From assembly GCA_963740355.1 (NCBI GenBank), contig CAVUDW010000002.1, positions 1,952,001-2,016,000 on the forward strand: a stretch of DNA of 64,000 bases, given 5' to 3'. The number at the start of each line of letters is the position of its first letter. Within the stretch, counting starts at the first letter, position 1. The translations under genes were made by a program, and so were the position numbers. The notes under the pieces were generated by a model. It did not search any database. It was not told the DNA's origin and worked only from the letters and a program-made list of their open reading frames with translations. Below, piece after piece: positions 1 to 64,000 of the stretch. The DNA comes from an uncultured Gemmatimonadaceae bacterium. Its GTDB lineage: Bacteria > Gemmatimonadota > Gemmatimonadetes > Gemmatimonadales > Gemmatimonadaceae.

Positions 1-1140
1 TTCCGACTGGTCACTGCCGCGACGCTGGCCGAGCGCGAAGATGGCGCGTTCGCGGAGGCTGGCGGGCTGCCGTTCGTTCTCGGCGAAGGCGCGCAAGGCA
101 GCACCCGCGGCAGGGCTCTGGTGCTGCGAGAGCGCAAACAGTGCCTTCTCGCGCAGTGCACTTTCGCCATCACTGTTCACGATGTCGACCAGCATGTCGA
201 CGGCACGCGGGTCCTTCACCTGCGAGAGCCAGAACACCGCCTGCTCACGCACTTCCGCATCCGGGTCATTCTTCGACGCCGCGAGCAGAATGTTGGCCGA
301 TTCGGTGGACTGCTTCTGCGCCACCAGGAAGACCGCCTTCCGACGGAGGCGTTCCGAACACTTGTCACGCCGCGCCAGCACGGAGGTCAGGATCGGCATG
401 GCGCGATCCGAATCCATCTGCAGCAGGGCATTCAGTGCGGCGATGCGCGTGTCGTCTTCGTCGTCGGCATCCGGGCAGTCGCTGCTGCTTCCTCGGCCAG
501 TCGAGCGTCCGCTGCCGGAGCGTGCGGTGGCGCTGGCTGAAACGCGCGTCACCTCTTCCGCGCACTCGCTGTCGCCCTGGCGCGCCAACTCACCGCAAAT
601 GCGAGCGCGCAGTGCATTGGCATCGCCGCGGGCGGAGGCCTGCGGATACCGCTCGCGCAGCGTGTCCAGTGCGCCACGTGCCTTCGACAAGTCACCCGCA
701 CGATAGAGCGCGAACGCCTCGTAGTACATTGCCTCGCTGAGCCGCATCGAGGTCGGGAAGCGACGCACCGCCGAGCGATAGAGTTCCGCCGCACCACGAT
801 AGTCGCCGCGAGACATCCGATCGCTGGCCGCCCGCAGGACCGAGTCGGCCGGATCGGCATCCTGCAGATTGAACAGGTAGCTCGGCGTCGGCAGTACATC
901 GATGAAGGCCGCGTCGAACAGTGCGGCATCCATCGCCGCGAATGGTGTCAGCGGCGGGAATGGTGTCAGCGGTGTCATCGGCGTCATCGATGCCAGTGAT
1001 GTCATCGAAGTCATCGAGGTCATCGGTGTCATCGGTGTCATCGGTGTCATCGGTGACAGTGGCGCGACAGGCGTCAGTGGCACCACAGGCTGCGACACCA
1101 ACACCTGCGTCGCCATGACCAATGGAAGGATCCAGCTCAT
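1..1140 (-). CDS. HEAT-repeat/TPR-like secreted protein, 3' end runs off the window
   Basis: Own translation from ATG at 1140 after GAGGAG: MSWILPLVMATQVLVSQP, then a (T/S)PM-repeat linker, then QDADPADSVLRAASDRMSRGDYRGAAELY...YYEAFALYR (TPR-like), then helical repeats. Absent from the ORF track because it has no stop in the window. Confidence 0.75.
   Translation of the reverse strand, partial: MSWILPLVMATQVLVSQPVVPLTPVAPLSPMTPMTPMTPMTSMTSMTSLASMTPMTPLTPFPPLTPFAAMDAALFDAAFIDVLPTPSYLFNLQDADPADSVLRAASDRMSRGDYRGAAELYRSAVRRFPTSMRLSEAMYYEAFALYRAGDLSKARGALDTLRERYPQASARGDANALRARICGELARQGDSECAEEVTRVSASATARSGSGRSTGRGSSSDCPDADDEDDTRIAALNALLQMDSDRAMPILTSVLARRDKCSERLRRKAVFLVAQKQSTESANILLAASKNDPDAEVREQAVFWLSQVKDPRAVDMLVDIVNSDGESALREKALFALSQHQSPAAGAALRAFAENERQPASLRERAIFALGQRRGSDQSE
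945..1062 (-). repeat. Imperfect 9-bp tandem repeat (ACACCGATG) encoding a TPM/TSM linker
   Basis: Plus strand shows gtcatcggt repeated, with variants. Confidence 0.85.
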
Positions 1141-1193
1141 CGTGTCTCTCCTCGAGTGTCGTAGTCGTCTCGGTACCGGAGTCGGTACCGATC

Positions 1194-1961
1194 TCAGTTG
1201 TGCGACGCCGGGATGCCGGCGGGGACGGTGGTGCGGATGCGTGTCAGGAGCAGGGATGATTTCGTCAGCAGCTCGTCCATCACGCTTCGATCTTCGGTGC
1301 GAAGGGCAGGGCCTGACTCGACCAGCTGCACCAGTACCAGCTCTAGTTCCTGCAGCAGGGCGCGTCGCCGTGGATCGCGCCCAGCGGGTGAGTCCATCAA
1401 CAGGCGTGTGCTTTCCAGCAGGTCGCGTGACCAGGCCGTCAGTTCGCGATCGCCAGATGTCTCCGGAGACTCGGCGAGCGTCGTCAGCATCGTCTCAGCG
1501 CGGCCGAAGTGTTCGGTGCTGGCCACCTGCCACACATTCGAGGCAGGAGTCGCGGCCGAATCCACGACAGCTGACGTGACAGCCACCGTGCCGCTCGATT
1601 CCACCGAGTTGCCACGCGCGAGGTTGATCCCGAATACCACCACCGCTGCCGCGGCCGCGGCAGCAATCCAGCGTGGCAGCTGCGGATACCGTGACAGCGC
1701 GCTCCGCCTGGTGTGCAGCACCACCACGTCGCTGTCCGGCGACGCTCCTGCCGATGGAGCGACAGGCGCGATCGTAGCAGGTGGAGCGTCGGTGCCACTG
1801 CTGCCGTCGCGACCCCGTCGTGCCTGGATCGCCGACCACATTGCATCGCGCGGGATGATGTCCGGCGGCACGTGATACCCTGCGGCAGCCGCTGCCTGCG
1901 CCATCGGCAGTGGCGACTCTTCGTCCGGCGTCAGTTCGTCTGGATACAGCTCGTCAGTCAT
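1194..1961 (-). CDS. Single-TM anti-sigma-factor-like membrane protein
   Basis: ATGA overlap with the ECF sigma stop; 'MWSAIQAR' motif followed by a TM helix WIAAAAAAAVVVFGI. Confidence 0.7.
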   Translation of the reverse strand: MTDELYPDELTPDEESPLPMAQAAAAAGYHVPPDIIPRDAMWSAIQARRGRDGSSGTDAPPATIAPVAPSAGASPDSDVVVLHTRRSALSRYPQLPRWIAAAAAAAVVVFGINLARGNSVESSGTVAVTSAVVDSAATPASNVWQVASTEHFGRAETMLTTLAESPETSGDRELTAWSRDLLESTRLLMDSPAGRDPRRRALLQELELVLVQLVESGPALRTEDRSVMDELLTKSSLLLTRIRTTVPAGIPASHN

Positions 1962-2497
1962 GCCCATTCTCCTTCGAATTCAGCCAGCGCGACGCGCAAC
2001 TTCCGCCGCGCGTGAAACAGCCGTGCCTTGCTCGTGCCGGGTTGGATCTCGAGCGTCCGGCCGATCTCTTCGTGTGTGTAGCCTTCCAGGTCGTGCATCA
2101 GGAAGACCGTCCGGTAACCGTCAGCCAGCGCATCGATCGCGAGTCGCATGCGCTCCTTCAGGTCGGGTTCCGACTCCCGCGTCGTGACCGCGAACGAGAG
2201 TGCTTCCTCGTAGCCTGTCTCGCGCTTCTGTCGGGTGGATCGCGATCGCATCCCGTTCATCGACACCGTCACGCAGATCGCACAGATCCACGTCGACAGC
2301 GCCGCCTCGCCGCGAAACTGCGCCAGTCGATCAAAGGCGCGAACGAACGTTTCCTGTGTGAACTCGGCCGCCATCGACGCGTCCCCCGCCAGTCGGTGGG
2401 CCAGGCGATACACCTTGTCCACGTGCCGGTCGTAGAACGTCCGTTCCGCCTTGGGGTCGGCGGCCAGCACCAGCGCGATCAGCTGTTGGTCGTCCAC
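1958..2497 (-). CDS. ECF RNA polymerase sigma-70 factor
   Basis: Region 2 (QETFVRAFDRLAQFRGEAALSTWI) and region 4 (LEGYTHEEIG...GTSKARLFHARRKL). Confidence 0.95.
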   Translation of the reverse strand: MDDQQLIALVLAADPKAERTFYDRHVDKVYRLAHRLAGDASMAAEFTQETFVRAFDRLAQFRGEAALSTWICAICVTVSMNGMRSRSTRQKRETGYEEALSFAVTTRESEPDLKERMRLAIDALADGYRTVFLMHDLEGYTHEEIGRTLEIQPGTSKARLFHARRKLRVALAEFEGEWA

Positions 2498-2543
2498 GGG
2501 GGGCGGGTGGATGGTGATTGGGCGAAGCAGCCTGTTGCGCCCC

Positions 2544-2572
2544 TCGGACAGAGGCAGTGGCGAAAGGGTTGC
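2544..2572 (-). promoter_or_regulatory. Putative autoregulatory ECF promoter
   Basis: GCAAC-N17-TGTCCGA about 50 bp upstream of the sigma gene; fits the general AAC-N17-(C/T)GTC ECF pattern. Confidence 0.45.
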
Positions 2573-2629
2573 GTCGGCCGGTCCAGCCGCCGGCCTGCCC
2601 TCGAATCTCCCCGCGTCCGGCTGCCCGGC

Positions 2630-3442
2630 TCAGGGCGTCGAGGTGCCGGTGCCGTAGGGGAAATCGGCGTCGACGCGACTGTCCGAGAGTTCGACCAGAA
2701 AGCCCGAGAGCCGCTCCACCAGGAGTTCCATGCAGCGTCGCCCCTTGTCGGCTGTGGCGGCGTGGGGATACCCGGAGCCGGTGTTGGTGGTGAGCAGGTG
2801 CCAGGGGCGCGCGATCGAGACCCAGCCGCGATTCACGGCCTCGAATTCAGTCTGCCGCGTTGCGCCGTCGTCCGCCGCCAGTGAGCCGTCGGCGTCGTGG
2901 CGCACCAGGTGCGGGAAATAGGCTAGTGCGAAGGACGTCTCCATCTCGCCCGCATGATCCTCGCGATGTTCGAAGATCGTGGAATAGATGTCGTTCAGCA
3001 CGCGGAACCAGTCGATCAGGAAAACCGTGATGCCTTCGCCAGCAAGCTCGCGCAGCAGGGGCTTGAATTCGTTGCCACCATGGCTGTTGAGCAGTACGAT
3101 CTTGTCGATGCCTGAGTTGCGCAGCGACATCACGACGTCGCGCACGAAATGATTCAGCGTCTCAGGGTTGACGTTGATCGCCAGCGGGAATTTCCGCATG
3201 TTGGTCTCGACACCGAACGGGATGGTCGGCAGCAGCACGACCTTCGCTCCTCGCTCATGCGCCGCCTGGCAGAGATGTTCGCCGACGATCGTCGCCTCGA
3301 ACACATCGGTCGCGTATGGCAGGTGCAGGTTGTGTGGCTCCGTCGCGCCGAGCGGCAGCACCGCGACCTGAATGTTGCTGTGCTTGACGCTGCCGTAGTT
3401 CAATTCGGCAAGGATCCAGGGGCGTGGCGACTGGTCGGGCAT
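2630..3442 (-). CDS. Creatininase family protein
   Basis: LPLGATEPHNLHLP..TD, NSHGGN and DHAGEMETS motifs. Confidence 0.93.
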   Translation of the reverse strand: MPDQSPRPWILAELNYGSVKHSNIQVAVLPLGATEPHNLHLPYATDVFEATIVGEHLCQAAHERGAKVVLLPTIPFGVETNMRKFPLAINVNPETLNHFVRDVVMSLRNSGIDKIVLLNSHGGNEFKPLLRELAGEGITVFLIDWFRVLNDIYSTIFEHREDHAGEMETSFALAYFPHLVRHDADGSLAADDGATRQTEFEAVNRGWVSIARPWHLLTTNTGSGYPHAATADKGRRCMELLVERLSGFLVELSDSRVDADFPYGTGTSTP

Positions 3443-3601
3443 GTGAACTCAGGTGCGCGAGAGCGTGACGGCGTGAGCCTGTGGAGGCGATCCTGTGAAG
3501 GCGAACCCTCGCCCACGCCAAATATCACGCACTGCGTGACGGGTGTGCGCAGCCCCCCGGCACGCACACCCGCCACACTGCCGGGCCAGTTCAGCTCCCG
3601 G

Positions 3602-4888
3602 CTACCTTCGCGCCTTCGACGCCTTGGTGGGAGTCGTGGGCGCCGGCGCCTCCGGCGCGTCCACCAGCACCATCGCCTGCTTCACCCAGATCTGCTTCAC
3701 GTGCGCCGCCTGCTCGAGCGCCTTGATCGCACTGTCGGTCGAATCGAGCGGGACGGTCATCGATACCCGCCGGTCGAGCAGCTTCACTTCCGGCCGCAGG
3801 TCCATCCGGTACCAGCGCCGGAACATCGGCAGCGTGGACCGCAGTTCGCGATCGGCGATCACGAACGTGCCATCGACCCAGGCCGACGATTCCTGCATTT
3901 GTGCCGCGGTCGGCACCGAGAGCGTGCTGTCGCCGGTCAGCATCAACCCCGCACCCTTGGTGACCTCGCGTACCTCCTTCCCGAGCGTCACTTGTACCGA
4001 GCCTTCCTGTACTGTCACCACCACCGGGTCATTCGCATACGCGCTGATCGTGAAGGTCGTGCCGGTGGCTATGACCTGCAGCTTGCCTGCCCGCACCTCG
4101 AAGGGGAGCTTCGGATTGCTGGCCACATCGAAGCGTGCTGCGCCGAGCAACTTCAGCGCCCGGAAATCCTGATTGAACGCCTTCGGAACGATCACGCTGT
4201 CGTCCGCACCCATCGTCACCTGTGTGCCGTCCTCGAGCTTGACGCGAGCCCGCTCCCCGACCGTAGTCGTGATGGCGTGTGCCTCCTTGTCGGCAAGGGC
4301 GCGCGTCACCTTGAAACCGGCTCCTGCGCGTTCCATGCCCCAGTAGAGAATCGACGCGACCGCCAGCAGGAGCACGACACCACCGACGATCACCTTTTGC
4401 GAAATGCCTTCGCCGACATGTGCGATGTGTTCAGCCGCCTCGTGGCGCGTGACCTCGAATCGTTGCGCCGCCGCCTCGGTCGGGTCGACGTCCAGTTGCT
4501 CGATCCGATGCAACAATCGTGACCAGCCGGCGCCCAGATCGTAGCTCACGAGCGGTGTCGCCGTCGATGCGTGTTGTACTTGTTCTCGGGCGTCAAACCG
4601 ACGCAGGCTCGCGCGACGCACCTGCTCGCGGACGGAGAGGGCGTGCGTCTCGCTCACCAACCAGTCGTGCAGCGCCTCGGGTGATGTGAAGTCGCGGCGC
4701 TCCTGCCAGGCGCGTTCAAAGAGGTGCTCGACGATGTGCGCTGCGGCCACATCGATGTGCACTTCACTGTCAGCAGACTCAGCGAGCGACGGAGCGTACT
4801 CCTCGAACAGCTGACGCAGGGCGTCCCTGTCACCGCGTGTGAACCCGTCGAACACCTCGGGTGCGATGGTGGAGGGAATGGTGCGCAT
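3602..4888 (-). CDS. FecR-domain protein with an N-terminal sigma-region-2-like segment
   Basis: C-terminal FecR (TTVGERARVKLEDGTQV, ARFDVA, ATGTTF, VQEGSV), central TM helix, N-terminus GDRDALRQLFEEY...IVEHLFERAW; AGGAGG RBS. Confidence 0.85.
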   Translation of the reverse strand: MRTIPSTIAPEVFDGFTRGDRDALRQLFEEYAPSLAESADSEVHIDVAAAHIVEHLFERAWQERRDFTSPEALHDWLVSETHALSVREQVRRASLRRFDAREQVQHASTATPLVSYDLGAGWSRLLHRIEQLDVDPTEAAAQRFEVTRHEAAEHIAHVGEGISQKVIVGGVVLLLAVASILYWGMERAGAGFKVTRALADKEAHAITTTVGERARVKLEDGTQVTMGADDSVIVPKAFNQDFRALKLLGAARFDVASNPKLPFEVRAGKLQVIATGTTFTISAYANDPVVVTVQEGSVQVTLGKEVREVTKGAGLMLTGDSTLSVPTAAQMQESSAWVDGTFVIADRELRSTLPMFRRWYRMDLRPEVKLLDRRVSMTVPLDSTDSAIKALEQAAHVKQIWVKQAMVLVDAPEAPAPTTPTKASKARR

Positions 4889-5117
4889 GCCAGCCTCCTG
4901 TGCGGATGTGATTGTCCACTCAACTCTGCTGGTGGGACAGCGGTGGCGCCGTCAGCAGAATCCCTACAGGCAAATCCTGACACGCGCCCGACCGCCCACG
5001 CGCGCTCCGCTCCGCGAACGCACGAGGCCCCGCCCATCGCAATCGATGAACGAGGCCTCAAGCTTCTTGCGTGCGGCAATCCGATAATCCGACCGCGATA
5101 TCGCCTGAGAGTAACCC

Positions 5118-7898
5118 TTACGATCCCGACGTGAAGGCGTACCTGCCGGAGCCGATCTCGACGATGAGATCACTGCCGTGCGCTGTGACGCTGCGCACAC
5201 CGACGCTCCTGGTGAGAAGCGCACCACTCTCGCGCGCCGTGTCCGCCGTGCTGTTCCGCAGCGTCACACTGGCAGTGGTGTTCGCCGGCACCACCACGGT
5301 CAGTTCTCGACGGCCGTTGATGGTGCGCCACTCCGTGCTCAGCGTGCCATAGGACGTCATCAGCTCGGTCCTCGCGCTGGTCAGTCCTGCGCCCTCGACC
5401 GGCGCAATGATCGCGTGCTTGTATCCCGGTGCCGCATCATCGACGTTGATGCCGCCGATCGTGCGATACATCCAGTCGCCGATCGCCCCGAACGCGTAGT
5501 GATTGAAGGAGTTCATGCTCTTCTCCTCGAATGACCCATCAGGTCGGATGCCGTCCCAGCGTTCCCACATGGTGGTTGCGCCGCGCGAGATGGGATAGAG
5601 CCACCCGGGATAGGTTTTCTGCGTCAGCAACGCGAACGCCACGTCGGTGCGCCCGTTCTGCGACAACGCGTGCGTCAGTTCCGGTGTGCCGAGGAAACCA
5701 GTGGAGAGGTGCCCGTCGTGCCGATTGATGTCGTCGACCAGGCGCTGCACGGCACGCGGCATCTCGCTGGCGTCGAGCAGGCCGAAGTTGAGCGCCAGCG
5801 CATACGCGGTTTGTGTGTTCTCTGCCACCCGTCCATTCGCGGACACGAATTCGCGTCGGAACGCCTCACGGACCTTGGTGAAGAGCGTGTGATACCGCGC
5901 TGCATCCTCCGGTTTGCCCAGCACTGCGGCGGCACGCGAGACGATGTCTGCCGAGTGCGCGAGATAGGCGGTCGCAATGAAGTCCTTGCCGGTGGTCGCG
6001 CCGGGGTAGCCCGCATCATCACTGTGCCACGCCAGCCAGTCGCCGAAATGATCGTCCTTGCTCCAAATCAGGGCTGGGCCTGCGCGGCCCTTCACGTAGT
6101 CGACCCAGCTCGTCATGCTCGCATACTGGCGTTCCAGCACGCCGCGATCGCCATACATCTGGTACATCGTCCACGGCACCACCGTTGCAGCATCGCCCCA
6201 TCCTGCGGCCGCCGAGAAGTGCGTGCTGTCACCACCCAGCGGGTTCGGGATCACCCACGGCACGCTGCCACCGGGATGTTGATCGGCTGCAAGGTCGGCC
6301 AGCCACTTCGCGAAGAAGCCGCCGACATTCATGTTGAAGCTGGCGGTGCGTGCAAACACCTGAGCGTCGCCGGTCCAACCGAGGCGTTCGTCGCGCTGTG
6401 GGCAGTCGGTCGGCACATCGAGAAAGTTGCCGCGCTGCCCCCAGAGGATGTTGCGCTGCAGCTTGTTCAGCAGCGAGTCGGAGGTGACGAATGTCCCTGT
6501 CTCGGTGAGGTTGCTGCGCACCACGATACCGGTGATGTTGGCCAGCGTTGGCGTTTCCGTCAGTCCATCGACCTGGACGTAGCGGAATCCGTGATAGGTG
6601 AAGTGCGGCTCCCACGTTTCGACGCCGCTCCCCGTGAAGGAGACGCGATCTGTCTGGTACGCGTCGCGCAGGTTGTCGGTGTAGAGATTGCCGGCGGCAT
6701 CGAGCACTTCTGCGTGTCGCAGGGTGATCGTCTTGCCGGCGGGCGAGGTGACCTTGAGCCGCACCCAGCCAGTGATGTTCTGGCCCAGGTCGTAGATCAG
6801 CTGGCCCGACGGTGACTTGATGATCGCGATGGGTTTCACCTCCATCGTGCGTCGCACCGGCTCACTCATCGGGGCGACCAGCGCCGCCGGTGTCGACTCG
6901 GCCTGCTCGACGGGGAGCCAGTTGCGATCGTCGTATCCGGCGCGATCCCAGCCCGCTTTCTCGAGTCGCGCGTCGTAGTTCTCGCCGCGATAGATGTCGG
7001 CATACGTCACGGCGCCCGTCGACATCTTCCAGCTCTCATCGGTGTTGACGCGCTGCGTTCGCCCGTCGGCGTAACGAATCTCGAGCTGTGCCAGGAGTGC
7101 CACCTTGGTCCCGTAGTCGTGATTACGACCATTGAAGCCGAGGTAGCCGCGATACCACCCGTCGCCCAGCATAGCGCCGATGGCGTTGTCGCCTTGCTTG
7201 AGCGCCGCCGTCACGTCGTAGGTCTGGTACTGGAGCCGCGTGTTGTAGGCCGTCCATCCGGGCGTGAAGAAGTCGTCGCCGACGCGTTGGCCGTTCAGGT
7301 GTAATTCGTACAACCCACGAGCGGTGATGTAGACGCGCGCGGACTTGACCACGCCCTTCACGCTGAACGTGTCGCGGAGCATCGGTGACGGTGCCCCACC
7401 CGAGTCGTGCGCGGCAGCCGGTGGTCCGATCCACTTCGCGGTCCAGTCGCCGCGGTCGAGCAGCCCCGTCTCCCAGAACGCCGGTGTGCTCCACGCCGAG
7501 GTGTTGCCAGCGGCGTCCCAGACTCGCACGCGCCAGAAGTACCGAGTGGAGGACTTGAGTGCAGGTCCGGCGTAGGGTTGGAAGAGCGATGCGTCGGTCG
7601 CGACCTTGCCGGATGCCCAGAGCAGTGATCGTCCGGCAGCGAGTGCCTCACTCGTCGCGGCTACCTGAATTTCATATGCCGACTGCATCGTGCCGCGGGC
7701 GCTGCTTTCGATGCGCCAGCTGAGGCGCGGCACCAGCGCGTCCATGCCGAGCGGGTTGGCGCGGTATTCGGTCAGCAGTCCGGTGACGCTGAGGCGAGAC
7801 TGCGCTGCCAACGGAAACGCGAGGGACATTGCGGCGACGAACGCACCGAACGGGACGAATAGTGCGGCGAGGTTCCGCGCGGCATGGCGTGGGAACAA
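5118..7898 (-). CDS. Alpha-L-rhamnosidase, GH78 (start uncertain)
   Basis: PTDCPQRDERLGWTGD, GATTMWERW and SFNHY motifs; signal-like N-terminus. Confidence 0.93.
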   Translation of the reverse strand: MFPRHAARNLAALFVPFGAFVAAMSLAFPLAAQSRLSVTGLLTEYRANPLGMDALVPRLSWRIESSARGTMQSAYEIQVAATSEALAAGRSLLWASGKVATDASLFQPYAGPALKSSTRYFWRVRVWDAAGNTSAWSTPAFWETGLLDRGDWTAKWIGPPAAAHDSGGAPSPMLRDTFSVKGVVKSARVYITARGLYELHLNGQRVGDDFFTPGWTAYNTRLQYQTYDVTAALKQGDNAIGAMLGDGWYRGYLGFNGRNHDYGTKVALLAQLEIRYADGRTQRVNTDESWKMSTGAVTYADIYRGENYDARLEKAGWDRAGYDDRNWLPVEQAESTPAALVAPMSEPVRRTMEVKPIAIIKSPSGQLIYDLGQNITGWVRLKVTSPAGKTITLRHAEVLDAAGNLYTDNLRDAYQTDRVSFTGSGVETWEPHFTYHGFRYVQVDGLTETPTLANITGIVVRSNLTETGTFVTSDSLLNKLQRNILWGQRGNFLDVPTDCPQRDERLGWTGDAQVFARTASFNMNVGGFFAKWLADLAADQHPGGSVPWVIPNPLGGDSTHFSAAAGWGDAATVVPWTMYQMYGDRGVLERQYASMTSWVDYVKGRAGPALIWSKDDHFGDWLAWHSDDAGYPGATTGKDFIATAYLAHSADIVSRAAAVLGKPEDAARYHTLFTKVREAFRREFVSANGRVAENTQTAYALALNFGLLDASEMPRAVQRLVDDINRHDGHLSTGFLGTPELTHALSQNGRTDVAFALLTQKTYPGWLYPISRGATTMWERWDGIRPDGSFEEKSMNSFNHYAFGAIGDWMYRTIGGINVDDAAPGYKHAIIAPVEGAGLTSARTELMTSYGTLSTEWRTINGRRELTVVVPANTTASVTLRNSTADTARESGALLTRSVGVRSVTAHGSDLIVEIGSGRYAFTSGS

Positions 7899-8032
7899 GA
7901 GGCTGGCCCGGGGAGGGGGAGCGGGGCGACCGGCAACCGAACCCGCAGTTTGCCGCAGCGCGCAGGGATAGTCCAGTTCGTTGCCCGCGCGTGGCGCCCA
8001 GCGACCAGTCCTCGGCCGGAGGCCCCGCACGT

Positions 8033-8353
8033 TCAATAGACGACCCCGAAGAGTTCCGAACCGCACTGCTGACAACAGGTTGCGTCCAACATCCAGCCGA
8101 GCGGGTTGCGTTCTTCGCAGTGATCGCACACCCGGAAGAATCGGCGCAGCGAGAGCAGTCGACGACGGCGCTCCTTGACCCGCGCTGACGGCGTATCGCT
8201 CGGAAGTCGTTCGACCTCGTGCCAGCGACTGCTCGGAGTGTGCGGGCCGAGGTGCCAGGAGATGCAGGCGACTTCAAGCACGAGTTCATCGCCGTCTGGG
8301 CGGACGCGGGTGAAGTCGGTGAGGAGGCGGAGGATGTCCTGGGGAAGTGGCAC
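8033..8353 (-). CDS. Small hypothetical protein with a C-terminal Zn-ribbon-like motif
   Basis: CDHC...CCQQC, ends GVVY; fills the intergenic gap. Confidence 0.65.
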   Translation of the reverse strand: MPLPQDILRLLTDFTRVRPDGDELVLEVACISWHLGPHTPSSRWHEVERLPSDTPSARVKERRRRLLSLRRFFRVCDHCEERNPLGWMLDATCCQQCGSELFGVVY

Positions 8354-8546
8354 GGCGCATGATTCGGTTGGTCGGTAGACGTACGATCGCGCACGGGTCT
8401 GACAGCGGAGCGGCCGAGTTGATCAGTCGAATTGCGCTTGAACGATGACGCTCGCAGCAAGTCGCCTCACTATCGTAGATGGGTCGTGCGCACTGTGGGC
8501 GCATGTCGATCTCGCCTCAGCTCCCACGCGGACCTATCCTATGGGC

Positions 8547-9101
8547 ATGTCGCAGCCAAAGCGGACGTACACCACGGACGACCTCGACGGGTTTCCAGAC
8601 GACGGCAACCGCTACGAGATCATCGACGGCGAGCTCTTCGTGACGCCCTCGCCACGGCTCTGGCACCAGGCAGCGGTACTCGAACTGGTCGAGAGGATTC
8701 GCCCTTACGCCAAGGCGCTCGGATTGCGGACGTTCGCGGCTCCGACCGATGTCCGCGTGTCCCAGTTCACTCAGGTGGAGCCTGACCTTTTCGTCTATCC
8801 GCGCGTGGACGACGTGGACGCCACGACGCGGTGGGTCACGATGAACCGGCTACTGTTGGCCGTCGAGGTACTGTCTCGATCGACGGCCCGCGTTGATCGT
8901 GGTCGGAAACGCGAGCTGTACCTCGAACAAGGGGTCGAGGAGTACTGGATCGTCGACGTTGATTCCGGCACGGTTGAAGTCTGGTCGCGACACAACGCGG
9001 AAGCACGCATCGAGTCCGAGCGATTGCACTGGCAGCCCATCCCTGAACGCGACGCATTGGTGCTGGATCTGATCGAGTACTTTCGAGACGTGCGCTCGTA
9101 A
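8547..9101 (+). CDS. Uma2 family (PD-(D/E)XK) endonuclease
   Basis: RYEIIDGELFVTPSP..H, EPDL, LAVEVLSRST...K..LY...GVEEYWIVD; TATCCT 6 nt before this ATG suggests a leaderless start. Confidence 0.93.
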   Translation: MSQPKRTYTTDDLDGFPDDGNRYEIIDGELFVTPSPRLWHQAAVLELVERIRPYAKALGLRTFAAPTDVRVSQFTQVEPDLFVYPRVDDVDATTRWVTMNRLLLAVEVLSRSTARVDRGRKRELYLEQGVEEYWIVDVDSGTVEVWSRHNAEARIESERLHWQPIPERDALVLDLIEYFRDVRS

Positions 9102-9163
9102 CTACGTCGCAAGCGCGCGACCGGAGACTAGGTCCCCAGCCGCGCGCCAGCCCATCCGACGAG

Positions 9164-10390
9164 TCAATCCTTGTACGGGTCGAACTCGTTGTCACCCGCC
9201 ATCACGACGATCAGCGGGCGCAGCACGTGCAACACCTCCACCGTCCCCCGCTGCGCGGCCAGGACCTCGGGCAGGCGACGGTACACATGCGGGCTCTCGT
9301 CCACACCGCCACCGCGAAGGATCACACCCTTCTCCCGCACCCAGTCGCGCATCATGTTCGGCGACACCGCGCCTCGGCTCAACTGGCGGCCGGAGCGGAA
9401 GTGACGCTTTCCTGCCGCCGCCGTGCGTGACATCACACGACCGGCGCCATGCACGGTGGAATAGAGCGCCGATTCCTGCAGCGTGACCAACTCGGCTGAC
9501 GCATGATCCGCCGCCAGCCCCTGCACGATGACCGCATCGTCACCCATCGACCCACCAACGAAACCCTTCTGCCCGGGGAAGGCGGGTGTCGCACCCTTCC
9601 GGATGACGACGACCTCCTCGCCGAAGTGCGCTTCCTTCCAGGCGAAGTTGTGGTGGTTGTGGACCAGTTCCAGCTCATCACCACCAAGCAGCGCGACCAC
9701 CTTCCGCGCCACCCACTCGCGGCCGGCATAGGCGTAGGCGCCCGCAAGGTTCATCAGGTGCCAGTAGTCGTGACCGATCGGATCATCGAGGTCGAGCAAC
9801 ACCTCCGTCTCCGGCACCCGCTCACCCCATGCCTTGCCCTGGCCGAGCGCGAGGAAGTTGGAGGCAACCGTATGGCCGAACCCGCGTGATCCGAAGTGCA
9901 CGCCAACCCAGATCGCACCCCGTTCATCCACGAACACGTCCACATAGTGGTTCCCGCTTCCGACCGTCCCGAGTTGCGCCCGCGCCTTGTCGCGCAACGC
10001 CGCCCGGTGCGCGGCCGGCACTGCGTCCCAGGTCGGGTCGTCGAACAGCGCGTGGTCGATTGGTGCGTCATCCGCACGATTCTTCCGACCCATGCCGAAG
10101 CTCACCGTGGCAGAGATTTCATCGGCGAATGTAGTGAGCGCCGAGTGGATCGCTTCGGAATCGCTTCCGAATGAGGCCAGCGTGAGGTTGGTGCGGATCG
10201 CGGCGTTACCGCACGCGATGTCGAAGCCGACGCCCACAACTGAGATCCGATTGTCGTACGCCGCCACACCACCGATCGGCATCACGTAGCCCATGTGACC
10301 GTCGGCCATCAGGGCAGCGTGCTTCGCCTGCGCGCGGATGTGTTCGAACTGAATGAGGGTCTTCTCCTCATGATTTCCAAAGATCGTCAT
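9164..10390 (-). CDS. rtcB: RtcB family RNA 3'-phosphate/5'-OH ligase
   Basis: DGHMGY..PIGG, GFDIACG, GSGNHY, HFGSRG, HNHHN, RKGATPA, HGAGR and DESP motifs; AGGTG RBS. Confidence 0.96.
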   Translation of the reverse strand: MTIFGNHEEKTLIQFEHIRAQAKHAALMADGHMGYVMPIGGVAAYDNRISVVGVGFDIACGNAAIRTNLTLASFGSDSEAIHSALTTFADEISATVSFGMGRKNRADDAPIDHALFDDPTWDAVPAAHRAALRDKARAQLGTVGSGNHYVDVFVDERGAIWVGVHFGSRGFGHTVASNFLALGQGKAWGERVPETEVLLDLDDPIGHDYWHLMNLAGAYAYAGREWVARKVVALLGGDELELVHNHHNFAWKEAHFGEEVVVIRKGATPAFPGQKGFVGGSMGDDAVIVQGLAADHASAELVTLQESALYSTVHGAGRVMSRTAAAGKRHFRSGRQLSRGAVSPNMMRDWVREKGVILRGGGVDESPHVYRRLPEVLAAQRGTVEVLHVLRPLIVVMAGDNEFDPYKD

Positions 10391-10552
10391 CGTACACCTG
10401 CCATCCCTGTGGTAGTGCGCAGCGCTGTCGAGTTGTCGTGATGCGCAATGAAACTGCATGGTGAATCCCGCCGCGCGCCGTGAACCGCGCGCGACGGGTG
10501 CAAGGCACCACTGCCGATTCGTATGGGACCGAATGCGGCAGGACACCATTGC

Positions 10553-10870
10553 TCAATCAGGCTCCCAGGGGCGCTGATTGGCGTTGTCTTCGTCGCGACG
10601 GGCCTTCGCGAATTCGCGGTCGGCAGCGCGTGTTGCAGCCGTCGACTCCACGATCACGTTGACCAATCGGGCTCGCACCCTGATGAGCGAGCCGGTACAG
10701 TCCCGGAACTCGAGCCATTTCGGCTCGACCAGGCGGTTGAAGGTCTTCCGGAGGCAACAAGCGACCTCGCGGGTGACGAACACTCGTCCGAACTCTCCGG
10801 AGACGACGAAGAACTCGTCGTACGGCGGGAATTCGGCGCGCTCGTTCAGCAACTGCAGAATTCTGTTCAT
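10553..10870 (-). CDS. Hypothetical 105-aa protein between the tRNA-like RNA and rtcB
   Basis: MNRILQLLNERAEFPPYDEFFVVSGEFG...RPWEPD; protein-like composition, co-oriented with rtcB. Confidence 0.7.
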   Translation of the reverse strand: MNRILQLLNERAEFPPYDEFFVVSGEFGRVFVTREVACCLRKTFNRLVEPKWLEFRDCTGSLIRVRARLVNVIVESTAATRAADREFAKARRDEDNANQRPWEPD

Positions 10871-10983
10871 GATCGGAGTGTCAGCCAGGCGCTGGCCGCC
10901 GAGGTGGCGAGCAGCTAGCGGCTGTGGAAGTGAATGTTCAAGCCCGCACGTCAAGCGACGTGCGAAATGGAAAGACGAACAAG

Positions 10984-11109
10984 ACGGGCTGGCGGGATTT
11001 GCACCCGCATCTTCGGCATCGTGCTCCGCCGGCTCCTGCCTTCTGCAGGCACTGGGAATTCCGGCGGCGATATCGCGCTCTGAGACTGCCATTGAGCTAC
11101 ACATCCCGT
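10984..11109 (-). ncRNA. tRNA-like RNA with an elongated anticodon arm (Y RNA/YrlA-like or pseudo-tRNA)
   Basis: Minus strand reads ACGGGATGTG-TA-GCTC-AATGGCAGTCTCA-GAGC (D arm), long paired arm, AAGAT, GCGGG-TGCAAAT-CCCGC (T arm), CAGCCCGT (acceptor 3' strand). Confidence 0.75.
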
Positions 11110-11467
11110 TGGCGCGCGGCCAAAACCCATACGCGCCGAAAGTGGTGATCGACAATGCCTGCAACGTGCCGGCAGCGGCGAGTATCGAACATGAGGTGAA
11201 TCCGCCCCCGGAGCGGGGTGGAGGGACACCGCGGGCGCTCCGAGGGTGAAGCGACGTGACAGATGCACAGCGGCGGCGACGTGTTGTCGAGTCGAGTCCG
11301 TGTCGGAGCACGTACGACAGAGGAAAAACACCGGCAGGGGAGTCGCGTGTCTCTCTGCGCGGGATTTCATGTCGTACGCGTCCGTCGAGGATCGCGACAG
11401 CGCGTTCATCCAACCGGATATCCCCGAGACATGAAGGGCCTGATCCGCGGACCTCTCGCGCAGATAC

Positions 11468-11505
11468 AAAACGCCCCACCTGGCACTCGGCGCAGGCGGG
11501 GCGTA
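11468..11505 (-). terminator. Intrinsic terminator
   Basis: ACGCCCCGCCTG...CAGGTGGGGCGT hairpin followed by TTTTGT on the minus strand, just after the small ORF. Confidence 0.6.
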
Positions 11506-11535
11506 GAACGCTCCTTCTTCAGTGCAGAGGGCACA

Positions 11536-11724
11536 CTACGACGTGTGCACCTCGTCCCTGAAGCCTGCGTGGATCCAACCGTTGAGCGCATTCGCGCCCG
11601 AGACGATTAGCTGGTACAACTGCGGTCGGAATTCGCGCTTGCTCATGCACGAATCCAGCACCAGCGCGCGCTGGCAGCTGCCGACGCGCGGGTCCCTCGG
11701 ATTGCGATCAATGAGTGAAGTCAT
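11536..11724 (-). CDS. Small 62-aa hypothetical protein
   Basis: ACAGGAG RBS before the ATG; terminator downstream. Confidence 0.45.
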   Translation of the reverse strand: MTSLIDRNPRDPRVGSCQRALVLDSCMSKREFRPQLYQLIVSGANALNGWIHAGFRDEVHTS

Positions 11725-11968
11725 GCGAACTCCTGTGAACCGGTGAATCGATGGTGTGGTAAATCGCGTGCGGAAACGCAAAATCGCGCCACCGACGTTC
11801 ACGCAACGAAAAGACTCCGTTGGGTTTGAGTTGGCATTGCGATGCGACGGCACCGGCAAGGATCAACTCGTGAACATCGGGACGCGACTCCCAGAGAGAG
11901 CGATCGTAAGCGGGCCAGGATTCGATGTCAAGGGGTGCGTCAAACACCGACGAACCACACCGCGTGGC

Positions 11969-13507
11969 TCAGCGTGTATCGCGCGCCGTGAATGGCTGCT
12001 TCCGGCTCCCAAGCCGATCGTACACACGTCGCGCCGCGGCGACGGTGCCCGGTGCACGTCGCACGGCCCAGATCCGATCCCGTGCGGCGCGCATCGCCTG
12101 CACGTTGTCCACGATCGGCAGTGGATACGTGACGCCGATCTGCACGCCATACATCTGCTGCAGCATCGGCGGCATGCTGTGCGGCTCGGCGAGGGCAGCG
12201 CGCGGAACCGCGGCCAACTCGGGCACCCACTCGCGGATGAACGTGCCATCGGGATCGTGATCGAGTGACTGCTTCACCGGATTGTAGATGCGGATCGCAT
12301 TGATGCCGGTGACGCCCGACTGCATCTGGCACTGGCTGTAGTGAATGCCCGGCTCGAAGTCGAGGAACTCTCTCGCCAGCAGCACACCGGTGAATCGCCA
12401 GTGCAACCACAGGTGGTAACTCGCGAACGACATCACCATCGCACGCATGCGGAACGGCAGCCATCCCGTGGCGCGCACGGAACGCATGCAGGCATCGATC
12501 AACGGATACCCGGTATGACCTTCGTACCAGACTGACAGTCGTTCCGCGTCTGCCGTCTGTTCATCGCGCAGGCCGACGTACGCATCACACATCGTCCTGA
12601 ACTCGAGCGGGGGCTGATCCTCGAGCTTCTGCATGAAGTGGCAATGCCAGCGCAGACGGGAGCGGAAGCTCGAAATGCTCGCGCGCCATCGCGCATCGAC
12701 GTCGTCACCCGAGGCAGGACCATTGGCGAGCTGCTGCAGTCTCGCGCGCGAAGCATGTTCGCAGGTGCGGATGCTGATCGCACCGGTGCTCAGCCAGGCG
12801 CTGAGGCGGCTGCACGCGTCGGGCGCTGTGACGGGGCTCGACATCTCCCGGCGATAATCGACACCACGTTCACGAAGGAAGCTGCGTAGTGTCTCTCTTG
12901 CCACCTGTTCACCACCGTGCTGGAGGCGAGGGCGCGAATGGCGGTGCGTCGCCGACAGCGCGAGTGATGCCGCGTCGTCGCGTTCGGCCAGCGCAACGCT
13001 CGAGAGTCGCCGAGGTGCTGGCAGCGGCGCCGCTGCCATGCGGGCTTCCCAGGCGGTGGCCCATCCGTCACGCGACGGGAGGCGCCTCACCACACCGGTC
13101 TGCGGCAATTCGAGCAACTCGTGGCCATGTGCGCGGCACCATTGGCGGACGGTGCGGTCACGCTGGTAGGCGAGCCATCCCGTCGTCTCCTCGTGCGCCC
13201 AGATCGAGGTGATGCGCGACGGCTCTGCAGACTGCGCGAGCTCGCCCTGGATCGCTGCCAACACCGACGTCACCTCGCCTGTTCGCCGGTGCAACACGAC
13301 ACCACGCTCGGCGAGCGACTCGGTTAGGTCGTCGAGGCATTCGAGCACCAGACCCAGATGCCTCGGATCGTGGTCTGGGGCCTCCATCAGCGACGGCTCG
13401 TGGATGTAGAGGCACAGCACGGGCCCGCGCGCGGCCGCCGCCGTCAGTGCAGCATGGTCGCGGATTCGGAGGTCGCGCTTGAACCAGACGAGATGGATGT
13501 CACGCAT
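11969..13507 (-). CDS. Cryptochrome/deoxyribodipyrimidine photolyase family protein
   Basis: VWFKRDLRIRDH, CSRLSAWL, TGYPLIDACMR...GWLPFRMRAM, FLDFEPGIH and DPDGTFIREWVPEL motifs. Confidence 0.95.
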   Translation of the reverse strand: MRDIHLVWFKRDLRIRDHAALTAAAARGPVLCLYIHEPSLMEAPDHDPRHLGLVLECLDDLTESLAERGVVLHRRTGEVTSVLAAIQGELAQSAEPSRITSIWAHEETTGWLAYQRDRTVRQWCRAHGHELLELPQTGVVRRLPSRDGWATAWEARMAAAPLPAPRRLSSVALAERDDAASLALSATHRHSRPRLQHGGEQVARETLRSFLRERGVDYRREMSSPVTAPDACSRLSAWLSTGAISIRTCEHASRARLQQLANGPASGDDVDARWRASISSFRSRLRWHCHFMQKLEDQPPLEFRTMCDAYVGLRDEQTADAERLSVWYEGHTGYPLIDACMRSVRATGWLPFRMRAMVMSFASYHLWLHWRFTGVLLAREFLDFEPGIHYSQCQMQSGVTGINAIRIYNPVKQSLDHDPDGTFIREWVPELAAVPRAALAEPHSMPPMLQQMYGVQIGVTYPLPIVDNVQAMRAARDRIWAVRRAPGTVAAARRVYDRLGSRKQPFTARDTR

Positions 13508-13737
13508 TCGGAAGCGAACGTTCCAGGCGGGCAGAATGATCCGTCGCACGTCGGGATTCCATGGCGGGAGGGCACCGCTGCGTCAGCAGCATCATGGACG
13601 CGCGTGACTGCTCACCCATTCGGGTGACGCGGGAGCGTCAGTGTGAGGCTACACTCCGACCAGACTGATGCGCGCCCAGCGATGCGCACGGACAACCCTG
13701 GCGCAGCAGGGGGTTCGTCGTATGGTGCGAGTGCTGT

Positions 13738-14613
13738 ATGTCGCGCCGCTCATCCCCCACTTCGCCGAGCCTCGTTGTGCGTGAACTCCGAACTGTCGTT
13801 TCCCGGGTCGTCGCGGTCTGTCTCGCAGGGGCGGTCACCGTGCTTCCGCTGCGGGCGCAGAAGCCATCCGCCGATCCGTTCGGCCTCACGGCGCTGAACG
13901 CTGCCTATCGTCTCAAGCTCGGCGAGTTGTCGCTGGACCTGCAGCAAGGCGGGATGTCGCATTTCGAGCCGTACATCTATCCGCTCATGTCGGCGAACGG
14001 TGTCGAGCTGTGGGGCAAGGATGCCTCGCGTCGCGCGGATCATCTCGAGTTCAACATCCGGTACGGCATCTTCGACTCCGGTCCGGCACCAGTGCGGATT
14101 CGCGACACGGATGTACCGAACCTGATCCGCGTCGAGCATACCTCCACGAACCTCGAGGAGCATCTCGGGCATGAGGCGAAGCTGCGATTGGTGCGTGAGA
14201 GTCTTGGCGCTCCCGACGCCTGCGCGCGTGACTCTGTGGTCACGGAGATGGGGTACGCGATCGCGATCTCGTCGACGACGCTCTGGCGTCGCAGTGGGGG
14301 GATGGTCCTGTTCGTCACGCAGGTGAAGGTGCGGAAGCCTGACCCGCCGAAGCCGACGCGCGCGCCTGATCTGACCGCTGTGTATGAAGTCGTGCGATCT
14401 GGATCGCGGCCGACACCTGCCGTGCGACGGGTCCCGACAGAAATCGACGCCGGGTGCAGCATCGAACGCGACGAACTGCTCCGCCTCGCCGTGCCGCTGG
14501 ATTCTGCGGCATTCACTGCGCTGCGGCGGAGTCTGGGGCGTCGGTTGAAGTATGGGGCGGCGCTGACTCCCACGGACCTCGTTGCGGCTCGGCCAGCAAT
14601 CGGGTCGCGCTGA
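13738..14613 (+). CDS. Hypothetical secreted protein
   Basis: Signal-peptide-like N-terminus ending LRA-Q; high-GC3 codon usage. Confidence 0.7.
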   Translation: MSRRSSPTSPSLVVRELRTVVSRVVAVCLAGAVTVLPLRAQKPSADPFGLTALNAAYRLKLGELSLDLQQGGMSHFEPYIYPLMSANGVELWGKDASRRADHLEFNIRYGIFDSGPAPVRIRDTDVPNLIRVEHTSTNLEEHLGHEAKLRLVRESLGAPDACARDSVVTEMGYAIAISSTTLWRRSGGMVLFVTQVKVRKPDPPKPTRAPDLTAVYEVVRSGSRPTPAVRRVPTEIDAGCSIERDELLRLAVPLDSAAFTALRRSLGRRLKYGAALTPTDLVAARPAIGSR

Positions 14614-14636
14614 GCCGGCGCCACATGTGCGCCGGC

Positions 14637-14687
14637 AATCCGGTGACAGTGCACTCAATAAGGGATTCAATGCACTGTCACCGGATT
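14637..14687. repeat. REP-like inverted repeat pair, family A (AATCCGGTGACAGTGCAC)
   Basis: aatccggtgacagtgca...tgcactgtcaccggatt. Confidence 0.9.
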
Positions 14688-14868
14688 TCCTTTGGACTCG
14701 GCGGCATTCACCACGGTGCGGTGGAGCCTGGGACGTCGGTTGAATATTGGCGCCACTCCGTCCGCCAGCCGTGGTTTCGCGCCATTTGCCACCCCTGCGC
14801 CGCGAATATAGGTTCAACGAGACGTCTATTCCCGACGGGCGAGACTGGCGGCGGCAACGGGGGCACAG

Positions 14869-16407
14869 ATGGCGTACCGCGGAGTGGGGCTGTTCGGGAT
14901 CGGGGTCGTGCTTCTGACCGAGCTCTTGGGGACTGCCGTCGGTGCGCAGCGGCCGGTGAGAAACACCTCCTGCCTGACCGTGGTTGACGCCAGCGGGCGT
15001 TATGCGATCGCCGGGGCTCGCCTTTCCCTCGCCGACCCGAGAGTCAGTTCGGGCGCCGTGGCGATCACCGATTCGTCCGGCCGTGGCTGCCTTGCCGGAC
15101 GGGACAGCGCTGAGTTGCGGGTGGATGCGGTGGGATTCGTTCCCGTGAATCTCGTACTCGGTACCGTGGCGGCGCCGCAGGTGAGAATTCAGCCGCTTCC
15201 TGAAGGCATGATGGACGCCGAGTGGGGTGGTGCGCAGGTCGTCACCGCGTTGGCTCAGGCGCTGCGTCGTCCCGAGATCGCGCGCGACTCCGCGGCGACG
15301 GCGGTCCTCGGCGCGGTGTTGCATCGCGCCGATTCCGTTCCACTTCAGGTCACGGTGACACGTGACTCGATAGGAGTGCTGGTGTTCGGGTATGTCGATC
15401 TCACGCCGGATGGGTCACGCACCGGCGAGGTCCGCATGCGATTCAACGCGCGTCAGTCGATCGTGCTTGGTGTGACGACGACGCGGTGCGGCGAGGCGTG
15501 CAGTCGCGAGTGTGATGTCGCGGTGTCGTGGGCTCCGCGGGAAGGTGCGGGGTGGGCGATGGATGTGCTGGCGCGGAAGGATGCGTTGGGGGAGGTGACG
15601 CGGGTGGCGTTGGATCCTGGTTTGAGCGATCTGCCATCAGGCGTCGCCGCAGTCGAGGCCGTGGGACGCGCTCGCGGCGCCACTCTCGCCGTTCATGGTG
15701 TCGTGCGGAGTGAAAAGGGTCTGCCGCTTGCAGGGATTGAAGTGTACAGCGCCGATGGATCGGTTTCGACGTTGACCAATGACAGGGGTGAGTACCGATT
15801 CACAGTGCCGATGCCCCCTGGTGGTGCACTGATCACGACTCGACGTCTCGGTTGGTCTCCAGTGTTCCGAAAGGTGACTGACGCGGATGGCAGTACCATT
15901 GAATGGAATCCACAGCTCAAGTCCACCACCGTCCTTGCAACGGAACTCGTTCGCGCGACTGCCGTACACGAAGCGCTTCGCTCGTGGCGTTATAACGATT
16001 TCAACGAAAGGCGCGTGAAGGGCCTTGGCCAGTATTACACGCCGGAGGACATCTGGTCGGCGATCTCACTGGGTGACCTGCTCAATCGTGGTCATGGCAT
16101 TCGCGCGATCTTTATGTACGGCAACCGGTTGCGCAAACTCGAGGTGCCAAGTTGCCTCGCGTTTGATCAAACCGTTGGTGTGTACGTTGACGGTGTCGAG
16201 CAGACTGGCGGCATCGAACTGGTGTCTGCGGACCCCGAGATGCGTGCGAAGATGGCCGGCATGAACAGCGACAAGGCCGTCGATGTTCTGATGCGTTATG
16301 TCAATTCTGCCGTCGTTGGCATGGAGGTCTACGTGGGCCGATCTCGCATGCCCGCCGAGTATGCGAACCCGAGATACTGTGCGGTGATCGGGTTGTGGCT
16401 TCGGTAG
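14869..16407 (+). CDS. Secreted carboxypeptidase-regulatory-like domain protein with plug-like C-terminus
   Basis: GVVRSEKGLPLAGIEV...TNDRGEYRF...RRLGW; C-terminus GMEVYVG...PAEY...CAVIGLW. Confidence 0.75.
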   Translation: MAYRGVGLFGIGVVLLTELLGTAVGAQRPVRNTSCLTVVDASGRYAIAGARLSLADPRVSSGAVAITDSSGRGCLAGRDSAELRVDAVGFVPVNLVLGTVAAPQVRIQPLPEGMMDAEWGGAQVVTALAQALRRPEIARDSAATAVLGAVLHRADSVPLQVTVTRDSIGVLVFGYVDLTPDGSRTGEVRMRFNARQSIVLGVTTTRCGEACSRECDVAVSWAPREGAGWAMDVLARKDALGEVTRVALDPGLSDLPSGVAAVEAVGRARGATLAVHGVVRSEKGLPLAGIEVYSADGSVSTLTNDRGEYRFTVPMPPGGALITTRRLGWSPVFRKVTDADGSTIEWNPQLKSTTVLATELVRATAVHEALRSWRYNDFNERRVKGLGQYYTPEDIWSAISLGDLLNRGHGIRAIFMYGNRLRKLEVPSCLAFDQTVGVYVDGVEQTGGIELVSADPEMRAKMAGMNSDKAVDVLMRYVNSAVVGMEVYVGRSRMPAEYANPRYCAVIGLWLR

Positions 16408-16430
16408 CACCTGTCACGCGTGGCGATCCG

Positions 16431-16556
16431 AAATCCGGTGACAGTGCGCTCATTGGAGAATCCGGTGACAGTGCACTCATTCCCTGAATGAGTGCACTGT
16501 CACCGGATTTCCCTGTCACCGGATTTCGTGTGCAGCGGATTTCCCGTCACCGGATT
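16431..16556. repeat. Family A REP-like cluster (two forward arms, three reverse or partial arms)
   Basis: Repeated aatccggtgacagtgc / gtcaccggatt. Confidence 0.9.
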
Positions 16557-16568
16557 CTCTCGGCCGGA

Positions 16569-18155
16569 CTACCGGCAGGCGTACGACGCTGCATCCTCCG
16601 GCTTCCCCGTGCCGTCGTACCGCGCGAGCCTCGGGTACGCGCACAGAGGATGGGTGCGCAGGACCTTGCCGCCGCTCTCCTTGCGGGCGACGATCCGGGA
16701 CGGCGCCTCGCCCTGCTCGACCCAGCGGCTGATCGTCGTTGCCCAATCCACTTCATCGCAGCCGCTACCGCCGGCGCAGTGCAGCACGCCGGGCATCATG
16801 AAGAGGCGCGTGAACGATGCGGCCTGCGGCGTGCGCGCCTGGACGGCCTTGAAGTACTGGATCGTCGATCGGGCGTTGAGGGCCGGGTCCGACCAGCCAT
16901 GCGCCAGCAGCAGCTTGCCACCACGTGCACGGAATGCCGACAGGTCGGGGTTGGTGGCAGAGACGAGGGCGTTGACCTTGGCGCCGTCACGTGCGGCGCG
17001 CGAGAGGTCGTAGCCGACGTAGCGCCAGGCGGAATCGCCGTAGATGAAATACTTGAAGAACTCGGTGCCGAAGGCGCCCTGCACCGTGGCAGCGGTCTGA
17101 CCTGTCACCGCTGCGATGTCCTGCAACGGACCAGTCAGCCATGCACCCCAACTATCGTCGAAATCCTCGTCGCCGAAGGGTTGCCCCGGATACCGAAGCG
17201 ACCCAGCGACAAGCGGTGATGTGAATGTCGTCAGGGCCGCGCGCTGCGAACGCGTCACGCACCCATCGGCCGCGGTGTCGGCCGGGCAGGCCGGGAGGGA
17301 TGCGAGTCGGAACGTGCACGCCTCCGGATTTTCGATGGTGCTGTCGCGCACACCGTCGGTTGCATCACAGGCGTCGGTGACCTTGGCAGCCAGCAGCTTC
17401 AGCACCGCGGGAGTGACGACTGGTGCCGTGATATCGCCGGTCGGGTACTGCGCCTGCAGGTTGCGAACGAAGGTGGTGGTGATGTGGAGGAAGTTGTACG
17501 CCGGTGCAAGCGCGACGATGCCGTCGAAATCGGCGGGATACCGCTGGGCCTCCATCAAGGCCTCGCGTCCACCGTTCGAGCAGCCGATGAAGTAGGAGTG
17601 CTCCGCCTCGCGACCGTAGTAGGCCTTGATCAGCAGCTTCGTCACCTCCGCGGTGCGATGCACAGCACGATGTGCGAAGTCCACCACACGTCGCTCATTG
17701 TTCAGTGCCCAGCCTGCGTTGAGGCTGTTGGCCGTGTGACCTGCGTCCGTCCCGACCGTCGCGTAGCCTTGGTGCACCGTGGACGAGAATTGGTTGTCCA
17801 CCGCGCCGACGAATCCGCCGCCGCCACCCATCAGAAAGCGCCCATTCCAATCGTTGGGGAGCATCGCGACGATGTGAGTCTCCTCGTCGACGGTGGCCTC
17901 CACTCGGCAGTACGGCTTGCGCCCCAGTGCACGCAGCGAGTCGTTCGGGGAGGCTGCGCGCACGGCAGTGACGCGTGCGTCGGGCAGCGTGATCTGCATC
18001 GCTGCGGCGCAGTCGATCACCGTGCGACTGAGCTCGGCGCGGCCGTGCCCGATCCGCGCTGCCACAGCTGTCCGGGGCAGCACGAACGAGGCCAGCGAGA
18101 GTAGCGCCGATGCCAGGTGACGACGTGACAGCAGGTGGAACGCAGTGACGCGCAT
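16569..18155 (-). CDS. Tannase/feruloyl esterase family alpha/beta hydrolase
   Basis: GCSNGGRE nucleophile motif, HGWSD, MPGVLHC; twin-Arg-like signal. Confidence 0.94.
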   Translation of the reverse strand: MRVTAFHLLSRRHLASALLSLASFVLPRTAVAARIGHGRAELSRTVIDCAAAMQITLPDARVTAVRAASPNDSLRALGRKPYCRVEATVDEETHIVAMLPNDWNGRFLMGGGGGFVGAVDNQFSSTVHQGYATVGTDAGHTANSLNAGWALNNERRVVDFAHRAVHRTAEVTKLLIKAYYGREAEHSYFIGCSNGGREALMEAQRYPADFDGIVALAPAYNFLHITTTFVRNLQAQYPTGDITAPVVTPAVLKLLAAKVTDACDATDGVRDSTIENPEACTFRLASLPACPADTAADGCVTRSQRAALTTFTSPLVAGSLRYPGQPFGDEDFDDSWGAWLTGPLQDIAAVTGQTAATVQGAFGTEFFKYFIYGDSAWRYVGYDLSRAARDGAKVNALVSATNPDLSAFRARGGKLLLAHGWSDPALNARSTIQYFKAVQARTPQAASFTRLFMMPGVLHCAGGSGCDEVDWATTISRWVEQGEAPSRIVARKESGGKVLRTHPLCAYPRLARYDGTGKPEDAASYACR

Positions 18156-18209
18156 GCGGGACTCCGTGGTAAGTGGGCGAAGGCACTGCGCGGCCGTAAG
18201 ACGCGACCC

Positions 18210-18353
18210 AAATCCGGTGACAGTGCACTCAATCCCGCTGCCAACGAACTCGACGAGCGGCAAGCTAACGGAGGCGCACTGGCGGTAGCGCGGGAACGGG
18301 AATAGGTGCACTGTCACCGGATTCGGCGGAAATGAGTGCACTGTCACCGGATT
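18210..18353. repeat. Family A REP-like cluster (one forward arm, two reverse arms)
   Basis: Arms at 18210-18231, 18306-18323 and 18333-18353. Confidence 0.9.
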
Positions 18354-18448
18354 GCGGGCGCCATGCAGCCCGGCTTGCTTCGGGAATTCTTGACACTTCG
18401 CCACCCCGGCGACGATAGTGTCGAGATCGATCTCGCCCAGGAGATGCC

Positions 18449-21040
18449 GTGATGTCGGACTCCGAATCACCGCCGCCGTCTGCCGACAGTATCTCCTTCG
18501 CTGCCGGGAGTGTGGTCGGGGCGTTTACGCTGCTCCAGCCGCTGGGTGAGGGCGGCATGGGCGAGGTCTGGGAGGCCGAGCAGCGGCAGCCGATCCGCCG
18601 GCACGTCGCGGTCAAGTTTCTCAAGCTCGGGCTCGACACCAAGGCGTTCCTCGCCCGATTCGAGATCGAGCGACAGGCGCTGGCTGTCATGGACCACCCC
18701 GGTATCGCGCGTGTGCTCGACGCCGGCGCAACTGCGAGCGGCCGTCCGTACTACGTGATGGAGATCGTCCGCGGCATGCCGCTGACGGAGTTCTGCGACA
18801 CCTATCGCCTCACCACCGAACGGCGCCTCGAACTCTTCGCCGACGTCTGTCTTGCCGTGCAGCACGCGCACCAGAAGGGCGTGATCCATCGCGACCTCAA
18901 GCCGTCCAACATTCTCGTGACGATGGTGGACGATCACCCGGTGCCGAAGGTGATCGACTTCGGCATCGCGAAGGCCGTCGGCGGACGGATGACCGACATC
19001 ACCTTCTTCACCGAGATCGGCCACCCCGTTGGCACGCCGGCGTACATGAGTCCGGAGCAGTGGGAACAGGGCCAGTTCGACATCGACACGCGCAGCGATG
19101 TCTACAGCCTTGGCGTGATCCTCTATGAGTTGCTTGCCGGTCGAGTGCCGAACGACACGGCGCGCCTGCTGATGGTGGGCGGCGCCGCAGTTGCCCAGCT
19201 GATGCGTGAGATGACACCGCCGGCGCCGAGCACGCGAGTCAAGAGTCTTGGTAACGAAACGAATGCGGTGGCGCGTGCACACGGCACCGATCCTCGCGGC
19301 CTGTCGCGCGAATTGCGGGGTGACCTCGATTGGATCACGCTCAAGGCGATGGATCCCGATCGGAGCCGGCGCTACGACACGGCACACGCCATCGCGCAGG
19401 ACATCATGCGCCATATGCACGCCGAGCCTGTCAGCGCGCGGCCGCCGAGTCTTTCGTATCGGGCAGGGCGCTTCGTGCGACGCAATCGGACGGGCGTCGC
19501 CTTGGCGTCAATCGTGCTGTTGGCCGGCGTTGGTTTCACTGGTCAGACAGTAGCGCAAGCTCGGCGGCTGAAGGTGGAACGCGATCGCGCCGAGTTGGCG
19601 GCACGCATTGCAATCGCGAATGGCGAGATGCAGAAGGCGTTGCTCACGCTGGTGGAATCCGACTCGGGGAGCATGACCGCCGACCAGCGTCTGGAGAAGG
19701 TGCAGGGGATGATGGAGAAGCAATTCGCGGGCGATCCGATCGTGCAGTCGTCGCTGTTCATGACGCTTGCTGACCGCTACGGTGAACTGAACCAGTTGGG
19801 GAAGCAGGTCACGCTGACGCAGCTCGCTGCCGCGCGGGCGCACGACGCGGGCGAGGCGATGGTCGAAGCGCGGACCCGCTGCCTCGCTGCCTGGATCCAC
19901 TTCCGGCTCGAGCAGCCGGATTCTGGAAGCGCGCAACTCGCTACCGGTCTGGCGCTGCTGAAATCACCCGGCGAGGACGAGCGAGTGCAGGCCCAGGTCG
20001 CGTGCAATAGTGCGCAGTCCACGCAATTCGCGATGCGACAGCAGTTCGACTCGGCGACGGCGCGGACGCGGGCTTCTGTGCAACTACTCGAGTCGATCGG
20101 CGACACGCTCACGAGCGACTACGACGTGACGCTCAACAACTATGCGCAGTCGCTCAACCAGGCCGGTCGTCCTCGCGAGGCGAGCGACGTTCTGGGTCGC
20201 TTGATTACGATACTGGCGCGTAGGGGAGGGCAAAACCTCACCGGCTACCTCGTAATCGTCTCCAATCGTGCGAGCGTCGCGCTGCAGCTCGGCGAATTTG
20301 CGACGGCGCGCGAACAGCTCGAGAAGGAAGCGGCGCGCCTGCGCACGCCTGGCTCTACCGCGCCACTGCCACCGATGATCGCGTATCGACTGATCATGAC
20401 GTATCACATGCTGGGCGCCGCCGACAGCGTCAAGCCCCTCGCCAGCGCCTTGCTTGGCGACGCCACACTTGGTTTGCCGCCGCCGATATTGCTCGACGCG
20501 CGTATCGCGCTGGCTGACGCTGAGCTTCGCACCGGCAATCTTGCTGCGGCGCGACGCGAGGCTGCACTGGTAGCGCAAGGCGCATCACAAATGGCCGCCG
20601 CGCCACCGCGCGCGAGGGCGAGAGCAGCGCTGCTCGGCGCCGCGATGCTGCACGCCGAGGGGCAGAACGCGCAGGCGCTCGACTCATTGCAGCGGTTTCT
20701 GAGCGCGGCTGGGTACAAGCCTGGCGTGCGAGGGGAGGGGCTGACGCCGATGCTCATTCGCGCCAGCGCGTATGCGTTGGCAGCGGGTGACAACGCGCGC
20801 GCCGCAGTGTTCGCGCGCGACGCGAAGGTCGCGGCGAGTGTCGATACGCTGGCCGTGTCACGCAGTGCGTTCGTGGGTGAGGCACTCGCGGCAGAGGCGC
20901 GCGCGATGCAGGCGCAGGGCAACACAAGCGGGGCACGCGACCTGGGCACAAAGGCGCTGGTGCCTCTTCGGTACGGCTATGGCGACGGACATCCGGTTGT
21001 GGCTGCAGCGCAGCGTTGGCTGGCGGAGCTGAAACCGTAG
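18449..21040 (+). CDS. Hanks-type Ser/Thr protein kinase with TM helix and TPR-like C-terminus
   Basis: LGEGGMGEV, VAVK, HRDLKPSN, DFG, GTPAYMSPE motifs. Confidence 0.96.
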   Translation: MMSDSESPPPSADSISFAAGSVVGAFTLLQPLGEGGMGEVWEAEQRQPIRRHVAVKFLKLGLDTKAFLARFEIERQALAVMDHPGIARVLDAGATASGRPYYVMEIVRGMPLTEFCDTYRLTTERRLELFADVCLAVQHAHQKGVIHRDLKPSNILVTMVDDHPVPKVIDFGIAKAVGGRMTDITFFTEIGHPVGTPAYMSPEQWEQGQFDIDTRSDVYSLGVILYELLAGRVPNDTARLLMVGGAAVAQLMREMTPPAPSTRVKSLGNETNAVARAHGTDPRGLSRELRGDLDWITLKAMDPDRSRRYDTAHAIAQDIMRHMHAEPVSARPPSLSYRAGRFVRRNRTGVALASIVLLAGVGFTGQTVAQARRLKVERDRAELAARIAIANGEMQKALLTLVESDSGSMTADQRLEKVQGMMEKQFAGDPIVQSSLFMTLADRYGELNQLGKQVTLTQLAAARAHDAGEAMVEARTRCLAAWIHFRLEQPDSGSAQLATGLALLKSPGEDERVQAQVACNSAQSTQFAMRQQFDSATARTRASVQLLESIGDTLTSDYDVTLNNYAQSLNQAGRPREASDVLGRLITILARRGGQNLTGYLVIVSNRASVALQLGEFATAREQLEKEAARLRTPGSTAPLPPMIAYRLIMTYHMLGAADSVKPLASALLGDATLGLPPPILLDARIALADAELRTGNLAAARREAALVAQGASQMAAAPPRARARAALLGAAMLHAEGQNAQALDSLQRFLSAAGYKPGVRGEGLTPMLIRASAYALAAGDNARAAVFARDAKVAASVDTLAVSRSAFVGEALAAEARAMQAQGNTSGARDLGTKALVPLRYGYGDGHPVVAAAQRWLAELKP

Positions 21041-21209
21041 AAAATCGGTGACAGTGCACTCATTTCCCGAATTGAGTGCACTGTCACCGATTTTCGCGCG
21101 GAAGGTAGAACGGTCGCTACGGCGTGACGGTCACCGGCACCGAGACCGACAGGAAATCCGGTGACAGTGCACTCATTCTTTGAATTGAGTGCACTGTCAC
21201 CGGTTTTCC
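21041..21209. repeat. Two family A REP-like hairpins (21041-21094, 21153-21209)
   Basis: Near-perfect palindromes ggtgacagtgcactca-N-tgagtgcactgtcacc. Confidence 0.9.
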
Positions 21210-21301
21210 CCACTCTCGATCGCTTGGCGCGCGGGCGTTCTACCACGCCAGACATACGAATGGGTGCCAAAGCGCAGGCGCTCAGGAGCGACTGCGCTGC
21301 G

Positions 21302-22318
21302 CTACCACCCAGCCCCATACCCACTGGCTGCCAGAATCGCAGCCGGATCGCGCATGGTGATCAACTCTTCCAGCGCGGCCACTTTGTCTGGCGCACGCTT
21401 CACGTACGCGCGCGCGATCTGCATGCCCACCCAGTACCCCAGCTCATCCGGCCAACCAGTGGGGGCCGAGCGGTAGTTGCCGAACCAGCGCTTCATCGCG
21501 GTCTGGCCGTCGGCGTCGAGGTTCCACTCGCCGACTCGACCGGCGATCGCACGCTTGCGATCGGTATTGAACTCGCGCCAAAGCTCGCGCTCACGCGGCC
21601 GCGCCCATGCGTCGCGCTCCGCACCGGGCTGGGCGCCGGTAGCGAGCATCGAGATATACTCCGGCGTGCCTTCCATCAGCGCCATGAACAGGATCGGGTC
21701 CGCGCCGTAGGTCGCCGACGAGGGCGACGGGTTCTGGAAGCTGTGCACCGTTTCGTGTGCGAAGATGCGTCGCATCGCCTCACGGAATTGCACCACCGTC
21801 GTCCCCGGCCCGCACATGACTTCGAGGCCGAGTGCCTGCACGTCGGGGAGGGCCATGCCGCCGGAGTTGCCGGCGCCGAAGACGACGTGGACTTCGGGCA
21901 CTCGGCGGCCAGGCAACATGCCGGCGTAGGCCAGGTAAACCGCACGCATCTCGTCGCGCAGGCCGCTGACCGCAGGCAGGCAGGTCTCGATGGCGTACTT
22001 GTATCGCGCCGGTTCCCGCGCCACCGCAGCGGCAAGATTCGTCGCATTCTGAATCCTGTCTGGCGTGAACGCGACGACTCCGCGCCCTGCGCCGTCGAGG
22101 TAGCCGGCCTGCAGCTGCGCGGCAGATGGGGCGCCGCCCGCCGCGCGGAAGACAGTCGCGAAGTGGTCGGCGTCGGTCGCGTTCACTTCCATCGTCAGGA
22201 CGCGATTGATCGCCTGACTTGGTGAGCCTGACGGTGGGGCGGCGTCAGGCTTTTGTGTCGATGCAGTCGCGCATCCGGTCAGCAAGAGCAGGGCAGAGAG
22301 GAGGCGAGACGCGGGCAT
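21302..22318 (-). CDS. Lipoprotein, putative Zn-dependent protease (DUF2268-like)
   Basis: Lipobox LTGC, AHETVH, MEG, P.ELGYWVG.QIA..Y. Confidence 0.82.
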   Translation of the reverse strand: MPASRLLSALLLLTGCATASTQKPDAAPPSGSPSQAINRVLTMEVNATDADHFATVFRAAGGAPSAAQLQAGYLDGAGRGVVAFTPDRIQNATNLAAAVAREPARYKYAIETCLPAVSGLRDEMRAVYLAYAGMLPGRRVPEVHVVFGAGNSGGMALPDVQALGLEVMCGPGTTVVQFREAMRRIFAHETVHSFQNPSPSSATYGADPILFMALMEGTPEYISMLATGAQPGAERDAWARPRERELWREFNTDRKRAIAGRVGEWNLDADGQTAMKRWFGNYRSAPTGWPDELGYWVGMQIARAYVKRAPDKVAALEELITMRDPAAILAASGYGAGW

Positions 22319-22592
22319 GGCTTCCGTGGAGCGTGGGTGGCAGTGATGCTTCAGTCCTCGACATGCAGTCGGCGTGGCGAACGCAAAACTACCTACCGCG
22401 CGATCACGCTCGCAGGTCTCGCGACCAGATACATCTTCTCCGTGAGTTCGGTCTGGTCGCACGGCGGGGCCGAAGTGTTGCGCGGCCTCGAAACTGGACA
22501 CTTTGGTGCCAGCTATTCTGGCTATTCCGGTGACAGTGAGCGCTAGCCCAGATTGCGGGGGAAGCAAGCCGACACCTCGATCCACCCCTCCG

Positions 22593-24230
22593 ATGCCGAT
22601 CACTCGCGTGTGCCCACGACGAATCACCACCGTCATCCGCTGTGTCGCACTCTTGTCTCTCGTCGCCTGCCGCCAGGGCGACTCCAGCAAGCGCGCCCCC
22701 GACTCGACGGGTGCCAACACGATCGTGACCACTCCGACGGGTCGGTTCCGCCCTGATCAGCCGAAGGAGGGCGTCCTTGCCTACCTCGGCATCCCATACG
22801 CGCAGCCGCCTGTCGGACCTTTGCGCTGGCGCGAAGCCGTCGCGCTCCAGCCGTCGACCATCGAGCAGAGCGCGACGACCTTCGGCCACACCTGCCGCCA
22901 GCGGATGGACAAGAACGAGGCGGCGTCCTCGACTCCGCAGGGTGAGGATTGTCTGTCGCTGAATGTCTGGACCCGCGGCCCGTCCGCGAAGCGTGCGCCG
23001 GTGATGCTCTGGATTCACGGCGGTGCTAACGTGAGCGGTGGGACTGCTGACCCGTTCTACGACGGGCACAACTTCGTCCGCGACAATGACGTGGTGCTGG
23101 TGTCGATCAACTATCGACTCGGCCCTTTCGGCTTTCTCGACCTGTCGGGGATCGGCGACACCACGTTCGCGCGGAGCCGGAACCTCGGCCTGCTCGACCA
23201 ACTCGCCGCCCTGCGCTGGGTTCGCAGCAACATCGCTGCATTCGGCGGTGACTCGGCCAACATCACGGTGTTTGGCGAGTCTGCCGGTGGATCCGCAGTT
23301 ATGCGCCTGATGGCGATGCCGCTGGCGAAGGGACTGTTCGACAAGGCGATCATCGAAAGCGGCGGTCCGGCCAACATCCGCGTGCGTGGCACGACGCCCA
23401 AATCGGGCGTCGAGTCAGGGCTCGCGCTCACCCGTGAGTTCATGCAAGCCGCGCACGCCGGCGATGTCGCGGCCCTGCAGGCGCTCGATCCCGACACGGT
23501 GCTCGCCGTTGCAGAACGCGTTGCCAAGGCACGCGGTGACGCGCTCGGAGTCTCGACCTGGGGCGCACGCGCAGACGGCGTGGTGTTGCCCGAAGATGTG
23601 TTCGGCGACATCCGTCGTGGCGCAGGGAAGGGTATCAAGGTGTTGATCGGCACCAACGAAGACGAGATGCTGTACTTCCGGCTCTACGACCCACAGTTCG
23701 AGCAGACCTTGATGCGCGAGTATCACGCATCGTCGACGGCGATGGGTCGGAGCTTCGCGACCGTCAAGGACATCGCGGATTCCTATGTCGCGAACAGCAC
23801 GGATCCCAAGCGCTACATCGACTTCGCGGGTGAGTTCTGGCTGCGCCAGCCGTCGATCTTGTTTGCCGAGGGTGCGTCACGGTACGCGGATACGTACATG
23901 TATCTGTGGGCGTGGGACTCTGGTGTTCCCGGCCTGGGGGCGAGTCACGCGATCGAGTTGCCGTTTGTGTTCGGGCACCTCACCGGGCCGAGTGTAGAGA
24001 AGTTCACCGGGGCCAATCCGCCGGCGGCGCTCTCGCGAAGAATTCAGGCAGCGTGGACGGCGTTTGCTACAAAGGGGAATCCCACGGTGGCCGGTAACGG
24101 CGAGTGGCCGAAGTACACGGAGTCGGATCGGGCGACGCGGATACTGAGGGACGGACCGTGGAGCGTAGTCGTCGACCCGAGGAAGGACGCGCGGGTGATG
24201 CTCCGAGGGATGTACGACGTCGCGCGGTGA
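22593..24230 (+). CDS. Carboxylesterase type B lipoprotein
   Basis: GIPYAQPPVGPLRW, EDCLSLNVW, GESAG and ASHAIELPFVFG motifs. Confidence 0.95.
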   Translation: MPITRVCPRRITTVIRCVALLSLVACRQGDSSKRAPDSTGANTIVTTPTGRFRPDQPKEGVLAYLGIPYAQPPVGPLRWREAVALQPSTIEQSATTFGHTCRQRMDKNEAASSTPQGEDCLSLNVWTRGPSAKRAPVMLWIHGGANVSGGTADPFYDGHNFVRDNDVVLVSINYRLGPFGFLDLSGIGDTTFARSRNLGLLDQLAALRWVRSNIAAFGGDSANITVFGESAGGSAVMRLMAMPLAKGLFDKAIIESGGPANIRVRGTTPKSGVESGLALTREFMQAAHAGDVAALQALDPDTVLAVAERVAKARGDALGVSTWGARADGVVLPEDVFGDIRRGAGKGIKVLIGTNEDEMLYFRLYDPQFEQTLMREYHASSTAMGRSFATVKDIADSYVANSTDPKRYIDFAGEFWLRQPSILFAEGASRYADTYMYLWAWDSGVPGLGASHAIELPFVFGHLTGPSVEKFTGANPPAALSRRIQAAWTAFATKGNPTVAGNGEWPKYTESDRATRILRDGPWSVVVDPRKDARVMLRGMYDVAR

Positions 24231-24326
24231 GCGGTCAGCGCAGGCCGGTCAGGAAGTACGAGTTGATCATTCACGGAGTACGTCGCGCGGAGCGGCGGCA
24301 TCGAGCGCTCTTGTGACCGAACTCCG

Positions 24327-24890
24327 CTAGAAGCGCACCGAGAGTGCGCTCAGATTGCCGCCCGGCATCGGGCGGAAGTCGACCGCGATCCGCTGCGGCG
24401 TACTCCACTGTTCGGTACCGCTGACGGCGCCGATCCACGCACCGATGCCGGTGAGGACGAGCGCGACCGGGACTGCCAAGGCGGTCGTCGGGATCGACGC
24501 AGCGCCGCCCTGCCGTTCGTAGGCGCGGTCGCTGGCCCAGGCGACACCGACAACCACCGCGCCAAGTCCCGCGCCTATGAGAGCACCGCGTCCGGCGCTG
24601 CTGGCGTAGCGCTCGAACACCGAGTAGCTCCGAACGCAGTCGGTTCCGATCGTACGGGCGATGGTGATCCTGTCCGGCGGGAACGTGACGGTCGAGGTCA
24701 CGACGCTGTCTATGGCAACGTCAACGCTGTCGCCGCGTAGCCCGCCAAACTTTCCGGTGAGTGTCTTGCCGGTGCATGTCTCGAGCCGGATTGGCTTGCC
24801 GATGGGCAGGTCCTGCAGGCGCTGCGCGGCAAGGTGAGTCGCACAGGTCATTGCCAGTAGGACGAGCAGGCATCGACTGCGGCAGGGCAT
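24327..24890 (-). CDS. Hypothetical secreted/membrane protein with glycine-zipper-like helices
   Basis: Signal peptide, GALIGAGLG, terminal Phe. Confidence 0.7.
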   Translation of the reverse strand: MPCRSRCLLVLLAMTCATHLAAQRLQDLPIGKPIRLETCTGKTLTGKFGGLRGDSVDVAIDSVVTSTVTFPPDRITIARTIGTDCVRSYSVFERYASSAGRGALIGAGLGAVVVGVAWASDRAYERQGGAASIPTTALAVPVALVLTGIGAWIGAVSGTEQWSTPQRIAVDFRPMPGGNLSALSVRF

Positions 24891-25080
24891 GGCGGCACCA
24901 GAGAGCGGGTGATCGCAGACAGACGGAAAGTGCAGGGCGTGAACGCGGCCGCGCCGAGTGCTCGGGCGCCCTGTGGCAATTATTCGCGTCTAGTGAAGAA
25001 TAGCCCCCGCGTGCAGCTTGGCAAGCCGAGCCAGGTGCCACGTGACGACGCGGGCAACCCTTTGCGCCAGGAGCAAAGCG

Positions 25081-25863
25081 TTAGTGGTGCGACCGTTCCG
25101 CTGTGCCGTGCCTCCGGGCGAGGCTTTGCACGTGCTCGACATCCGTCTGACCGGTGATGGCGAGCCGCGCCGTCTCGAGTCGGCCAACGCAGAACTGCAA
25201 CTCTCTGAGCGACATCACTTCCGTCGACTGGTGGTGCAGGTACTCGCCAAGTTGATCGACCTGAATGACTCCATCCGGCATCGCTGTCTTGAATTCACCG
25301 TCACCGGTGAATACGACGACCGATTTGACTGCCTCTGGCGGCAGGAAGTCGAGAAGGTCCTGAACGGCGCGTACGTGACGGTAGTTCTGCAGCAGCGGGT
25401 TCTGGAACTTGTACTTCTTCTGGTAGAATACATGCGTCCACGTCGGTGACGATGCGTTTGCGAAGATCCAGCCGCCGTAGTCTTTCGTCTCGATCACGAA
25501 GACGCCGAACCGCGACACCAGGATGTGGTCAACTTGTGTGGTGCCGTCGTCCATCCGCAGGGTGACGTGATTCAGCAGGTGGTAGTGCGGGGGATGGCAG
25601 TGCGTCATCAGAAGACGCGTTACCAATGACTCGCCATCATTCTGGAATTGCGGTGAGGTCCACGACCGGAAGGGCCTGCCGTTTCTGTTGTGCGATCCTC
25701 GGCGCCGGCCGAGCATAAATCCCACTGTGACAGCGATCGCGAGGAGAACGTAGAGAACAGTTGTGTTCTGATCGTTCAGGGCGGCGAAGAATTGCTTCAA
25801 TGGAGCGATCGCCAGATCGTTGACTTGTCCCGAGAGCTGATGGGGGATGTCGGTGATGAGCAT
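25081..25863 (-). CDS. NERD (nuclease-related domain) protein with N-terminal TM
   Basis: TQVDHILVSRFGVFVIETK, FQNPLLQN..H. Confidence 0.92.
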   Translation of the reverse strand: MLITDIPHQLSGQVNDLAIAPLKQFFAALNDQNTTVLYVLLAIAVTVGFMLGRRRGSHNRNGRPFRSWTSPQFQNDGESLVTRLLMTHCHPPHYHLLNHVTLRMDDGTTQVDHILVSRFGVFVIETKDYGGWIFANASSPTWTHVFYQKKYKFQNPLLQNYRHVRAVQDLLDFLPPEAVKSVVVFTGDGEFKTAMPDGVIQVDQLGEYLHHQSTEVMSLRELQFCVGRLETARLAITGQTDVEHVQSLARRHGTAERSHH

Positions 25864-25989
25864 GGCGACGGCGCCCGTGGTGGGAGATTCGCGGTGCGGG
25901 TTCGACTGTTATGACGATCGGAGCAGGTGCGCCGTTTCGGCCCCGCCGACTCGGGAGCTTGCAAAATGAACGGCGAGATTCCGTCTCAA

Positions 25990-26250
25990 TCAGCGGTTCG
26001 GTGGTGCGGACGTGCCTGGCCTCGCTGAAACAAGCCAAATACACCAGGCATCCGACCGGAGCGTCGTCTTCCTAAACTTGCCGGCGGTCGTCGTGCAGCG
26101 CGTGCCGTCTGACGCGACCAGGGTGTCGGGCAGAAGCTTCTGCGTGACCACCTTCCGCGCGAGAGTCGGTGCGTTGTCGCCGTTCCGAAGCGGAATGGCA
26201 CACCCCGCGAGCACTACGGCCGCGAGTGATGCGAGCCTGCGGACTGACAT
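25990..26250 (-). CDS. Small lipoprotein
   Basis: MSVRRLASLAAVVLAGC lipobox. Confidence 0.65.
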   Translation of the reverse strand: MSVRRLASLAAVVLAGCAIPLRNGDNAPTLARKVVTQKLLPDTLVASDGTRCTTTAGKFRKTTLRSDAWCIWLVSARPGTSAPPNR

Positions 26251-26290
26251 TCGTACGCTCCGGACGTACGTGGTGCACGTGCTTCGGTGT

Positions 26291-26382
26291 TGCCAAAGAA
26301 AATGGTTCTGTTGCCAAGCGTCCCTACGCCTCGCCTGATGAATAACGGCCGGCCGCATTGTCTGCGGTAACCGGCGTTACGC
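26291..26382 (-). mobile_element. Degenerate integron attC site
   Basis: GCGTAAC-GCCG-GTTACCGCAGAC...GCAACAGAAC; aligns with the attC at 26823-26918, but the R' end is decayed. Confidence 0.6.
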
Positions 26383-26808
26383 CGCTGTGGAAGCATCCGG
26401 TGGGCGCTTCAACCTCACCAGTCGCCACAGCATCCACGCCGTCAGTGCGAGTGGGAATGCAACAAACGGAAGCCGCGAAGCAACGATGACTGCATCGAAA
26501 GTCTCATGCCTGATCATCTGGTGAAGCTCGAGCCTCCCGGCAATCTCGAGGCCTACGAAGCCGCCAACCAGCACGAGCCACCCGATGCCGAATCTCGTGA
26601 CCGTCCGCCGCGGAAGCGGCGCACCGCTGCTGGCAAACCACCACATCGTGATCCCGGCGAGGGGAAGCGCAATGCACGACCAGCCAGCGACGGCGAACTG
26701 CACGCCGCCCCAAGAAATCTCGTACAGCACATCGAGGAGCACGAGCGCAGTGAGCCACGCGACGCCTGCGAGCGCACGGCACAAAGTGTGGGGAGATGGG
26801 TTTCGCAT
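26377..26808 (-). CDS. Hypothetical four-TM membrane protein (cassette gene)
   Basis: Four hydrophobic segments; stop TAA lies within the R'' box of the attC. Confidence 0.7.
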   Translation of the reverse strand: MRNPSPHTLCRALAGVAWLTALVLLDVLYEISWGGVQFAVAGWSCIALPLAGITMWWFASSGAPLPRRTVTRFGIGWLVLVGGFVGLEIAGRLELHQMIRHETFDAVIVASRLPFVAFPLALTAWMLWRLVRLKRPPDASTAA

Positions 26809-26822
26809 AGTCGACCGCGTCG

Positions 26823-26918
26823 GCCTACCGAGACAAGTTCTGCTGCAAAGCGACCGCACCAATCCCACTAGTTTGCACTACACGCCGGTCGCTTTGTCTG
26901 CAGCAACTGGCGTTAGAG
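26823..26918 (-). mobile_element. Integron attC site
   Basis: CTCTAAC-GCCA-GTTGCTGCAGAC-AAAGCGACCG...CGGTCGCTTT-GCAGCAGAAC-TTGTCTC-GGTAGGC: R''/L''/stem/L'/R' layout; R' deviates from GTTRRRY by one base. Confidence 0.78.
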
Positions 26919-27573
26919 GGCGCGCGCCGACGGTGGCTGCCGCGACGCTCAGATCACAGACGATCAAGTCGTCCCAGTAGTGGCTGCTCGGATCTTCATG
27001 TAAGTGGAGACCTGCCGACACTTGCATGATCTCAATGTCGAGCGGCAGAAAGAACTCTACTGAGTAGCGCTCCAACTCGTTGGGCTCAAGGATTAGATGT
27101 TTGTTTTTAAGAGCGATCGTGCAGGAATTGGTCGACGGCCATCGCGTGAGCAATACTTCTGAGCCAGGTTCTTCTACGCTTTGCGCCGTGGCGTCGATGA
27201 TTCTTTCTCCAAACTTCTTGATCGTTGAGATGTCTACCTCTATTCTATGTGGACACAGCTCAATTTGGCCGATTTTTTTAACGTCAACCAAGACGCGAAG
27301 CAGGCGAACGTCTGAATCGCTAGCGACCACCCGAGCCGCCAGTGAAACGTCCGCTCTGAACTGATCTGCACGCTGCCGGATAAATACGACATATGTCCAG
27401 AGCCCGCCGATGCAGATGGCGATCATTTGGACGATACTCGCGAGCGCGGCGATTGTCGCAGTCCAGTCGACGGCTATTGAATGCTGTCGTAGCCAGTGAA
27501 GGCGGACAAGAGCGGCCATCGCGACATACAACATTGCTATGGCAAGCCGAACTTGCAGCCGAGTACTCAGCAT
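26878..27573 (-). CDS. Hypothetical membrane-anchored protein, visibly lower GC (cassette gene)
   Basis: 231-aa ORF, two N-terminal TM helices, AT-richer codons. Confidence 0.7.
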   Translation of the reverse strand: MLSTRLQVRLAIAMLYVAMAALVRLHWLRQHSIAVDWTATIAALASIVQMIAICIGGLWTYVVFIRQRADQFRADVSLAARVVASDSDVRLLRVLVDVKKIGQIELCPHRIEVDISTIKKFGERIIDATAQSVEEPGSEVLLTRWPSTNSCTIALKNKHLILEPNELERYSVEFFLPLDIEIMQVSAGLHLHEDPSSHYWDDLIVCDLSVAAATVGARPLTPVAADKATGV

Positions 27574-27782
27574 GCTGCCGCCATGATCGTAGTGGTCCCG
27601 CTAACGAGTATTAGGCCGCGAAGAAGTCTATATCCCGATGCTACGTCGCGTTTGTCTGCTACGCCAGCCCCAGCCTGTAGCAGCCAATCGCACCGCAGAA
27701 TGCGACTTCGCCCGCCGTATGCTTGCTTCTCCGGCCGCCACTCACCCTTCCGTGGGGGAAGACTGTTGCCTCTATGAGCCCG

Positions 27783-27822
27783 AAAAAAACCGCCCGCCGA
27801 CATCCATCTGTCAGCGGGCGGC
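27783..27822 (-). terminator. Intrinsic terminator of the DUF2723 gene
   Basis: CCGCCCGCTGAC...GTCGGCGGGCGG followed by T7. Confidence 0.8.
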
Positions 27823-27847
27823 CTCCCTGATATTTCAGTCCGATCTG

Positions 27848-30256
27848 CTACTTCTTCGTCCCTGGCTTCGCCGCAGGTGCAGGAGCCGCCTCCGGCGCCC
27901 CCAAAGGCAACGCCGTCGGCCCCGTGTCCAGAAGAGCAGGCAACCCCGCCCCCGGCGTCGGCTGCCCCAGAATCCCCGCCTCCCCCCCAAACCAATTCAA
28001 CGTCCGCGAAGCCGCCGCAATGTCCTTCGCAGTAGTAATCACTTTCTGCGCCTCCGCATTCTTCCCCGTCGCCCGCAGCGCATCCGACAACACGATGCCC
28101 GCCGAGACATACAGCGCAGGAATACCGGCCGAAGGCTTATCCACCCAGTCCCCGCGCGAAATAATGCTCTTCTGCCCCACAAAGACCGTATTCCACAAAG
28201 CCAGCGAACGATTCACGTCCACAAACCCTTCACCCTGAATCGCGATCGTATCCGCACTCACCCCAGGCGGCACCGGCAACAGCTTCCGCGCCAACCCCTG
28301 CGTGATCAGATACTGGCCGAGCCCAAGCGAGACGCCGTAGTTCCCAGAGGTACGCGAGAAGTAAATCGGCCGCCCGCCCCAGTTATCGCGGATCATGTAT
28401 AACGTCAGGATGTCAGCCCGCTCGAGCACACCCTGGCTCAGGTTCTTCGGATCGATGACGGCCTGAATGGTCCCCTGCGTGAACACCATCGACGCTGTCG
28501 ATCTGCACATACAGCGGCACACTGTCCGCCTGCGCCAACGTCAGGTTCAACGGCTTGGTCGTCGGCTTCTTCCACGTCCCGCTGCGATAGATCGCAGGCC
28601 CCGCCGCCGCGTCGTAGTCGTAGATCGGACGACGGATCATCTGACGCGTGTACCAGTCGGTGTTCATCAAGCTGGTGTTCGCGATCAGCACATCCTTGCG
28701 GATGCCTTCGACTTCCTGGGCGTACCAGAGCGGGAAGGTGTCGTTGTCGCCGACCGTGATCAGGATGCCGTACGGCTCGACACTGTTCAGCAAATCGTGC
28801 GCGAAGTCGCGTCGTGTCACGCTGCCCGGCGCGGCTGGCCTGCGTCCAGTTGCCGATCATCGGGATCAGCGCCAGACCCGAGCACCGGCGCGCTCATGCG
28901 CCAGGCGCGCTGGTTCGGTGACGAGAAGCGGTTCTTGCCGATCTCGATGGTCTCCGTGCCGAGGAAGCCAGCAACGGTCTCCCACAGATAGATCAACCCA
29001 AGCCCGGCCCACACGCTCCAGGCGCTGAAGCTCCAGAGATAGAAATAGTCTCGATCTCTGACCTCTCGATTGACGCTGTCCCCGAGTTCAGGGTCCTGCG
29101 AATAGCCGTATTTGAAGTTGAGGTAGATGATCAGTCCTATCGTCAGCGTGCCGATCAGCGGACCGAAGAAGAGGAAACTTCGTTGGTCCCGTTTGTAGTG
29201 TACCCATCCGCCTATCAGGCCAAGGCCGAGGAAGACGACGGCGAGGGCGTTCTGCAGGCCGGGGCGCTCGTTGTGCGCGTCGCGCAGCCACTGCCAGCGG
29301 AAGTACAGCCACCACATGCCAACCTGCGCGGTGATCGGCGCCTGACGCTCGGTGAGCGCCGGCTTGCCGTACTGACCGCGATCGAAGTTGTACTTGAAGC
29401 GGGTCCAGGTGGTGCTGCTGAAGGTGCAACCGACGGCGATCTCGTTCACGCAGCCAGTCGGTTCACCTTCATTGATGGCAGGGAAGTGCGCGGCGCGAAT
29501 GGGCTGCGTCGCAAACGGCGAGATGCCGAGGATCACGGCACCGACGCAGGCCAGAATCAGCTTCCACTTGAAGAGCGTCTTCGGAGCGCGGAAGAGGATC
29601 GCCAAACCGACCGCCGGCCCAGGCAACATGCCGGCCGGGTGGTTCGCGTAACCAAGGCCGAGCAGGAAGGCGATCAGGATCAGCAGTCGGTCGCCACGTC
29701 GTCCTTCGGGTTCGTCGCACCAGGTCACGGTCAGCCAGGCGACGATCGCGAAGATGGCCAGCGACACGGTGTACACCTTCTCGTTCACCACGCTCTGGTT
29801 CCACACCGTGAACGCGGTCGCACCGATCAACGTCGCGACACTCGCACCGAGGATGCGCATCCAGCGCTGCGGCAGCCAGCTCACGAGCACGCGCTCGGTG
29901 ATCAGGAACCACGATCCGGCGGCGACGGCGCTCGACAGGGCGGCCAGCATGTTCAGCTTCACCGCCACCGACATCCCGGGGATGGGCAGGTGTGCGAACA
30001 CGTTGCCGATCAGGATGAAGAACGGGTTGCCGGGCGGATGCGGCAGGCCAAGCACGTAGGCGGCCGCGATGTACTCGCTCGCGTCCCACATGGCCGTCGA
30101 CGGCGCCAGCGTGATCATGTACAACACGAACACCGCCAACGTGGCGATGCCGGCCGCCAGATACGATGGCCTGTAGTCGAGGTCGGTATGGATCACGGAC
30201 TGCGCGCCGGTCGTGGTTGACCGTGCGGCCGGAATCGGAGCTGCAGAGGAGGCCAT
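27848..30256 (-). pseudogene. DUF2723/TMEM260-like membrane glycosyltransferase with three +1 frameshifts (probably sequencing errors)
   Basis: WDASEY...HPPGNP, NEKVY, REVRDRDYFY and [10 protein letters not shown] motifs; frame breaks near 28878, 28812 and 28492. Confidence 0.85.
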
Positions 30257-30357
30257 CAGCTGCTGGAAGAGGACGGTGGTACGAATCAGAACCCTAGAAA
30301 ATCGCCTTACCCCCCTCACTGGGGCTAGTGCCTCAGCTTGGGTTCGTTTGACAGCAA

Positions 30358-30542
30358 AACGCAGAGACGCAGAGACGCAGAGACGCAGAGGGCACTACCG
30401 CATGGCGAACTGACTCTCTGATCGCATGCCATCGCCTTGGGAACTGCCATCCCACGCCGGGCGAAACGACGCCGATATCGCGATCGAACCCCTCCAAAAA
30501 GCAGTTCCTCTGCGTCCCTCTGCGCCTCTGAGTCTCTGCGTT
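30358..30542. repeat. Inverted-repeat element with 8-9-nt CGCAGAG periodic arms (family C)
   Basis: aacgcagagacgcagagacgcagagacgcagag ... ctctgcgtccctctgcgcctctgagtctctgcgtt. Confidence 0.85.
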
Positions 30543-30563
30543 AAGCAGTTGAACTGCAACGAC

Positions 30564-32112
30564 TTAGTGCCGAAAGAGCCGCGCCGAAGTGAACACCATC
30601 GCAATCCCGTGCTCGTCCGCCGCCGCGATGACCTCGGCATCCCGCACCGACCCGCCGGGTTGGACAATCGCGGTCACCCCGGCGGTTGCCGCGTGGTCGA
30701 CGCCGTCGCGGAAGGGGAAGAAGGCGTCGGAGGCGAGGGCGGAGCCGGTGGTGTCGTGGCCGGCCTGCTTCGCCTTGTGCCCGGCGAGGTAGCTGGCGTC
30801 GACCCGACTCATCTGGCCGGCGCCGATGCCGATGGTGGCGCCGTTGCGGGTGAGGACGATGGCGTTCGACTTCACCGCAGCCGACGCGCGCCACGCGAAC
30901 GCCAGATCGACCAGCTCGGCCTCCGTCGGGGCGCGCTTGGTCACGACCTTCCAGGGGATGTCGCCCGTCGGCACCTGCATCCGGTCCTGCAGCAACACAC
31001 CGCCGCGGACACGCTTGATGTCCATGCCGCCGGCATCGGCTGCGGGCAGGGTCCCGATCAGGACCCGCAGGTTCTTCTTCTTGCCCAGCAGATCGGCCGC
31101 GCTGTCGGAGATACCGGGAGCGACGATGCACTCGAGGAAGAGCGTCGACATCGCTTCCGCCGTCGCATCATCGATCGGCACGCTGAACGCGACCACACCG
31201 CCGAACGCCGACGTCGGGTCGCAGGCGAGCGCCTTCTGGTAGGCCTCGAGCGGCGTGGCGCCGATGGCCAGGCCGCAGGGTGTGGTGTGCTTGATGATGG
31301 CGCAGGCGACCTGCTTCGCGAACGGCTCGATGGCCATCAGCGCGCCGTCGACGTCGAGCAGGTTGTTGAAGCTCAACTCCTTGCCGCCGAGCTGCTTCAG
31401 CGATGCGAGACCGGCCCCGGCGCGTTCCACGTAGAAGGCCGCGCGCTGCTGCGGGTTCTCGCCGTAGCGCAGCCCCTGCGCCATCTCGAACGCCAGCGGC
31501 AGCGTGGCCGGGAACGGATCATCCGGCGCGACCTGATGCTGCAACCAGCCGGCGATGGCACTGTCGTAGGCAGCGGTGTGCGCAAAGACCTTCGCGGCCA
31601 GGTCGCGACGAAGGATCAGCGCCACCTTCCTCGTCCTTCGAATCCAGCTCGGCGATCACTCGCGGGTAGTCGGCGGGATCACACACGACCGTGACGGCGC
31701 TGAAGTTCTTCGCAGCCGAGCGTAGCATGGAGGGGCCGCCGATATCGATCTGTTCGATGACATCGTGTGGCAAGACACCCGCACGCGCGGCGGTCTGACG
31801 GAAGGGATAGAGGTTCACCACGACGAGGTCGATCGCCTTGATGTTATGCGCCTCGACCGCGGCCACATGCTCCGGCAGGTCGCGACGATACAGCAACCCG
31901 CCATGCACGACCGGGTGCAGCGTCTTCACGCGCCCGTCGAGCATCTCCGGGAAGCCCGTCACCTCGCTGATGTCCTTCACCGCCAACCCCGCATCCCGCA
32001 GCGCCTTCGCGGTGCCGCCGGTCGAGATCAACTCCCAATGCCGCGCGATCAGCTCGCGCGCAAAGTCCACCAGTCCAGCCTTGTCAGAAACGCTCAGCAA
32101 TGCGCGCGGCAT
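30564..32112 (-). CDS. purH: Bifunctional AICAR transformylase/IMP cyclohydrolase, one +1 frameshift near 31620
   Basis: [32 protein letters not shown] and SDAFFPFRD motifs split over two frames. Confidence 0.93.
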
Positions 32113-32193
32113 ATCGGTCAGTTCAGTAAGAGTTCAACGAGAGTTCTACAGCACATCGAGATCGACTGCGTCACTAGCGAGCGTTCCGTGTTT

Positions 32194-32420
32194 GTTCAGC
32201 ATCGCAACTGCAATGGGGGGGAGGCCACGGAGCTCACGGAGTGCGTCGAGAGCCACCAGCGGTGCTGCGCCACCATCGAAACTTCTTGAGAACTGCAGTT
32301 CCAAAAATTACCAATCGTTCGCGAAGCACCGAAGGTTGCCACTGGAGCACTCCGTGAGCTCCGTGGCCTCCCCCCCGTTTGCAGTTAAGCAGAGCCCGCA
32401 AAAAGGGAAAGCTCGCTCAA
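32194..32420. repeat. MITE-like inverted-repeat element, family B (GGGGGAGGCCACGGAGCTCACGGAGTGC arms)
   Basis: Arms at 32206-32244 and 32347-32386; homologous to 37858-38310. Confidence 0.88.
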
Positions 32421-33124
32421 CTCGACAAAGCATGATCGAGATCCGCCGCCAACGACGACCCGGTCATCAACGAAAAGACATCCGCCTGCGCCCCAGTCAG
32501 AAACGCACCGTGCACCGTGCCGTCATCATCCAGCGCCAGCGATTCGCCGCACAACAACTCGACGACACGCGGCAGCAGCGCGTGCTCGACCCGAAGCACA
32601 CGCGACGCGAGATCCTCAGGCGAGTCTTCCTCGAACACCGGCACCGGCCACTGCGCGATGATGGCGCCGCGGTCGTAGACCTCGTCGACGAAATGCACCG
32701 TCGCGCCGCTGATGCGGGCACCGGCGGCGAGGACGGCGGCGTGGACGCGCTTGCCGTACATGCCGGGGCCGCCGAAGGCAGGCAGCAGGGAAGGGTGCAC
32801 GTTCACGATCTTGCCGCGATAGGCGCGCGTGACCTGCGACGGCACCAGCGCTAGGTAGCCGGCCAGCACCAGCACTTCGATCTTGTGCTCCGTGAGCAAC
32901 GCCAGCAGCGCGTCACCGTCTTTCGGTTGATCGAGCACGACTGACGGAATGCCACGCTCGGATGCGCGGGTCAGCGCCGCGCAGGCTGGCTTGTTCGAGA
33001 CCACCAGCACCACCTGTCCGGCGGCGGCCTCACCGCGGGTGGCCTGGAAGTCGTGTACGGCGACGAAGTTCGACCCACCACCCGAGACGAAGGCTGCGAT
33101 GCGGGTGCGGGGTTGCGTGGGCAT
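32417..33124 (-). CDS. purN: Phosphoribosylglycinamide formyltransferase
   Basis: SGGGSN, NVHPSLLPAFGG.GMYG, GATVHFV...DRG.II.Q motifs. Confidence 0.95.
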   Translation of the reverse strand: MPTQPRTRIAAFVSGGGSNFVAVHDFQATRGEAAAGQVVLVVSNKPACAALTRASERGIPSVVLDQPKDGDALLALLTEHKIEVLVLAGYLALVPSQVTRAYRGKIVNVHPSLLPAFGGPGMYGKRVHAAVLAAGARISGATVHFVDEVYDRGAIIAQWPVPVFEEDSPEDLASRVLRVEHALLPRVVELLCGESLALDDDGTVHGAFLTGAQADVFSLMTGSSLAADLDHALSS

Positions 33125-33136
33125 CGTGGCGAACGG

Positions 33137-33697
33137 TTAGGGGCGCTGCGCGAGCATGCGCAACACACGATCCACCGCCGCACCCAACGTCGTCGCAACC
33201 ACCGCGTCGTCCTTGGCTTTCGACAGGTCGCTGAACGACGTGTCGGGGTTCGGCACCAGGATGCCCATCGCGTTGTGGGTCACCGCCGGTGCCACGTCGC
33301 GCCACTTGTCGCCGATGAAGAACGACTTCTTCAGGTCGATGTCGTGCTCCGCTGCGGCGCGCAGGTGCATCTTGTCGCCTGGCTTGCGGCACGACATCGC
33401 CTCCGGCACGTCCGGCGCGTCGGGGCAGTGATAGCTGGCCAGCAGCGTGATCCCTTCCGCAGCAAGCATCTCATCCAGTCGCGCCTTGATCACCGCGTAC
33501 TGCGCTTCATCGAAATATCCGCGACCGATACCCGACTGGTTCGTGATCACGATCAGTGGCAGTCCCGCTGCCGACAGGCGCGCCAGCGCTTCGGTCGCGC
33601 CCGCAATCAGCTTCAGCTGGTCGGGATGGGCGAGATAGTTCACATCCTGGATGATCGTGCCATCACGATCGAGGAAGACCGCTGCGCGAGAAGTCAC
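33137..33697 (-). CDS. gmhB: HAD-IIIA phosphatase (heptose-bisphosphate/histidinol phosphatase family)
   Basis: FLDRDGT, TNQSGIGRG, CRKPG and IGDK..D motifs. Confidence 0.85.
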   Translation of the reverse strand: MTSRAAVFLDRDGTIIQDVNYLAHPDQLKLIAGATEALARLSAAGLPLIVITNQSGIGRGYFDEAQYAVIKARLDEMLAAEGITLLASYHCPDAPDVPEAMSCRKPGDKMHLRAAAEHDIDLKKSFFIGDKWRDVAPAVTHNAMGILVPNPDTSFSDLSKAKDDAVVATTLGAAVDRVLRMLAQRP

Positions 33698-34941
33698 GGG
33701 ACCTTCGGTGGAATTGGGCGCACGGTCGAGTCGCGCGGATTGCGCGCGCCAGGTGGCCCGGGCGCCTTGGTGCTGTCGATCGGCGTCGGCTTCGGCACGA
33801 TCAAGAGGCGAGTCGTCGTGCCTTCGATGTTGAGCAGGTTGCGCAGGCCGGTGAGCGTGACACGATAGGTCGCACCCGGCTTCACCGGCGCAGCCATCTT
33901 GATCGCCAGCTCGGTGGTCGGCTTGGCGCGCTTCATCTCTGGCGGCGGCAGCGTGGGCACGGTGTCGCGACGACGGGTCGGGTCGATGGTGCGACGCGGG
34001 GGACCCGCAGGCTCCACGGCACGTGCGGTAGTGTCCTTCGATCGTGCGATGCTGTCAGCCTTCGCACGCTCCGCCTGCTCTTCGAGTGCGGTCAAGACGC
34101 TCACCACATTCAGCACAGTCGAGTCGGTGGTGACGACACGTGCTACCGTCGCCGGGATCGCAACGCCAGGCTTGAGCGGCTTGTCCATCACGATCGCGAT
34201 GGTCACACTGTCGCTCAACCGGATCTCGCTGATCCTCGGCGGTAGCGTATCGTGCACATACATGTAGAGATCGGCGCGCGCCGAGTCGGTGAGTGTGACA
34301 CGAACCGTGTCCCAGGGCTCACGTGGCTCGAGGATGCGGTTGGCCGATTTCTCGTCGATTGCGCGCACCAGGTATTCACCCGGCGGCACGGTGGTCAATT
34401 CATACCGGCCAGTCGAGTCGGCGACCGTGATGAAGAAGAGCGTCGAGTCTTTCGCATCGATCGCTTGAATCGTCGCCTTCGGCAACGCGCGACCGCCCAC
34501 CCAATCGAAGGCGACACCGCGAATGGCCGTATTCGGAATCGTCGGCCCGGTGCTGAAGCGCAGCACGTACCCGGTCGGAATCGGACGGCTCTTGAGGTCG
34601 CCGATGCCAGGCAAGATCGTGATCGTGTAGGCGGTGTTCGTGCGCCAGAGGCCGTGCGGACGGATCGTCATGCCGGTGCGACGCCACTCCACCCGTGGCT
34701 CACCGTCCCATGGCGAGATGAGCACACTCTTCGACAGGTCGCCGCCGTTCGCCTGCTCGGCGATCACATCGTCGTAGCGCACCAACACCTTGTTCGGGCG
34801 CACGTTGACGGCGTTGCTGTCGGGCAGCGTCACGATCACACGCGGGAACGCCGAAACCGTCGGTCCACCCGGCGGCATCCCCGGCGAGGCACAGGCCGCC
34901 GCGAGGGCAATCACCGCCGTGATGGTCAGCGCGTGCCGCAC
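33694..34941 (-). CDS. Ig-like domain lipoprotein
   Basis: AACASPGMPPGGP lipobox, beta-rich Big_5-like region; overlaps the valS stop. Confidence 0.8.
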   Translation of the reverse strand: MRHALTITAVIALAAACASPGMPPGGPTVSAFPRVIVTLPDSNAVNVRPNKVLVRYDDVIAEQANGGDLSKSVLISPWDGEPRVEWRRTGMTIRPHGLWRTNTAYTITILPGIGDLKSRPIPTGYVLRFSTGPTIPNTAIRGVAFDWVGGRALPKATIQAIDAKDSTLFFITVADSTGRYELTTVPPGEYLVRAIDEKSANRILEPREPWDTVRVTLTDSARADLYMYVHDTLPPRISEIRLSDSVTIAIVMDKPLKPGVAIPATVARVVTTDSTVLNVVSVLTALEEQAERAKADSIARSKDTTARAVEPAGPPRRTIDPTRRRDTVPTLPPPEMKRAKPTTELAIKMAAPVKPGATYRVTLTGLRNLLNIEGTTTRLLIVPKPTPIDSTKAPGPPGARNPRDSTVRPIPPKVP

Positions 34942-37751
34942 AGTGCCTCGACCTTCCGTGTCAGCGCGTCAACCTTCTGCGAGAGGTCACGTTCCTGCGC
35001 TCGCGCCCCTTCCACCACTTCCGGCTTGGCGCGCGAGGTGAACGACTCGTTGCCCAGCTTCGACTGCACGCCGGCAAGGATCTTCTGGGTCTGCTCGAGT
35101 TCAGCCTTGAGGCGAGCACACTCCTTGGCCGTGTCTTCCGCTGACTCGGTGCCCATCAGCTGCGAGAGCGCGATGATCACTTCCGAGCCACCGGTCAACA
35201 CCATCTGCGCGGAATTCGCGTGCGCTGCCTTCGCGGCGTCACTGTGGGCCGGCGCGACCTGCACGGTGGTACGCGTCAGCGCACCGATGGTCGTCGCCAG
35301 TGTTGCGGCGCTGGTCGCATCGGCGGTTGACGGCACCAGCGTGGCTTCCACCATCTGGCCGGGCTTCACCTTGTATTCGTTGCGGATCTGACGGATCGCC
35401 ACCACCGAGTTGCGCACCAGCTCGAATGCCTCGCCACCATTCAATGGCGTCGATCGCACCTTCGGCCAGCTCGAGGTGGTGAGGAAATCCGTACCACGCG
35501 CCGATGCATCACTCAACGCCGGCAACTTCGCCCACAACGTTTCGCTGATGAACGGAATGATCGGCTGCAGCAGGCGCAACGCATTGTCGAAGGTGTGCAC
35601 CAGGACCGCACGCGCCACTTCGGCATCGTCACCACCGGCCGCGAGGCGCGGCTTCACCGTTTCGAGATACCAGTCGGCCAGCTCGTTCCACACGAAGCGA
35701 CGCGCGGTGTCGGAATAGGCATCCAGACGCATCCCCGCAGTGCGCTCAGCTTCGGTCCAATGTCCGCTGGCGCCAGGGCGCACCGGGCCGAGTGCGGCGT
35801 TCGATTCCTCGATCGCCACATCCAGTCGATCGAGGATCCAGCGGTCCGCAATCGTCAGTGCTTCGGGATCGATAACCGACAACGGCTGCACCGGCTCCGT
35901 GCCCACCTTGGTCAGCAGGAAGCGACCGATGTTCCAGAGCTTGGTGAGGAAGTTGCGGCCCGGGGCGAAGCTCTTTTCGAGGTCCGTCGGATCGAGCAAC
36001 ACATCCACGCCAAGGCCCATGCCAGCGATCATCGTCCAGCGCAACGAATCGGCACCGTAGAGCTGCACCACGTCCATCGGATCGATGCCATTGCCCAGCG
36101 ACTTCGACATCTTGCGATGCTGCATGTCGCGCACCGTGCCGTGCAGGTACACGGTGTGATACGGCGCATCGCCCATGAAGTAGAAGCCCGACATGATCAT
36201 GCGTGACACCCAGAAGAACAGGATCTCCGGGGCCGTCACCAGCACATCGCCAGGGTAGAACGCCTTCAGGTCTTCAGACTTCGTGTTCGGCCAGCCGAGT
36301 GTCGAGATCGGCCAGAGCCAGCTCGAGAACCATGTGTCGAGCACATCTTCGTCCTGGCGGAGCGGGGCAGAGCATTCACTGCAGGTCGTGATCGGTGTAC
36401 GCGATGCCTTCGGCGCGGTGCCGCAGCTGTCGCAGTAGTACACCGGCACCCGATGGCCCCACCACAACTGGCGTGAGATGTTCCAATCGCGAATCCCTTC
36501 CAGCCAGTTGATGTAGACCGCTTCCCATCGTTCCGGCATGATGCGAATGCGACCGGTGCGCACGGCTTCGAGGGCCGGCTTGGCCAGCGGCGCCATCTTC
36601 ACGAACCACTGATCACTGAGGCGCGGCTCCACCACCGTGTCGCAGCGATAGCAGTGACGCACCGAATGTTGATGCGGCTCCACCTTCACCAGCGCGCCGG
36701 TATCGCGCAGCATGTTCACGATGCGCTCGCGGGCCTCGAAGCGATCGACGCCACGCAATTCGGGCGGCACACGATCCACCGAATCGCCGATGCCATTCAA
36801 CCGGGCTTCGGCGTCCATGATCACTGGCTGTGCCAGGCCATGTCGCATGCCCACTTCGAAGTCGTTCGGGTCGTGGGCAGGCGTGATCTTCACCGCACCG
36901 GTGCCGAAGGCGGCATCGGTGTAGTCATCAGCGATCACGGGAATGCGCACGCCGTTGATCGGCAGCACCAGTTCCTTGCCGAGCAGTGCGGTGTAGCGCT
37001 CGTCGGTCGGATTGACGGCCACTGCCACATCGCCAAGCAGCGTTTCCGGACGCGTCGTCGCCACCACGATGCTCTGTGACGGATCGTCGGCGAGGCGGTA
37101 GCGGATGTGGTACATGGCGCCCTGCGTGTCGTTGAACTCCGCCTCTTCGTCGGAGAGCGACGTCATGCAGCGCGGGCACCAGTGAATCACGCGGTGACCG
37201 CGATAGACCAGGCCATCCTCGAACAGGCGCACGAACGCTTCCGTCACCGCTTCCGACAGCTGGGGCGTGAGGGTGTAGGCCGTGCGTGACCAGTCGGCGC
37301 TGGCACCGATCGACTTCAGCTGCTGCAGGATCTGGCCGCCGGTCTTCTCCACGAACTCCGCGGTGCGGGCCACGAAGGCCTCGCGGCCCAGTTCACCACG
37401 AGACGTGCCTTCGGCGGCCAGCTGCTTCTCGACCACATTCTGGGTCGCGATGCCCGCGTGGTCGGTACCCGGCACCCAGAGCGCCTCGTCGCCTGCCATG
37501 CGGCGCCAGCGGATCAGGACATCCTGCACCGTGTTGTTCAGCCCATGGCCCACGTGCAGGATCGCGGTCACGTTCGGCGGCGGCATCACGATCGTGTACG
37601 GCTGTCGATCGCCCCCGGTCCGGTTCACCCGGGCCGCACTCGCCACATCCGTCCCGGCCGCCTGCCAGCGCGCATACAGCGCCGACTCGACATCCGCGGC
37701 GCGGTATGTGGTCGGCAGTTCATCCGGCGCCGGGCTCGGCGCGGGGCTCAT
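34926..37751 (-). CDS. valS: Valine--tRNA ligase (start may be 37775)
   Basis: PPPNVT..LHVGH, DHAGIATQ, KMSKS, C-terminal coiled coil. Confidence 0.97.
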   Translation of the reverse strand: MSPAPSPAPDELPTTYRAADVESALYARWQAAGTDVASAARVNRTGGDRQPYTIVMPPPNVTAILHVGHGLNNTVQDVLIRWRRMAGDEALWVPGTDHAGIATQNVVEKQLAAEGTSRGELGREAFVARTAEFVEKTGGQILQQLKSIGASADWSRTAYTLTPQLSEAVTEAFVRLFEDGLVYRGHRVIHWCPRCMTSLSDEEAEFNDTQGAMYHIRYRLADDPSQSIVVATTRPETLLGDVAVAVNPTDERYTALLGKELVLPINGVRIPVIADDYTDAAFGTGAVKITPAHDPNDFEVGMRHGLAQPVIMDAEARLNGIGDSVDRVPPELRGVDRFEARERIVNMLRDTGALVKVEPHQHSVRHCYRCDTVVEPRLSDQWFVKMAPLAKPALEAVRTGRIRIMPERWEAVYINWLEGIRDWNISRQLWWGHRVPVYYCDSCGTAPKASRTPITTCSECSAPLRQDEDVLDTWFSSWLWPISTLGWPNTKSEDLKAFYPGDVLVTAPEILFFWVSRMIMSGFYFMGDAPYHTVYLHGTVRDMQHRKMSKSLGNGIDPMDVVQLYGADSLRWTMIAGMGLGVDVLLDPTDLEKSFAPGRNFLTKLWNIGRFLLTKVGTEPVQPLSVIDPEALTIADRWILDRLDVAIEESNAALGPVRPGASGHWTEAERTAGMRLDAYSDTARRFVWNELADWYLETVKPRLAAGGDDAEVARAVLVHTFDNALRLLQPIIPFISETLWAKLPALSDASARGTDFLTTSSWPKVRSTPLNGGEAFELVRNSVVAIRQIRNEYKVKPGQMVEATLVPSTADATSAATLATTIGALTRTTVQVAPAHSDAAKAAHANSAQMVLTGGSEVIIALSQLMGTESAEDTAKECARLKAELEQTQKILAGVQSKLGNESFTSRAKPEVVEGARAQERDLSQKVDALTRKVEALCGTR

Positions 37752-37857
37752 TGGCAGTCCGTCGGTCATGGTCATGGGAATCCAAAACGTAACGACATCG
37801 GAGCGGTCTGGCCGGGCCGATGGCACCGATTCGAGCCCAGAATCAGCGGTCGGTGGC

Positions 37858-38310
37858 AGTTCAGCATCGCTAACCGCAATGAGGGGGAGGCCACGGAGCT
37901 CACGGAGTGCGTCGAGGGCCACCGATCGTGATCCGCCACCCTAGTAAAAAGCAAATGAGGGGGAGGCCACGGAGCTCACGGAGTGCGTCGAGGGCCACCG
38001 ATCGTGATCCGCCACCCTAGTAAACAGCAAATGGGGGGGAGGCCACGGAGCTCACGGAGTGCTTCGAGGGCCACCTGAGGTGCTACGCCACCATCGCATT
38101 GCTTGAGAACTGCTGAACCCAAATCACCATTCGTTCGCGAAGCGCCGAGGGTTGCAAATGGAGCACTCCGTGAGCTCCGTGGCCTCCCCCCCAATTGCAG
38201 TTGAAGAAGGAAGCGAAACACCGCCGGTTGCCATTGGAGCACTCCGTGAGCTCCGTGGCCTCCCCTCCATTGCAGTTCAGGAAGGCCCGCGAAAAGCGAC
38301 CGCTCGCTAA
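37858..38310. repeat. Expanded family B element: three left arms (76-bp tandem duplication) and two right arms
   Basis: Left arms at 37881, 37957 and ~38032; right arms at ~38163 and ~38237. Confidence 0.9.
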
Positions 38311-38342
38311 AGGCGCCCTCAGTCAGCTCCGTCGTGGCGAAA

Positions 38343-38804
38343 TCAGGCCGCGCCCTTGACGAGGAGGCGGTTGACGACGGTGTGGACACCGATCGTGCCG
38401 CGGGTCAGGGTCGTCGCGTGGCGGACTTCTTCCGGGGCGTCGACCCAGCCGGTGAGCTCGATGATGCCGGTGCCGATGGCGCCGATGTCGATGGGACGAT
38501 CGACCAGAATCGGGTCGTTGCGGAAGGTCTCGAGCACACGCGCCTCCAGCTCCGCTTCGTCATCGATCGGACGACGCGGTGCACGTTCCGTCTTGAGCGG
38601 GCGCAGCGTGGCGTCGGGTCGGGTGCGACGCGGCGCAGGTTCGGGCGTCTCTCCGCTCGACACGCGGCGGCGCAAGCCGGCCAGCATACCGCGATCAGCC
38701 AGCAGGACGCCTACGGCCACGCCGGCGAGCGCGCCGAACAACACGGCACCCATCTTGTTCCCGGTGCCTGATTCCGATCGGTTCCGACGGCGCATCACTC
38801 GCAT
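38343..38804 (-). CDS. BON domain membrane protein
   Basis: TM helix, then DEAELEARV...IELTGWV...GVHTVVNRL. Confidence 0.85.
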   Translation of the reverse strand: MRVMRRRNRSESGTGNKMGAVLFGALAGVAVGVLLADRGMLAGLRRRVSSGETPEPAPRRTRPDATLRPLKTERAPRRPIDDEAELEARVLETFRNDPILVDRPIDIGAIGTGIIELTGWVDAPEEVRHATTLTRGTIGVHTVVNRLLVKGAA

Positions 38805-38961
38805 TGTGCTGTTTCGAAGAAAGTTGGCGATGAGTTAATATACGTGACCTGATACTTCCGAGCGACGTGCACGATGTGCGCCGCCGGCTTCGTGACCGTG
38901 AAGCGCAGCACTGGTCGGCCGGATCCTGCGGCTGCGTGCGCTTCGCCGCGCCCCCGATGAC

Positions 38962-40932
38962 ATGCCTGAGAACGCGTCCGCTCCGCTCCGCCTGACCCTT
39001 CCTGATGGCGCCGTTCGCGAGGTGCCGGCCGGCACGCTCGCGAGCGAGGTCGTCGCCAGCATCGGCGAGCGCCTGTTGAACGCCGCCGTCGCCGTGAGCG
39101 TGGACGGGGCGGTGCAGGACCTGCGCACTCCCCTCCGCGCCAGCGGTGCCTTCCGCGTCTACACCGACAAGGATGCGGAGTCGCTGCCAGTTCTCCGACA
39201 CTCGGCCGCCCACATCCTGGCCACCGCCGTGCGGCGACTGCGGCCCGACGCCCACATCGGCTTCGGGCCCGCCATCGACGACGGTTTCTACTACGACTTC
39301 GAGGTCGCGACACCATTTACCCCCGATGATCTCGCCGCGTTCGAAGCCGAGATGCGGAAGGTGATGGCGGAGAAGCTGCCGTTCGTGCGGGCGGAGGTCG
39401 GTCGTGACGAAGCGAAGGTGATTTTCGCCGATGATCCGCTGAAGCTGGAGCGCATCGACGACCTTGGACCGGACGAGATCATCTCGACCTACACCGATGG
39501 GCCGTTCACCGATCTCTGTCGCGGTCCGCACGTGCCGCACACCGGCTGGTTGAAGCACTTCAAGCTGCAGAGTGTGGCGGCCGCGTACTGGCGTGGTGAC
39601 TCCAATCGCCAGACGCTGCAGCGCATCTATGGCACGGCCTTCTGGAAGAAGGATGAGCTCGAGCAGCACCTGCACCGGATCGAGGAGGCGAAAAAGCGCG
39701 ATCACCGCCGTCTCGGTAAGGAGCTGGATCTGTTCATGTTCCATCCCTTCTCGCCAGGCGCTGCGTTCTGGACCGAACGTGGCACATCCATGATCAACTC
39801 GTTACACGCCTACCTGCGCGAGATGCAGCGCGACGGGTACCAGGAGATCAAGACGCCGCTCCTCTTCAACAAGGGGCTGTGGGAGATCTCCGGGCACTGG
39901 GGCAAGTACCGCGAGAACATGTTCCTCGTGCTCGACAATGAGACAGGTGAGCATGATCTGTCGTTGAAGCCAATGAACTGCCCGTCGCACCACATCTTCT
40001 TCGGTTCGAAGAAGCATTCGTACCGCGACCTCCCGCTGCGTTTCAACACGTATGATGTGTTGCATCGCAACGAGTTGTCCGGGGCGTTGTCAGGTCTGAC
40101 GCGTGTGCGGCAGTTCCAGCAGGACGATTGTCACATCTACCTGATGGAATCGCAGATCGTCGACGAGGTGCATCGCCTGGTGGAGATGATCCTTGGCTAT
40201 TACCGCACGTTCGGGCTCACGGCGCGACTGAAGTTCGCGACGCGCCCGGAGCAGCGGATCGGCACCGACGAGATGTGGGACAATGCAGAATCGGCGTTGC
40301 GCGGTGCTCTCGAGAGCACCGGGCTCCCGTATGAACTGAAGGTCGGCGACGGTGCGTTCTACGGGCCGAAGATCGACTTCGACGTGATGGACTCGATCGG
40401 GCGGGCGTGGCAGCTGGGCACCATCCAGCTCGACTACGCCGCACCGGAGCGGTTCGACCTCACCTACACCGGCGAGGACAACACCGCCCACCGGCCGGTG
40501 GTGATCCACCGGGCGATCAGCGGGTCGTTCGAGCGGTTCATGGGGATCCTGATCGAACACTTCGCCGGCGCCTTCCCGGTCTGGCTGGCGCCGGAGCAGG
40601 TCCGGGTGGTGCCGATCGTGGACGACTATGCGAGTGAAGCGCGGGCGGCGGTGGCTCGTCTGAGGGATGCGGGGATCCGGGCGACCTGCGACGACCGGAA
40701 CGAAACGCTCAATTACCGGATTCGCGAAAGCGAGCTCATGAAGGTTCCGTACACCTGCGTGGTCGGGAAGCGGGAAGCGGAGAATGGGACGCTGGCGGTC
40801 CGGGCACGGGGCGCGGACGGCAAGAAGCAGGAGGTGTTGTCGGTTGACGATTTCCTCGCGCGCATCCTCGATGAGGTGCGGACGCGGGCCCTACCCGATC
40901 TGGCTGCTGTTCCCGACGCTTCAACCAGCTGA
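38962..40932 (+). CDS. thrS: Threonine--tRNA ligase
   Basis: TGS domain, RHSAAH, DLCRGPH, RDHRRLG, KPMNCP and GAFYGPKID motifs. Confidence 0.97.
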   Translation: MPENASAPLRLTLPDGAVREVPAGTLASEVVASIGERLLNAAVAVSVDGAVQDLRTPLRASGAFRVYTDKDAESLPVLRHSAAHILATAVRRLRPDAHIGFGPAIDDGFYYDFEVATPFTPDDLAAFEAEMRKVMAEKLPFVRAEVGRDEAKVIFADDPLKLERIDDLGPDEIISTYTDGPFTDLCRGPHVPHTGWLKHFKLQSVAAAYWRGDSNRQTLQRIYGTAFWKKDELEQHLHRIEEAKKRDHRRLGKELDLFMFHPFSPGAAFWTERGTSMINSLHAYLREMQRDGYQEIKTPLLFNKGLWEISGHWGKYRENMFLVLDNETGEHDLSLKPMNCPSHHIFFGSKKHSYRDLPLRFNTYDVLHRNELSGALSGLTRVRQFQQDDCHIYLMESQIVDEVHRLVEMILGYYRTFGLTARLKFATRPEQRIGTDEMWDNAESALRGALESTGLPYELKVGDGAFYGPKIDFDVMDSIGRAWQLGTIQLDYAAPERFDLTYTGEDNTAHRPVVIHRAISGSFERFMGILIEHFAGAFPVWLAPEQVRVVPIVDDYASEARAAVARLRDAGIRATCDDRNETLNYRIRESELMKVPYTCVVGKREAENGTLAVRARGADGKKQEVLSVDDFLARILDEVRTRALPDLAAVPDASTS

Positions 40933-40935
40933 CGC

Positions 40936-42264
40936 ATGGCAAGTAGTACCCCCTCCACAACGGTCCGGGTCTCCGAACGACTGACGCCCTTGCGCGGTAT
41001 CGCCGCCATCGACGCTCAAGGGTCGGAGATGCCGCTGGACCCGGGGGAGCGGAGAATTTCAGCCTGGTCGCGGTTCTGGCGGGTCACCGACCCGGCGCTC
41101 CGCGACGCGGGGATCAAGGGCGAGCGGACCATTGCGAAGTTCCGGCTGATCGCCTGCCTGTTGCTCTTCGGGCTGCCGGTGCGCGCCGTGATGGTGCACC
41201 CGGAATGGCCGCAGAACTGGGTCGGCCTCTGCATCTCGACGGCCGGTGTCTGCGCGGGAGTGTTCTTCCTCTGGCTGACGCATCGCGATGTCGTGCGCCC
41301 GTGGATCGGCTTCGTGGCCTCGATGCTCGACGCGACCTTCGTCAGTACCGGCCTGGCCGCCTTCGTCGCGCTGGGAGTGCCGCAGATCGCCGTCAATTCG
41401 CATGTGATCTTCGAGGTGTATTTCCTCTGCCTCGCCGTCACCTGCCTGCGCTACGATCGGCGCATCTGTCTCGTGACAGGGCTCACCATCATCATCCAGT
41501 ACGCGCTGATCGTCTGGTGGGCGAGCAAGACGGTGGAGTTCAGCCCGGCGTGGGCCGACAGTGCCTACGGCAAGTTCGACATCCAGGATCAGTGGGGTCG
41601 CATCATCCTGCTGGCCGTCGCGACGGTGGTCAGCCTGACGATCGTGCTGCGCGTGCAGCAGTTGCGTGTGCTGTCGGTGCGCGATCGCCTCACGGGCCTG
41701 ATGATTCGCGGCTACTTCGACGAGCGCCTGAGCGAGGCCTACGATCGGGCGCAACGCTCCGGTGATTCGCTGGCCGTGGCGATGATCGACCTCGATTATT
41801 TCAAGTCCTTCAACGACCGCTTCGGGCACGCGGTTGGCGACCTGGTGCTGGCCTCGGTTTCGCGCGCGATCAAGAAGCTGGTGCGGGCCGAGGATGTGGT
41901 GGGGCGGTATGGGGGCGAGGAGTTGATCGTGATGCTGCCCGGTCTCGATCGGGCCAAGGCGACCGAGCGCATGGAGCGCATCCGCCGCGCGATCAGCCAG
42001 GTGCGGGTCGAGCTGGACACCTCGACGAAGTCCCCAGATCCGGCACAGCCGGAACTGTTCGCCGAAGAGACGACGGAATTCGCACGCAACGTGCTCACGG
42101 CCAGCATCGGCGTCGCGTCCTGGCCCGAGGACCGCGCCGATACGGTCGAAGCGCTGGTCTACCGCGCCGACTCGCGCCTGTTGAGCGCCAAGTCCACGGG
42201 CCGCAACCGCGTCGTGTCCTCGGCTGGCGGCACGGACGAATTCGCGATCCTGACTGCGTCCTGA
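40936..42264 (+). CDS. Membrane-bound diguanylate cyclase
   Basis: Multi-TM N-terminus; DLDYFKSFND.FGH..GD, RAED I-site, GGEEL. Confidence 0.93.
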   Translation: MASSTPSTTVRVSERLTPLRGIAAIDAQGSEMPLDPGERRISAWSRFWRVTDPALRDAGIKGERTIAKFRLIACLLLFGLPVRAVMVHPEWPQNWVGLCISTAGVCAGVFFLWLTHRDVVRPWIGFVASMLDATFVSTGLAAFVALGVPQIAVNSHVIFEVYFLCLAVTCLRYDRRICLVTGLTIIIQYALIVWWASKTVEFSPAWADSAYGKFDIQDQWGRIILLAVATVVSLTIVLRVQQLRVLSVRDRLTGLMIRGYFDERLSEAYDRAQRSGDSLAVAMIDLDYFKSFNDRFGHAVGDLVLASVSRAIKKLVRAEDVVGRYGGEELIVMLPGLDRAKATERMERIRRAISQVRVELDTSTKSPDPAQPELFAEETTEFARNVLTASIGVASWPEDRADTVEALVYRADSRLLSAKSTGRNRVVSSAGGTDEFAILTAS

Positions 42265-42294
42265 CGCTCCGCAGTTCGTCGATGCTCCGCCAGT

Positions 42295-42720
42295 GCAACT
42301 GCCTTGACGCAAAACAGAAGACTGCGATGGGGCAACAGCCGCAGCACTGGACCGCGGCAAAACAGCAACTGCTCATCGCAGAGGTGCAGGGGCGCAGAGA
42401 ACTGCAACGGCAACTGCACGGGCAACTGCCTTTAACGCAGAACGGATGAACTGCGATACTGCGACAGCCGCAGAACTGAACAGCCGCGGAACGGCAACAG
42501 CAACGGCAACAGCTTTGGTAGAGGGCCTTGGAATCGGGAGGACGGTGGGCGAGTTGTTAACAAACTGACTCTAATTATCGTCCTCCGGAAACCTTCACCT
42601 CGCGGACGCAGTTCTGCGGCTGTTCAGTTCTGCGGCTGTTGCAGTATCGCTGTTTCGCGGTTCTGCGTTAAGGCTGTTGCCTTTGCTGTTGTTGTTGCTG
42701 CTGTTGTTGATGTTGCCGCA
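42295..42720. repeat. Composite family C/D inverted-repeat element
   Basis: ttaacgcaga...gcgatactgc...ccgcagaactg (42432-42492) inverted at 42609-42672; AACTGC/CAACAG microrepeats. Confidence 0.85.
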
Positions 42721-42727
42721 GATGAAG

Positions 42728-43297
42728 TCACGCCATGTCGTATGCCTGACGCAGCCAGCCGATGAGCTCCTTGTCGACGTCCTTGGCAGTGGCGAGGCGG
42801 ACGCGGTGGGTGACCATGGCGTTCCAGGAACCGGCGGCTTCGAGGCGATCGACCGGTGCGACGCCTTTGAGCTTGATGCCGACGTCGAAGCGCGTTTTGG
42901 TCGATGGATGCAGTGTCGCGAATTGGGTGGTGCGGCGCAGGCTGAGGTAGCCCTTCTTCGGCGATTCCTCGATGTCCGACCCGAACCCGCGGATCGCCTT
43001 CATCAGTGCATCGAAGACTGGCCGCAGCTCGGCCTTGTCGCCGGCGAACATCTCGCTGACGAGGTCACTCCCTTCCGCGCGCATCGACGTCGCATCGCTT
43101 TTCAGCGTCTGGTGCGCGATGAGGTTGGCGTAGCCGTGCGTGATGCCGTGTTCGGCCTTGAGCCAGCTCACCAACTCGCCGTGTTTCGCCTTGCTGCTCT
43201 TCTTCGTGAGCCTGAGCCACTCGTCGATGGATTTGCCGGTCGTCGCCTTGAGCGACTGCACCATCTTTGCGGTTTGTTCTTCAGGAGAAGCGGGCAT
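42728..43297 (-). CDS. DUF4287/DUF5655 domain protein
   Basis: TGKSIDEW...KHGELVSWLKAEHGITHGYANLI; KKGYLSLRR..QFA...THRVRL...VDKELIGWLRQAY. Confidence 0.85.
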   Translation of the reverse strand: MPASPEEQTAKMVQSLKATTGKSIDEWLRLTKKSSKAKHGELVSWLKAEHGITHGYANLIAHQTLKSDATSMRAEGSDLVSEMFAGDKAELRPVFDALMKAIRGFGSDIEESPKKGYLSLRRTTQFATLHPSTKTRFDVGIKLKGVAPVDRLEAAGSWNAMVTHRVRLATAKDVDKELIGWLRQAYDMA

Positions 43298-43330
43298 GAT
43301 CGTTCGGCTCCGTTCTGGCGGGGACGACTG

Positions 43331-43670
43331 AAACTGCAAATCGCGGAGGCGCAGGGGCGCAGAGAACAGCAACGGCTAATGGCAACTGCGAAAGGCAACT
43401 GCGAACGGCATTAACGCAGAAAAGAAAGCAGCGATACTGCAACGGCCGCGGAACTGCACAGCCGCAGAACTGCAAAGCCGCAAAGCCGCAAAGCAGCAAC
43501 GGCACCATCGAGCCAGAAAACGTTGGGGGTGGACCTCGTGAGCGGAAGAGCGATGGGCGAGCTGTTCCCCGCGGCTCCGCGTCCCCCGCGGCTCCGCGTG
43601 AGTTTGTGTGGACCGTCAGGCGACGGGTGCGGCGCGTCAGCAGCACGGAACTAGCGGCTGCGCGAGCGCA
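43331..43670. repeat. Left C/D arm, spacer motif and family E arm (CCCCGCGGCTCCGCGTCCCCCGCGGCTCCGCG)
   Basis: 43339-43473 is inverted at 46711-46839; 43562-43665 is repeated directly at 48727-48920. Confidence 0.85.
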
Positions 43671-43874
43671 GAGTAGGGCTGCTAAAGCAGAGCTCGGCAG
43701 TCGGATGCCTGAGCACGCGCAGGAGCCGGTAACGGTGTCGACTCGGCGTGATACATTGGAAATAGACCCCCTGAGGCGCGCCTCGCTGACACGACGCCGT
43801 GTCGGTCGCCCTCACCGGAGCTGCCGAGCGCAGATGCTCCGCAGGCTTCCCGGTCTCTCCTTCCGGAGTGCCCT

Positions 43875-46541
43875 ATGTCTCTGTCTCGTTCGATGTGGCG
43901 ACGTGTCATCTTCGTCGTGACTGCGTCGCTCGCCCTGTCCGCTTCCGCCGCATCCTTGCTCCTCGCGCAGGCCACCGGTCGAGTCGTCGGCAAGGTGACC
44001 AGTTCCGATGGCGGCGCCCCGATTCTCGGCGCCACGGTGCAGCTGGTCGGCACGCCGTTCGGAACCATCACCAAGTCAGACGGCACCTTCGCCATCGCAC
44101 TGCGGCCCGGCGCCTATTCAATGCGGGTGCGCCAGATCGGCTTCGCCAGCAACACACAGGCGATCACGATCGTCGCCGGCCAGACCCTCACCCGTGACGT
44201 GCGGCTCGAGCGCAGTGCCACCAACCTCGAAGCGGTGGCCGTGATCGGTACCCGCGCCGAGGAGCGCACGGTGACCAAGTCGCCGGTGCCGGTGGATGTG
44301 TTCAGTGCCGTCGATCTGAAGGCGACCGGTCGCACCGAGACCGCGCAGATGATCCAGGCACTCGCGCCGAGCGTGAACTTCCCCCGCAGCGCCATTTCCG
44401 ATGGGACCGATGCCGTGCGTCCCGCGACGCTGCGCGGCCTGGGAGCTGACCAGGTGCTGGTGCTGCTCAACGGCAAGCGCCGTCACACGGCCGCGCTGGT
44501 GAACGTGAATGGCAACGTCGGCCGCGGTCAGTCGGCGGTCGACCTGAATGCGATTCCGGCCAGCATGATCGACCACATCGAAATCCTTCGTGACGGAGCG
44601 GCCGCGCAGTACGGTTCTGACGCCATCGCCGGTGTGATCAACATCGTGCTCAAGTCGAATGCGCCGAGCGAGATGAACTTGCAGTCGGGCGTGACGGCGC
44701 TGGGTGATGGACGCGTGTGGCAGGGGAGCGCCAACACCGGTGTCGCCAACGGCAGTGGCAGCTACTTCCACACCGGCTTCGAGTTCCGTGATCGGCAGAA
44801 GACGGATCGCTCCGCAGCTGATCCGCGCACGCAGTACTTCGCCGGTGATGCACGCGAGGCGACGATCAATCGGTTCAACAACACCTACGGCGACGCGCAG
44901 ACCAGTGACCTCGTGGGCATGCTGTCGGCCGGCACGACGCTGGGCAAGGGCGTGGACTTCTACGCCTTCGGTGGCACCAGCCGTCGCAAGGCGACCGCAC
45001 CTGGCTTCTGGCGCCGGCCGAATGATGATCGCACCATCCGATCCCTGTATCCGAACGGATTCCTGCCGCTGATCAACAGCACGCTCTGGGACGGATCGGG
45101 CGCGGTTGGCGTGAAGGGCAATGCGATGGGCTGGAAGTGGGACCTGAGCCAGACCGTCGGTCGCAACTCGCATAACTTCTTCATCAGCAACACCAACAAC
45201 GCCTCGTTCGGCAACGCCAGCAAGACGGCCTATGATGCCGGCACGCTGATCTTCAGCCAGGCGACGTCGAACCTCGACCTGTTCCGCGAAGTGAAGGCCG
45301 GAGTGGTGCCAGTGCGCCTCGCGGCCGGTGCGGAATGGCGGAAGGATCAGTTCCAGATCACGCAGGGTGAGCCGGGTTCGTGGCAGGACGGCAAGGTGCC
45401 GGTGCTGGATGCGAACGGCAATCCGACGTCGCGTGTCGCGGCCGCGGGTTCGCAGGTCTTCCCGGGCTTCCGGCCGACGGATGAAACGAACGAGTCGCGC
45501 AGCAACACATCGCTCTACGCCGACGTGGAGTCGGACCTGACGAAGATGCTGCTGGTCGGCGGTGCGGTGCGGTACGAGAACTACACCGACTTCGGCAGCC
45601 AGACGACGGGGAAGGTGACGGCTCGCTTCGCGCCGATCCAGCAGTTCGCGGTGCGCGGCGGGTACAGCACGGGCTTCCGTGCACCGTCGCTGCAGCAGAG
45701 CTGGTTCACGGCCACGAGCACGAACTTCATCAACGGCGTTCCCTTCGAGATCCGCACCTTCCCGGTCTCGAGCCGGCCGGCGCAGTTGCTCGGCGCCAAG
45801 CCGCTCACGCCTGAGAAGAGCAAGAACCTCAGTGCCGGTGTCACGATGCAGCCGATTCCGGCGCTCAGCATCACGGCCGACTACTACAAGATCGACATTG
45901 CCGATCGTGTGGTGCTCTCCGAGAACCTGACGCAGACGGCAGTGCGCGACTTCCTCGCGGCCAATGGGCAACCGGGGATCGGTGGTGGTCGCTTCTTCAC
46001 CAACGCCATCGACACCCGCACGACGGGCGTGGATGTGGTGGCGAACTACGGCCTCAACTTCGGCAAGAACGGCATCCTTCGCCTGACGGCCGGCGCGAGC
46101 ACGAACAACAACAAGATCACGGCCCAGAAGCAGGTGACACCACCGGCGCTGGCAGCCTTGAACGACGCACTGTTCTCACGTGTGGAACGCGGCCGCATCG
46201 AGAAGGGCCAGCCGCGCAACAACTTCGTCTTCAGCGCTACGCATGAGGTGAGCAAGTTCACGCTCAGCGCCCGCACGCAGCGTTTTGGCGAAGTGACGAC
46301 GTACGGCACGACGGCCGCCAATGACCAGACATTCAGCGCGAAGTGGATCACCGACGCATCGCTCGGCCTGGCACTGCGCGAGAACGTGCGGTTTACGTTC
46401 GGCGCCGACAACCTGTTCGATGTCTATCCGGACAAGACGATCGCCGTCAACAGCAACAACGGCATCTTCCCGGTGCCGGCCGGTGCGCCCTTCGGCATCA
46501 ACGGTCGCTTCGCCTACGCTCGCCTGAACGTTCGCTTCTAG
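43875..46541 (+). CDS. TonB-dependent receptor with carboxypeptidase-regulatory-like N-domain
   Basis: Plug (SPVPVDV, LRGLGADQVLVLLNGKR, IEILRDGAAAQYGSDAIAGVINI), TGFRAPSL, DNLFD, terminal Phe. Confidence 0.96.
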   Translation: MSLSRSMWRRVIFVVTASLALSASAASLLLAQATGRVVGKVTSSDGGAPILGATVQLVGTPFGTITKSDGTFAIALRPGAYSMRVRQIGFASNTQAITIVAGQTLTRDVRLERSATNLEAVAVIGTRAEERTVTKSPVPVDVFSAVDLKATGRTETAQMIQALAPSVNFPRSAISDGTDAVRPATLRGLGADQVLVLLNGKRRHTAALVNVNGNVGRGQSAVDLNAIPASMIDHIEILRDGAAAQYGSDAIAGVINIVLKSNAPSEMNLQSGVTALGDGRVWQGSANTGVANGSGSYFHTGFEFRDRQKTDRSAADPRTQYFAGDAREATINRFNNTYGDAQTSDLVGMLSAGTTLGKGVDFYAFGGTSRRKATAPGFWRRPNDDRTIRSLYPNGFLPLINSTLWDGSGAVGVKGNAMGWKWDLSQTVGRNSHNFFISNTNNASFGNASKTAYDAGTLIFSQATSNLDLFREVKAGVVPVRLAAGAEWRKDQFQITQGEPGSWQDGKVPVLDANGNPTSRVAAAGSQVFPGFRPTDETNESRSNTSLYADVESDLTKMLLVGGAVRYENYTDFGSQTTGKVTARFAPIQQFAVRGGYSTGFRAPSLQQSWFTATSTNFINGVPFEIRTFPVSSRPAQLLGAKPLTPEKSKNLSAGVTMQPIPALSITADYYKIDIADRVVLSENLTQTAVRDFLAANGQPGIGGGRFFTNAIDTRTTGVDVVANYGLNFGKNGILRLTAGASTNNNKITAQKQVTPPALAALNDALFSRVERGRIEKGQPRNNFVFSATHEVSKFTLSARTQRFGEVTTYGTTAANDQTFSAKWITDASLGLALRENVRFTFGADNLFDVYPDKTIAVNSNNGIFPVPAGAPFGINGRFAYARLNVRF

Positions 46542-46619
46542 TAGTTCGTGGTACCTGGCGCGGCGCATCGATCCTCTTCGGTGCGCCGCGTCCTGTTTTG
46601 CTCTTGTCGCGAGGTGAGG

Positions 46620-46850
46620 TGGGTGGGCCTCGGACGCGGAAGCCCGGTGGGCGAGCTGTTCACCCCCAATGTCGGCCCCGCAAGCGCATCGACCGACCGA
46701 ATCCGCTCACGTAGTTCTGCGGCCGTTCTGTTCCGCGGCTGTTGCAGTATCGCCGTTTATCTGTTCTGCGTTAAGGCCGTTTGCAGTTGCAGTTGATCGT
46801 GCGGTTGCAGTTCTCTGCGTCTCTGCGCCTCCGCGATTCGCAGTAGCAGT
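46620..46850. repeat. Spacer motif and right C/D arm
   Basis: Reverse complement of 43339-43473; similar to 42521-42672. Confidence 0.85.
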
Positions 46851-46882
46851 CGCCGTGCCCCGCAATGACCGGAGAATCGTCG

Positions 46883-48457
46883 ATGACAAAGCAGCTTCCG
46901 CGCCTCGTGAGCCGCATCGTATTGATGACCGTCGCCAGCTGCATGGTCGGCAGCGAAGGCGTCGCGCAGGTGGCGCGGACGGGGGCGGGGGTGGTGCGGG
47001 GGGATGCGCCTGGGGCGGTGATTGCGCCGGAGGTGTATGGGCAGTTCGCCGAACATCTGGGACGCGGGATCTACGACGGTGTGTGGGTCGGGCCCGACTC
47101 GCCGATCCCGAATACGCGCGGCTTTCGGAATGACGTTGTCGCGGCGCTGAAGGCGATCAAGGTGCCTGTCGTGCGGTGGCCCGGCGGGTGTTTTGCCGAC
47201 GACTATCACTGGCGCGATGGCATCGGGCCGAGGGCGGCGCGGCCGGTGCGGGTGAATGTGTTGTGGGGCGGGGTGGAGGAGTCGAATGCGGTGGGGACGC
47301 ACGAGTTCTTCGATCTCGCGGAGCAGATCGGGGCGAAGACCTACGTCGCCGGCAACGTCGGCACTGGTACGCCAGCCGAGATGGCGCAGTGGGTCGAGTA
47401 CATGACGTCGCCCACCAGGTCCACAATCGCCAATGAGCGACGGACGAATGGGCGCGAGACACCCTTCACCGTAAACCTGTTCGGCGTCGGCAATGAGACG
47501 TGGGGCTGCGGTGGCAGCATGACGGTCGAGCACTACGCCGATCTCTATCGCAACTTCGCCGAGTTCGTGCGGTCACCGCAGACGCCACGGATCGTGAAAG
47601 TCGCGAGTGGCTCGAACGGCGGTGACTATCACTGGACCGAAGTGATGATGCAACGCGCAGCCGACCAGATGGATGCACTGTCGATGCACTACTACACGGT
47701 GCCGACAGGGAACTGGGACAAGAAGGGCGCCGCGACCGATGGCGGTGAGTCGCTCTGGATGTCGACCATGGTGCAGGCGCTGCGCATGGAGGATCTCGTC
47801 AGCCGGCACTCGGCGATCATGGACAAGTTCGATCCGAAGAAACGCGTCGCGCTCTACGTCGATGAATGGGGAGTCTGGCACGACGCGGAGCCGGGGACGA
47901 ATCCTGGCTTCCTGTATCAGCAGAACACGCTCCGCGACGCCGTCGTGGCTGCGGTCACGCTGAACATCTTCCACGCCCACGCTGATCGTGTGCGGCTGGC
48001 CGCCATCGCGCAGATGGTGAACGTATTGCAGGCGATGATCCTCACCGAACGTGACAAGATGGTGCTGACGCCGACGTATCACGTCTTCGACATGTACACC
48101 GTCTTTCAGGGTGCCACCGCGCTCCCGGTCACCATCGATGCTCCGCGCTACACACTCGGCAAGGACACCGTACCGTCGGTCAGCCTCTCCGCGGCTCGCG
48201 GCACTGACGGCGCCGTCCATGTCGCACTGGTGAATCTCGATCCGACCGCCGCGACCACCGTCACCCTCCGCCTGCCTGGCGTTTCGGCGACCAAGTTCAC
48301 CGCCCGCATCCTCACCGGCGCCACGACCGCCGCCCACAACACCTTCGCCTCGCCCACTTCCATCGCCCCGTCCCCCTTCCGCGACGCCACTCTCGCCGCC
48401 GGCACGCTTCGAGTGTCGCTGCCCGCCAAGTCGATCGTGGTCGTGACGCTCAAATAA
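46883..48457 (+). CDS. Alpha-L-arabinofuranosidase, GH51
   Basis: [34 protein letters not shown] and DEWGVW motifs; GGAG RBS. Confidence 0.95.
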
Positions 48458-48470
48458 ACCCGCGCGTGTG

Positions 48471-48575
48471 GTCCACACTCTGCACGCGCGTGCCGCGCCG
48501 GCGGTCCCTACTCTGAACGCGCGTACCGCGCCGGCGGTCCCTACTCTGAACGCGCGTGCCGCGCCGGCGGTCCAC
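48471..48575 (+). repeat. 33-bp tandem repeat, three copies
   Basis: cctactctgaacgcgcgt(a/g)ccgcgccggcggtc, no spacers. Confidence 0.9.
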
Positions 48576-48586
48576 ACTGCAAAACT

Positions 48587-48920
48587 CGCGGAGCCGCGGG
48601 GGACGCGGAGCCGCGGGGGAAAAGCGGGGAAAGGCGGGGAAAGGCGGGGAGAAGCGGGGTAAAGGCGGGGAAAGCTGGGGAAGGGCGATCGTACCCTCGC
48701 CAAGCGCCGTTCCCTCAATGCCTTTGCAGTTCCCCGCGGCTCCGCGTCCCCCTCGGCTCCGCGTGAGGTCGTGTGGACGGCCAGGCGACGGATACGGAGC
48801 GTCGCAAGCGCGGAGGCTGGTGGAGTGGGTCAAGCGGGAAACGCGGATGGAGCGTGAGGTCGTGTGAACGGCCAGGCGACGGAAACGGGGCGTCAGCAGC
48901 GCGGAGCCCCGAGGCTGCGG
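48587..48920. repeat. Family E inverted-repeat element enclosing a ~10-bp (aaggcgggga) tandem tract
   Basis: Arms at 48587-48619 and 48732-48763; further direct duplication at 48762 and 48854. Confidence 0.85.
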
Positions 48921-49007
48921 GGCATGAAGCCCGGCGGTACGGTGGCTATCTTTGGACTCTGCCCGTACGTCCGGGCGCCCCAATGAGCCCCTACGCGCTA
49001 CCCATAT

Positions 49008-50225
49008 ATGTCGTCCCCTGAACTCACGCCGGTCATCGTCGCTGCCAAGCGCACCCCGATCGGGAAATACCTCGGCGGACTCGCCAGCCTCACCGGCCCG
49101 CAGCTCGGTGGACATGCCATTGCCGCCGCCCTGGCCGCCAGCGGCGTGCCAGCCGAGCTCGTCGAAGAAGTCATCATGGGGCACGTGCTGCAGGGAGGCA
49201 CCGGCCAGGCGCCTGCCAGGCAGGCCGCACTGCTCGGTGGTGTACCCGTGACTGCGTCGGCGCTGGCCATCAACAAGGTCTGTGGCTCTGGACTCAAGGC
49301 CGTCATGCTCGCGTCACAGGCCATCAAGGCCGGCGACCGCTCCGTGCTCATCGCCGGCGGACAGGAAAGCATGTCCAATGCGCCACACTACATGTATGGC
49401 ATCCGCGGTGGTGTGAAGATCGGTGACCAGAACCTCGTCGACGGCATGATCCGCGACGGGTTGTACTGTGCATCGTACCACTGCCACATGGGTGGACACG
49501 CTGAACACACGGCGCAGAAGGGTGGCGTCAGTCGCGCCGACCAGGATGCGTTTTCGGCAGAGAGCCACCAGAAGGCAGTGCGTGCACAGGCCGCCGGGAA
49601 GTTCACCACCGAGATCGTGCCAATCAGCATTCCCGGCCGGAAGGGGGCGACCGTCGTCAGCGCCGACGAAGGACCACGCGCCGATACCACGGCCGAGTCT
49701 CTCGCAGCGCTCAAGCCCGCCTTTCCGAAGGATGCGCCGAAAGAAGTCAGCGCCACTGAACTCAGCGTCACCGCCGGGAACGCGTCGTCATTGAACGACG
49801 GTGGCGCGGCACTCGTGATCACCAGCGAAGCCGTCGCACGCGCGCATGGCCTCACCATTCTCGCCCGCGTCAGCGGATATGCGACCGGCGCCGTCGATCC
49901 CAAGGAACTGTTCTTCGCGCCGATCACCGCGGTGAAGAACCTGATGAAGAAGTCCGGCACCAGCATCGGTGACTACGGCCTGATCGAAGCCAACGAAGCC
50001 TTCGCCTCGCAGTCGTTGGCCGATGGACGTGGACTCGGCTGGGACTGGGATCGCGTCAACGTGAACGGCGGCGCGATTGCGCTTGGGCATCCCATCGGCG
50101 CCAGCGGCGCGCGGGTGCTCGTCACGCTGCTGCACGCGATGATCGACCGTGATGTCGCCACCGGACTCGCCACGCTCTGCCTTGGTGGTGGCGACGCCGT
50201 CGCGCTGTCCGTCGAACGGGTCTGA
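49008..50225 (+). CDS. Acetyl-CoA C-acetyltransferase (thiolase)
   Basis: [20 protein letters not shown] and CLGGG motifs. Confidence 0.96.
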
Positions 50226-50252
50226 GCCACGCAGGGCAGTCACGCCGTCGCG

Positions 50253-51185
50253 GTGTCTACATCGTTGCTTGACCGGATCGCCTACGTCCGACCGTATCGA
50301 TTGCGGTCGGGCTGGCGAATCACGCTGTTCGTGCTGGCCGGGTTCGCCGCGTCGAACGTCGGCGTGCCCTTGGTGGCGATGGGGTTGCCCGTTGCCAGCA
50401 TGCCGTGGGTCCGCCCGCTGCTCGAGTGCCTCGCGGTCCTGTTTGCGACACGCTACGCCACGCGCACCATCGACAAGACCGACTGGAGTGCGGTCGGGTT
50501 GGGAAGCGAGGCGTGGCGTCCCCGGGTTCTGCTTCTGGGTGCAGCGAGCGGGGCCTTGGCCATCGCCTTGCCTATTGGGCTGCTGATCGCGCTCGGCGAC
50601 CTCACCTTCGAGCCGGCGCCCGTGAACGAAGTCGGCCGCACCCTGCTGCTCTCGGTGGCAGTTCTGGCGCCAGCGGCGTTCACCGAAGAGCTGTTGATGC
50701 GCGGCTACCCCTTTGCCGTTCTGTCCGGCACCTGGGGCTGGCCCGTTGCGACAGGGGTCACCTCAGTCGTCTTCGGGCTGCTGCACCTCGGTAATCCAGG
50801 CGCTTCGCCGATCGCGATCGCGAACGTGATGGCGGCCGGGGTGTTTCTGGCCGGTGTCCGGGTGCTGACGGGGAGCCTCGCAGCGGCCTGGGCAGCGCAT
50901 TTCATGTGGAACTGGACCATGTCGGCCGGATTCCACACCGCAGTGAGCGGACTGCCGTTCGGCACGCCGGGGTATCGGTTGGTCGATACTGGTCCGGATT
51001 GGCTCTCCGGAGGGGCGTGGGGTCCGGAGGGAGGCGTGGTTGCAGCGGTTGGCATGATTGGCACGTTCGCCGGTTTGTCGTGGGCGACGGGTCGTACTCG
51101 ACGTGCGGGCGCTCTGCCTGTCGCGTCTTCAACTGTTTCCAAAAATTCGGGTGGTCTGGCCGACACCCAGGAGCACGAGGCATGA
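50253..51185 (+). CDS. CPBP (CAAX protease-like) intramembrane glutamic endopeptidase
   Basis: EELLMRG, FGLLH, H..WN and GPEGG motifs. Confidence 0.9.
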   Translation: MSTSLLDRIAYVRPYRLRSGWRITLFVLAGFAASNVGVPLVAMGLPVASMPWVRPLLECLAVLFATRYATRTIDKTDWSAVGLGSEAWRPRVLLLGAASGALAIALPIGLLIALGDLTFEPAPVNEVGRTLLLSVAVLAPAAFTEELLMRGYPFAVLSGTWGWPVATGVTSVVFGLLHLGNPGASPIAIANVMAAGVFLAGVRVLTGSLAAAWAAHFMWNWTMSAGFHTAVSGLPFGTPGYRLVDTGPDWLSGGAWGPEGGVVAAVGMIGTFAGLSWATGRTRRAGALPVASSTVSKNSGGLADTQEHEA

Positions 51186-52036
51186 GCGACCGCATCGCGG
51201 TCATTGGCGCAGGGCAGATGGGCAACGGCATCGCCCACGTCTTCGCGCAGTCGGGTTTTCCGGTCACCATGATCGATGTCTCCGCCGCCGCCCTCGACAA
51301 GGGTGTCGCGACGATCGGCAAGAACCTCGAGCGACAGGTGAAGAAGGGCACCATCGACGCCGCCGCGCAGGCCGCGACACTGGCGCGCATCAGCACCGCC
51401 ACCGAACTCGCCGCGGCGTCGGAGAGCACGGTGATCATCGAGGCCGCGACTGAAAATGTCACCCTCAAGTTCGACATCTTCTCCAAGCTCGACGCCATCG
51501 CCGCGCCAGGCGCGATCCTCGCCAGCAACACCAGTTCGATCTCGATCACGCAGATCGCAGCGCGCACCAAGCGCCCCGCGGACGTGATCGGCATGCATTT
51601 CATGAATCCCGTGCCGGTGATGCAACTGGTGGAAGTCATTCGTGGCATCGCTACCAGCGACGAAACCACCGCCCGCACCGTCGCACTCGCGACTGCAGTC
51701 GGCAAGACGCCCTGTGAAGCGAACGACTTCCCTGGCTTCATCGCGAATCGCATCCTGATGCCGATGATCAACGAGGCCTTCTACTGCCTGATGGAAGGCG
51801 TCGGCACCGCGGAGTCGATCGACACCGTGATGAAGCTCGGCATGAATCATCCGATGGGCCCACTCACGCTGGCTGACTTCATCGGACTCGACACCTGTGT
51901 CGCCATCCTCGATGTGCTGCACAAGGGCATCGGCGATCCGAAGTACCGCGCCTGCCCATTGCTGCGGAAGTACGTGGACGCCGGTTGGCTGGGCAAGAAG
52001 TCCGGTCGCGGTGTCTACAACTACGCGACGGCCTGA
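51182..52036 (+). CDS. hbd: 3-hydroxybutyryl-CoA dehydrogenase
   Basis: GAGQMGNG, SNTSS, GMHFMNP and PMGPL motifs. Confidence 0.93.
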   Translation: MSDRIAVIGAGQMGNGIAHVFAQSGFPVTMIDVSAAALDKGVATIGKNLERQVKKGTIDAAAQAATLARISTATELAAASESTVIIEAATENVTLKFDIFSKLDAIAAPGAILASNTSSISITQIAARTKRPADVIGMHFMNPVPVMQLVEVIRGIATSDETTARTVALATAVGKTPCEANDFPGFIANRILMPMINEAFYCLMEGVGTAESIDTVMKLGMNHPMGPLTLADFIGLDTCVAILDVLHKGIGDPKYRACPLLRKYVDAGWLGKKSGRGVYNYATA

Positions 52037-52038
52037 TC

Positions 52039-53205
52039 ATGATGCCGTCCGATGTGATATTCCCGCTCACCGAAGAGCAGCGCGAGATCAAGCGCACCGT
52101 GCGCGAGTTTGCCGCGGCCGAGGTGACACCGTTCACCGCGCAGTGGGACCGCGACAGCTATTTCGAACCAACGTTGGTGAAGAAGCTCGGTGATCTCGGC
52201 CTGCTCGGCATGCTGATCCCGGAGCAATACGACGGGCTCGGGCTCGACGCGCAGACGTACCTCATCGCGCTGGAAGAGATGTCGACACACGATGCATCGG
52301 TTGGCGTGATGATGAGTGTGCACAACTCGCTGCCCACGCAGATGATCCTCAACTACGGCACCGAGGAACAGAAGCAGCGCTGGTTGCCGCCGATGGCACG
52401 TGGCGAGATCCTCGGAGCCTTTGCGCTGTCGGAGCCCGAAGCCGGCAGCGATGCCAGCTCATTGCGCGCGCAGGCTGTGCGCGATGGTGACGACTGGATC
52501 ATCAACGGCACCAAGTCGTGGGTCACGCATGGCTCGTATGCTGGCGCGATTCTCGTCATGGCGCGCACCGATACCCCGGAGGCGCGGCGCGGCAGCAAGG
52601 GCATCTCGACCTTCATCATCACCCCCGACCTGCCTGGCTTCAGCGTCGGCAAGAAGGAAGACAAGCTTGGCATGCGCGCCAGTCCGACGGTGATGCTCAG
52701 CTTCGACGACATGCGGGTGCCGGCCGACCGGATGCTCGGCGCAGAGGGGATGGGATTCATCTACGCCATGCAGTCGCTCGATCACGGCCGACTCGGCATT
52801 GCGGCGCAGGCACTCGGCATCGCCAGCGCGGCAGCGGAAGCGGCACGTGTGTATGCGGCCGAGCGCAAGCAGTTCGGGCAGCCGATCAAGGATTTCCAGG
52901 CTGTGCAGTTCAAGCTCGCCGACATGGCCAGCCGCATCACCTCGGCGCGGGCACTGTTGTACGCCACGGCGAAGGCCAAGGATGCGGGCGAGTCCATCAC
53001 GCAGTTCGGCGCGATGTGCAAGCTTCTCGCGAGCGAGACCGCGATGTGGACCACCACCAATGCCGTGCAGATCTTCGGCGGCTATGGCTACGTGACCGAG
53101 TATCCGGTGGAGCGCCTGATGCGCGACGCCAAGGTCACGGAGATCTACGAAGGCACCTCTGAAGTCCAGCGCATCGTGATCGCGCGCGAGCTGTATCCCC
53201 GGTAA
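52039..53205 (+). CDS. Acyl-CoA dehydrogenase
   Basis: FALSEPEAGSD, NGTKSWVT, GGYGY and IYEGT motifs. Confidence 0.95.
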   Translation: MMPSDVIFPLTEEQREIKRTVREFAAAEVTPFTAQWDRDSYFEPTLVKKLGDLGLLGMLIPEQYDGLGLDAQTYLIALEEMSTHDASVGVMMSVHNSLPTQMILNYGTEEQKQRWLPPMARGEILGAFALSEPEAGSDASSLRAQAVRDGDDWIINGTKSWVTHGSYAGAILVMARTDTPEARRGSKGISTFIITPDLPGFSVGKKEDKLGMRASPTVMLSFDDMRVPADRMLGAEGMGFIYAMQSLDHGRLGIAAQALGIASAAAEAARVYAAERKQFGQPIKDFQAVQFKLADMASRITSARALLYATAKAKDAGESITQFGAMCKLLASETAMWTTTNAVQIFGGYGYVTEYPVERLMRDAKVTEIYEGTSEVQRIVIARELYPR

Positions 53206-53274
53206 GCGACTCTTCCTCATGACCGACCGACGGGCGCGTGGCGATGATGCTGCGCCATCGTCAATCTCAATAAT

Positions 53275-54354
53275 ATGAATCTCTTCGATACGATTTCTGC
53301 GATGGGCCACGAGCAGCTGGTGCTCGCCCATGACAAGTCGACTGGGTACCGCGGCATCATCGCGATCCATGACACGACCCTTGGGCCGGCGCTTGGTGGC
53401 ACGCGATTCTGGAATTACGCCAGCGATGAGGAGGCGATCACCGATGCGCTCCGCCTTGCGCGTGGCATGACGTACAAGAACGCCGTCGCAGGCCTGAACC
53501 TGGGCGGCGGCAAGAGTGTCATCATCGGCGACAATCGCACCACCAATCGCGAGATGATCTTCCGCGCCCACGGCCGCTTCGTGGACTCGCTCGGCGGACG
53601 TTATGTGACGGCCGAAGACGTTGGCACGGGTACGCTCGACATGGACTTCGTGCACATGGAGACGAACTACGTCTCCGGCTTGCAGGGGGCTTCGGGCGAC
53701 CCGTCGCCGGTCACGGCGCGCGGTGTGTTTCGCGCCATGCAGGGCACCGCGAAGTTCCGGTGGGGCAGCGATGACCTGTCGGGCAAGACCGTCGCCATTC
53801 AGGGCTGCGGCAATGTCGGGTTCAATCTCGCGCGCGAACTGCACGCCGTCGGCGCGAAGCTGATCGTGGCCGACATCGACGCCGAGCGGGTGAAGCGGGT
53901 CGTGGACGCGACCGGCGCACGCCCCGTGTCGGTGGCCGAGATTCTGGACCAGGATGCCGATATCCTCGCGCCCTGCGCTCTGGGTGGCGGGCTGAATGAC
54001 GAGACCATCCCCAAGCTGCGCGTCGAGCTGGTGGTGGGTGCCGCCAACAACCAGCTGCTCGAGGATCGCCACGGCGACATGCTGGAAGAGCGGGGGATCA
54101 CCTATGCCCCGGACTACGTGGTGAATGCCGGCGGCGTGATCAACGTCTACAGCGAGCTGGCCGGCTGGGATCGGACCCGGTCCCTCCGCAAGGCAGACGA
54201 GATCTACCAGACTATCCTTGGGGTGTTCGAGATTGCCCGCGCGGACGGCGTGAAGTCGCACGTCGCGGCTGATCGTCTGGCTGAGCGCCGGATTCAGGCC
54301 GTTCGCGGCATGGTCCGCACCTGGCCGTCGTTCCCCAACAAGTCGGAGAAGTAG
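53275..54354 (+). CDS. Leu/Phe/Val dehydrogenase
   Basis: LGPALGGTR, GMTYK, GGGK, AEDVGT and GAANNQL motifs. Confidence 0.92.
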   Translation: MNLFDTISAMGHEQLVLAHDKSTGYRGIIAIHDTTLGPALGGTRFWNYASDEEAITDALRLARGMTYKNAVAGLNLGGGKSVIIGDNRTTNREMIFRAHGRFVDSLGGRYVTAEDVGTGTLDMDFVHMETNYVSGLQGASGDPSPVTARGVFRAMQGTAKFRWGSDDLSGKTVAIQGCGNVGFNLARELHAVGAKLIVADIDAERVKRVVDATGARPVSVAEILDQDADILAPCALGGGLNDETIPKLRVELVVGAANNQLLEDRHGDMLEERGITYAPDYVVNAGGVINVYSELAGWDRTRSLRKADEIYQTILGVFEIARADGVKSHVAADRLAERRIQAVRGMVRTWPSFPNKSEK

Positions 54355-54359
54355 TCGCC

Positions 54360-54812
54360 ATGGCTGAACACATCCCGATCGGGTCGGACCACGCTGGCTT
54401 CGAGATGAAGGGGCACCTGGCCAAGGTGTTGACGAAGATGGGGTACGAGGTCGAAGACCTCGGGACCCACTCCGCCGAATCCACCGACTACGCCGATTTT
54501 GCGCATCCCGTCGCCCGGGAGGTGTCGTCTGGCGAGGCCAAACGCGGTATTCTCCTCTGCGGCACGGGGCTCGGCATGAGCTACGCGGCCAATCGCTGGC
54601 CGCATGTGCGGGCGGCGGTTGCCTGGACGCCGGAGGTGGCCAAGTTGTCGCGCGAGCACAATGACGCGAACATCCTGGTGATCCCGGCGCGTTGCATCAG
54701 TGACGAGGAAGGGGAACGGATTCTGGAAGCATGGCTCAACACACCGTTCGATGGAGGCCGGCACGAACGCCGGATCGCCAAGATCGAGCGGGCAGACGAG
54801 GGAGAAGCGTGA
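54360..54812 (+). CDS. rpiB: Ribose-5-phosphate isomerase B
   Basis: SDHAG, CGTGLG, HNDAN and GGRH motifs. Confidence 0.95.
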
Positions 54813-56110
54813 TGCAGCAGTGGAATGACTGGGACCGTTGCCCACCGGGCGCTGCGCTGCGTGCCGCCGATCCCGAGATCGCAGGGCTGATCGAAGCCGA
54901 GATCGTCCGGCAGAATGACGGCATCGAGTTGATCGCGAGCGAAAACTTCGTGTCGCCCGCCGTGATGGAGGCGATGGGTTCGCCGCTCACCAACAAGTAC
55001 GCCGAGGGGCTGCCGGGCAAGCGGTATTATGGCGGCTGCGAAGTGGTGGACAAGGTGGAGCAGCTGGCGATCGATCGTGTGAAGCAGCTTTTCAATGCCG
55101 AGCATGCCAACGTGCAGGCGCACTCCGGTGCGAGTGCCAACGCGGCAGTCTTTCTGGCATTCCTGAAGCCTGGCGACACCATCGTCGGCCTCGACCTGTC
55201 GCAGGGTGGTCACCTCACGCACGGCTCGCCGGTCAACTTCTCGGGCCTCAACTACAACGCGAAGCACTACGGCGTAACTGATGAAGGGCTCATCGATTAC
55301 GACGCGATGCGTGCAGTGGTTCGTGCCGAGAAGCCGAAGATGTTGATCGCCGGTTACAGCGCCTATTCGCGTGTGATCGACTATCAGGCTTTCCGCGATG
55401 CCGCCGATGAAGTGGGCGCGATCTTCATGGTGGACATGGCGCACTTCGCCGGTCTTGCCGCGACGGGTGTCTATCCGAGTCCGGTGCCGTTTGCCGATGT
55501 CGTCACGACCACCACGCACAAGACGTTGCGTGGTCCGCGAGGTGGCCTGATCCTGTGCAAGGAGCAGTTCGCCAAGGCGATCGACAAGGCGACCTTCCCG
55601 GGCACGCAGGGCGGTCCGCTGGAGCATGTGATCGCAGCCAAGGCCGTCGCCTTCCGCGAAGCGCTGCAGCCGGAGTTCACCGCCTATTGTCAGCAGATCG
55701 TGAGCAACGCCCGCACCCTGGCGGCCGAGTTGATCGCCATCGGCGGATCGATCGTGTCGGGCGGCACCGACAATCACCTGATGCTGATGGACCTGCGCTC
55801 ACGCGGCGTCGAGACGCTGACCGGCAAGCTGGCCGAGAATGCGCTCAATCATGCTGGCATTACGGTGAACAAGAACACCGTGCCGAAGGAGACGCGGTCG
55901 CCGTTCGTGACCAGCGGTATCCGGATCGGGACGCCGGCGGTGACCACGCGCGGGATGAAGGAGCCGGAGATGAAGCGGATCGCGTCGCTGATCGATCGTG
56001 TGTTGCAGGCGCCGGAAGACGAGGCGAACTTGCGCGCGGTCCATTCTGACGTGAAGGAGCTGGCCGCGGCGTATCCGCTCTACCCGGCGCCGGTTGGCGT
56101 GGAAGTCTGA
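54812..56110 (+). CDS. glyA: Serine hydroxymethyltransferase
   Basis: LIASEN, NKYAEG, GGHLTHG and [11 protein letters not shown] motifs. Confidence 0.97.
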
Positions 56111-56141
56111 TCCCGATGCTTTTCAGGTGAGGTAAGGCGAC

Positions 56142-56528
56142 GTGGCTGAGTTGGCGTTCAGGGAGGGCATCATGGAGCAGATTCGCTTGCGCGAGCCTCG
56201 TTTCCATGAGCACGCATTCCTTTTCGTGCTGGCGGCGCTGGAGCACAGCCAGCAGCGCCTCGCGGAGCGTCGCCATGTCTCGGGTCGCGAGCTGGCGGAG
56301 ACCTGTCGCGACCTGGCGATCGAGCGGTATGGTGTGATGTCACGCCTGGTGCTCGATCACTGGGGCATCCGTGAATCGGTACACTTCGGCGATATCGTGT
56401 TCGCGCTGGTCGACCTTGGCATGCTGATCAAGCAGCCGCACGACCAGCGCGAGGATTTTGCGGACGCCTTCGACTTCCGGCATGCGTTCGAGACGACGTA
56501 CCCGTGGCGGAACGTGCCGCAGGGGTGA
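56142..56528 (+). CDS. Minf_1886-like conserved protein
   Basis: RHVSGREL...LDHWGI...FGDIVFALV...D.REDF. Confidence 0.8.
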   Translation: MAELAFREGIMEQIRLREPRFHEHAFLFVLAALEHSQQRLAERRHVSGRELAETCRDLAIERYGVMSRLVLDHWGIRESVHFGDIVFALVDLGMLIKQPHDQREDFADAFDFRHAFETTYPWRNVPQG

Positions 56529-56558
56529 CGTCGGTCGACGCGGCGTCGCGGAGCCGAT

Positions 56559-56882
56559 TCAGCGCTCCACAACCCGGAACTGCACGCCGGCGGCCGCCAT
56601 CACTTTCATGACGGTCGCGAAGCTCGGATTCCCCTCTTCATTGAGTGACTTGTAGAGGCTTTCGCGGCCAAGGCCGGTCTTGCGCGCGATCTCCGTCATA
56701 CCGACGGCACGCGAAACGGCGCCGAGCGCGTGTGCGAAAATCTCCGAGTCTTCCGGTCCGTCGAGCAGCAGCGCATCCAGAAACAGCGCTATTTGTCGGC
56801 GGCTCTTGAGATCGCCAACAATATCAAAGGGCAGGAGCTGCAGGGATTCGGGCTTCACCTTTTTCGATCGTGTTTTGGGCAT
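56559..56882 (-). CDS. Addiction module antidote (HTH antitoxin)
   Basis: GMTEIARKTGLGRESLYKSL...GNPSFATV.KV; TGATG coupling to the toxin gene. Confidence 0.92.
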   Translation of the reverse strand: MPKTRSKKVKPESLQLLPFDIVGDLKSRRQIALFLDALLLDGPEDSEIFAHALGAVSRAVGMTEIARKTGLGRESLYKSLNEEGNPSFATVMKVMAAAGVQFRVVER

Positions 56883-57184
56883 CAGTCGGTCTCGGCGCCA
56901 GCGGCGAGGAGCGCAGCGGCAGTGCGAATGTCGCGTTGCTGTGTCGACTTGTCGCCGCCAACCAAAATAAGAATCATCGATGTGCCCCGTTCGGCGTAAT
57001 AGACACGGATTCCAGAACCGATGTCGAGCTTCATTTCGCGAACGCCACCCGACAACACGCGGTACGATCCCGGGTTCCCCTCCGCGAGCCTCCACAGCCG
57101 GCTTCGCACACGCTCCCTCACCCGGTCATCGCGTAAGGCGTCGAACCAGTTTCGGAAACGAGACGTGGTCTGAATCTCTTTCAA
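56882..57184 (-). CDS. Addiction module killer (RelE/ParE-family toxin); probable TTG start
   Basis: F..WF..LRD...RL..GNPG...GVREMK.D.G.G.RVYY...GGDKSTQ..DI. Confidence 0.92.
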   Translation of the reverse strand: MKEIQTTSRFRNWFDALRDDRVRERVRSRLWRLAEGNPGSYRVLSGGVREMKLDIGSGIRVYYAERGTSMILILVGGDKSTQQRDIRTAAALLAAGAETD

Positions 57185-57185
57185 G

Positions 57186-57205
57186 TTGTATCCTGTGAGA
57201 TACAA
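57186..57205. promoter_or_regulatory. Probable TA operator palindrome
   Basis: TTGTATC-N6-GATACAA directly upstream of the toxin start. Confidence 0.7.
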
Positions 57206-57341
57206 TGCGCAAGTGATGATTTCCGGGCCTGTGGGCGAGCCTCCGACACAACTGAGATTGCTGGATGAGGTCAGCTGTACGTCAGCGACGCGTCGCCCAT
57301 TTCGTGCAGGCCGGGAGAGTCGACGGCACTAGATTCAGCGG

Positions 57342-58988
57342 GTGCTCACCACCGCGACGCAGTTGGATTTGCCCAAAGTGTTCCCGCGTATCCCCGTCGT
57401 CACCGCCCAAGCCGCGCGTGATCTCGATGCGCGTACAATTGCGACATTGCCGGATTCGTACAGCCTGATGCGTGTTGCCGCGCAGGCCGCAGCGCGATGG
57501 CTCGATCAGCGTGACGACCGAAGTGCGGCAGTGTTCGTCGGCCCTGGCAACAACGGCGGCGATGGCTGGCTGATCGCAGGTTTGCTGCGCGCGTCAGGTT
57601 GGAACATCACCCTGCACATCGCCGAGGCTCCGCGTACTGCCGATGCCCAACGTGCGCGCCTTGAAGCGGAGCACGACGGCGAATTTGCGGCGCCAATCGG
57701 CAGAGAGACGTTGATCATCGACGCCGTGCTCGGGACCGGTGCCACCGGCGAACTGCGCGGCAGCATCAAGACCGCGATCGACGAGCTGCGGCGGGTGTCG
57801 TCGCGAGAGTCTCGCACAGTGATCGCGATCGACATTCCATCGGGCCTCGACGCGACCACCGGTGTCGATGTGGGTGCTGTGCCCGCAGATCACACCCTCA
57901 CTTTCGGCAGCGTGAAACGGGGCCAGCTGCTGCGGCGCGATGTCGTCGGCGAGCTGCACCTGCTCGACATCGGGCTGGTCGACGCCGAGCCGTCGGAAGC
58001 GCGCCTCGTCGATGCTGCATCGGTGCGTGCATGGATTCCTCCTCTGGCGCCGGATGCGTACAAGGGGACCCGTGGTCGAGTTGCAATAGTCGGTGGCGAC
58101 GCCGGCATGGCGGGCGCGATCATCATCGCCGCGCGTGGTGCACATGCGAGTGGGGCCGGGATGGTGCGCGCCGATGTCGAAGCGGAGTCGATGCTGGCGT
58201 TGCAGATCGCTGCACCGTTCGCCACGGTGCACGCGTGGCAGCACAGCGACATGTCCAACGTCGACACACGCTGGCCGGATGTGATGGTCATCGGTCCGGG
58301 CCTGGATGGCACTGATCGCGCCGTTCGCTCCTCCGTGTTGGCACTCTTGCACGCCTATGACGGGCCCGTGGTGCTCGACGCCGGCGCGCTGACGGCGTTC
58401 CGCTGGACTGCGCCAAGCGACATCGACGAGATCGACGTCGCTGACGGCACCAACTCCGATCCGCTCGATGCGCTGCGGCACGCGCTGCGCGGCCGGCCGG
58501 CGTTGCTCACGCCACATCTCGGCGAGTTCGAGCGACTCTTCGCGCCCGGCACTGCGCCACGCGATCGTTTCGACGCGCCGGCAACACTCGCCGCTCGACT
58601 AAACGCCACAGTGCTGCTCAAAGGTGTACCGACCGTCATCGCTGCACCGGATGGATCGCGCTACGTGTCCGCGACCGGCAATCCAGCGCTCGCGATGGGC
58701 GGCACCGGTGACCTCCTCTCAGGGATCGCAGGGGCATTGCTGGCGCAAGGGCTGTCGCCACTCCACGCTGGCGCTGCGGCTGCGTGGGTGCATGGCACGG
58801 CAGCCGAGCAGGCAACGCAGTCGCATGGCACCTGGCGTGGCGTGACGATGGAACTGCTCTTGCACGAGGTGAGTAACGTGTGGCCCCGACTCTTTGCGCA
58901 CGATGCTGCGCGCGATCCGTCGCAACGCCCACAATCGTCACACGCGCCGCACACATTGCTCGACCTGCCTGCAGTCCCATGCCGATGA
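57342..58988 (+). CDS. nnr: Bifunctional NAD(P)H-hydrate epimerase/dehydratase
   Basis: GPGNNGGDG, DIPSG, LTPH.GE and GGTGDLLSG motifs. Confidence 0.93.
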   Translation: MLTTATQLDLPKVFPRIPVVTAQAARDLDARTIATLPDSYSLMRVAAQAAARWLDQRDDRSAAVFVGPGNNGGDGWLIAGLLRASGWNITLHIAEAPRTADAQRARLEAEHDGEFAAPIGRETLIIDAVLGTGATGELRGSIKTAIDELRRVSSRESRTVIAIDIPSGLDATTGVDVGAVPADHTLTFGSVKRGQLLRRDVVGELHLLDIGLVDAEPSEARLVDAASVRAWIPPLAPDAYKGTRGRVAIVGGDAGMAGAIIIAARGAHASGAGMVRADVEAESMLALQIAAPFATVHAWQHSDMSNVDTRWPDVMVIGPGLDGTDRAVRSSVLALLHAYDGPVVLDAGALTAFRWTAPSDIDEIDVADGTNSDPLDALRHALRGRPALLTPHLGEFERLFAPGTAPRDRFDAPATLAARLNATVLLKGVPTVIAAPDGSRYVSATGNPALAMGGTGDLLSGIAGALLAQGLSPLHAGAAAAWVHGTAAEQATQSHGTWRGVTMELLLHEVSNVWPRLFAHDAARDPSQRPQSSHAPHTLLDLPAVPCR

Positions 58989-59943
58989 CCGATTCCACAC
59001 CGACGCCGGTGACGCTTGGCCCCGGACGCGAGTTTGCGTCCATCGCACGCTGGGTGCGGCAATGGGGGACACGTGCGCACGGAATTGGTGATGACGCCGC
59101 GATCCTCGATGTACCATCCGGAACACGACTGGTCGTCAGCACCGACACCACCACCGAAGACGTACACTTTCGTCGCCCGTGGCTCACCCCACTCGAGATC
59201 GGATGGCGTGCCGCCATGGCCGCACTCTCCGACCTCGCTGCGATGGGTGCGGAGCCGCTCGGTGTGCTGATCGCGCTCGGTGCCCCAGCGTCATGGGACG
59301 GCGCGCTCGACGAGGTGCTGCACGGAATTGGTGACGCGTGCGCGGCTGCCAAGGCGCCCATCATCGGCGGCGACACGACCCGCTCGCCGGTGCTCAGCCT
59401 CAGTATCACCGTGCTCGGCACGGCCACGGAGCCGATGCGGCGTGACGGCGCCAAGCCGGGCGACTGGATATACCTCACGGGCGCGCTCGGCGGCCCCGGC
59501 GCCGCTGTGGCGGCCTGGTACGCGGGCAAGACGCCGATGGCCACCCACCGCGCGAGGTTCGCCCGTCCGGTGGCAAGGCTGAGCATGGGTGCCTGGTGCG
59601 CGGCGAACGGCGCGACCGCCGCCATCGACCTCTCAGATGGCCTCGTCGCCGACGCCAGCCACATCGCAGCGGCCTCGGCCGCCAGACTGGTGATCGAGCT
59701 CGGCTCGCTGCCTGTTCTGGGCGGCGTGCTGGCCCGCGATGCGCTGGCCAGTGGTGAGGAGTACGAACTGCTGGTGACAGGGCCGGCCGGAATGGACGCC
59801 GCTGCCAAGGCCGCGCGGATTGGCACACTGACCCCGATCGGACGTGTGTTTGCCCCGACACCGGCCGAAGGATCAGGTGTGATCGTGCGGGACGGGCCGC
59901 GGCGCGTTGACCCCCCAGCCGGTTACGACCACCTTTCGCCGTA

Positions 59944-59944
<1 letters not shown>
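58985..59944 (+). CDS. thiL: Thiamine-monophosphate kinase
   Basis: GIGDDAA, SDLAAMGA, GGDT, IDLSDGL and GEEYEL motifs. Confidence 0.95.
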
Positions 59945-62075
<2,131 letters not shown>

Positions 62076-62107
62076 TCGTGTTCGACGTGAACCGGGCGGG
62101 GCGCTAG

Positions 62108-62479
62108 GTGGCGCGCAAGCAGCTGACGGAAGAGGATCCGCCGAGGAAACGGCGGCCTCTCTTCTTTGCGCTCAAGCTCGCGTTCTGGATCGTGGTGGCG
62201 TACTTCGCGGTGGAAGGTGGCGAGTATGGCACCAGCGATTTGTTCAACGTGCGCGGTCGAATCGCGGAGACGAAGATCGCGATCGATTCACTGAAGCGTG
62301 ATGTCGATTCGCTGACGCTCGAGAAGAAGGACGTGATGACGAATCCGGCGGTGCAGGAGCGGATCGCGCGCGAGCAGTTCGGGATGGTGAAGGGTGATCG
62401 CGAGCTCGTGTATCACGTGTTGCCGCGGGATTCGGGCGCGGTGTCGCCGGACAGCATGGCGCGGGTGCCGTCGCCGTAA
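62108..62479 (+). CDS. ftsB: Septum formation initiator (FtsB/DivIC family)
   Basis: TM helix, coiled coil, ERIAREQFGMVK.E; directly after eno. Confidence 0.85.
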   Translation: MARKQLTEEDPPRKRRPLFFALKLAFWIVVAYFAVEGGEYGTSDLFNVRGRIAETKIAIDSLKRDVDSLTLEKKDVMTNPAVQERIAREQFGMVKGDRELVYHVLPRDSGAVSPDSMARVPSP

Positions 62480-62520
62480 GGATCGGCGCTAGCCCTTTGG
62501 CGTTCGGCAATCAAAGAAGA

Positions 62521-62555
62521 AACGCGGCGTCCTGAGTGAATCAGGACGCCGCGTT
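62521..62555. terminator. Bidirectional terminator-like hairpin
   Basis: aacgcggcgtcctga-gtgaa-tcaggacgccgcgtt between convergent genes. Confidence 0.7.
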
Positions 62556-62620
62556 GTACTTCGTGGTACCGACGCGATGCTGGAACTGCTTCCTGCGGCG
62601 CGCGTGCTGACGACGATCGC

Positions 62621-63193
62621 TTACGCGGAGCGGCGGCGGCGTGAGACCACGGCCAAGCCAAGCAGGCCAGAGGCGAGCAGGACGTACGTCGACGGCTCCG
62701 GGACGACGTTCAGCGTACCGGTGTAGAGCGTCGCGTGCGAGAGGCCGTTCGGAATTTCATTGGCGTTGATGCTCACGCCGGACGTGACGTAGTTCACCGA
62801 GCTGACGCCCGCGCCACTATTGAGGAAGTAGTAGAGGCTGAACGCATTGCCGGCCTTGACGGCAAGGACGAACGGACCGGTGATGATGTTGTCGAACGTG
62901 AGCGTGCCGGAGATGCCGACGCCATTGCCCAGGAACGGGCCGGAGTTCGCATCATCGGACGAGCCGAGTGAGGACCAGGTCCCGCCGAACGCGGCGAGCT
63001 GAGCCGCAACACCGGCCTGCTGATTCTTGTTGTTGCCTTCGAAGGCGCCGAGGCAGCTGGTGGCGCCCATGTTGGCGATCGCGTTGCCGTTGTTGCACGC
63101 GGGTGAAACCGACGTCAGCTGTGCCGAGGCGCGCGACGGAAGCGCGACCAAGGTGCCGACGGTGAGCAGAGCGGTGAAGATGCGACGTCGCAT
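62621..63193 (-). CDS. PEP-CTERM sorting domain protein
   Basis: Signal peptide; ends VPEPSTYVLLASGLLGLAVVSRRRRSA. Confidence 0.93.
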   Translation of the reverse strand: MRRRIFTALLTVGTLVALPSRASAQLTSVSPACNNGNAIANMGATSCLGAFEGNNKNQQAGVAAQLAAFGGTWSSLGSSDDANSGPFLGNGVGISGTLTFDNIITGPFVLAVKAGNAFSLYYFLNSGAGVSSVNYVTSGVSINANEIPNGLSHATLYTGTLNVVPEPSTYVLLASGLLGLAVVSRRRRSA

Positions 63194-63261
63194 GATGACC
63201 TGGTCATGGGATTTTTTGTGCGCAGGCGCAGGTGGGCGCGCTGCAACAACTGTCACTAGGG

Positions 63262-63277
63262 TGCAACGCTGATGCCA
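63262..63277 (-). promoter_or_regulatory. Sigma-54 -24/-12 promoter of the PEP-CTERM gene
   Basis: TGGCATCAGCGTTGCA (GG-N10-GC). Confidence 0.75.
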
Positions 63278-63495
63278 CCGCGAACGTCGCCAGGAAGTCG
63301 CTGATCCGGGACGAAATGCGGACACTCTTGCCCGATTAGTTGATATATCGAGACGTATGGCGTTCTCTGCCGTGATACACGATGTGGCATTCGAGCGACA
63401 CCGTCGACGGCGGTGCTGCACATAGGCGCGCGGCCCGCGCAGGTGTGGCGGTCGGTCGGCAGTGCGATCGTGGCGAAATTTGCGTTCGAGGGCAG

Positions 63496-63523
63496 TTGAC
63501 TCTGCGGCGAGCCTGACTATCCT
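63496..63523 (+). promoter_or_regulatory. Sigma-70 promoter of the tRNA
   Basis: TTGACT-N16-TATCCT, 10 bp before the tRNA. Confidence 0.65.
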
Positions 63524-63533
63524 TCTGTTCTGC

Positions 63534-63607
<74 letters not shown>

Positions 63608-63610
63608 TAC

Positions 63611-63646
63611 ACAAACGGCCCGTCGAGTCATCGACGGGCCGTTTGT
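63611..63646. terminator. Bidirectional terminator
   Basis: acaaacggcccgtcga-gtca-tcgacgggccgtttgt. Confidence 0.8.
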
Positions 63647-63664
63647 GCGTTCTACGCGAGTGCT

Positions 63665-64000
63665 TTACGGACGGGCCAGTGCGTTCACGACTTCGACGTC
63701 GAACACCAGCACGCTGTTCGGCGGGATGACGATGTTGCCGGCCTGGTCGCGCACCGTGGAGTACTGGTAGGCTGACTCCGGTCCGACCACCATCCGGCGC
63801 ACGCCGCCGACCTTGGCGCCGGCGAGGCCAGCGACCCAGCCCTTGATCAGGCGCACGGAATCGAGGACGGTGCCGAATGGTGCGCTGGGACGACCGAGCG
63901 AGTCGAAGCGGAAGCCGCCCGCCAGCTTGCCCGTGTAGTAGACCGAGATGCTGTCGCCCGGCACGACGGTACGGCCGGTGCCGACGGAGACATCCTGCGT
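63665..64000 (-). CDS. FKBP-type peptidyl-prolyl isomerase, 5' end outside the window
   Basis: VYYTGKL..G..FDS, LIKGW..GL.G.KVGG.R, IPPNSVLVFDVE. Confidence 0.9.
   Translation of the reverse strand, partial: TQDVSVGTGRTVVPGDSISVYYTGKLAGGFRFDSLGRPSAPFGTVLDSVRLIKGWVAGLAGAKVGGVRRMVVGPESAYQYSTVRDQAGNIVIPPNSVLVFDVEVVNALARP

What the first reader, a model, noticed from the sequence alone, without database searches (positions are those of the whole stretch)
9164..11724. Candidate RNA-repair system: rtcB, an unknown protein and a tRNA mimic, without Ro60/RtcA/RtcR
Seen on the minus strand, 5' to 3': 62-aa ORF, terminator, a ~110-nt multi-stem segment, a hairpin motif, a 126-nt tRNA-like RNA, an unknown 105-aa protein, a structured leader, then an intact rtcB. 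Known: RtcB ligates 2',3'-cyclic-phosphate/5'-OH RNA ends, and in Salmonella it is co-transcribed with Rsr (Ro60), the Y RNAs YrlA/YrlB and rtcA under sigma-54/RtcR. None of those proteins is in this window. Inference: a variant module where the tRNA mimic is a substrate, decoy or sensor for anticodon nucleases and the 105-aa protein is a new RtcB partner.
Basis: partly seen in the sequence, partly recalled or inferred. Interest (0 to 1): 0.85.

Follow-up and report, generated by a model that had tools for sequence, protein, structure and literature searches.

The report
Ro60-less tRNA-mimic RtcB repair cassette
A Gemmatimonadaceae RNA-repair gene cluster keeps a tRNA-shaped RNA, a small unknown protein and the RNA ligase RtcB behind a conserved regulatory leader but lacks the usual Ro60 partner, which hints at a new way bacteria switch on RNA repair.

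Summary
On the minus strand lie one sigma-70-type promoter, a structured leader, a 62-codon leader ORF, an intrinsic terminator, conserved hairpins, a 130-nt tRNA-shaped RNA, a 105-aa protein gene and an intact rtcB. The genome (94.5% complete) gave no match to TROVE/Ro60, RtcA, RtcR or archease.

The tRNA-like RNA is a real family that Rfam and ARAGORN do not detect. It has 14 members, 91.8% of cells paired and 13 pairs with double changes. The 105-aa protein is a Gemmatimonadota-specific family of 380 clusters with no Pfam family. Its model is a small beta-barrel plus a helix.

Relatives show a mosaic cassette: leader, tRNAs or tRNA mimics, rsr, p105, rtcB. This window belongs to an rsr-less subclade in which the RNA or p105 is sometimes missing. 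So it is a reduced Ro60/Y-RNA/RtcB operon whose parts are still conserved.

The tRNA mimic and p105 track the leader more closely than they track RtcB. The same invariant leader element precedes Hen1-Pnkp, baeRF and HNH genes elsewhere. This suggests an attenuator-controlled RNA-damage regulon that stands in for RtcR. Mechanisms are inferred. No expression data were found.

The parts
11903..11931 (-). Sigma-70-type promoter, TTGACA-17-TACGAT
   Evidence: It is the only promoter-like site in 9000-12100. The -35 TTGACA is conserved in the aligned leaders of 18 loci.
11780..11896 (-). Structured 5' leader domain. It holds the invariant element 'LEAD26' (11869-11894), which pairs with a second conserved block and encloses two covarying hairpins.
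   Evidence: RNAalifold on 15 loci gives 28 pairs, 8 of them with both-sided changes. The LEAD26 pattern occurs in 50 of 401 genomes of the order, against 1 for the reversed control. It is unique in this genome.
11536..11724 (-). Leader ORF of 62 codons; the stop TAG is at 11536-11538
   Evidence: Start, frame and stop are conserved. The ORF ends 32-39 nt before the terminator arm in 16 of 16 leaders the script printed, and 29-39 nt before it in 11 of 13 further leaders. Across loci the stop is TAG, TAA or TGA. Substitutions show no codon-position bias (546/553/521).
11531..11548 (-). Hairpin that presents the leader-ORF stop codon in its loop
   Evidence: The arms differ between loci but stay complementary, e.g. 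GCACAC/GUGUGC here and GUACUC/GAGUAC in L080. This was read from the alignment.
11467..11504 (-). Intrinsic terminator: a 12-bp stem, a 10-nt loop and a U tract
   Evidence: Read directly from the sequence. It is conserved across genera. The scan missed it because that scan allows loops of 3-8 nt only.
11334..11358 (-). Hairpin whose loop holds the 11-mer ACGCGACTCCC (11338-11348), the exact reverse complement of the first 11 nt of LEAD26
   Evidence: Conserved after the terminator in the rtcB leaders. It is also found at 8 of 18 other LEAD26 loci fetched.
11209..11242 (-).
   Evidence: Conserved in the close relatives L003, L005, L052, L072-L075 and L087.
11111..11137 (-). P0 hairpin directly 5' of the tRNA-like RNA
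   Evidence: Present in 14 of 14 type-B loci with compensatory arm changes: GGCGCG/CGCGCC, GGUGCG/CGCACC, GACGCG/CGCGUC.
10980..11109 (-). 'Type B' tRNA-shaped RNA. It has a bulged acceptor stem, a D arm, a roughly 60-nt irregular arm in place of the anticodon arm, and a T arm.
   Evidence: R1 scores it 141.9 bits. Across 14 members, 91.8% of cells are paired against 35-45% when the partners are slid, 13 pairs show double changes, and 0 of 500 shuffles reach the covariation score.
10553..10870 (-). p105, a 105-aa protein of a new small family
   Evidence: 30-sequence alignment. 380 clusters at E<=1e-3. GC by codon position is 0.63/0.44/0.79, like rtcB. The AlphaFold model has pLDDT 82.6.
10391..10552 (-). 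p105-rtcB spacer with GC-rich hairpins, specific to this window
   Evidence: z -2.15; 3 of 200 shuffles fold as well. The spacer is only about 30-80 nt in L003-L005.
9164..10390 (-). rtcB of the divergent Gemmatimonadales clade; 408 aa ending in DPYKD
   Evidence: Pfam RtcB, 210.8 bits. Closest solved structure is P. horikoshii RtcB, E 4.5e-27. The motifs are invariant in 25 sequences.

Best explanation
This locus is a Ro60-less, reduced form of a Gemmatimonadales RNA-damage-response cassette, transcribed as one unit from a single sigma-70-type promoter.

Proposed order of events:
1. The transcript starts with a leader of about 430 nt. The leader holds an invariant 5' element folded into a three-helix domain, a 62-codon leader ORF whose stop codon sits in a hairpin loop, and an intrinsic terminator about 32 nt further on.
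2. I infer that this leader acts as an attenuator. Most transcripts would end at the terminator. Disturbed translation of the leader ORF, for example from damaged tRNAs or ribosomes, would let RNA polymerase read through.
3. Read-through would then produce three things. The first is a non-decoding tRNA-shaped RNA: the P0 hairpin plus a cloverleaf whose anticodon arm is replaced by a roughly 60-nt irregular arm. The second is the small beta-barrel protein p105. The third is a divergent RtcB with intact motifs, which reseals 2',3'-cyclic-phosphate/5'-OH breaks.

The tRNA mimic is the local counterpart of a Y RNA. In relatives it lies just upstream of rsr. In this genome it must act without Ro60, most likely as a tRNA-like cofactor, decoy or scaffold in the same stress response. 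p105 is an accessory member of that regulon.

Shown here: the existence, structure, conservation and synteny of all parts, and the lack of any Ro60, RtcA, RtcR or archease match.
Inferred: attenuation, the inducing signal, excision of the RNA, and any binding between the RNA, p105 and RtcB.
For: Parts and their conservation:
- rtcB matches Pfam RtcB, and its motifs are invariant in 25 clade members.
- There is one promoter-like site and one LEAD26 copy in the genome.
- The leader 5' domain folds into 28 consensus pairs, 8 with double changes.
- The leader ORF ends 32-39 nt before the terminator in 16 of 16 leaders and 29-39 nt before it in 11 of 13 more. The stop varies among TAG, TAA and TGA.
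- Type-B RNA has 14 members and strong covariation.
- P0 covaries in 14 of 14 members.
- All 14 type-B copies lie upstream of rtcB on the same strand. Four have rsr in between and ten have no rsr in the locus.

Links to Ro60:
- Ro60 is confirmed in relatives' loci (TROVE plus vWA_Ro60).
- 6 of 8 type-A tRNA mimics lie next to rsr.

p105:
- It is next to the divergent rtcB in 27 of 42 genomes. This is a hand comparison of coordinates.
- It is present in 27 of 80 RtcB-clade loci.

Evidence for a regulon:
- LEAD26 also precedes Hen1-Pnkp, baeRF10 with ferritin, and HNH genes.

Missing canonical parts:
- The own genome has no match to TROVE, RTC, RtcR or Archease.
Against: - No expression data: no RNA run holds this stretch.
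- The accessory parts are dispensable. In the window's own 8-locus clade the states are RNA plus p105 (2 loci), RNA only (4) and p105 only (2).
- 20 of 20 other clade loci lack p105.
- Type-B-like RNAs occur in G084 and G182, which have no RtcB or TROVE match. In G156 one lies after an HNH gene, with rtcB on another contig.
- The window's own copy has two non-standard pairs (G-G and A-C) and G in place of U at T-loop position 55.
- I found no convincing antiterminator. A candidate pairing between the second conserved block and the terminator's 5' arm is compensated in only 2 of the 4 loci where that arm varies (read).
- LEAD26 has perfectly palindromic variants (GGGACGCGCGTCCC), which would also fit a DNA operator.
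- Leader-ORF substitutions show no codon-position bias, so its translation is inferred only from the conserved frame, start and stop.
Confidence: 0.55

Rival explanations
1. Decaying remnant. After rsr was lost, the tRNA-like element and p105 are leftovers with no function in this genome, and only rtcB matters.
For: The RNA and p105 are lost in a mosaic pattern within the window's own clade. The window copy has two broken pairs and an atypical T loop. 20 of 20 other clade loci have no p105.
Against: Ten type-B copies in rsr-less loci keep 41 pairs, with compensatory changes. The window copy has the second-highest score of all, 141.9 bits. p105 is an open frame with gene-like GC by codon position. 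It is 49-64% identical to its homologues in the rsr-less relatives L003-L005.
Confidence: 0.12
2. Processing punctuation only. The tRNA-shaped element is a degenerate tRNA kept as an RNase P / RNase Z cleavage signal that separates the leader from the p105-rtcB mRNA. This would match related loci where rtcB is embedded in tRNA gene arrays.
For: rtcB sits directly after tRNA genes on the same strand in many relatives; 11 of 80 loci have 5 or more tRNA genes. The acceptor, D and T arms are the best-conserved parts.
Against: The long arm that replaces the anticodon arm, and the P0 hairpin, are conserved and covary (helices 3-6). A mere cleavage signal would not need them. The element also occurs where no mRNA of the cassette follows it (G084 and G182).
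Confidence: 0.13
3. DNA operator, not an RNA leader. LEAD26 and its inverted 11-mer copy would be binding sites for an unidentified repressor or activator of an RNA-damage or SOS-like regulon. The leader ORF and terminator would be secondary.
For: The element has a fixed position just after the -10 box at unrelated operons. Some genomes have perfectly palindromic variants. A second, inverted copy lies about 550 bp downstream.
Against: LEAD26 pairs over 18 positions with a second conserved block and encloses two hairpins that covary. The conserved leader ORF and terminator travel with it to non-rtcB loci.
Confidence: 0.2

Closest known systems
Salmonella Typhimurium rsr-yrlBA-rtcBA operon under RtcR/sigma-54 (Chen et al. 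2014, PMC4201824, passages read; Hughes et al. 2020, PMC7790460, abstract and passages read)
   Same: RtcB is co-encoded with a tRNA-mimicking non-coding RNA and, in relatives of this locus, with Ro60/Rsr. The presumed role is a response to RNA damage.
   Different: This genome gave no match to Rsr, RtcA or RtcR. The promoter is sigma-70-like and is followed by a leader ORF and terminator. The RNA has tRNA topology, not the permuted YrlA topology. There is an extra protein, p105.
YrlA / bacterial Y RNAs (Chen 2014; Wang et al. 2018, bioRxiv 10.1101/312249, passages read). The Rfam accession RF02553 comes from earlier scan notes and was not verified here.
   Same: It has tRNA-like D and T arms and lies next to rsr in relatives. 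A long stem replaces the anticodon loop, and on its 3' strand there is a GG...CGA stretch where permutation logic would place the Ro60-binding GNCGAA motif. That placement is my inference.
   Different: In YrlA the acceptor stem is a closed loop and the RNA ends lie in the Ro60-binding stem. Here the ends are at the acceptor and the long arm is closed. Rfam gave no match at E<=10 in the window or at the gathering threshold in 20 relatives' loci. Ro60 binding is untested, and this genome has no Ro60 match.
b7a-tRNA, a predicted tRNA-like RNA next to RtcB and Band-7 proteins (Burroughs & Aravind 2016). I know it only through the passage in Wang et al. 2018; the original, PMC5062991, is not held.
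   Same: A tRNA look-alike with tRNA topology encoded beside RtcB, sometimes beside Rsr.
   Different: No Band-7 gene is nearby; the four Band_7 matches in this genome all lie far from the window. b7a-tRNA is said to 'strongly resemble an authentic tRNA', whereas type B is missed by ARAGORN and by the Rfam tRNA model. Type A (Rfam tRNA 48.6 bits with a 56-nt insert) may be closer. I could not compare sequences.
Leader-peptide transcription attenuators (trp and his operons; TnaC-type arrest peptides). Recalled, not read here.
   Same: Promoter, short ORF, then an intrinsic terminator at a fixed distance from the stop codon. Many of the leader peptides end in R-T-P or R-P before the stop.
   Different: No clear antiterminator was found and there are no runs of one regulatory codon. 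A large structured 5' domain precedes the ORF. The controlled genes are for RNA repair, not amino-acid metabolism.

Membership tests
RtcB RNA ligase (PF01139) | Full-length match to the family profile above the curated cut-off | tested here: met
   210.8 bits against a cut-off of 27, covering profile positions 7-424 of 426. The four NCBIfam RtcB subfamily models all score below their cut-offs.
RtcB RNA ligase (PF01139) | Metal-binding and His-GMP motifs | tested here: met
   FDIACGN, GSGNHY, HFGSRG, HNHHN and HGAGR are present and invariant in 25 clade sequences. Assigning these motifs to catalytic roles is recalled knowledge, not tested here.
rsr-yrl-rtcBA / RtcR operon | Ro60/Rsr (TROVE) gene | tested here: not met
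   0 matches in the own genome, which is 94.49% complete. Present in relatives' loci.
rsr-yrl-rtcBA / RtcR operon | RtcA cyclase and the RtcR regulator | tested here: not met
   0 matches to PF01137 and to PF06956 in the own genome.
YrlA Y RNA | Match to the Rfam covariance model | tested here: not met
   No Rfam match at E<=10 in 10300-12100. A permuted relationship cannot be seen by a covariance model.
Y RNA (functional definition) | Encoded next to rsr and bound by Ro60 | tested here: inconclusive
   4 of 14 type-B and 6 of 8 type-A elements lie beside rsr. Binding cannot be tested here, and this genome has no Ro60 match.
tRNA | Cloverleaf with a 7-nt anticodon loop, recognised by tRNA finders | tested here: not met
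   ARAGORN finds nothing and Rfam tRNA finds nothing. The anticodon arm is replaced by an arm of about 60 nt.
b7a-tRNA system | Band-7 protein gene adjacent to RtcB and the tRNA-like RNA | tested here: not met
   The four Band_7 matches in the genome lie at C2:99039, C2:234030 and on C3. The window is C2:1952001-2016000.
Leader-peptide attenuator | Promoter, short translated ORF, and a terminator with alternative pairing | tested here: inconclusive
   The promoter, the conserved ORF frame and the terminator are present. Translation and an antiterminator are not shown.
Archease (RtcB activator) | p105 or another gene matches PF01951 | tested here: not met
   p105 has no Pfam family. The genome has 0 Archease matches.
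Sm/Hfq-like small beta-barrel (for p105) | Significant fold match | tested here: inconclusive
   Foldseek gives no match at E<=0.001. The best VIA-align Z is 4.7, and Hfq/Lsm rows score Z 2.3-3.0.

The most novel reading that the evidence does not exclude
The invariant 5' element, leader ORF and terminator together form a new class of cis-acting RNA attenuator. It would sense failing translation or damaged tRNA and switch on a whole RNA-repair and ribosome-rescue regulon in Gemmatimonadota (tRNA mimics, Ro60, p105, RtcB, Hen1-Pnkp, baeRF), taking the place of RtcR. Its first product, a tRNA-topology Y-RNA-like mimic, would work without Ro60, and p105 would be a new RNA-repair cofactor.
Probability: 0.3. 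Interest if true: 0.85.

Novelty: new variant of a known kind. Interest (0 to 1): 0.62.

Why it matters
How bacteria without RtcR sense RNA damage and switch on RtcB is an open question, and so is what tRNA-like RNAs next to RNA ligases do.

This locus family offers a compact and naturally varied test bed:
- a covariation-supported tRNA mimic that persists with and without Ro60, and with and without RtcB;
- a new small protein family;
- a portable leader that marks several different RNA-repair and ribosome-rescue operons.

If the leader proves to be an RNA-level sensor, it would link RNA repair directly to the state of translation. It would also define a regulon in a phylum where little gene regulation is known.

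Tried and rejected
- Expression: the look-up of sequencing runs listed no RNA holder, and the best DNA run held only 0.17 of the sampled words.
With the single p105 protein it found nothing.
- p105 function. No family in Pfam, NCBIfam or PADLOC. A PDB profile search gave only weak dynein light chain LC8 rows (E 0.026-1.3), which the fold search did not support. The ESM Atlas returned only Gemmatimonadota hypothetical proteins.
- Intron-containing tRNA: rejected. The residues flanking the insert do not form an anticodon loop in types A or B (read).
- The 'GCCGAAG' in the window as a Ro60-binding GNCGAA motif: rejected. It is the 3' strand of the anticodon-stem equivalent plus the variable loop, and it covaries as a helix.
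- Antiterminator between the second leader block and the terminator arm: inconclusive. It is compensated in 2 of the 4 loci where the arm varies (read).
- p62 as a conserved protein: rejected. tblastn finds only itself, and substitutions show no codon-position bias.
- Genes after stand-alone p105 copies (PD40, DinB_2, Uma2, MCP, TonB_C) show no common theme.
- Burroughs & Aravind 2016 could not be read. It may already describe related tRNA-like RNAs or p105-like proteins. One supplementary file of Chen 2014 was not searchable; the other files hold no 'Gemmatimon'.
- Earlier scan notes have no look-alike of this RNA or of p105.
Full report
**What is in the window**

On the minus strand, from 5' to 3', I find:
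- A sigma-70-type promoter, TTGACA-17-TACGAT, at 11931-11903. It is the only promoter-like site in 9000-12100.
- A leader region, described further below.
- A 62-codon ORF at 11724-11536.
- A strong stem-loop followed by a U tract at 11504-11467.
- Several hairpins.
- A tRNA-shaped segment at 11109-10980.
- A 105-codon ORF at 10870-10553.
- A 162-nt spacer.
- rtcB at 10390-9164.

rtcB matches Pfam RtcB at 5.6e-62. The two small ORFs match no Pfam or NCBIfam family. The flanking genes are a photolyase (11969-13549) and a Uma2 endonuclease on the other strand. They do not belong to the unit.

ARAGORN and Rfam, even at E<=10, see nothing at the tRNA-like segment.

The genome has 5 contigs, 5.45 Mb, and is 94.49% complete. 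It has one RtcB and no match to TROVE, RTC (RtcA), RtcR or Archease. Its closest public relatives are Gemmatimonadaceae and Gemmatimonadales MAGs, going by the record titles.

**The tRNA-like RNA is real**

I built a covariance model (R1) from this copy and the one in G292 (80% identical).
- R1 finds exactly one copy in the own genome.
- It finds 14 copies at 80.8-152.1 bits in the loci I held.
- It finds matches in 15 of 151 genomes of the family at E<=1e-8.

On the 14-member alignment:
- 91.8% of cells form standard pairs, against 35-45% when the 3' partners are slid by 1-3 columns.
- 13 of 41 pairs show changes on both sides.
- 0 of 500 shuffles reach the covariation score.

The alignment was fitted to the model, which favours the structure. 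Even so, the margin is large, and the compensations are visible by eye.

The fold has these parts:
- an acceptor stem with a 2-nt bulge;
- a D arm (GCUC/GAGC);
- an irregular arm of about 60 nt in place of the anticodon arm, made of four helices, a conserved 3'-side bulge (GG-A-GCAC-GA) and a 5-nt cap;
- a T arm whose loop is UGCAAGU.

A 27-nt hairpin (P0) sits directly 5' of the acceptor. It covaries in 14 of 14 copies.

I call this family 'type B'.

A second family, 'type A', keeps near-perfect tRNA features. It carries an insert of about 56 nt in the anticodon loop, with a GCCCG...CGGGCCG hairpin and a GGGUUAUCGA stretch. Rfam's tRNA model scores one copy at 48.6 bits.

Neither type has an anticodon loop, so these are not tRNAs and not intron-containing tRNAs.

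**p105 is a real gene family**

- A six-frame search finds p105 in 48 of 401 genomes of the order at E<=0.01. I treat 42 of these as credible. I dropped the five hits at E>0.003 and one hit that lies in a 513-aa frame with an internal stop.
- A profile of 30 sequences finds 380 clusters at E<=1e-3 among 1.84 billion representatives. Nearly all are about 100 aa long.
- The nearest ESM Atlas clusters are Gemmatimonadota hypothetical proteins.
- GC by codon position is 0.63/0.44/0.79, like rtcB.
- The AlphaFold model (pLDDT 82.6) shows a five-stranded small beta-barrel with one inserted helix and a long C-terminal helix. This is followed by an acidic tail that usually ends in PWE[DE]D.
- Fold searches give no significant match. 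Foldseek has none at E<=0.001. The best VIA-align Z is 4.7, and Hfq/Lsm rows reach only Z 2.3-3.0.

The function of p105 remains unknown.

**What relatives show**

In several genomes the gene upstream of p105 is Ro60, with TROVE and vWA_Ro60 domains. For example, G108 reads: leader, tRNA-Asp, tRNA-Arg, tRNA-His, type A, type B, rsr, p105, rtcB.

Across 80 loci of this RtcB clade (69-88% identity):
- 12 have rsr.
- 27 have p105.
- 11 have type B.
- 16 have the leader element.
- 11 have arrays of 5-15 tRNA genes around rtcB.
- 4 read p105, class-I methyltransferase, rtcB.
- Many have rtcB alone.

Contig ends make all of these counts lower bounds.

In the order-wide sample:
- TROVE occurs in 16 of 401 genomes.
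- RtcB occurs in 158 of 401, in two clades: one scoring about 570 bits and this one scoring about 200-220 bits.

I compared the coordinates by hand. p105 lies beside the divergent rtcB in 27 of the 42 credible genomes. In 13 it lies elsewhere or in a genome with no RtcB match. In 2 it sits at a contig end.

In the other direction, 20 of 20 further loci of the same RtcB clade have no p105, by HMM at E<=1.

The tallies include genomes flagged as unpublished (G203, G077, G358). No locus-level claim in this report rests on them.

**Where this window sits**

I have only a quick RtcB tree. It uses SH-aLRT support, has a midpoint or long-outgroup root, and the careful search did not finish.
- The window falls in a starred 8-locus clade in which no locus has rsr.
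- Within that clade the accessory parts are mosaic: RNA plus p105 (window, L072), RNA only (L073, L074, L075, G162) and p105 only (L076/G190, L079).
- Loci that carry rsr fall outside this clade.

The simplest reading is that rsr was lost first and the RNA or p105 was then lost in some lineages. That order is not formally tested.

G000, G162 and G292 carry type B and have no TROVE match anywhere in their genomes.

**The leader**

The stretch between the promoter and the tRNA mimic is more conserved than the proteins.

- *The invariant 5' element.* A 21-26-nt element (GGGAGTCGCGTCCCGATGTTC, 'LEAD26') starts a few bases after the -10 box. It is identical across genera.
- *The 5' domain.* LEAD26 pairs over 18 positions with a second conserved block about 90 nt downstream. 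The two enclose two hairpins that covary. In total there are 28 pairs, 8 with double changes.
- *The leader ORF.*
  - Its ATG, frame and stop are conserved. It has 62 codons in 7 close relatives.
  - It ends 32-39 nt before the terminator arm in 16 of 16 leaders that the script printed. Two more leaders were not evaluated because the script crashed.
  - It ends 29-39 nt before the arm in 11 of 13 further leaders.
  - The stop is TAG, TAA or TGA in different loci and sits in the loop of a hairpin whose arms covary.
  - Many of the peptides end in ...G-R-T-P.
  - Substitutions are spread evenly over codon positions (546/553/521). The peptide as a whole is therefore not under protein-like selection.
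- *After the terminator.* An 11-mer follows that is the exact reverse complement of the first 11 nt of LEAD26.

This layout looks like a ribosome-dependent attenuator. However, I could not identify a convincing antiterminator, and a DNA-operator role for LEAD26 is not excluded, because palindromic variants exist.

**The leader marks a regulon**

LEAD26, with up to 2 mismatches, occurs in 50 of 401 genomes, against 1 for the reversed control. Several genomes have two copies.

The extra copies precede:
- Hen1-Pnkp (G346);
- a baeRF family-10 release-factor-like gene with ferritin (G290; in G394 also a DksA-type zinc-finger gene);
- an HNH endonuclease followed by a type-B-like RNA (G156);
- a CdiI_3-like gene (G156);
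- stand-alone p105 genes (G379, G289, G074).

In G084 and G182 the leader is followed by a type-B-like RNA (about 54 bits), and neither genome has an RtcB or TROVE match.

So the tRNA mimic and p105 are tied most tightly to the leader. RtcB and Ro60 are frequent but optional members of the same unit.

**Comparison with what is known**

The Salmonella rsr-yrlBA-rtcBA operon is sigma-54/RtcR-dependent and encodes YrlA. YrlA is a tRNA mimic whose acceptor stem is a closed loop and whose ends lie in the Ro60-binding stem (PMC4201824 and bioRxiv 10.1101/312249, passages read).

Here the topology is that of a tRNA: the ends are at the acceptor stem and the long arm is closed.

By permutation logic, the Ro60-binding motif (GNCGAA in YrlA) should lie on the 3' strand of the long arm. 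Both local types carry a GG...(Y)CGA stretch at that position. This is my inference only.

Wang et al. also cite a predicted 'b7a-tRNA' next to RtcB and Band-7 proteins, from Burroughs & Aravind 2016. I could not read the original, and no Band-7 gene lies near this locus.

Earlier notes of this scan report two similar things in other phyla: leader-peptide attenuators before a Hymenobacter Ro60/Y-RNA/RtcB locus, and tRNA arrays inside Ro-RtcB cassettes of Acidimicrobiia. They are unchecked notes on other DNA. They agree with what I see here, but they are not independent evidence.

**Verdict**

This is a reduced Ro60/Y-RNA/RtcB cassette whose remaining parts are still under selection.
- The most interesting component is the portable leader that appears to control an RNA-damage regulon.
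- All mechanisms (attenuation, RNA excision, any p105-RtcB or RNA-RtcB contact) are inferred. No expression data were available, and the complex predictor was unavailable.

Noticed in passing
L162 (G346:C42), L155 (G290:C9), L169 (G394:C44), L156 and L157 (G156): The same invariant leader element precedes a Hen1-Pnkp RNA-repair operon, baeRF family-10 plus ferritin genes (with a DksA-type zinc-finger gene in G394), an HNH endonuclease and a CdiI_3-like gene. This points to a shared RNA-damage / ribosome-rescue regulon.
   Followed up: partly
L042/L099 (G275), L055 (G171), L057 (G221), L103, L106, L111, L120, L123: Arrays of 10-17 tRNA genes lie directly upstream of this RtcB clade. One or two tRNA-Arg genes usually follow rtcB, then p105, a type-A tRNA mimic and rsr.
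   Followed up: partly
L037 (G280:C2) and L038 (G310:C102): The RtcB match is split, with residues 1-60 and 60-408 about 1.35 kb apart on the same strand. This looks like an intein-containing RtcB. NCBIfam has intein-RtcB models.
   Followed up: no
L044 (G096), L043 (G282), L109, L118, L124, L142: A variant order: p105, then a class-I SAM methyltransferase of about 255 aa (Methyltransf_25/23/11), then rtcB.
   Followed up: partly
L037:10151-10276(-), L042:8720-8845(+), L040:5262-5402(-), L055:4102-4229(-), L111:2917-3042(+), L089:2529-2666(+): 'Type A' tRNA mimics: canonical acceptor, D and T arms, with an insert of about 56 nt in place of the anticodon loop. The insert holds an invariant GCCCG...CGGGCCG hairpin and a GGGUUAUCGA stretch. 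6 of 8 lie beside rsr.
   Followed up: partly
window 11338-11348 (-) versus 11884-11894 (-): An 11-nt exact reverse complement of the transcript's first conserved bases lies just after the terminator. It could form a long-range helix across about 550 nt, or it could be a second operator. Its role is unexplained.
   Followed up: partly
L092, L126, L150: MAGs labelled Thermoleophilia, Longimicrobiales and Acidobacteriota carry this Gemmatimonadales RtcB clade at 72-74% identity. This could be gene transfer or mis-binning.
   Followed up: no
window 63534-63607 (+): The only canonical tRNA in the window (tRNA-Met, CAT) does not encode its 3' CCA. The missing CCA on the tRNA mimic is therefore uninformative.
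   Followed up: yes

Follow-up and report, generated by a model that had tools for sequence, protein, structure and literature searches.

A conserved tRNA-like RNA linked by position to the Ro/RtcB RNA-repair genes in soil Gemmatimonadaceae

The locus and the structure of the RNA

The window, i.e. the whole 64,000-nucleotide stretch of DNA analysed here, carries on its minus strand a structured RNA followed by a 105-residue ORF and by rtcB, which encodes an RNA 3'-phosphate ligase (Table 1). The rtcB frame is open from position 10549 and its product is the sole RtcB of the source genome. Homologues of the small ORF were found with tblastn in many Gemmatimonadaceae loci, where they have rtcB on one side and either rsr or the RNA on the other. 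The Atlas clusters nearest to it consist of hypothetical proteins of Gemmatimonadota. The RNA is single-copy in the source genome.

Table 1 Features of the RNA and of its surroundings in the window
Feature	Positions	Strand	Remarks
Whole conserved structured RNA, 158 nt	10982..11139	-	5' hairpin and tRNA-like cloverleaf; its anticodon arm is replaced by a rod
5' hairpin P0	11111..11137	-	7-bp stem, 3-nt 5' bulge, 3-bp stem, 4-nt loop
Acceptor-like stem, 5' strand (ACGGG, bulge AU, GUG)	11100..11109	-	pairs with 10991..10984
U8-A9-like dinucleotide and D arm (UA GCUC AAUGGCAGUCUCA GAGC)	11077..11099	-	D stem 100% paired (30 loci)
62-nt rod in place of the anticodon arm	11014..11075	-	three segments
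Rod apex (bulge CAG, stem UGCCU/AGGCA, pentaloop GCAGA)	11037..11054	-	
Variable region AAGAU, 5 nt	11009..11013	-	with the preceding GCCG, forms the GCCGAAG of the earlier note
T arm GCGGG-UGCAAAU-CCCGC	10992..11008	-	G instead of U at T-loop position 55
Acceptor-like stem, 3' strand (CAG CCCGU)	10984..10991	-	no encoded CCA after it
Downstream hairpin (CGCACGUC-GCUU-GACGUGCG)	10945..10964	-	no U tract; 20 nt past the RNA
Conserved 105-aa ORF between RNA and rtcB	10553..10870	-	no Pfam or NCBIfam match
rtcB (RNA 3'-phosphate ligase), 409 aa from the conserved start	9164..10393	-	PF01139, E 1e-61

An earlier note, made from the sequence alone, had flagged bases 11109..10984. These bases have to be read on the minus strand and form the core of the 158-nt RNA 11139..10982. 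All the elements listed in the note, namely the U-A dinucleotide, the D stem, the rod helices, the variable region, the T arm and the acceptor stem without CCA, are present on this strand. Its 5' limit has to be moved, however, as a hairpin that had been missed (11137..11111) puts the start of the RNA 30 nt further 5'. In eight sequences of the same genus, conservation is bounded by positions 11139 and 10982, from the 5' hairpin to just past the 3' acceptor strand. A covariance model of the family matches the window RNA over its full length with 165.8 bits. The minimum-energy fold of the exact 158-nt stretch (-66.0 kcal/mol) is identical to the consensus cloverleaf; the single-sequence fold of a poorly bounded 146-nt piece is no better than shuffled sequences (z -0.22).

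The 5' hairpin (P0, GGCGCGU-AUG-GGU-UUUG-GCC-GCGCGCC) is the part of the RNA family with the strongest sequence conservation. The acceptor-like stem has 8 bp and is bulged. The five pairs ACGGG/CCCGU seen earlier are present, and beyond the 2-nt AU bulge three further positions extend the stem, a G.G mismatch occupying one of these in the window RNA. The D-stem sequence GUAGCUCAA..GAGC is nearly invariant across the family. The D loop of the window RNA has 13 nt and contains GG; its length ranges from 3 to about 45 nt among members and the GG is not conserved.

The rod is built, from its base upward, of an 8-bp helix (CGAUAUCG/CGAUGCCG), a 4-nt 3' bulge (AGCA), a 7-bp helix (CCGCCGG/CCGGCGG), an AA internal loop and a 4-bp helix. 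Its top is made of a 3-nt 5' bulge, a 5-bp apical stem (UGCCU/AGGCA) and a pentaloop. This loop is GCAGA in the window RNA and GACGA, GAAGA, GAUGA or CGAAA in other members, so that a pentaloop of the type GNNGA or CGAAA is the better description of the predicted apex. It had been proposed that CUGCAGA at the apex resembles a Cys anticodon loop. This proposal does not hold: the loop is a variable pentaloop.

As had been noticed, the T arm of the window RNA differs by only one base from that of the tRNA-Met at 63534. In most members the T loop starts with UG, and a canonical UUCGAAU loop is found in 1 of 30.

Conservation of the fold and distinction from tRNA

A BLAST search of 61 related genomes retrieved seven full-length homologues from the same genus, with about 80% identity. 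When applied to these and the window RNA (8 sequences), RNAalifold returned the cloverleaf without guidance, with 51 pairs, 9 of them compensatory. A search with a covariance model (R1) then identified members in other genera of the family as well as upstream of close RtcB homologues. Among 30 distinct genome loci, 93.6% of the cells are paired and 34/51 pairs show changes on both sides, in an alignment that was fitted to the covariance model and therefore somewhat favours the structure. None of 500 column shuffles matched any of five pairing measures. When the 3' partners were slid by 1-3 columns, pairing fell to 35-48%.

Compensatory pairs are present in all ten helices. In the 30-locus set, the outer stem of P0 shows changes on both sides in 5/7 pairs (99.5% of cells paired) and the T stem shows compensatory change in 4/5 pairs (99.3% paired). 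The acceptor helices 3 and 4 have 3/5 and 3/3 such pairs. For the rod helices 6-9 the corresponding values are 5/8, 5/7, 4/6 and 3/3, and the covariation of these helices is repeated in a metagenome set. The latter was gathered independently of the genome set, contigs being chosen by the 5' hairpin motif alone. The motif occurs in 109 metagenome stretches, of which 80 were fetched, yielding 71 full-length matches. The 64 distinct sequences have 92.9% of their cells paired and 26/51 compensatory pairs; the 5' hairpin is invariant in this set because it was selected on. With slid partners, pairing over both sets is 34-48%. Covariation in the two sets, which the earlier note had proposed as a check, together with the shuffled and slid controls, shows that the fold is far beyond chance. 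On this comparative evidence, we consider the structured RNA on the minus strand to be a real, conserved small RNA of soil Gemmatimonadaceae.

Members of the family fall in Gemmatimonadaceae. The rest of the phylum was sampled with 120 genomes, in which a second model found no clear member. A single hit of 48 bits over 108 nt in that sample has a score and a length like those of the tRNA-Pro(GGG) cross-hits described below. The 5' hairpin pattern had 0 matches in viral contigs, which gives no sign of a phage origin. Overlapping ORFs of 308 and 172 aa (minus strand) and of 223 and 74 aa (plus strand) are taken as artefacts of the high G+C content. The indels of the alignment are not multiples of three.

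Programs that detect tRNAs and known RNA families were largely silent at the locus. Only the tRNA-Met at 63534 came up with default ARAGORN and with Rfam at its gathering thresholds. At E<=10, Rfam returned nothing in 10600-11500 (a 901-base scan that included the tRNA model RF00005 and the YrlA model RF02553) or in 11100-12000. Thus, the tRNA and YrlA model check suggested earlier gave no match at the locus. Nor did the Rfam tRNA model match (E<=0.1) at the position of the RNA in any of the six RNA-bearing Rsr-linked loci. When introns were allowed, as had also been suggested, and the threshold was relaxed, ARAGORN did call a tRNA-Glu(CUC) with a 61-nt intron, yet the same run called a spurious intron-bearing tRNA in the neighbouring stretch. 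Since Rfam 15 and tRNA finders miss the family, present annotations show such loci as empty or as spurious ORFs.

The tRNA order of the arms, the adjacent RtcB and the relaxed ARAGORN call could suggest that the RNA is the precursor of a decoding tRNA, with the long arm as an intron that would be excised and re-ligated by RtcB. The absence of an encoded CCA is no objection and is uninformative, because most genuine tRNA genes of the source genome also lack it. The earlier note had entertained such an intron-like precursor matured by RtcB. We find this very improbable. The rod covaries along its whole length, apex included. Its tip is a pentaloop, as opposed to the 7-nt anticodon loop on a 5-bp stem of a tRNA, and there is no conserved 7-nt loop with U33. 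The bulges of the rod are one-sided only, with no two-sided bulge-helix-bulge, and removing the rod would leave neither an anticodon stem-loop nor such a motif. The acceptor is bulged, and T-loop position 55 has a G where tRNAs universally have U. A tRNA splicing endonuclease domain (tRNA_int_endo, PF01974) was not found in the source genome, which is 94.5% complete; the same search detected the domain in 4 archaeal genomes used as a control. All 20 amino acids are already served by the 50 tRNA genes of the genome, whose 44 anticodons comprise Cys-GCA, Glu-CUC, Gly-GCC and Pro-GGG. Finally, the RNA also occurs in genomes without RtcB, and the relaxed ARAGORN call loses its weight next to the spurious neighbouring one and to the failure of default ARAGORN and of the Rfam tRNA model.

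The RNA probably arose from a tRNA gene, to judge from the sequence relationships. After the family members, the next-best matches of the covariance model are genuine tRNA-Pro(GGG) genes (6/6 checked). In acceptor and T arm they nearly match the RNA, and a hairpin lies immediately upstream of them too. These cross-hits suggest an origin by gene duplication. The link to tRNA-Pro rests on covariance-model hits in other genomes: in a crude alignment against the 50 tRNAs of the source genome itself, tRNA-Pro(GGG) was not singled out and tRNA-Met was best, through its T arm. Such a hint of tRNA duplication would also fit a functionless, decaying pseudo-tRNA or duplicated tRNA fragment. Because of the covariation, with compensatory changes in all ten helices, a dead pseudo-tRNA is ruled out for practical purposes; the conservation of the RNA in many genera and in more than 100 metagenome contigs, and that of the loops and of the 5' hairpin, also speak against it.

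Gene neighbourhood and transcription

In other genera, the RNA heads cassettes with the order RNA, rsr (the gene of the TROVE-domain protein Rsr/Ro60), small ORF and rtcB (loci L075, L082 and L083). It is also found upstream of rsr in four more loci (L026, L033, L037 and L032) and directly before rtcB in further ones. Among the 30 genome loci, rsr is located downstream on the same strand in 7, and rtcB, or the small ORF and rtcB, without rsr in 16. Neither is nearby in 4, and the remaining 3 are cut by a contig end or were not examined.

In the metagenome set, rsr is found downstream of the RNA in 16 of the 71 members and rtcB, or the small ORF and rtcB, without rsr in 15; the 40 with neither include contig-end cases, which were not separated. 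For the 36 members with at least 1 kb of downstream sequence, the numbers are 10 with rsr, 10 with the small ORF or rtcB and 16 with neither. In all 31 linked cases the gene is downstream of the RNA on the same strand, with 7 to about 800 nt between the RNA and the first cassette ORF. In one further member (L228), rtcB is just upstream of the RNA. The unlinked members are largely found at one syntenic site, with genes for a glycine transporter, a cytochrome c, a 3-keto-disaccharide hydrolase and a disulphide isomerase.

A TROVE domain was found neither in the source genome nor in any of 20 genomes of its genus. RtcB is present in 10 of these 20 and the RNA in 8, each time beside rtcB, which leaves two genomes with rtcB and without the RNA. 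In the eight loci rtcB is always downstream of the RNA, with the small ORF in 4 of them. Two genomes from the syntenic site mentioned above, G072 and G136 (95% and 90% complete), carry the RNA without TROVE and without RtcB. Thus, the RNA can persist without either protein. Conversely, RtcB does not need the RNA, because only 13 of 80 close RtcB loci carry it and none was found at E<=0.001 in the other 67. Taken with the contexts in other genera, gene order indicates that the RNA belongs to a Ro/RtcB RNA-repair gene cluster, though the source bacterium has lost the Ro protein.

No sigma-70-like promoter was recognised within 130 nt upstream of the RNA in any of the 30 loci. In the window, the only promoter-like site recognisable (11931..11903) is 764 nt upstream of the first base of the RNA. 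Downstream of it come a conserved 62-codon ORF and then a strong terminator (11504..11466), which stands between this promoter and the RNA. As the RNA has no sigma-70-type promoter of its own, it would be transcribed with the cassette. A sigma-54-like motif (CGGCACG..GGCA, about 11166-11151, minus strand) was considered as an RtcR-type promoter. It was dropped because it lies in a window-specific insertion of about 50 nt and the genome has no RtcR, none having been found in a search of the source genome. Downstream of the RNA, other members of the genus have a different hairpin at the place of that in the window.

This arrangement raises the question of whether the RNA is a free molecule. It could instead be a cis-acting, tRNA-shaped 5' UTR leader that controls the rtcB operon, for example through binding or processing by tRNA-handling enzymes or by damaged-tRNA sensors. 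The lack of an own promoter in 30/30 loci fits such a leader, as does the place of the RNA ahead of the first cassette ORF and on its strand, which is seen in the 31 linked cases of the metagenome set and in 8/8 loci of the genus. A genome without RtcR would moreover need another regulation of rtcB. Nevertheless, the RNA stands before different first genes (rsr, the small ORF or rtcB) and, in genus g43 and in 16 of the 36 metagenome members with enough flank, is followed by unrelated genes. Genomes without RtcB or Rsr retain it as well. A cis-acting leader is therefore unlikely. Co-transcription does not help to separate it from a Y RNA, since known Y RNAs are co-transcribed with rsr; in Mycobacterium smegmatis, the Y RNA and rsr are described as processed from one precursor (PMC4201824).

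Relationship to bacterial Y RNAs and proposed function

To our knowledge, nearly all known bacterial Y RNAs are either of the permuted YrlA type or Yrn RNAs of Deinococcus. YrlA RNAs are defined by a GNCGAAN0-1G motif near the 5' end and by T and D stem-loops that hardly vary (Chen et al. 2014, PMC4201824). In the same description, a loop-closed acceptor-like stem is located between the T and D arms, the two ends pair into the presumed Rsr-binding stem, and the gene lies at most 4 kb from rsr on the same strand. Most YrlAs are described as circularly permuted tRNAs (Wang et al. 2018, bioRxiv 10.1101/312249).

The RNA of the window shares several of these features. In relatives, the RNA is encoded next to rsr and rtcB and on their strand. 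Both the D stem (GUAGCUCA..GAGC) and the T stem (GCGGG/CCCGC) are those of the RF02553 consensus and are kept in most of the 30 members. GUA precedes the D stem GCUC/GAGC, a long helix occupies the place of the anticodon stem, and a candidate motif of the GNCGA type is found in most family members.

The differences are also clear. The order of the window RNA is that of a native tRNA: acceptor 5' strand, D arm, rod, variable region, T arm and acceptor 3' strand. In YrlA the acceptor is loop-closed and the ends form the Ro-binding stem, whereas here the acceptor is open and the rod is loop-closed. The window RNA has an extra conserved 5' hairpin and no V arm. The determinants of the tRNA elbow (U54-U55-C56 and the GG of the D loop), to which YrlA owes its close likeness to tRNA, are not kept in the family, and the G at T-loop position 55 means that no pseudouridine 55 is possible. 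The source genome offers no rsr gene within about 4 kb on the same strand; homologues in other genera have one in 7/30 genome loci and 16/71 metagenome loci. RF02553 (gathering threshold 69 bits) had no match to the RNA either at the locus at E<=10 or in a whole-genome scan, where its best matches elsewhere have 28 bits and overlap tRNA genes. The model fails because it is permuted while the RNA is in native tRNA order.

Two candidates for the GNCGAAN0-1G motif are present in the window RNA. The first is GCCGAAG at the base of the rod, which the earlier note had compared with the YrlA motif. The sequence is there, but its CG is part of conserved base pairs of the rod, so that it mostly belongs to a covarying stem and is at best one of several candidates. 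The second is GCAGAAGG at the apex, without the C; the apex of other members reads GACGAAGG, GCCGAAAG or GACGAGGG. A relaxed pattern, GNCGAR(N)G, is matched at the apex in 64/71 metagenome and 19/30 genome members, which do not include the genus of the window. Members keep the apical motif to the same degree whether they are Rsr-linked, RtcB-only or orphans, so that Rsr is not singled out as its reader. The expectation that the apical GNCGA motif would follow the presence of Rsr was rejected, no link to Rsr context being seen. Three elements are thus candidates for Rsr binding: GCCGAAG, although it is mostly conserved stem, the apical motif and the 5' hairpin.

Comparison with three further RNAs helps to place the family. 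Yrn1 of Deinococcus radiodurans is described in PMC4201824 as having its D-like and T arms in the order opposite to that in YrlA and separated by a stem-loop at the position of the anticodon arm. It is made from a polycistronic precursor with a tRNA. The long helix that binds Ro is made from its 5' and 3' ends and sits at the acceptor position, and its anticodon arm is a 5-bp stem with a 6-nt loop (PMC4201824). By this description, Yrn1 and the window RNA have the same arm order, and several relatives of the latter lie behind tRNA arrays. By the same description they differ in that the terminal helix of the window RNA is short and bulged and its long rod is internal.

The YrlA of Mycobacterium smegmatis is cleaved by RNase P and CCA-tailed, which gives a tRNA-like end product with an open acceptor stem (PMC4201824). 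The same open-acceptor topology is found here as encoded. In M. smegmatis, cleavage of the closed loop gives two pieces, whereas the window RNA is a single chain.

The third RNA, the band-7-associated b7a-tRNA, is a predicted tRNA-ordered RNA beside RtcB and occasionally Rsr, which is linked to a Band-7 protein and strongly resembles authentic tRNA (bioRxiv 10.1101/312249). By description, the window RNA differs since it fails tRNA detectors and has no adjoining Band-7 gene; the four Band_7 matches of the genome are at 99 kb and 234 kb of contig C2 and on contig C3, while the locus is at 1.963 Mb of C2. In the literature searched, b7a-tRNA was met only in this 2018 preprint. A search for Y RNA together with Gemmatimon- in that literature found only papers unrelated by title and by the start of the abstract, and neither 'Gemmatimonas' nor 'Gemmatimonadetes' occurs in the searched supplementary files of PMC4201824. 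The window-type RNA appears to be new, being absent from Rfam 15 and from the literature searched, with the b7a-tRNA set compared by description only.

The earlier note had described a tRNA mimic that is YrlA-like but in tRNA order. This description is borne out by the rsr/rtcB linkage of the homologues, the YrlA-type D- and T-stem sequences and the un-permuted order. By its predicted fold, the window RNA is an un-permuted variant of the tRNA-mimicking bacterial Y RNAs, with putative binding partners. From the comparative data, the locus probably encodes a non-decoding, tRNA-derived RNA that would be the Gemmatimonadaceae counterpart of the YrlA-type Y RNAs in Ro60(Rsr)/RtcB repair cassettes. 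Several observations run against a Y-RNA reading: RF02553 has no match, the elbow determinants are not kept and 16/36 well-flanked members are unlinked. The two genomes without TROVE and RtcB, the independence of the apical motif from Rsr and the terminator between the promoter and the RNA also belong here.

As a counterpart of YrlA, the RNA would be co-transcribed with the cassette and then released by tRNA-end processing enzymes, with RNase P acting at the 5' end of the acceptor, followed by 3' trimming and perhaps CCA addition. In relatives that have Rsr, the rod or the 5' hairpin may dock this protein while the tRNA-like half would engage a second factor, as proposed for YrlA. In the source bacterium, which lacks Rsr, the RNA might act with RtcB, with the 105-residue protein or with a general tRNA-binding factor. 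Possible roles are those of a cofactor or scaffold for ligation, or of a decoy in RNA repair. We propose that such a decoy could not be cut by anticodon nucleases because it has no anticodon loop. That the RNA outlasts the loss of Rsr here and, in another genus, that of both proteins speaks for a partner other than Rsr.

The family bears on a standing question, the role of the tRNA-like module in Y RNAs. It is common in soil and rhizosphere Gemmatimonadaceae, as indicated by the 109 metagenome stretches with the 5' hairpin motif. Structural selection retains the RNA in lineages without Rsr, some of them also without RtcB. This offers a natural experiment on Ro-dependent versus Ro-independent roles of the tRNA-like scaffold. 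A tentative possibility is that the RNA represents a natively tRNA-ordered, Ro-independent Y RNA lineage, and perhaps the un-permuted form ancestral to permuted YrlA. If so, the tRNA-like scaffold would have a job of its own, via RtcB or a general tRNA-binding factor, that outlasts the loss of Ro.

In the Rsr-linked relatives, a second type of RNA is found just upstream of the window-type RNA. It has an above-threshold match to the Rfam tRNA model (41-52 bits) and a 50-70-nt insert in the anticodon region. This insert carries GGGCCGA(N)GG..GAGG.UUAUCG, which resembles the YrlA 5' motif plus YUAY. Several of these Rsr-linked loci are located behind tRNA arrays. The family also provides a concrete sequence set for testing the evolution of permuted YrlA from tRNA genes. 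In L037, two units of the second type stand in tandem before the window-type RNA, and a below-threshold match of the YrlA model (31.7 bits) runs from the 3' half of the first unit into the 5' half of the second. This match across the unit junction fits the 'dimeric pre-tRNA' origin of YrlA proposed in the Discussion of bioRxiv 10.1101/312249.

A Gemmatimonadota-specific protein encoded beside rtcB

The gene next to rtcB encodes a protein of ~105 residues that is specific to Gemmatimonadota. This protein is a regular member (X) of the rsr-X-rtcB cassette, where rsr is the TROVE/Ro60 gene, and tblastn gave matches in 27 of the 80 RtcB loci. No family was matched in Pfam or NCBIfam, which makes the protein a candidate for a new partner of either RtcB or Rsr. 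A putative Uma2-family endonuclease gene (PF05685) is located just downstream of rtcB and is convergent with it.

Features of the window and of related loci (L-numbers, other genomes)
Feature	Locus	Position	Strand
Putative Uma2-family endonuclease gene	window	8445..9101	plus
~105-aa protein gene (homologues in L059-L138)	window	10553..10870	minus
Upstream unit	window	11931..11466	minus
Promoter-like site TTGACA-17-TACGAT, start of unit	window	11931..11903	minus
11-base word GGGAGTCGCGT	window	~11895..11880	minus
~170-nt leader with conserved hairpins	window		minus
62-codon ORF, MTxLxxR..P..G.C.R...HAGF	window	11724..11536	minus
CUGAAGAAGGAG and strong hairpin with U-tract terminator, end of unit	window	11504..11466	minus
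Reverse complement ACGCGACTCCC	window	11359..11342	minus
Second-family RNA	L082	1413-1547
Second-family RNA	L033	1100-1232
Second-family RNA	L075	1110-1232
Second-family RNA	L074	1537-1661
Second-family RNA	L027	1345-1491
Second-family RNAs, two	L037	1107-1236 and 1276-1409
tRNA array	L037	283-1093
tRNA array	L033	629-1094
tRNA array	L082	1085-1311
tRNA array	L027	130-661
tRNA arrays	L032 and L029

A conserved unit upstream of the Y-like RNA

A separate conserved unit lies upstream of the Y-like RNA, the structured tRNA-ordered RNA with a 5' hairpin. Between its promoter-like site and its small ORF runs the leader. The frame is open and of the same length class in all eight genus loci, and the unit gave no match in Pfam or NCBIfam. 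Immediately 3' of the promoter-like site is an 11-base word, whose reverse complement is found ~200 nt upstream of the RNA, adjoining a CAGAGAGA run. Other genera likewise have CGCGACTCCCC-N3-CCGG upstream of their RNA (L028, L030, L031). The repeated word may act as an operator or as an unusual promoter, or may take part in long-range RNA pairing.

tRNA-ordered RNAs and tRNA genes

A second tRNA-ordered RNA family, distinct from the Y-like RNA, was observed in front of rsr. Its members have a normal 7-bp acceptor, a D arm and a T arm with the canonical UUCGA loop, and the Rfam tRNA model matches them above threshold. Their anticodon region carries a 50-70-nt insert, and it is the motif GCCGA(N)GG..UUAUCG within this insert that resembles YrlA, the tRNA-like bacterial Y RNA. 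Rfam YrlA matches span the junctions between tandem units.

Arrays of up to 8 tRNA genes are located directly upstream of Y-like RNAs and rsr, with tRNA-Arg(ACG) adjoining the RNA in five loci (L029, L032, L033, L037, L074). The leader of tRNA-Pro(GGG) genes resembles the Y-like RNA's own 5' hairpin: in six genomes (L038-L043), a stable hairpin precedes the 5' end of each genuine gene by 0-3 nt, its structure being kept across genera while the sequences differ.
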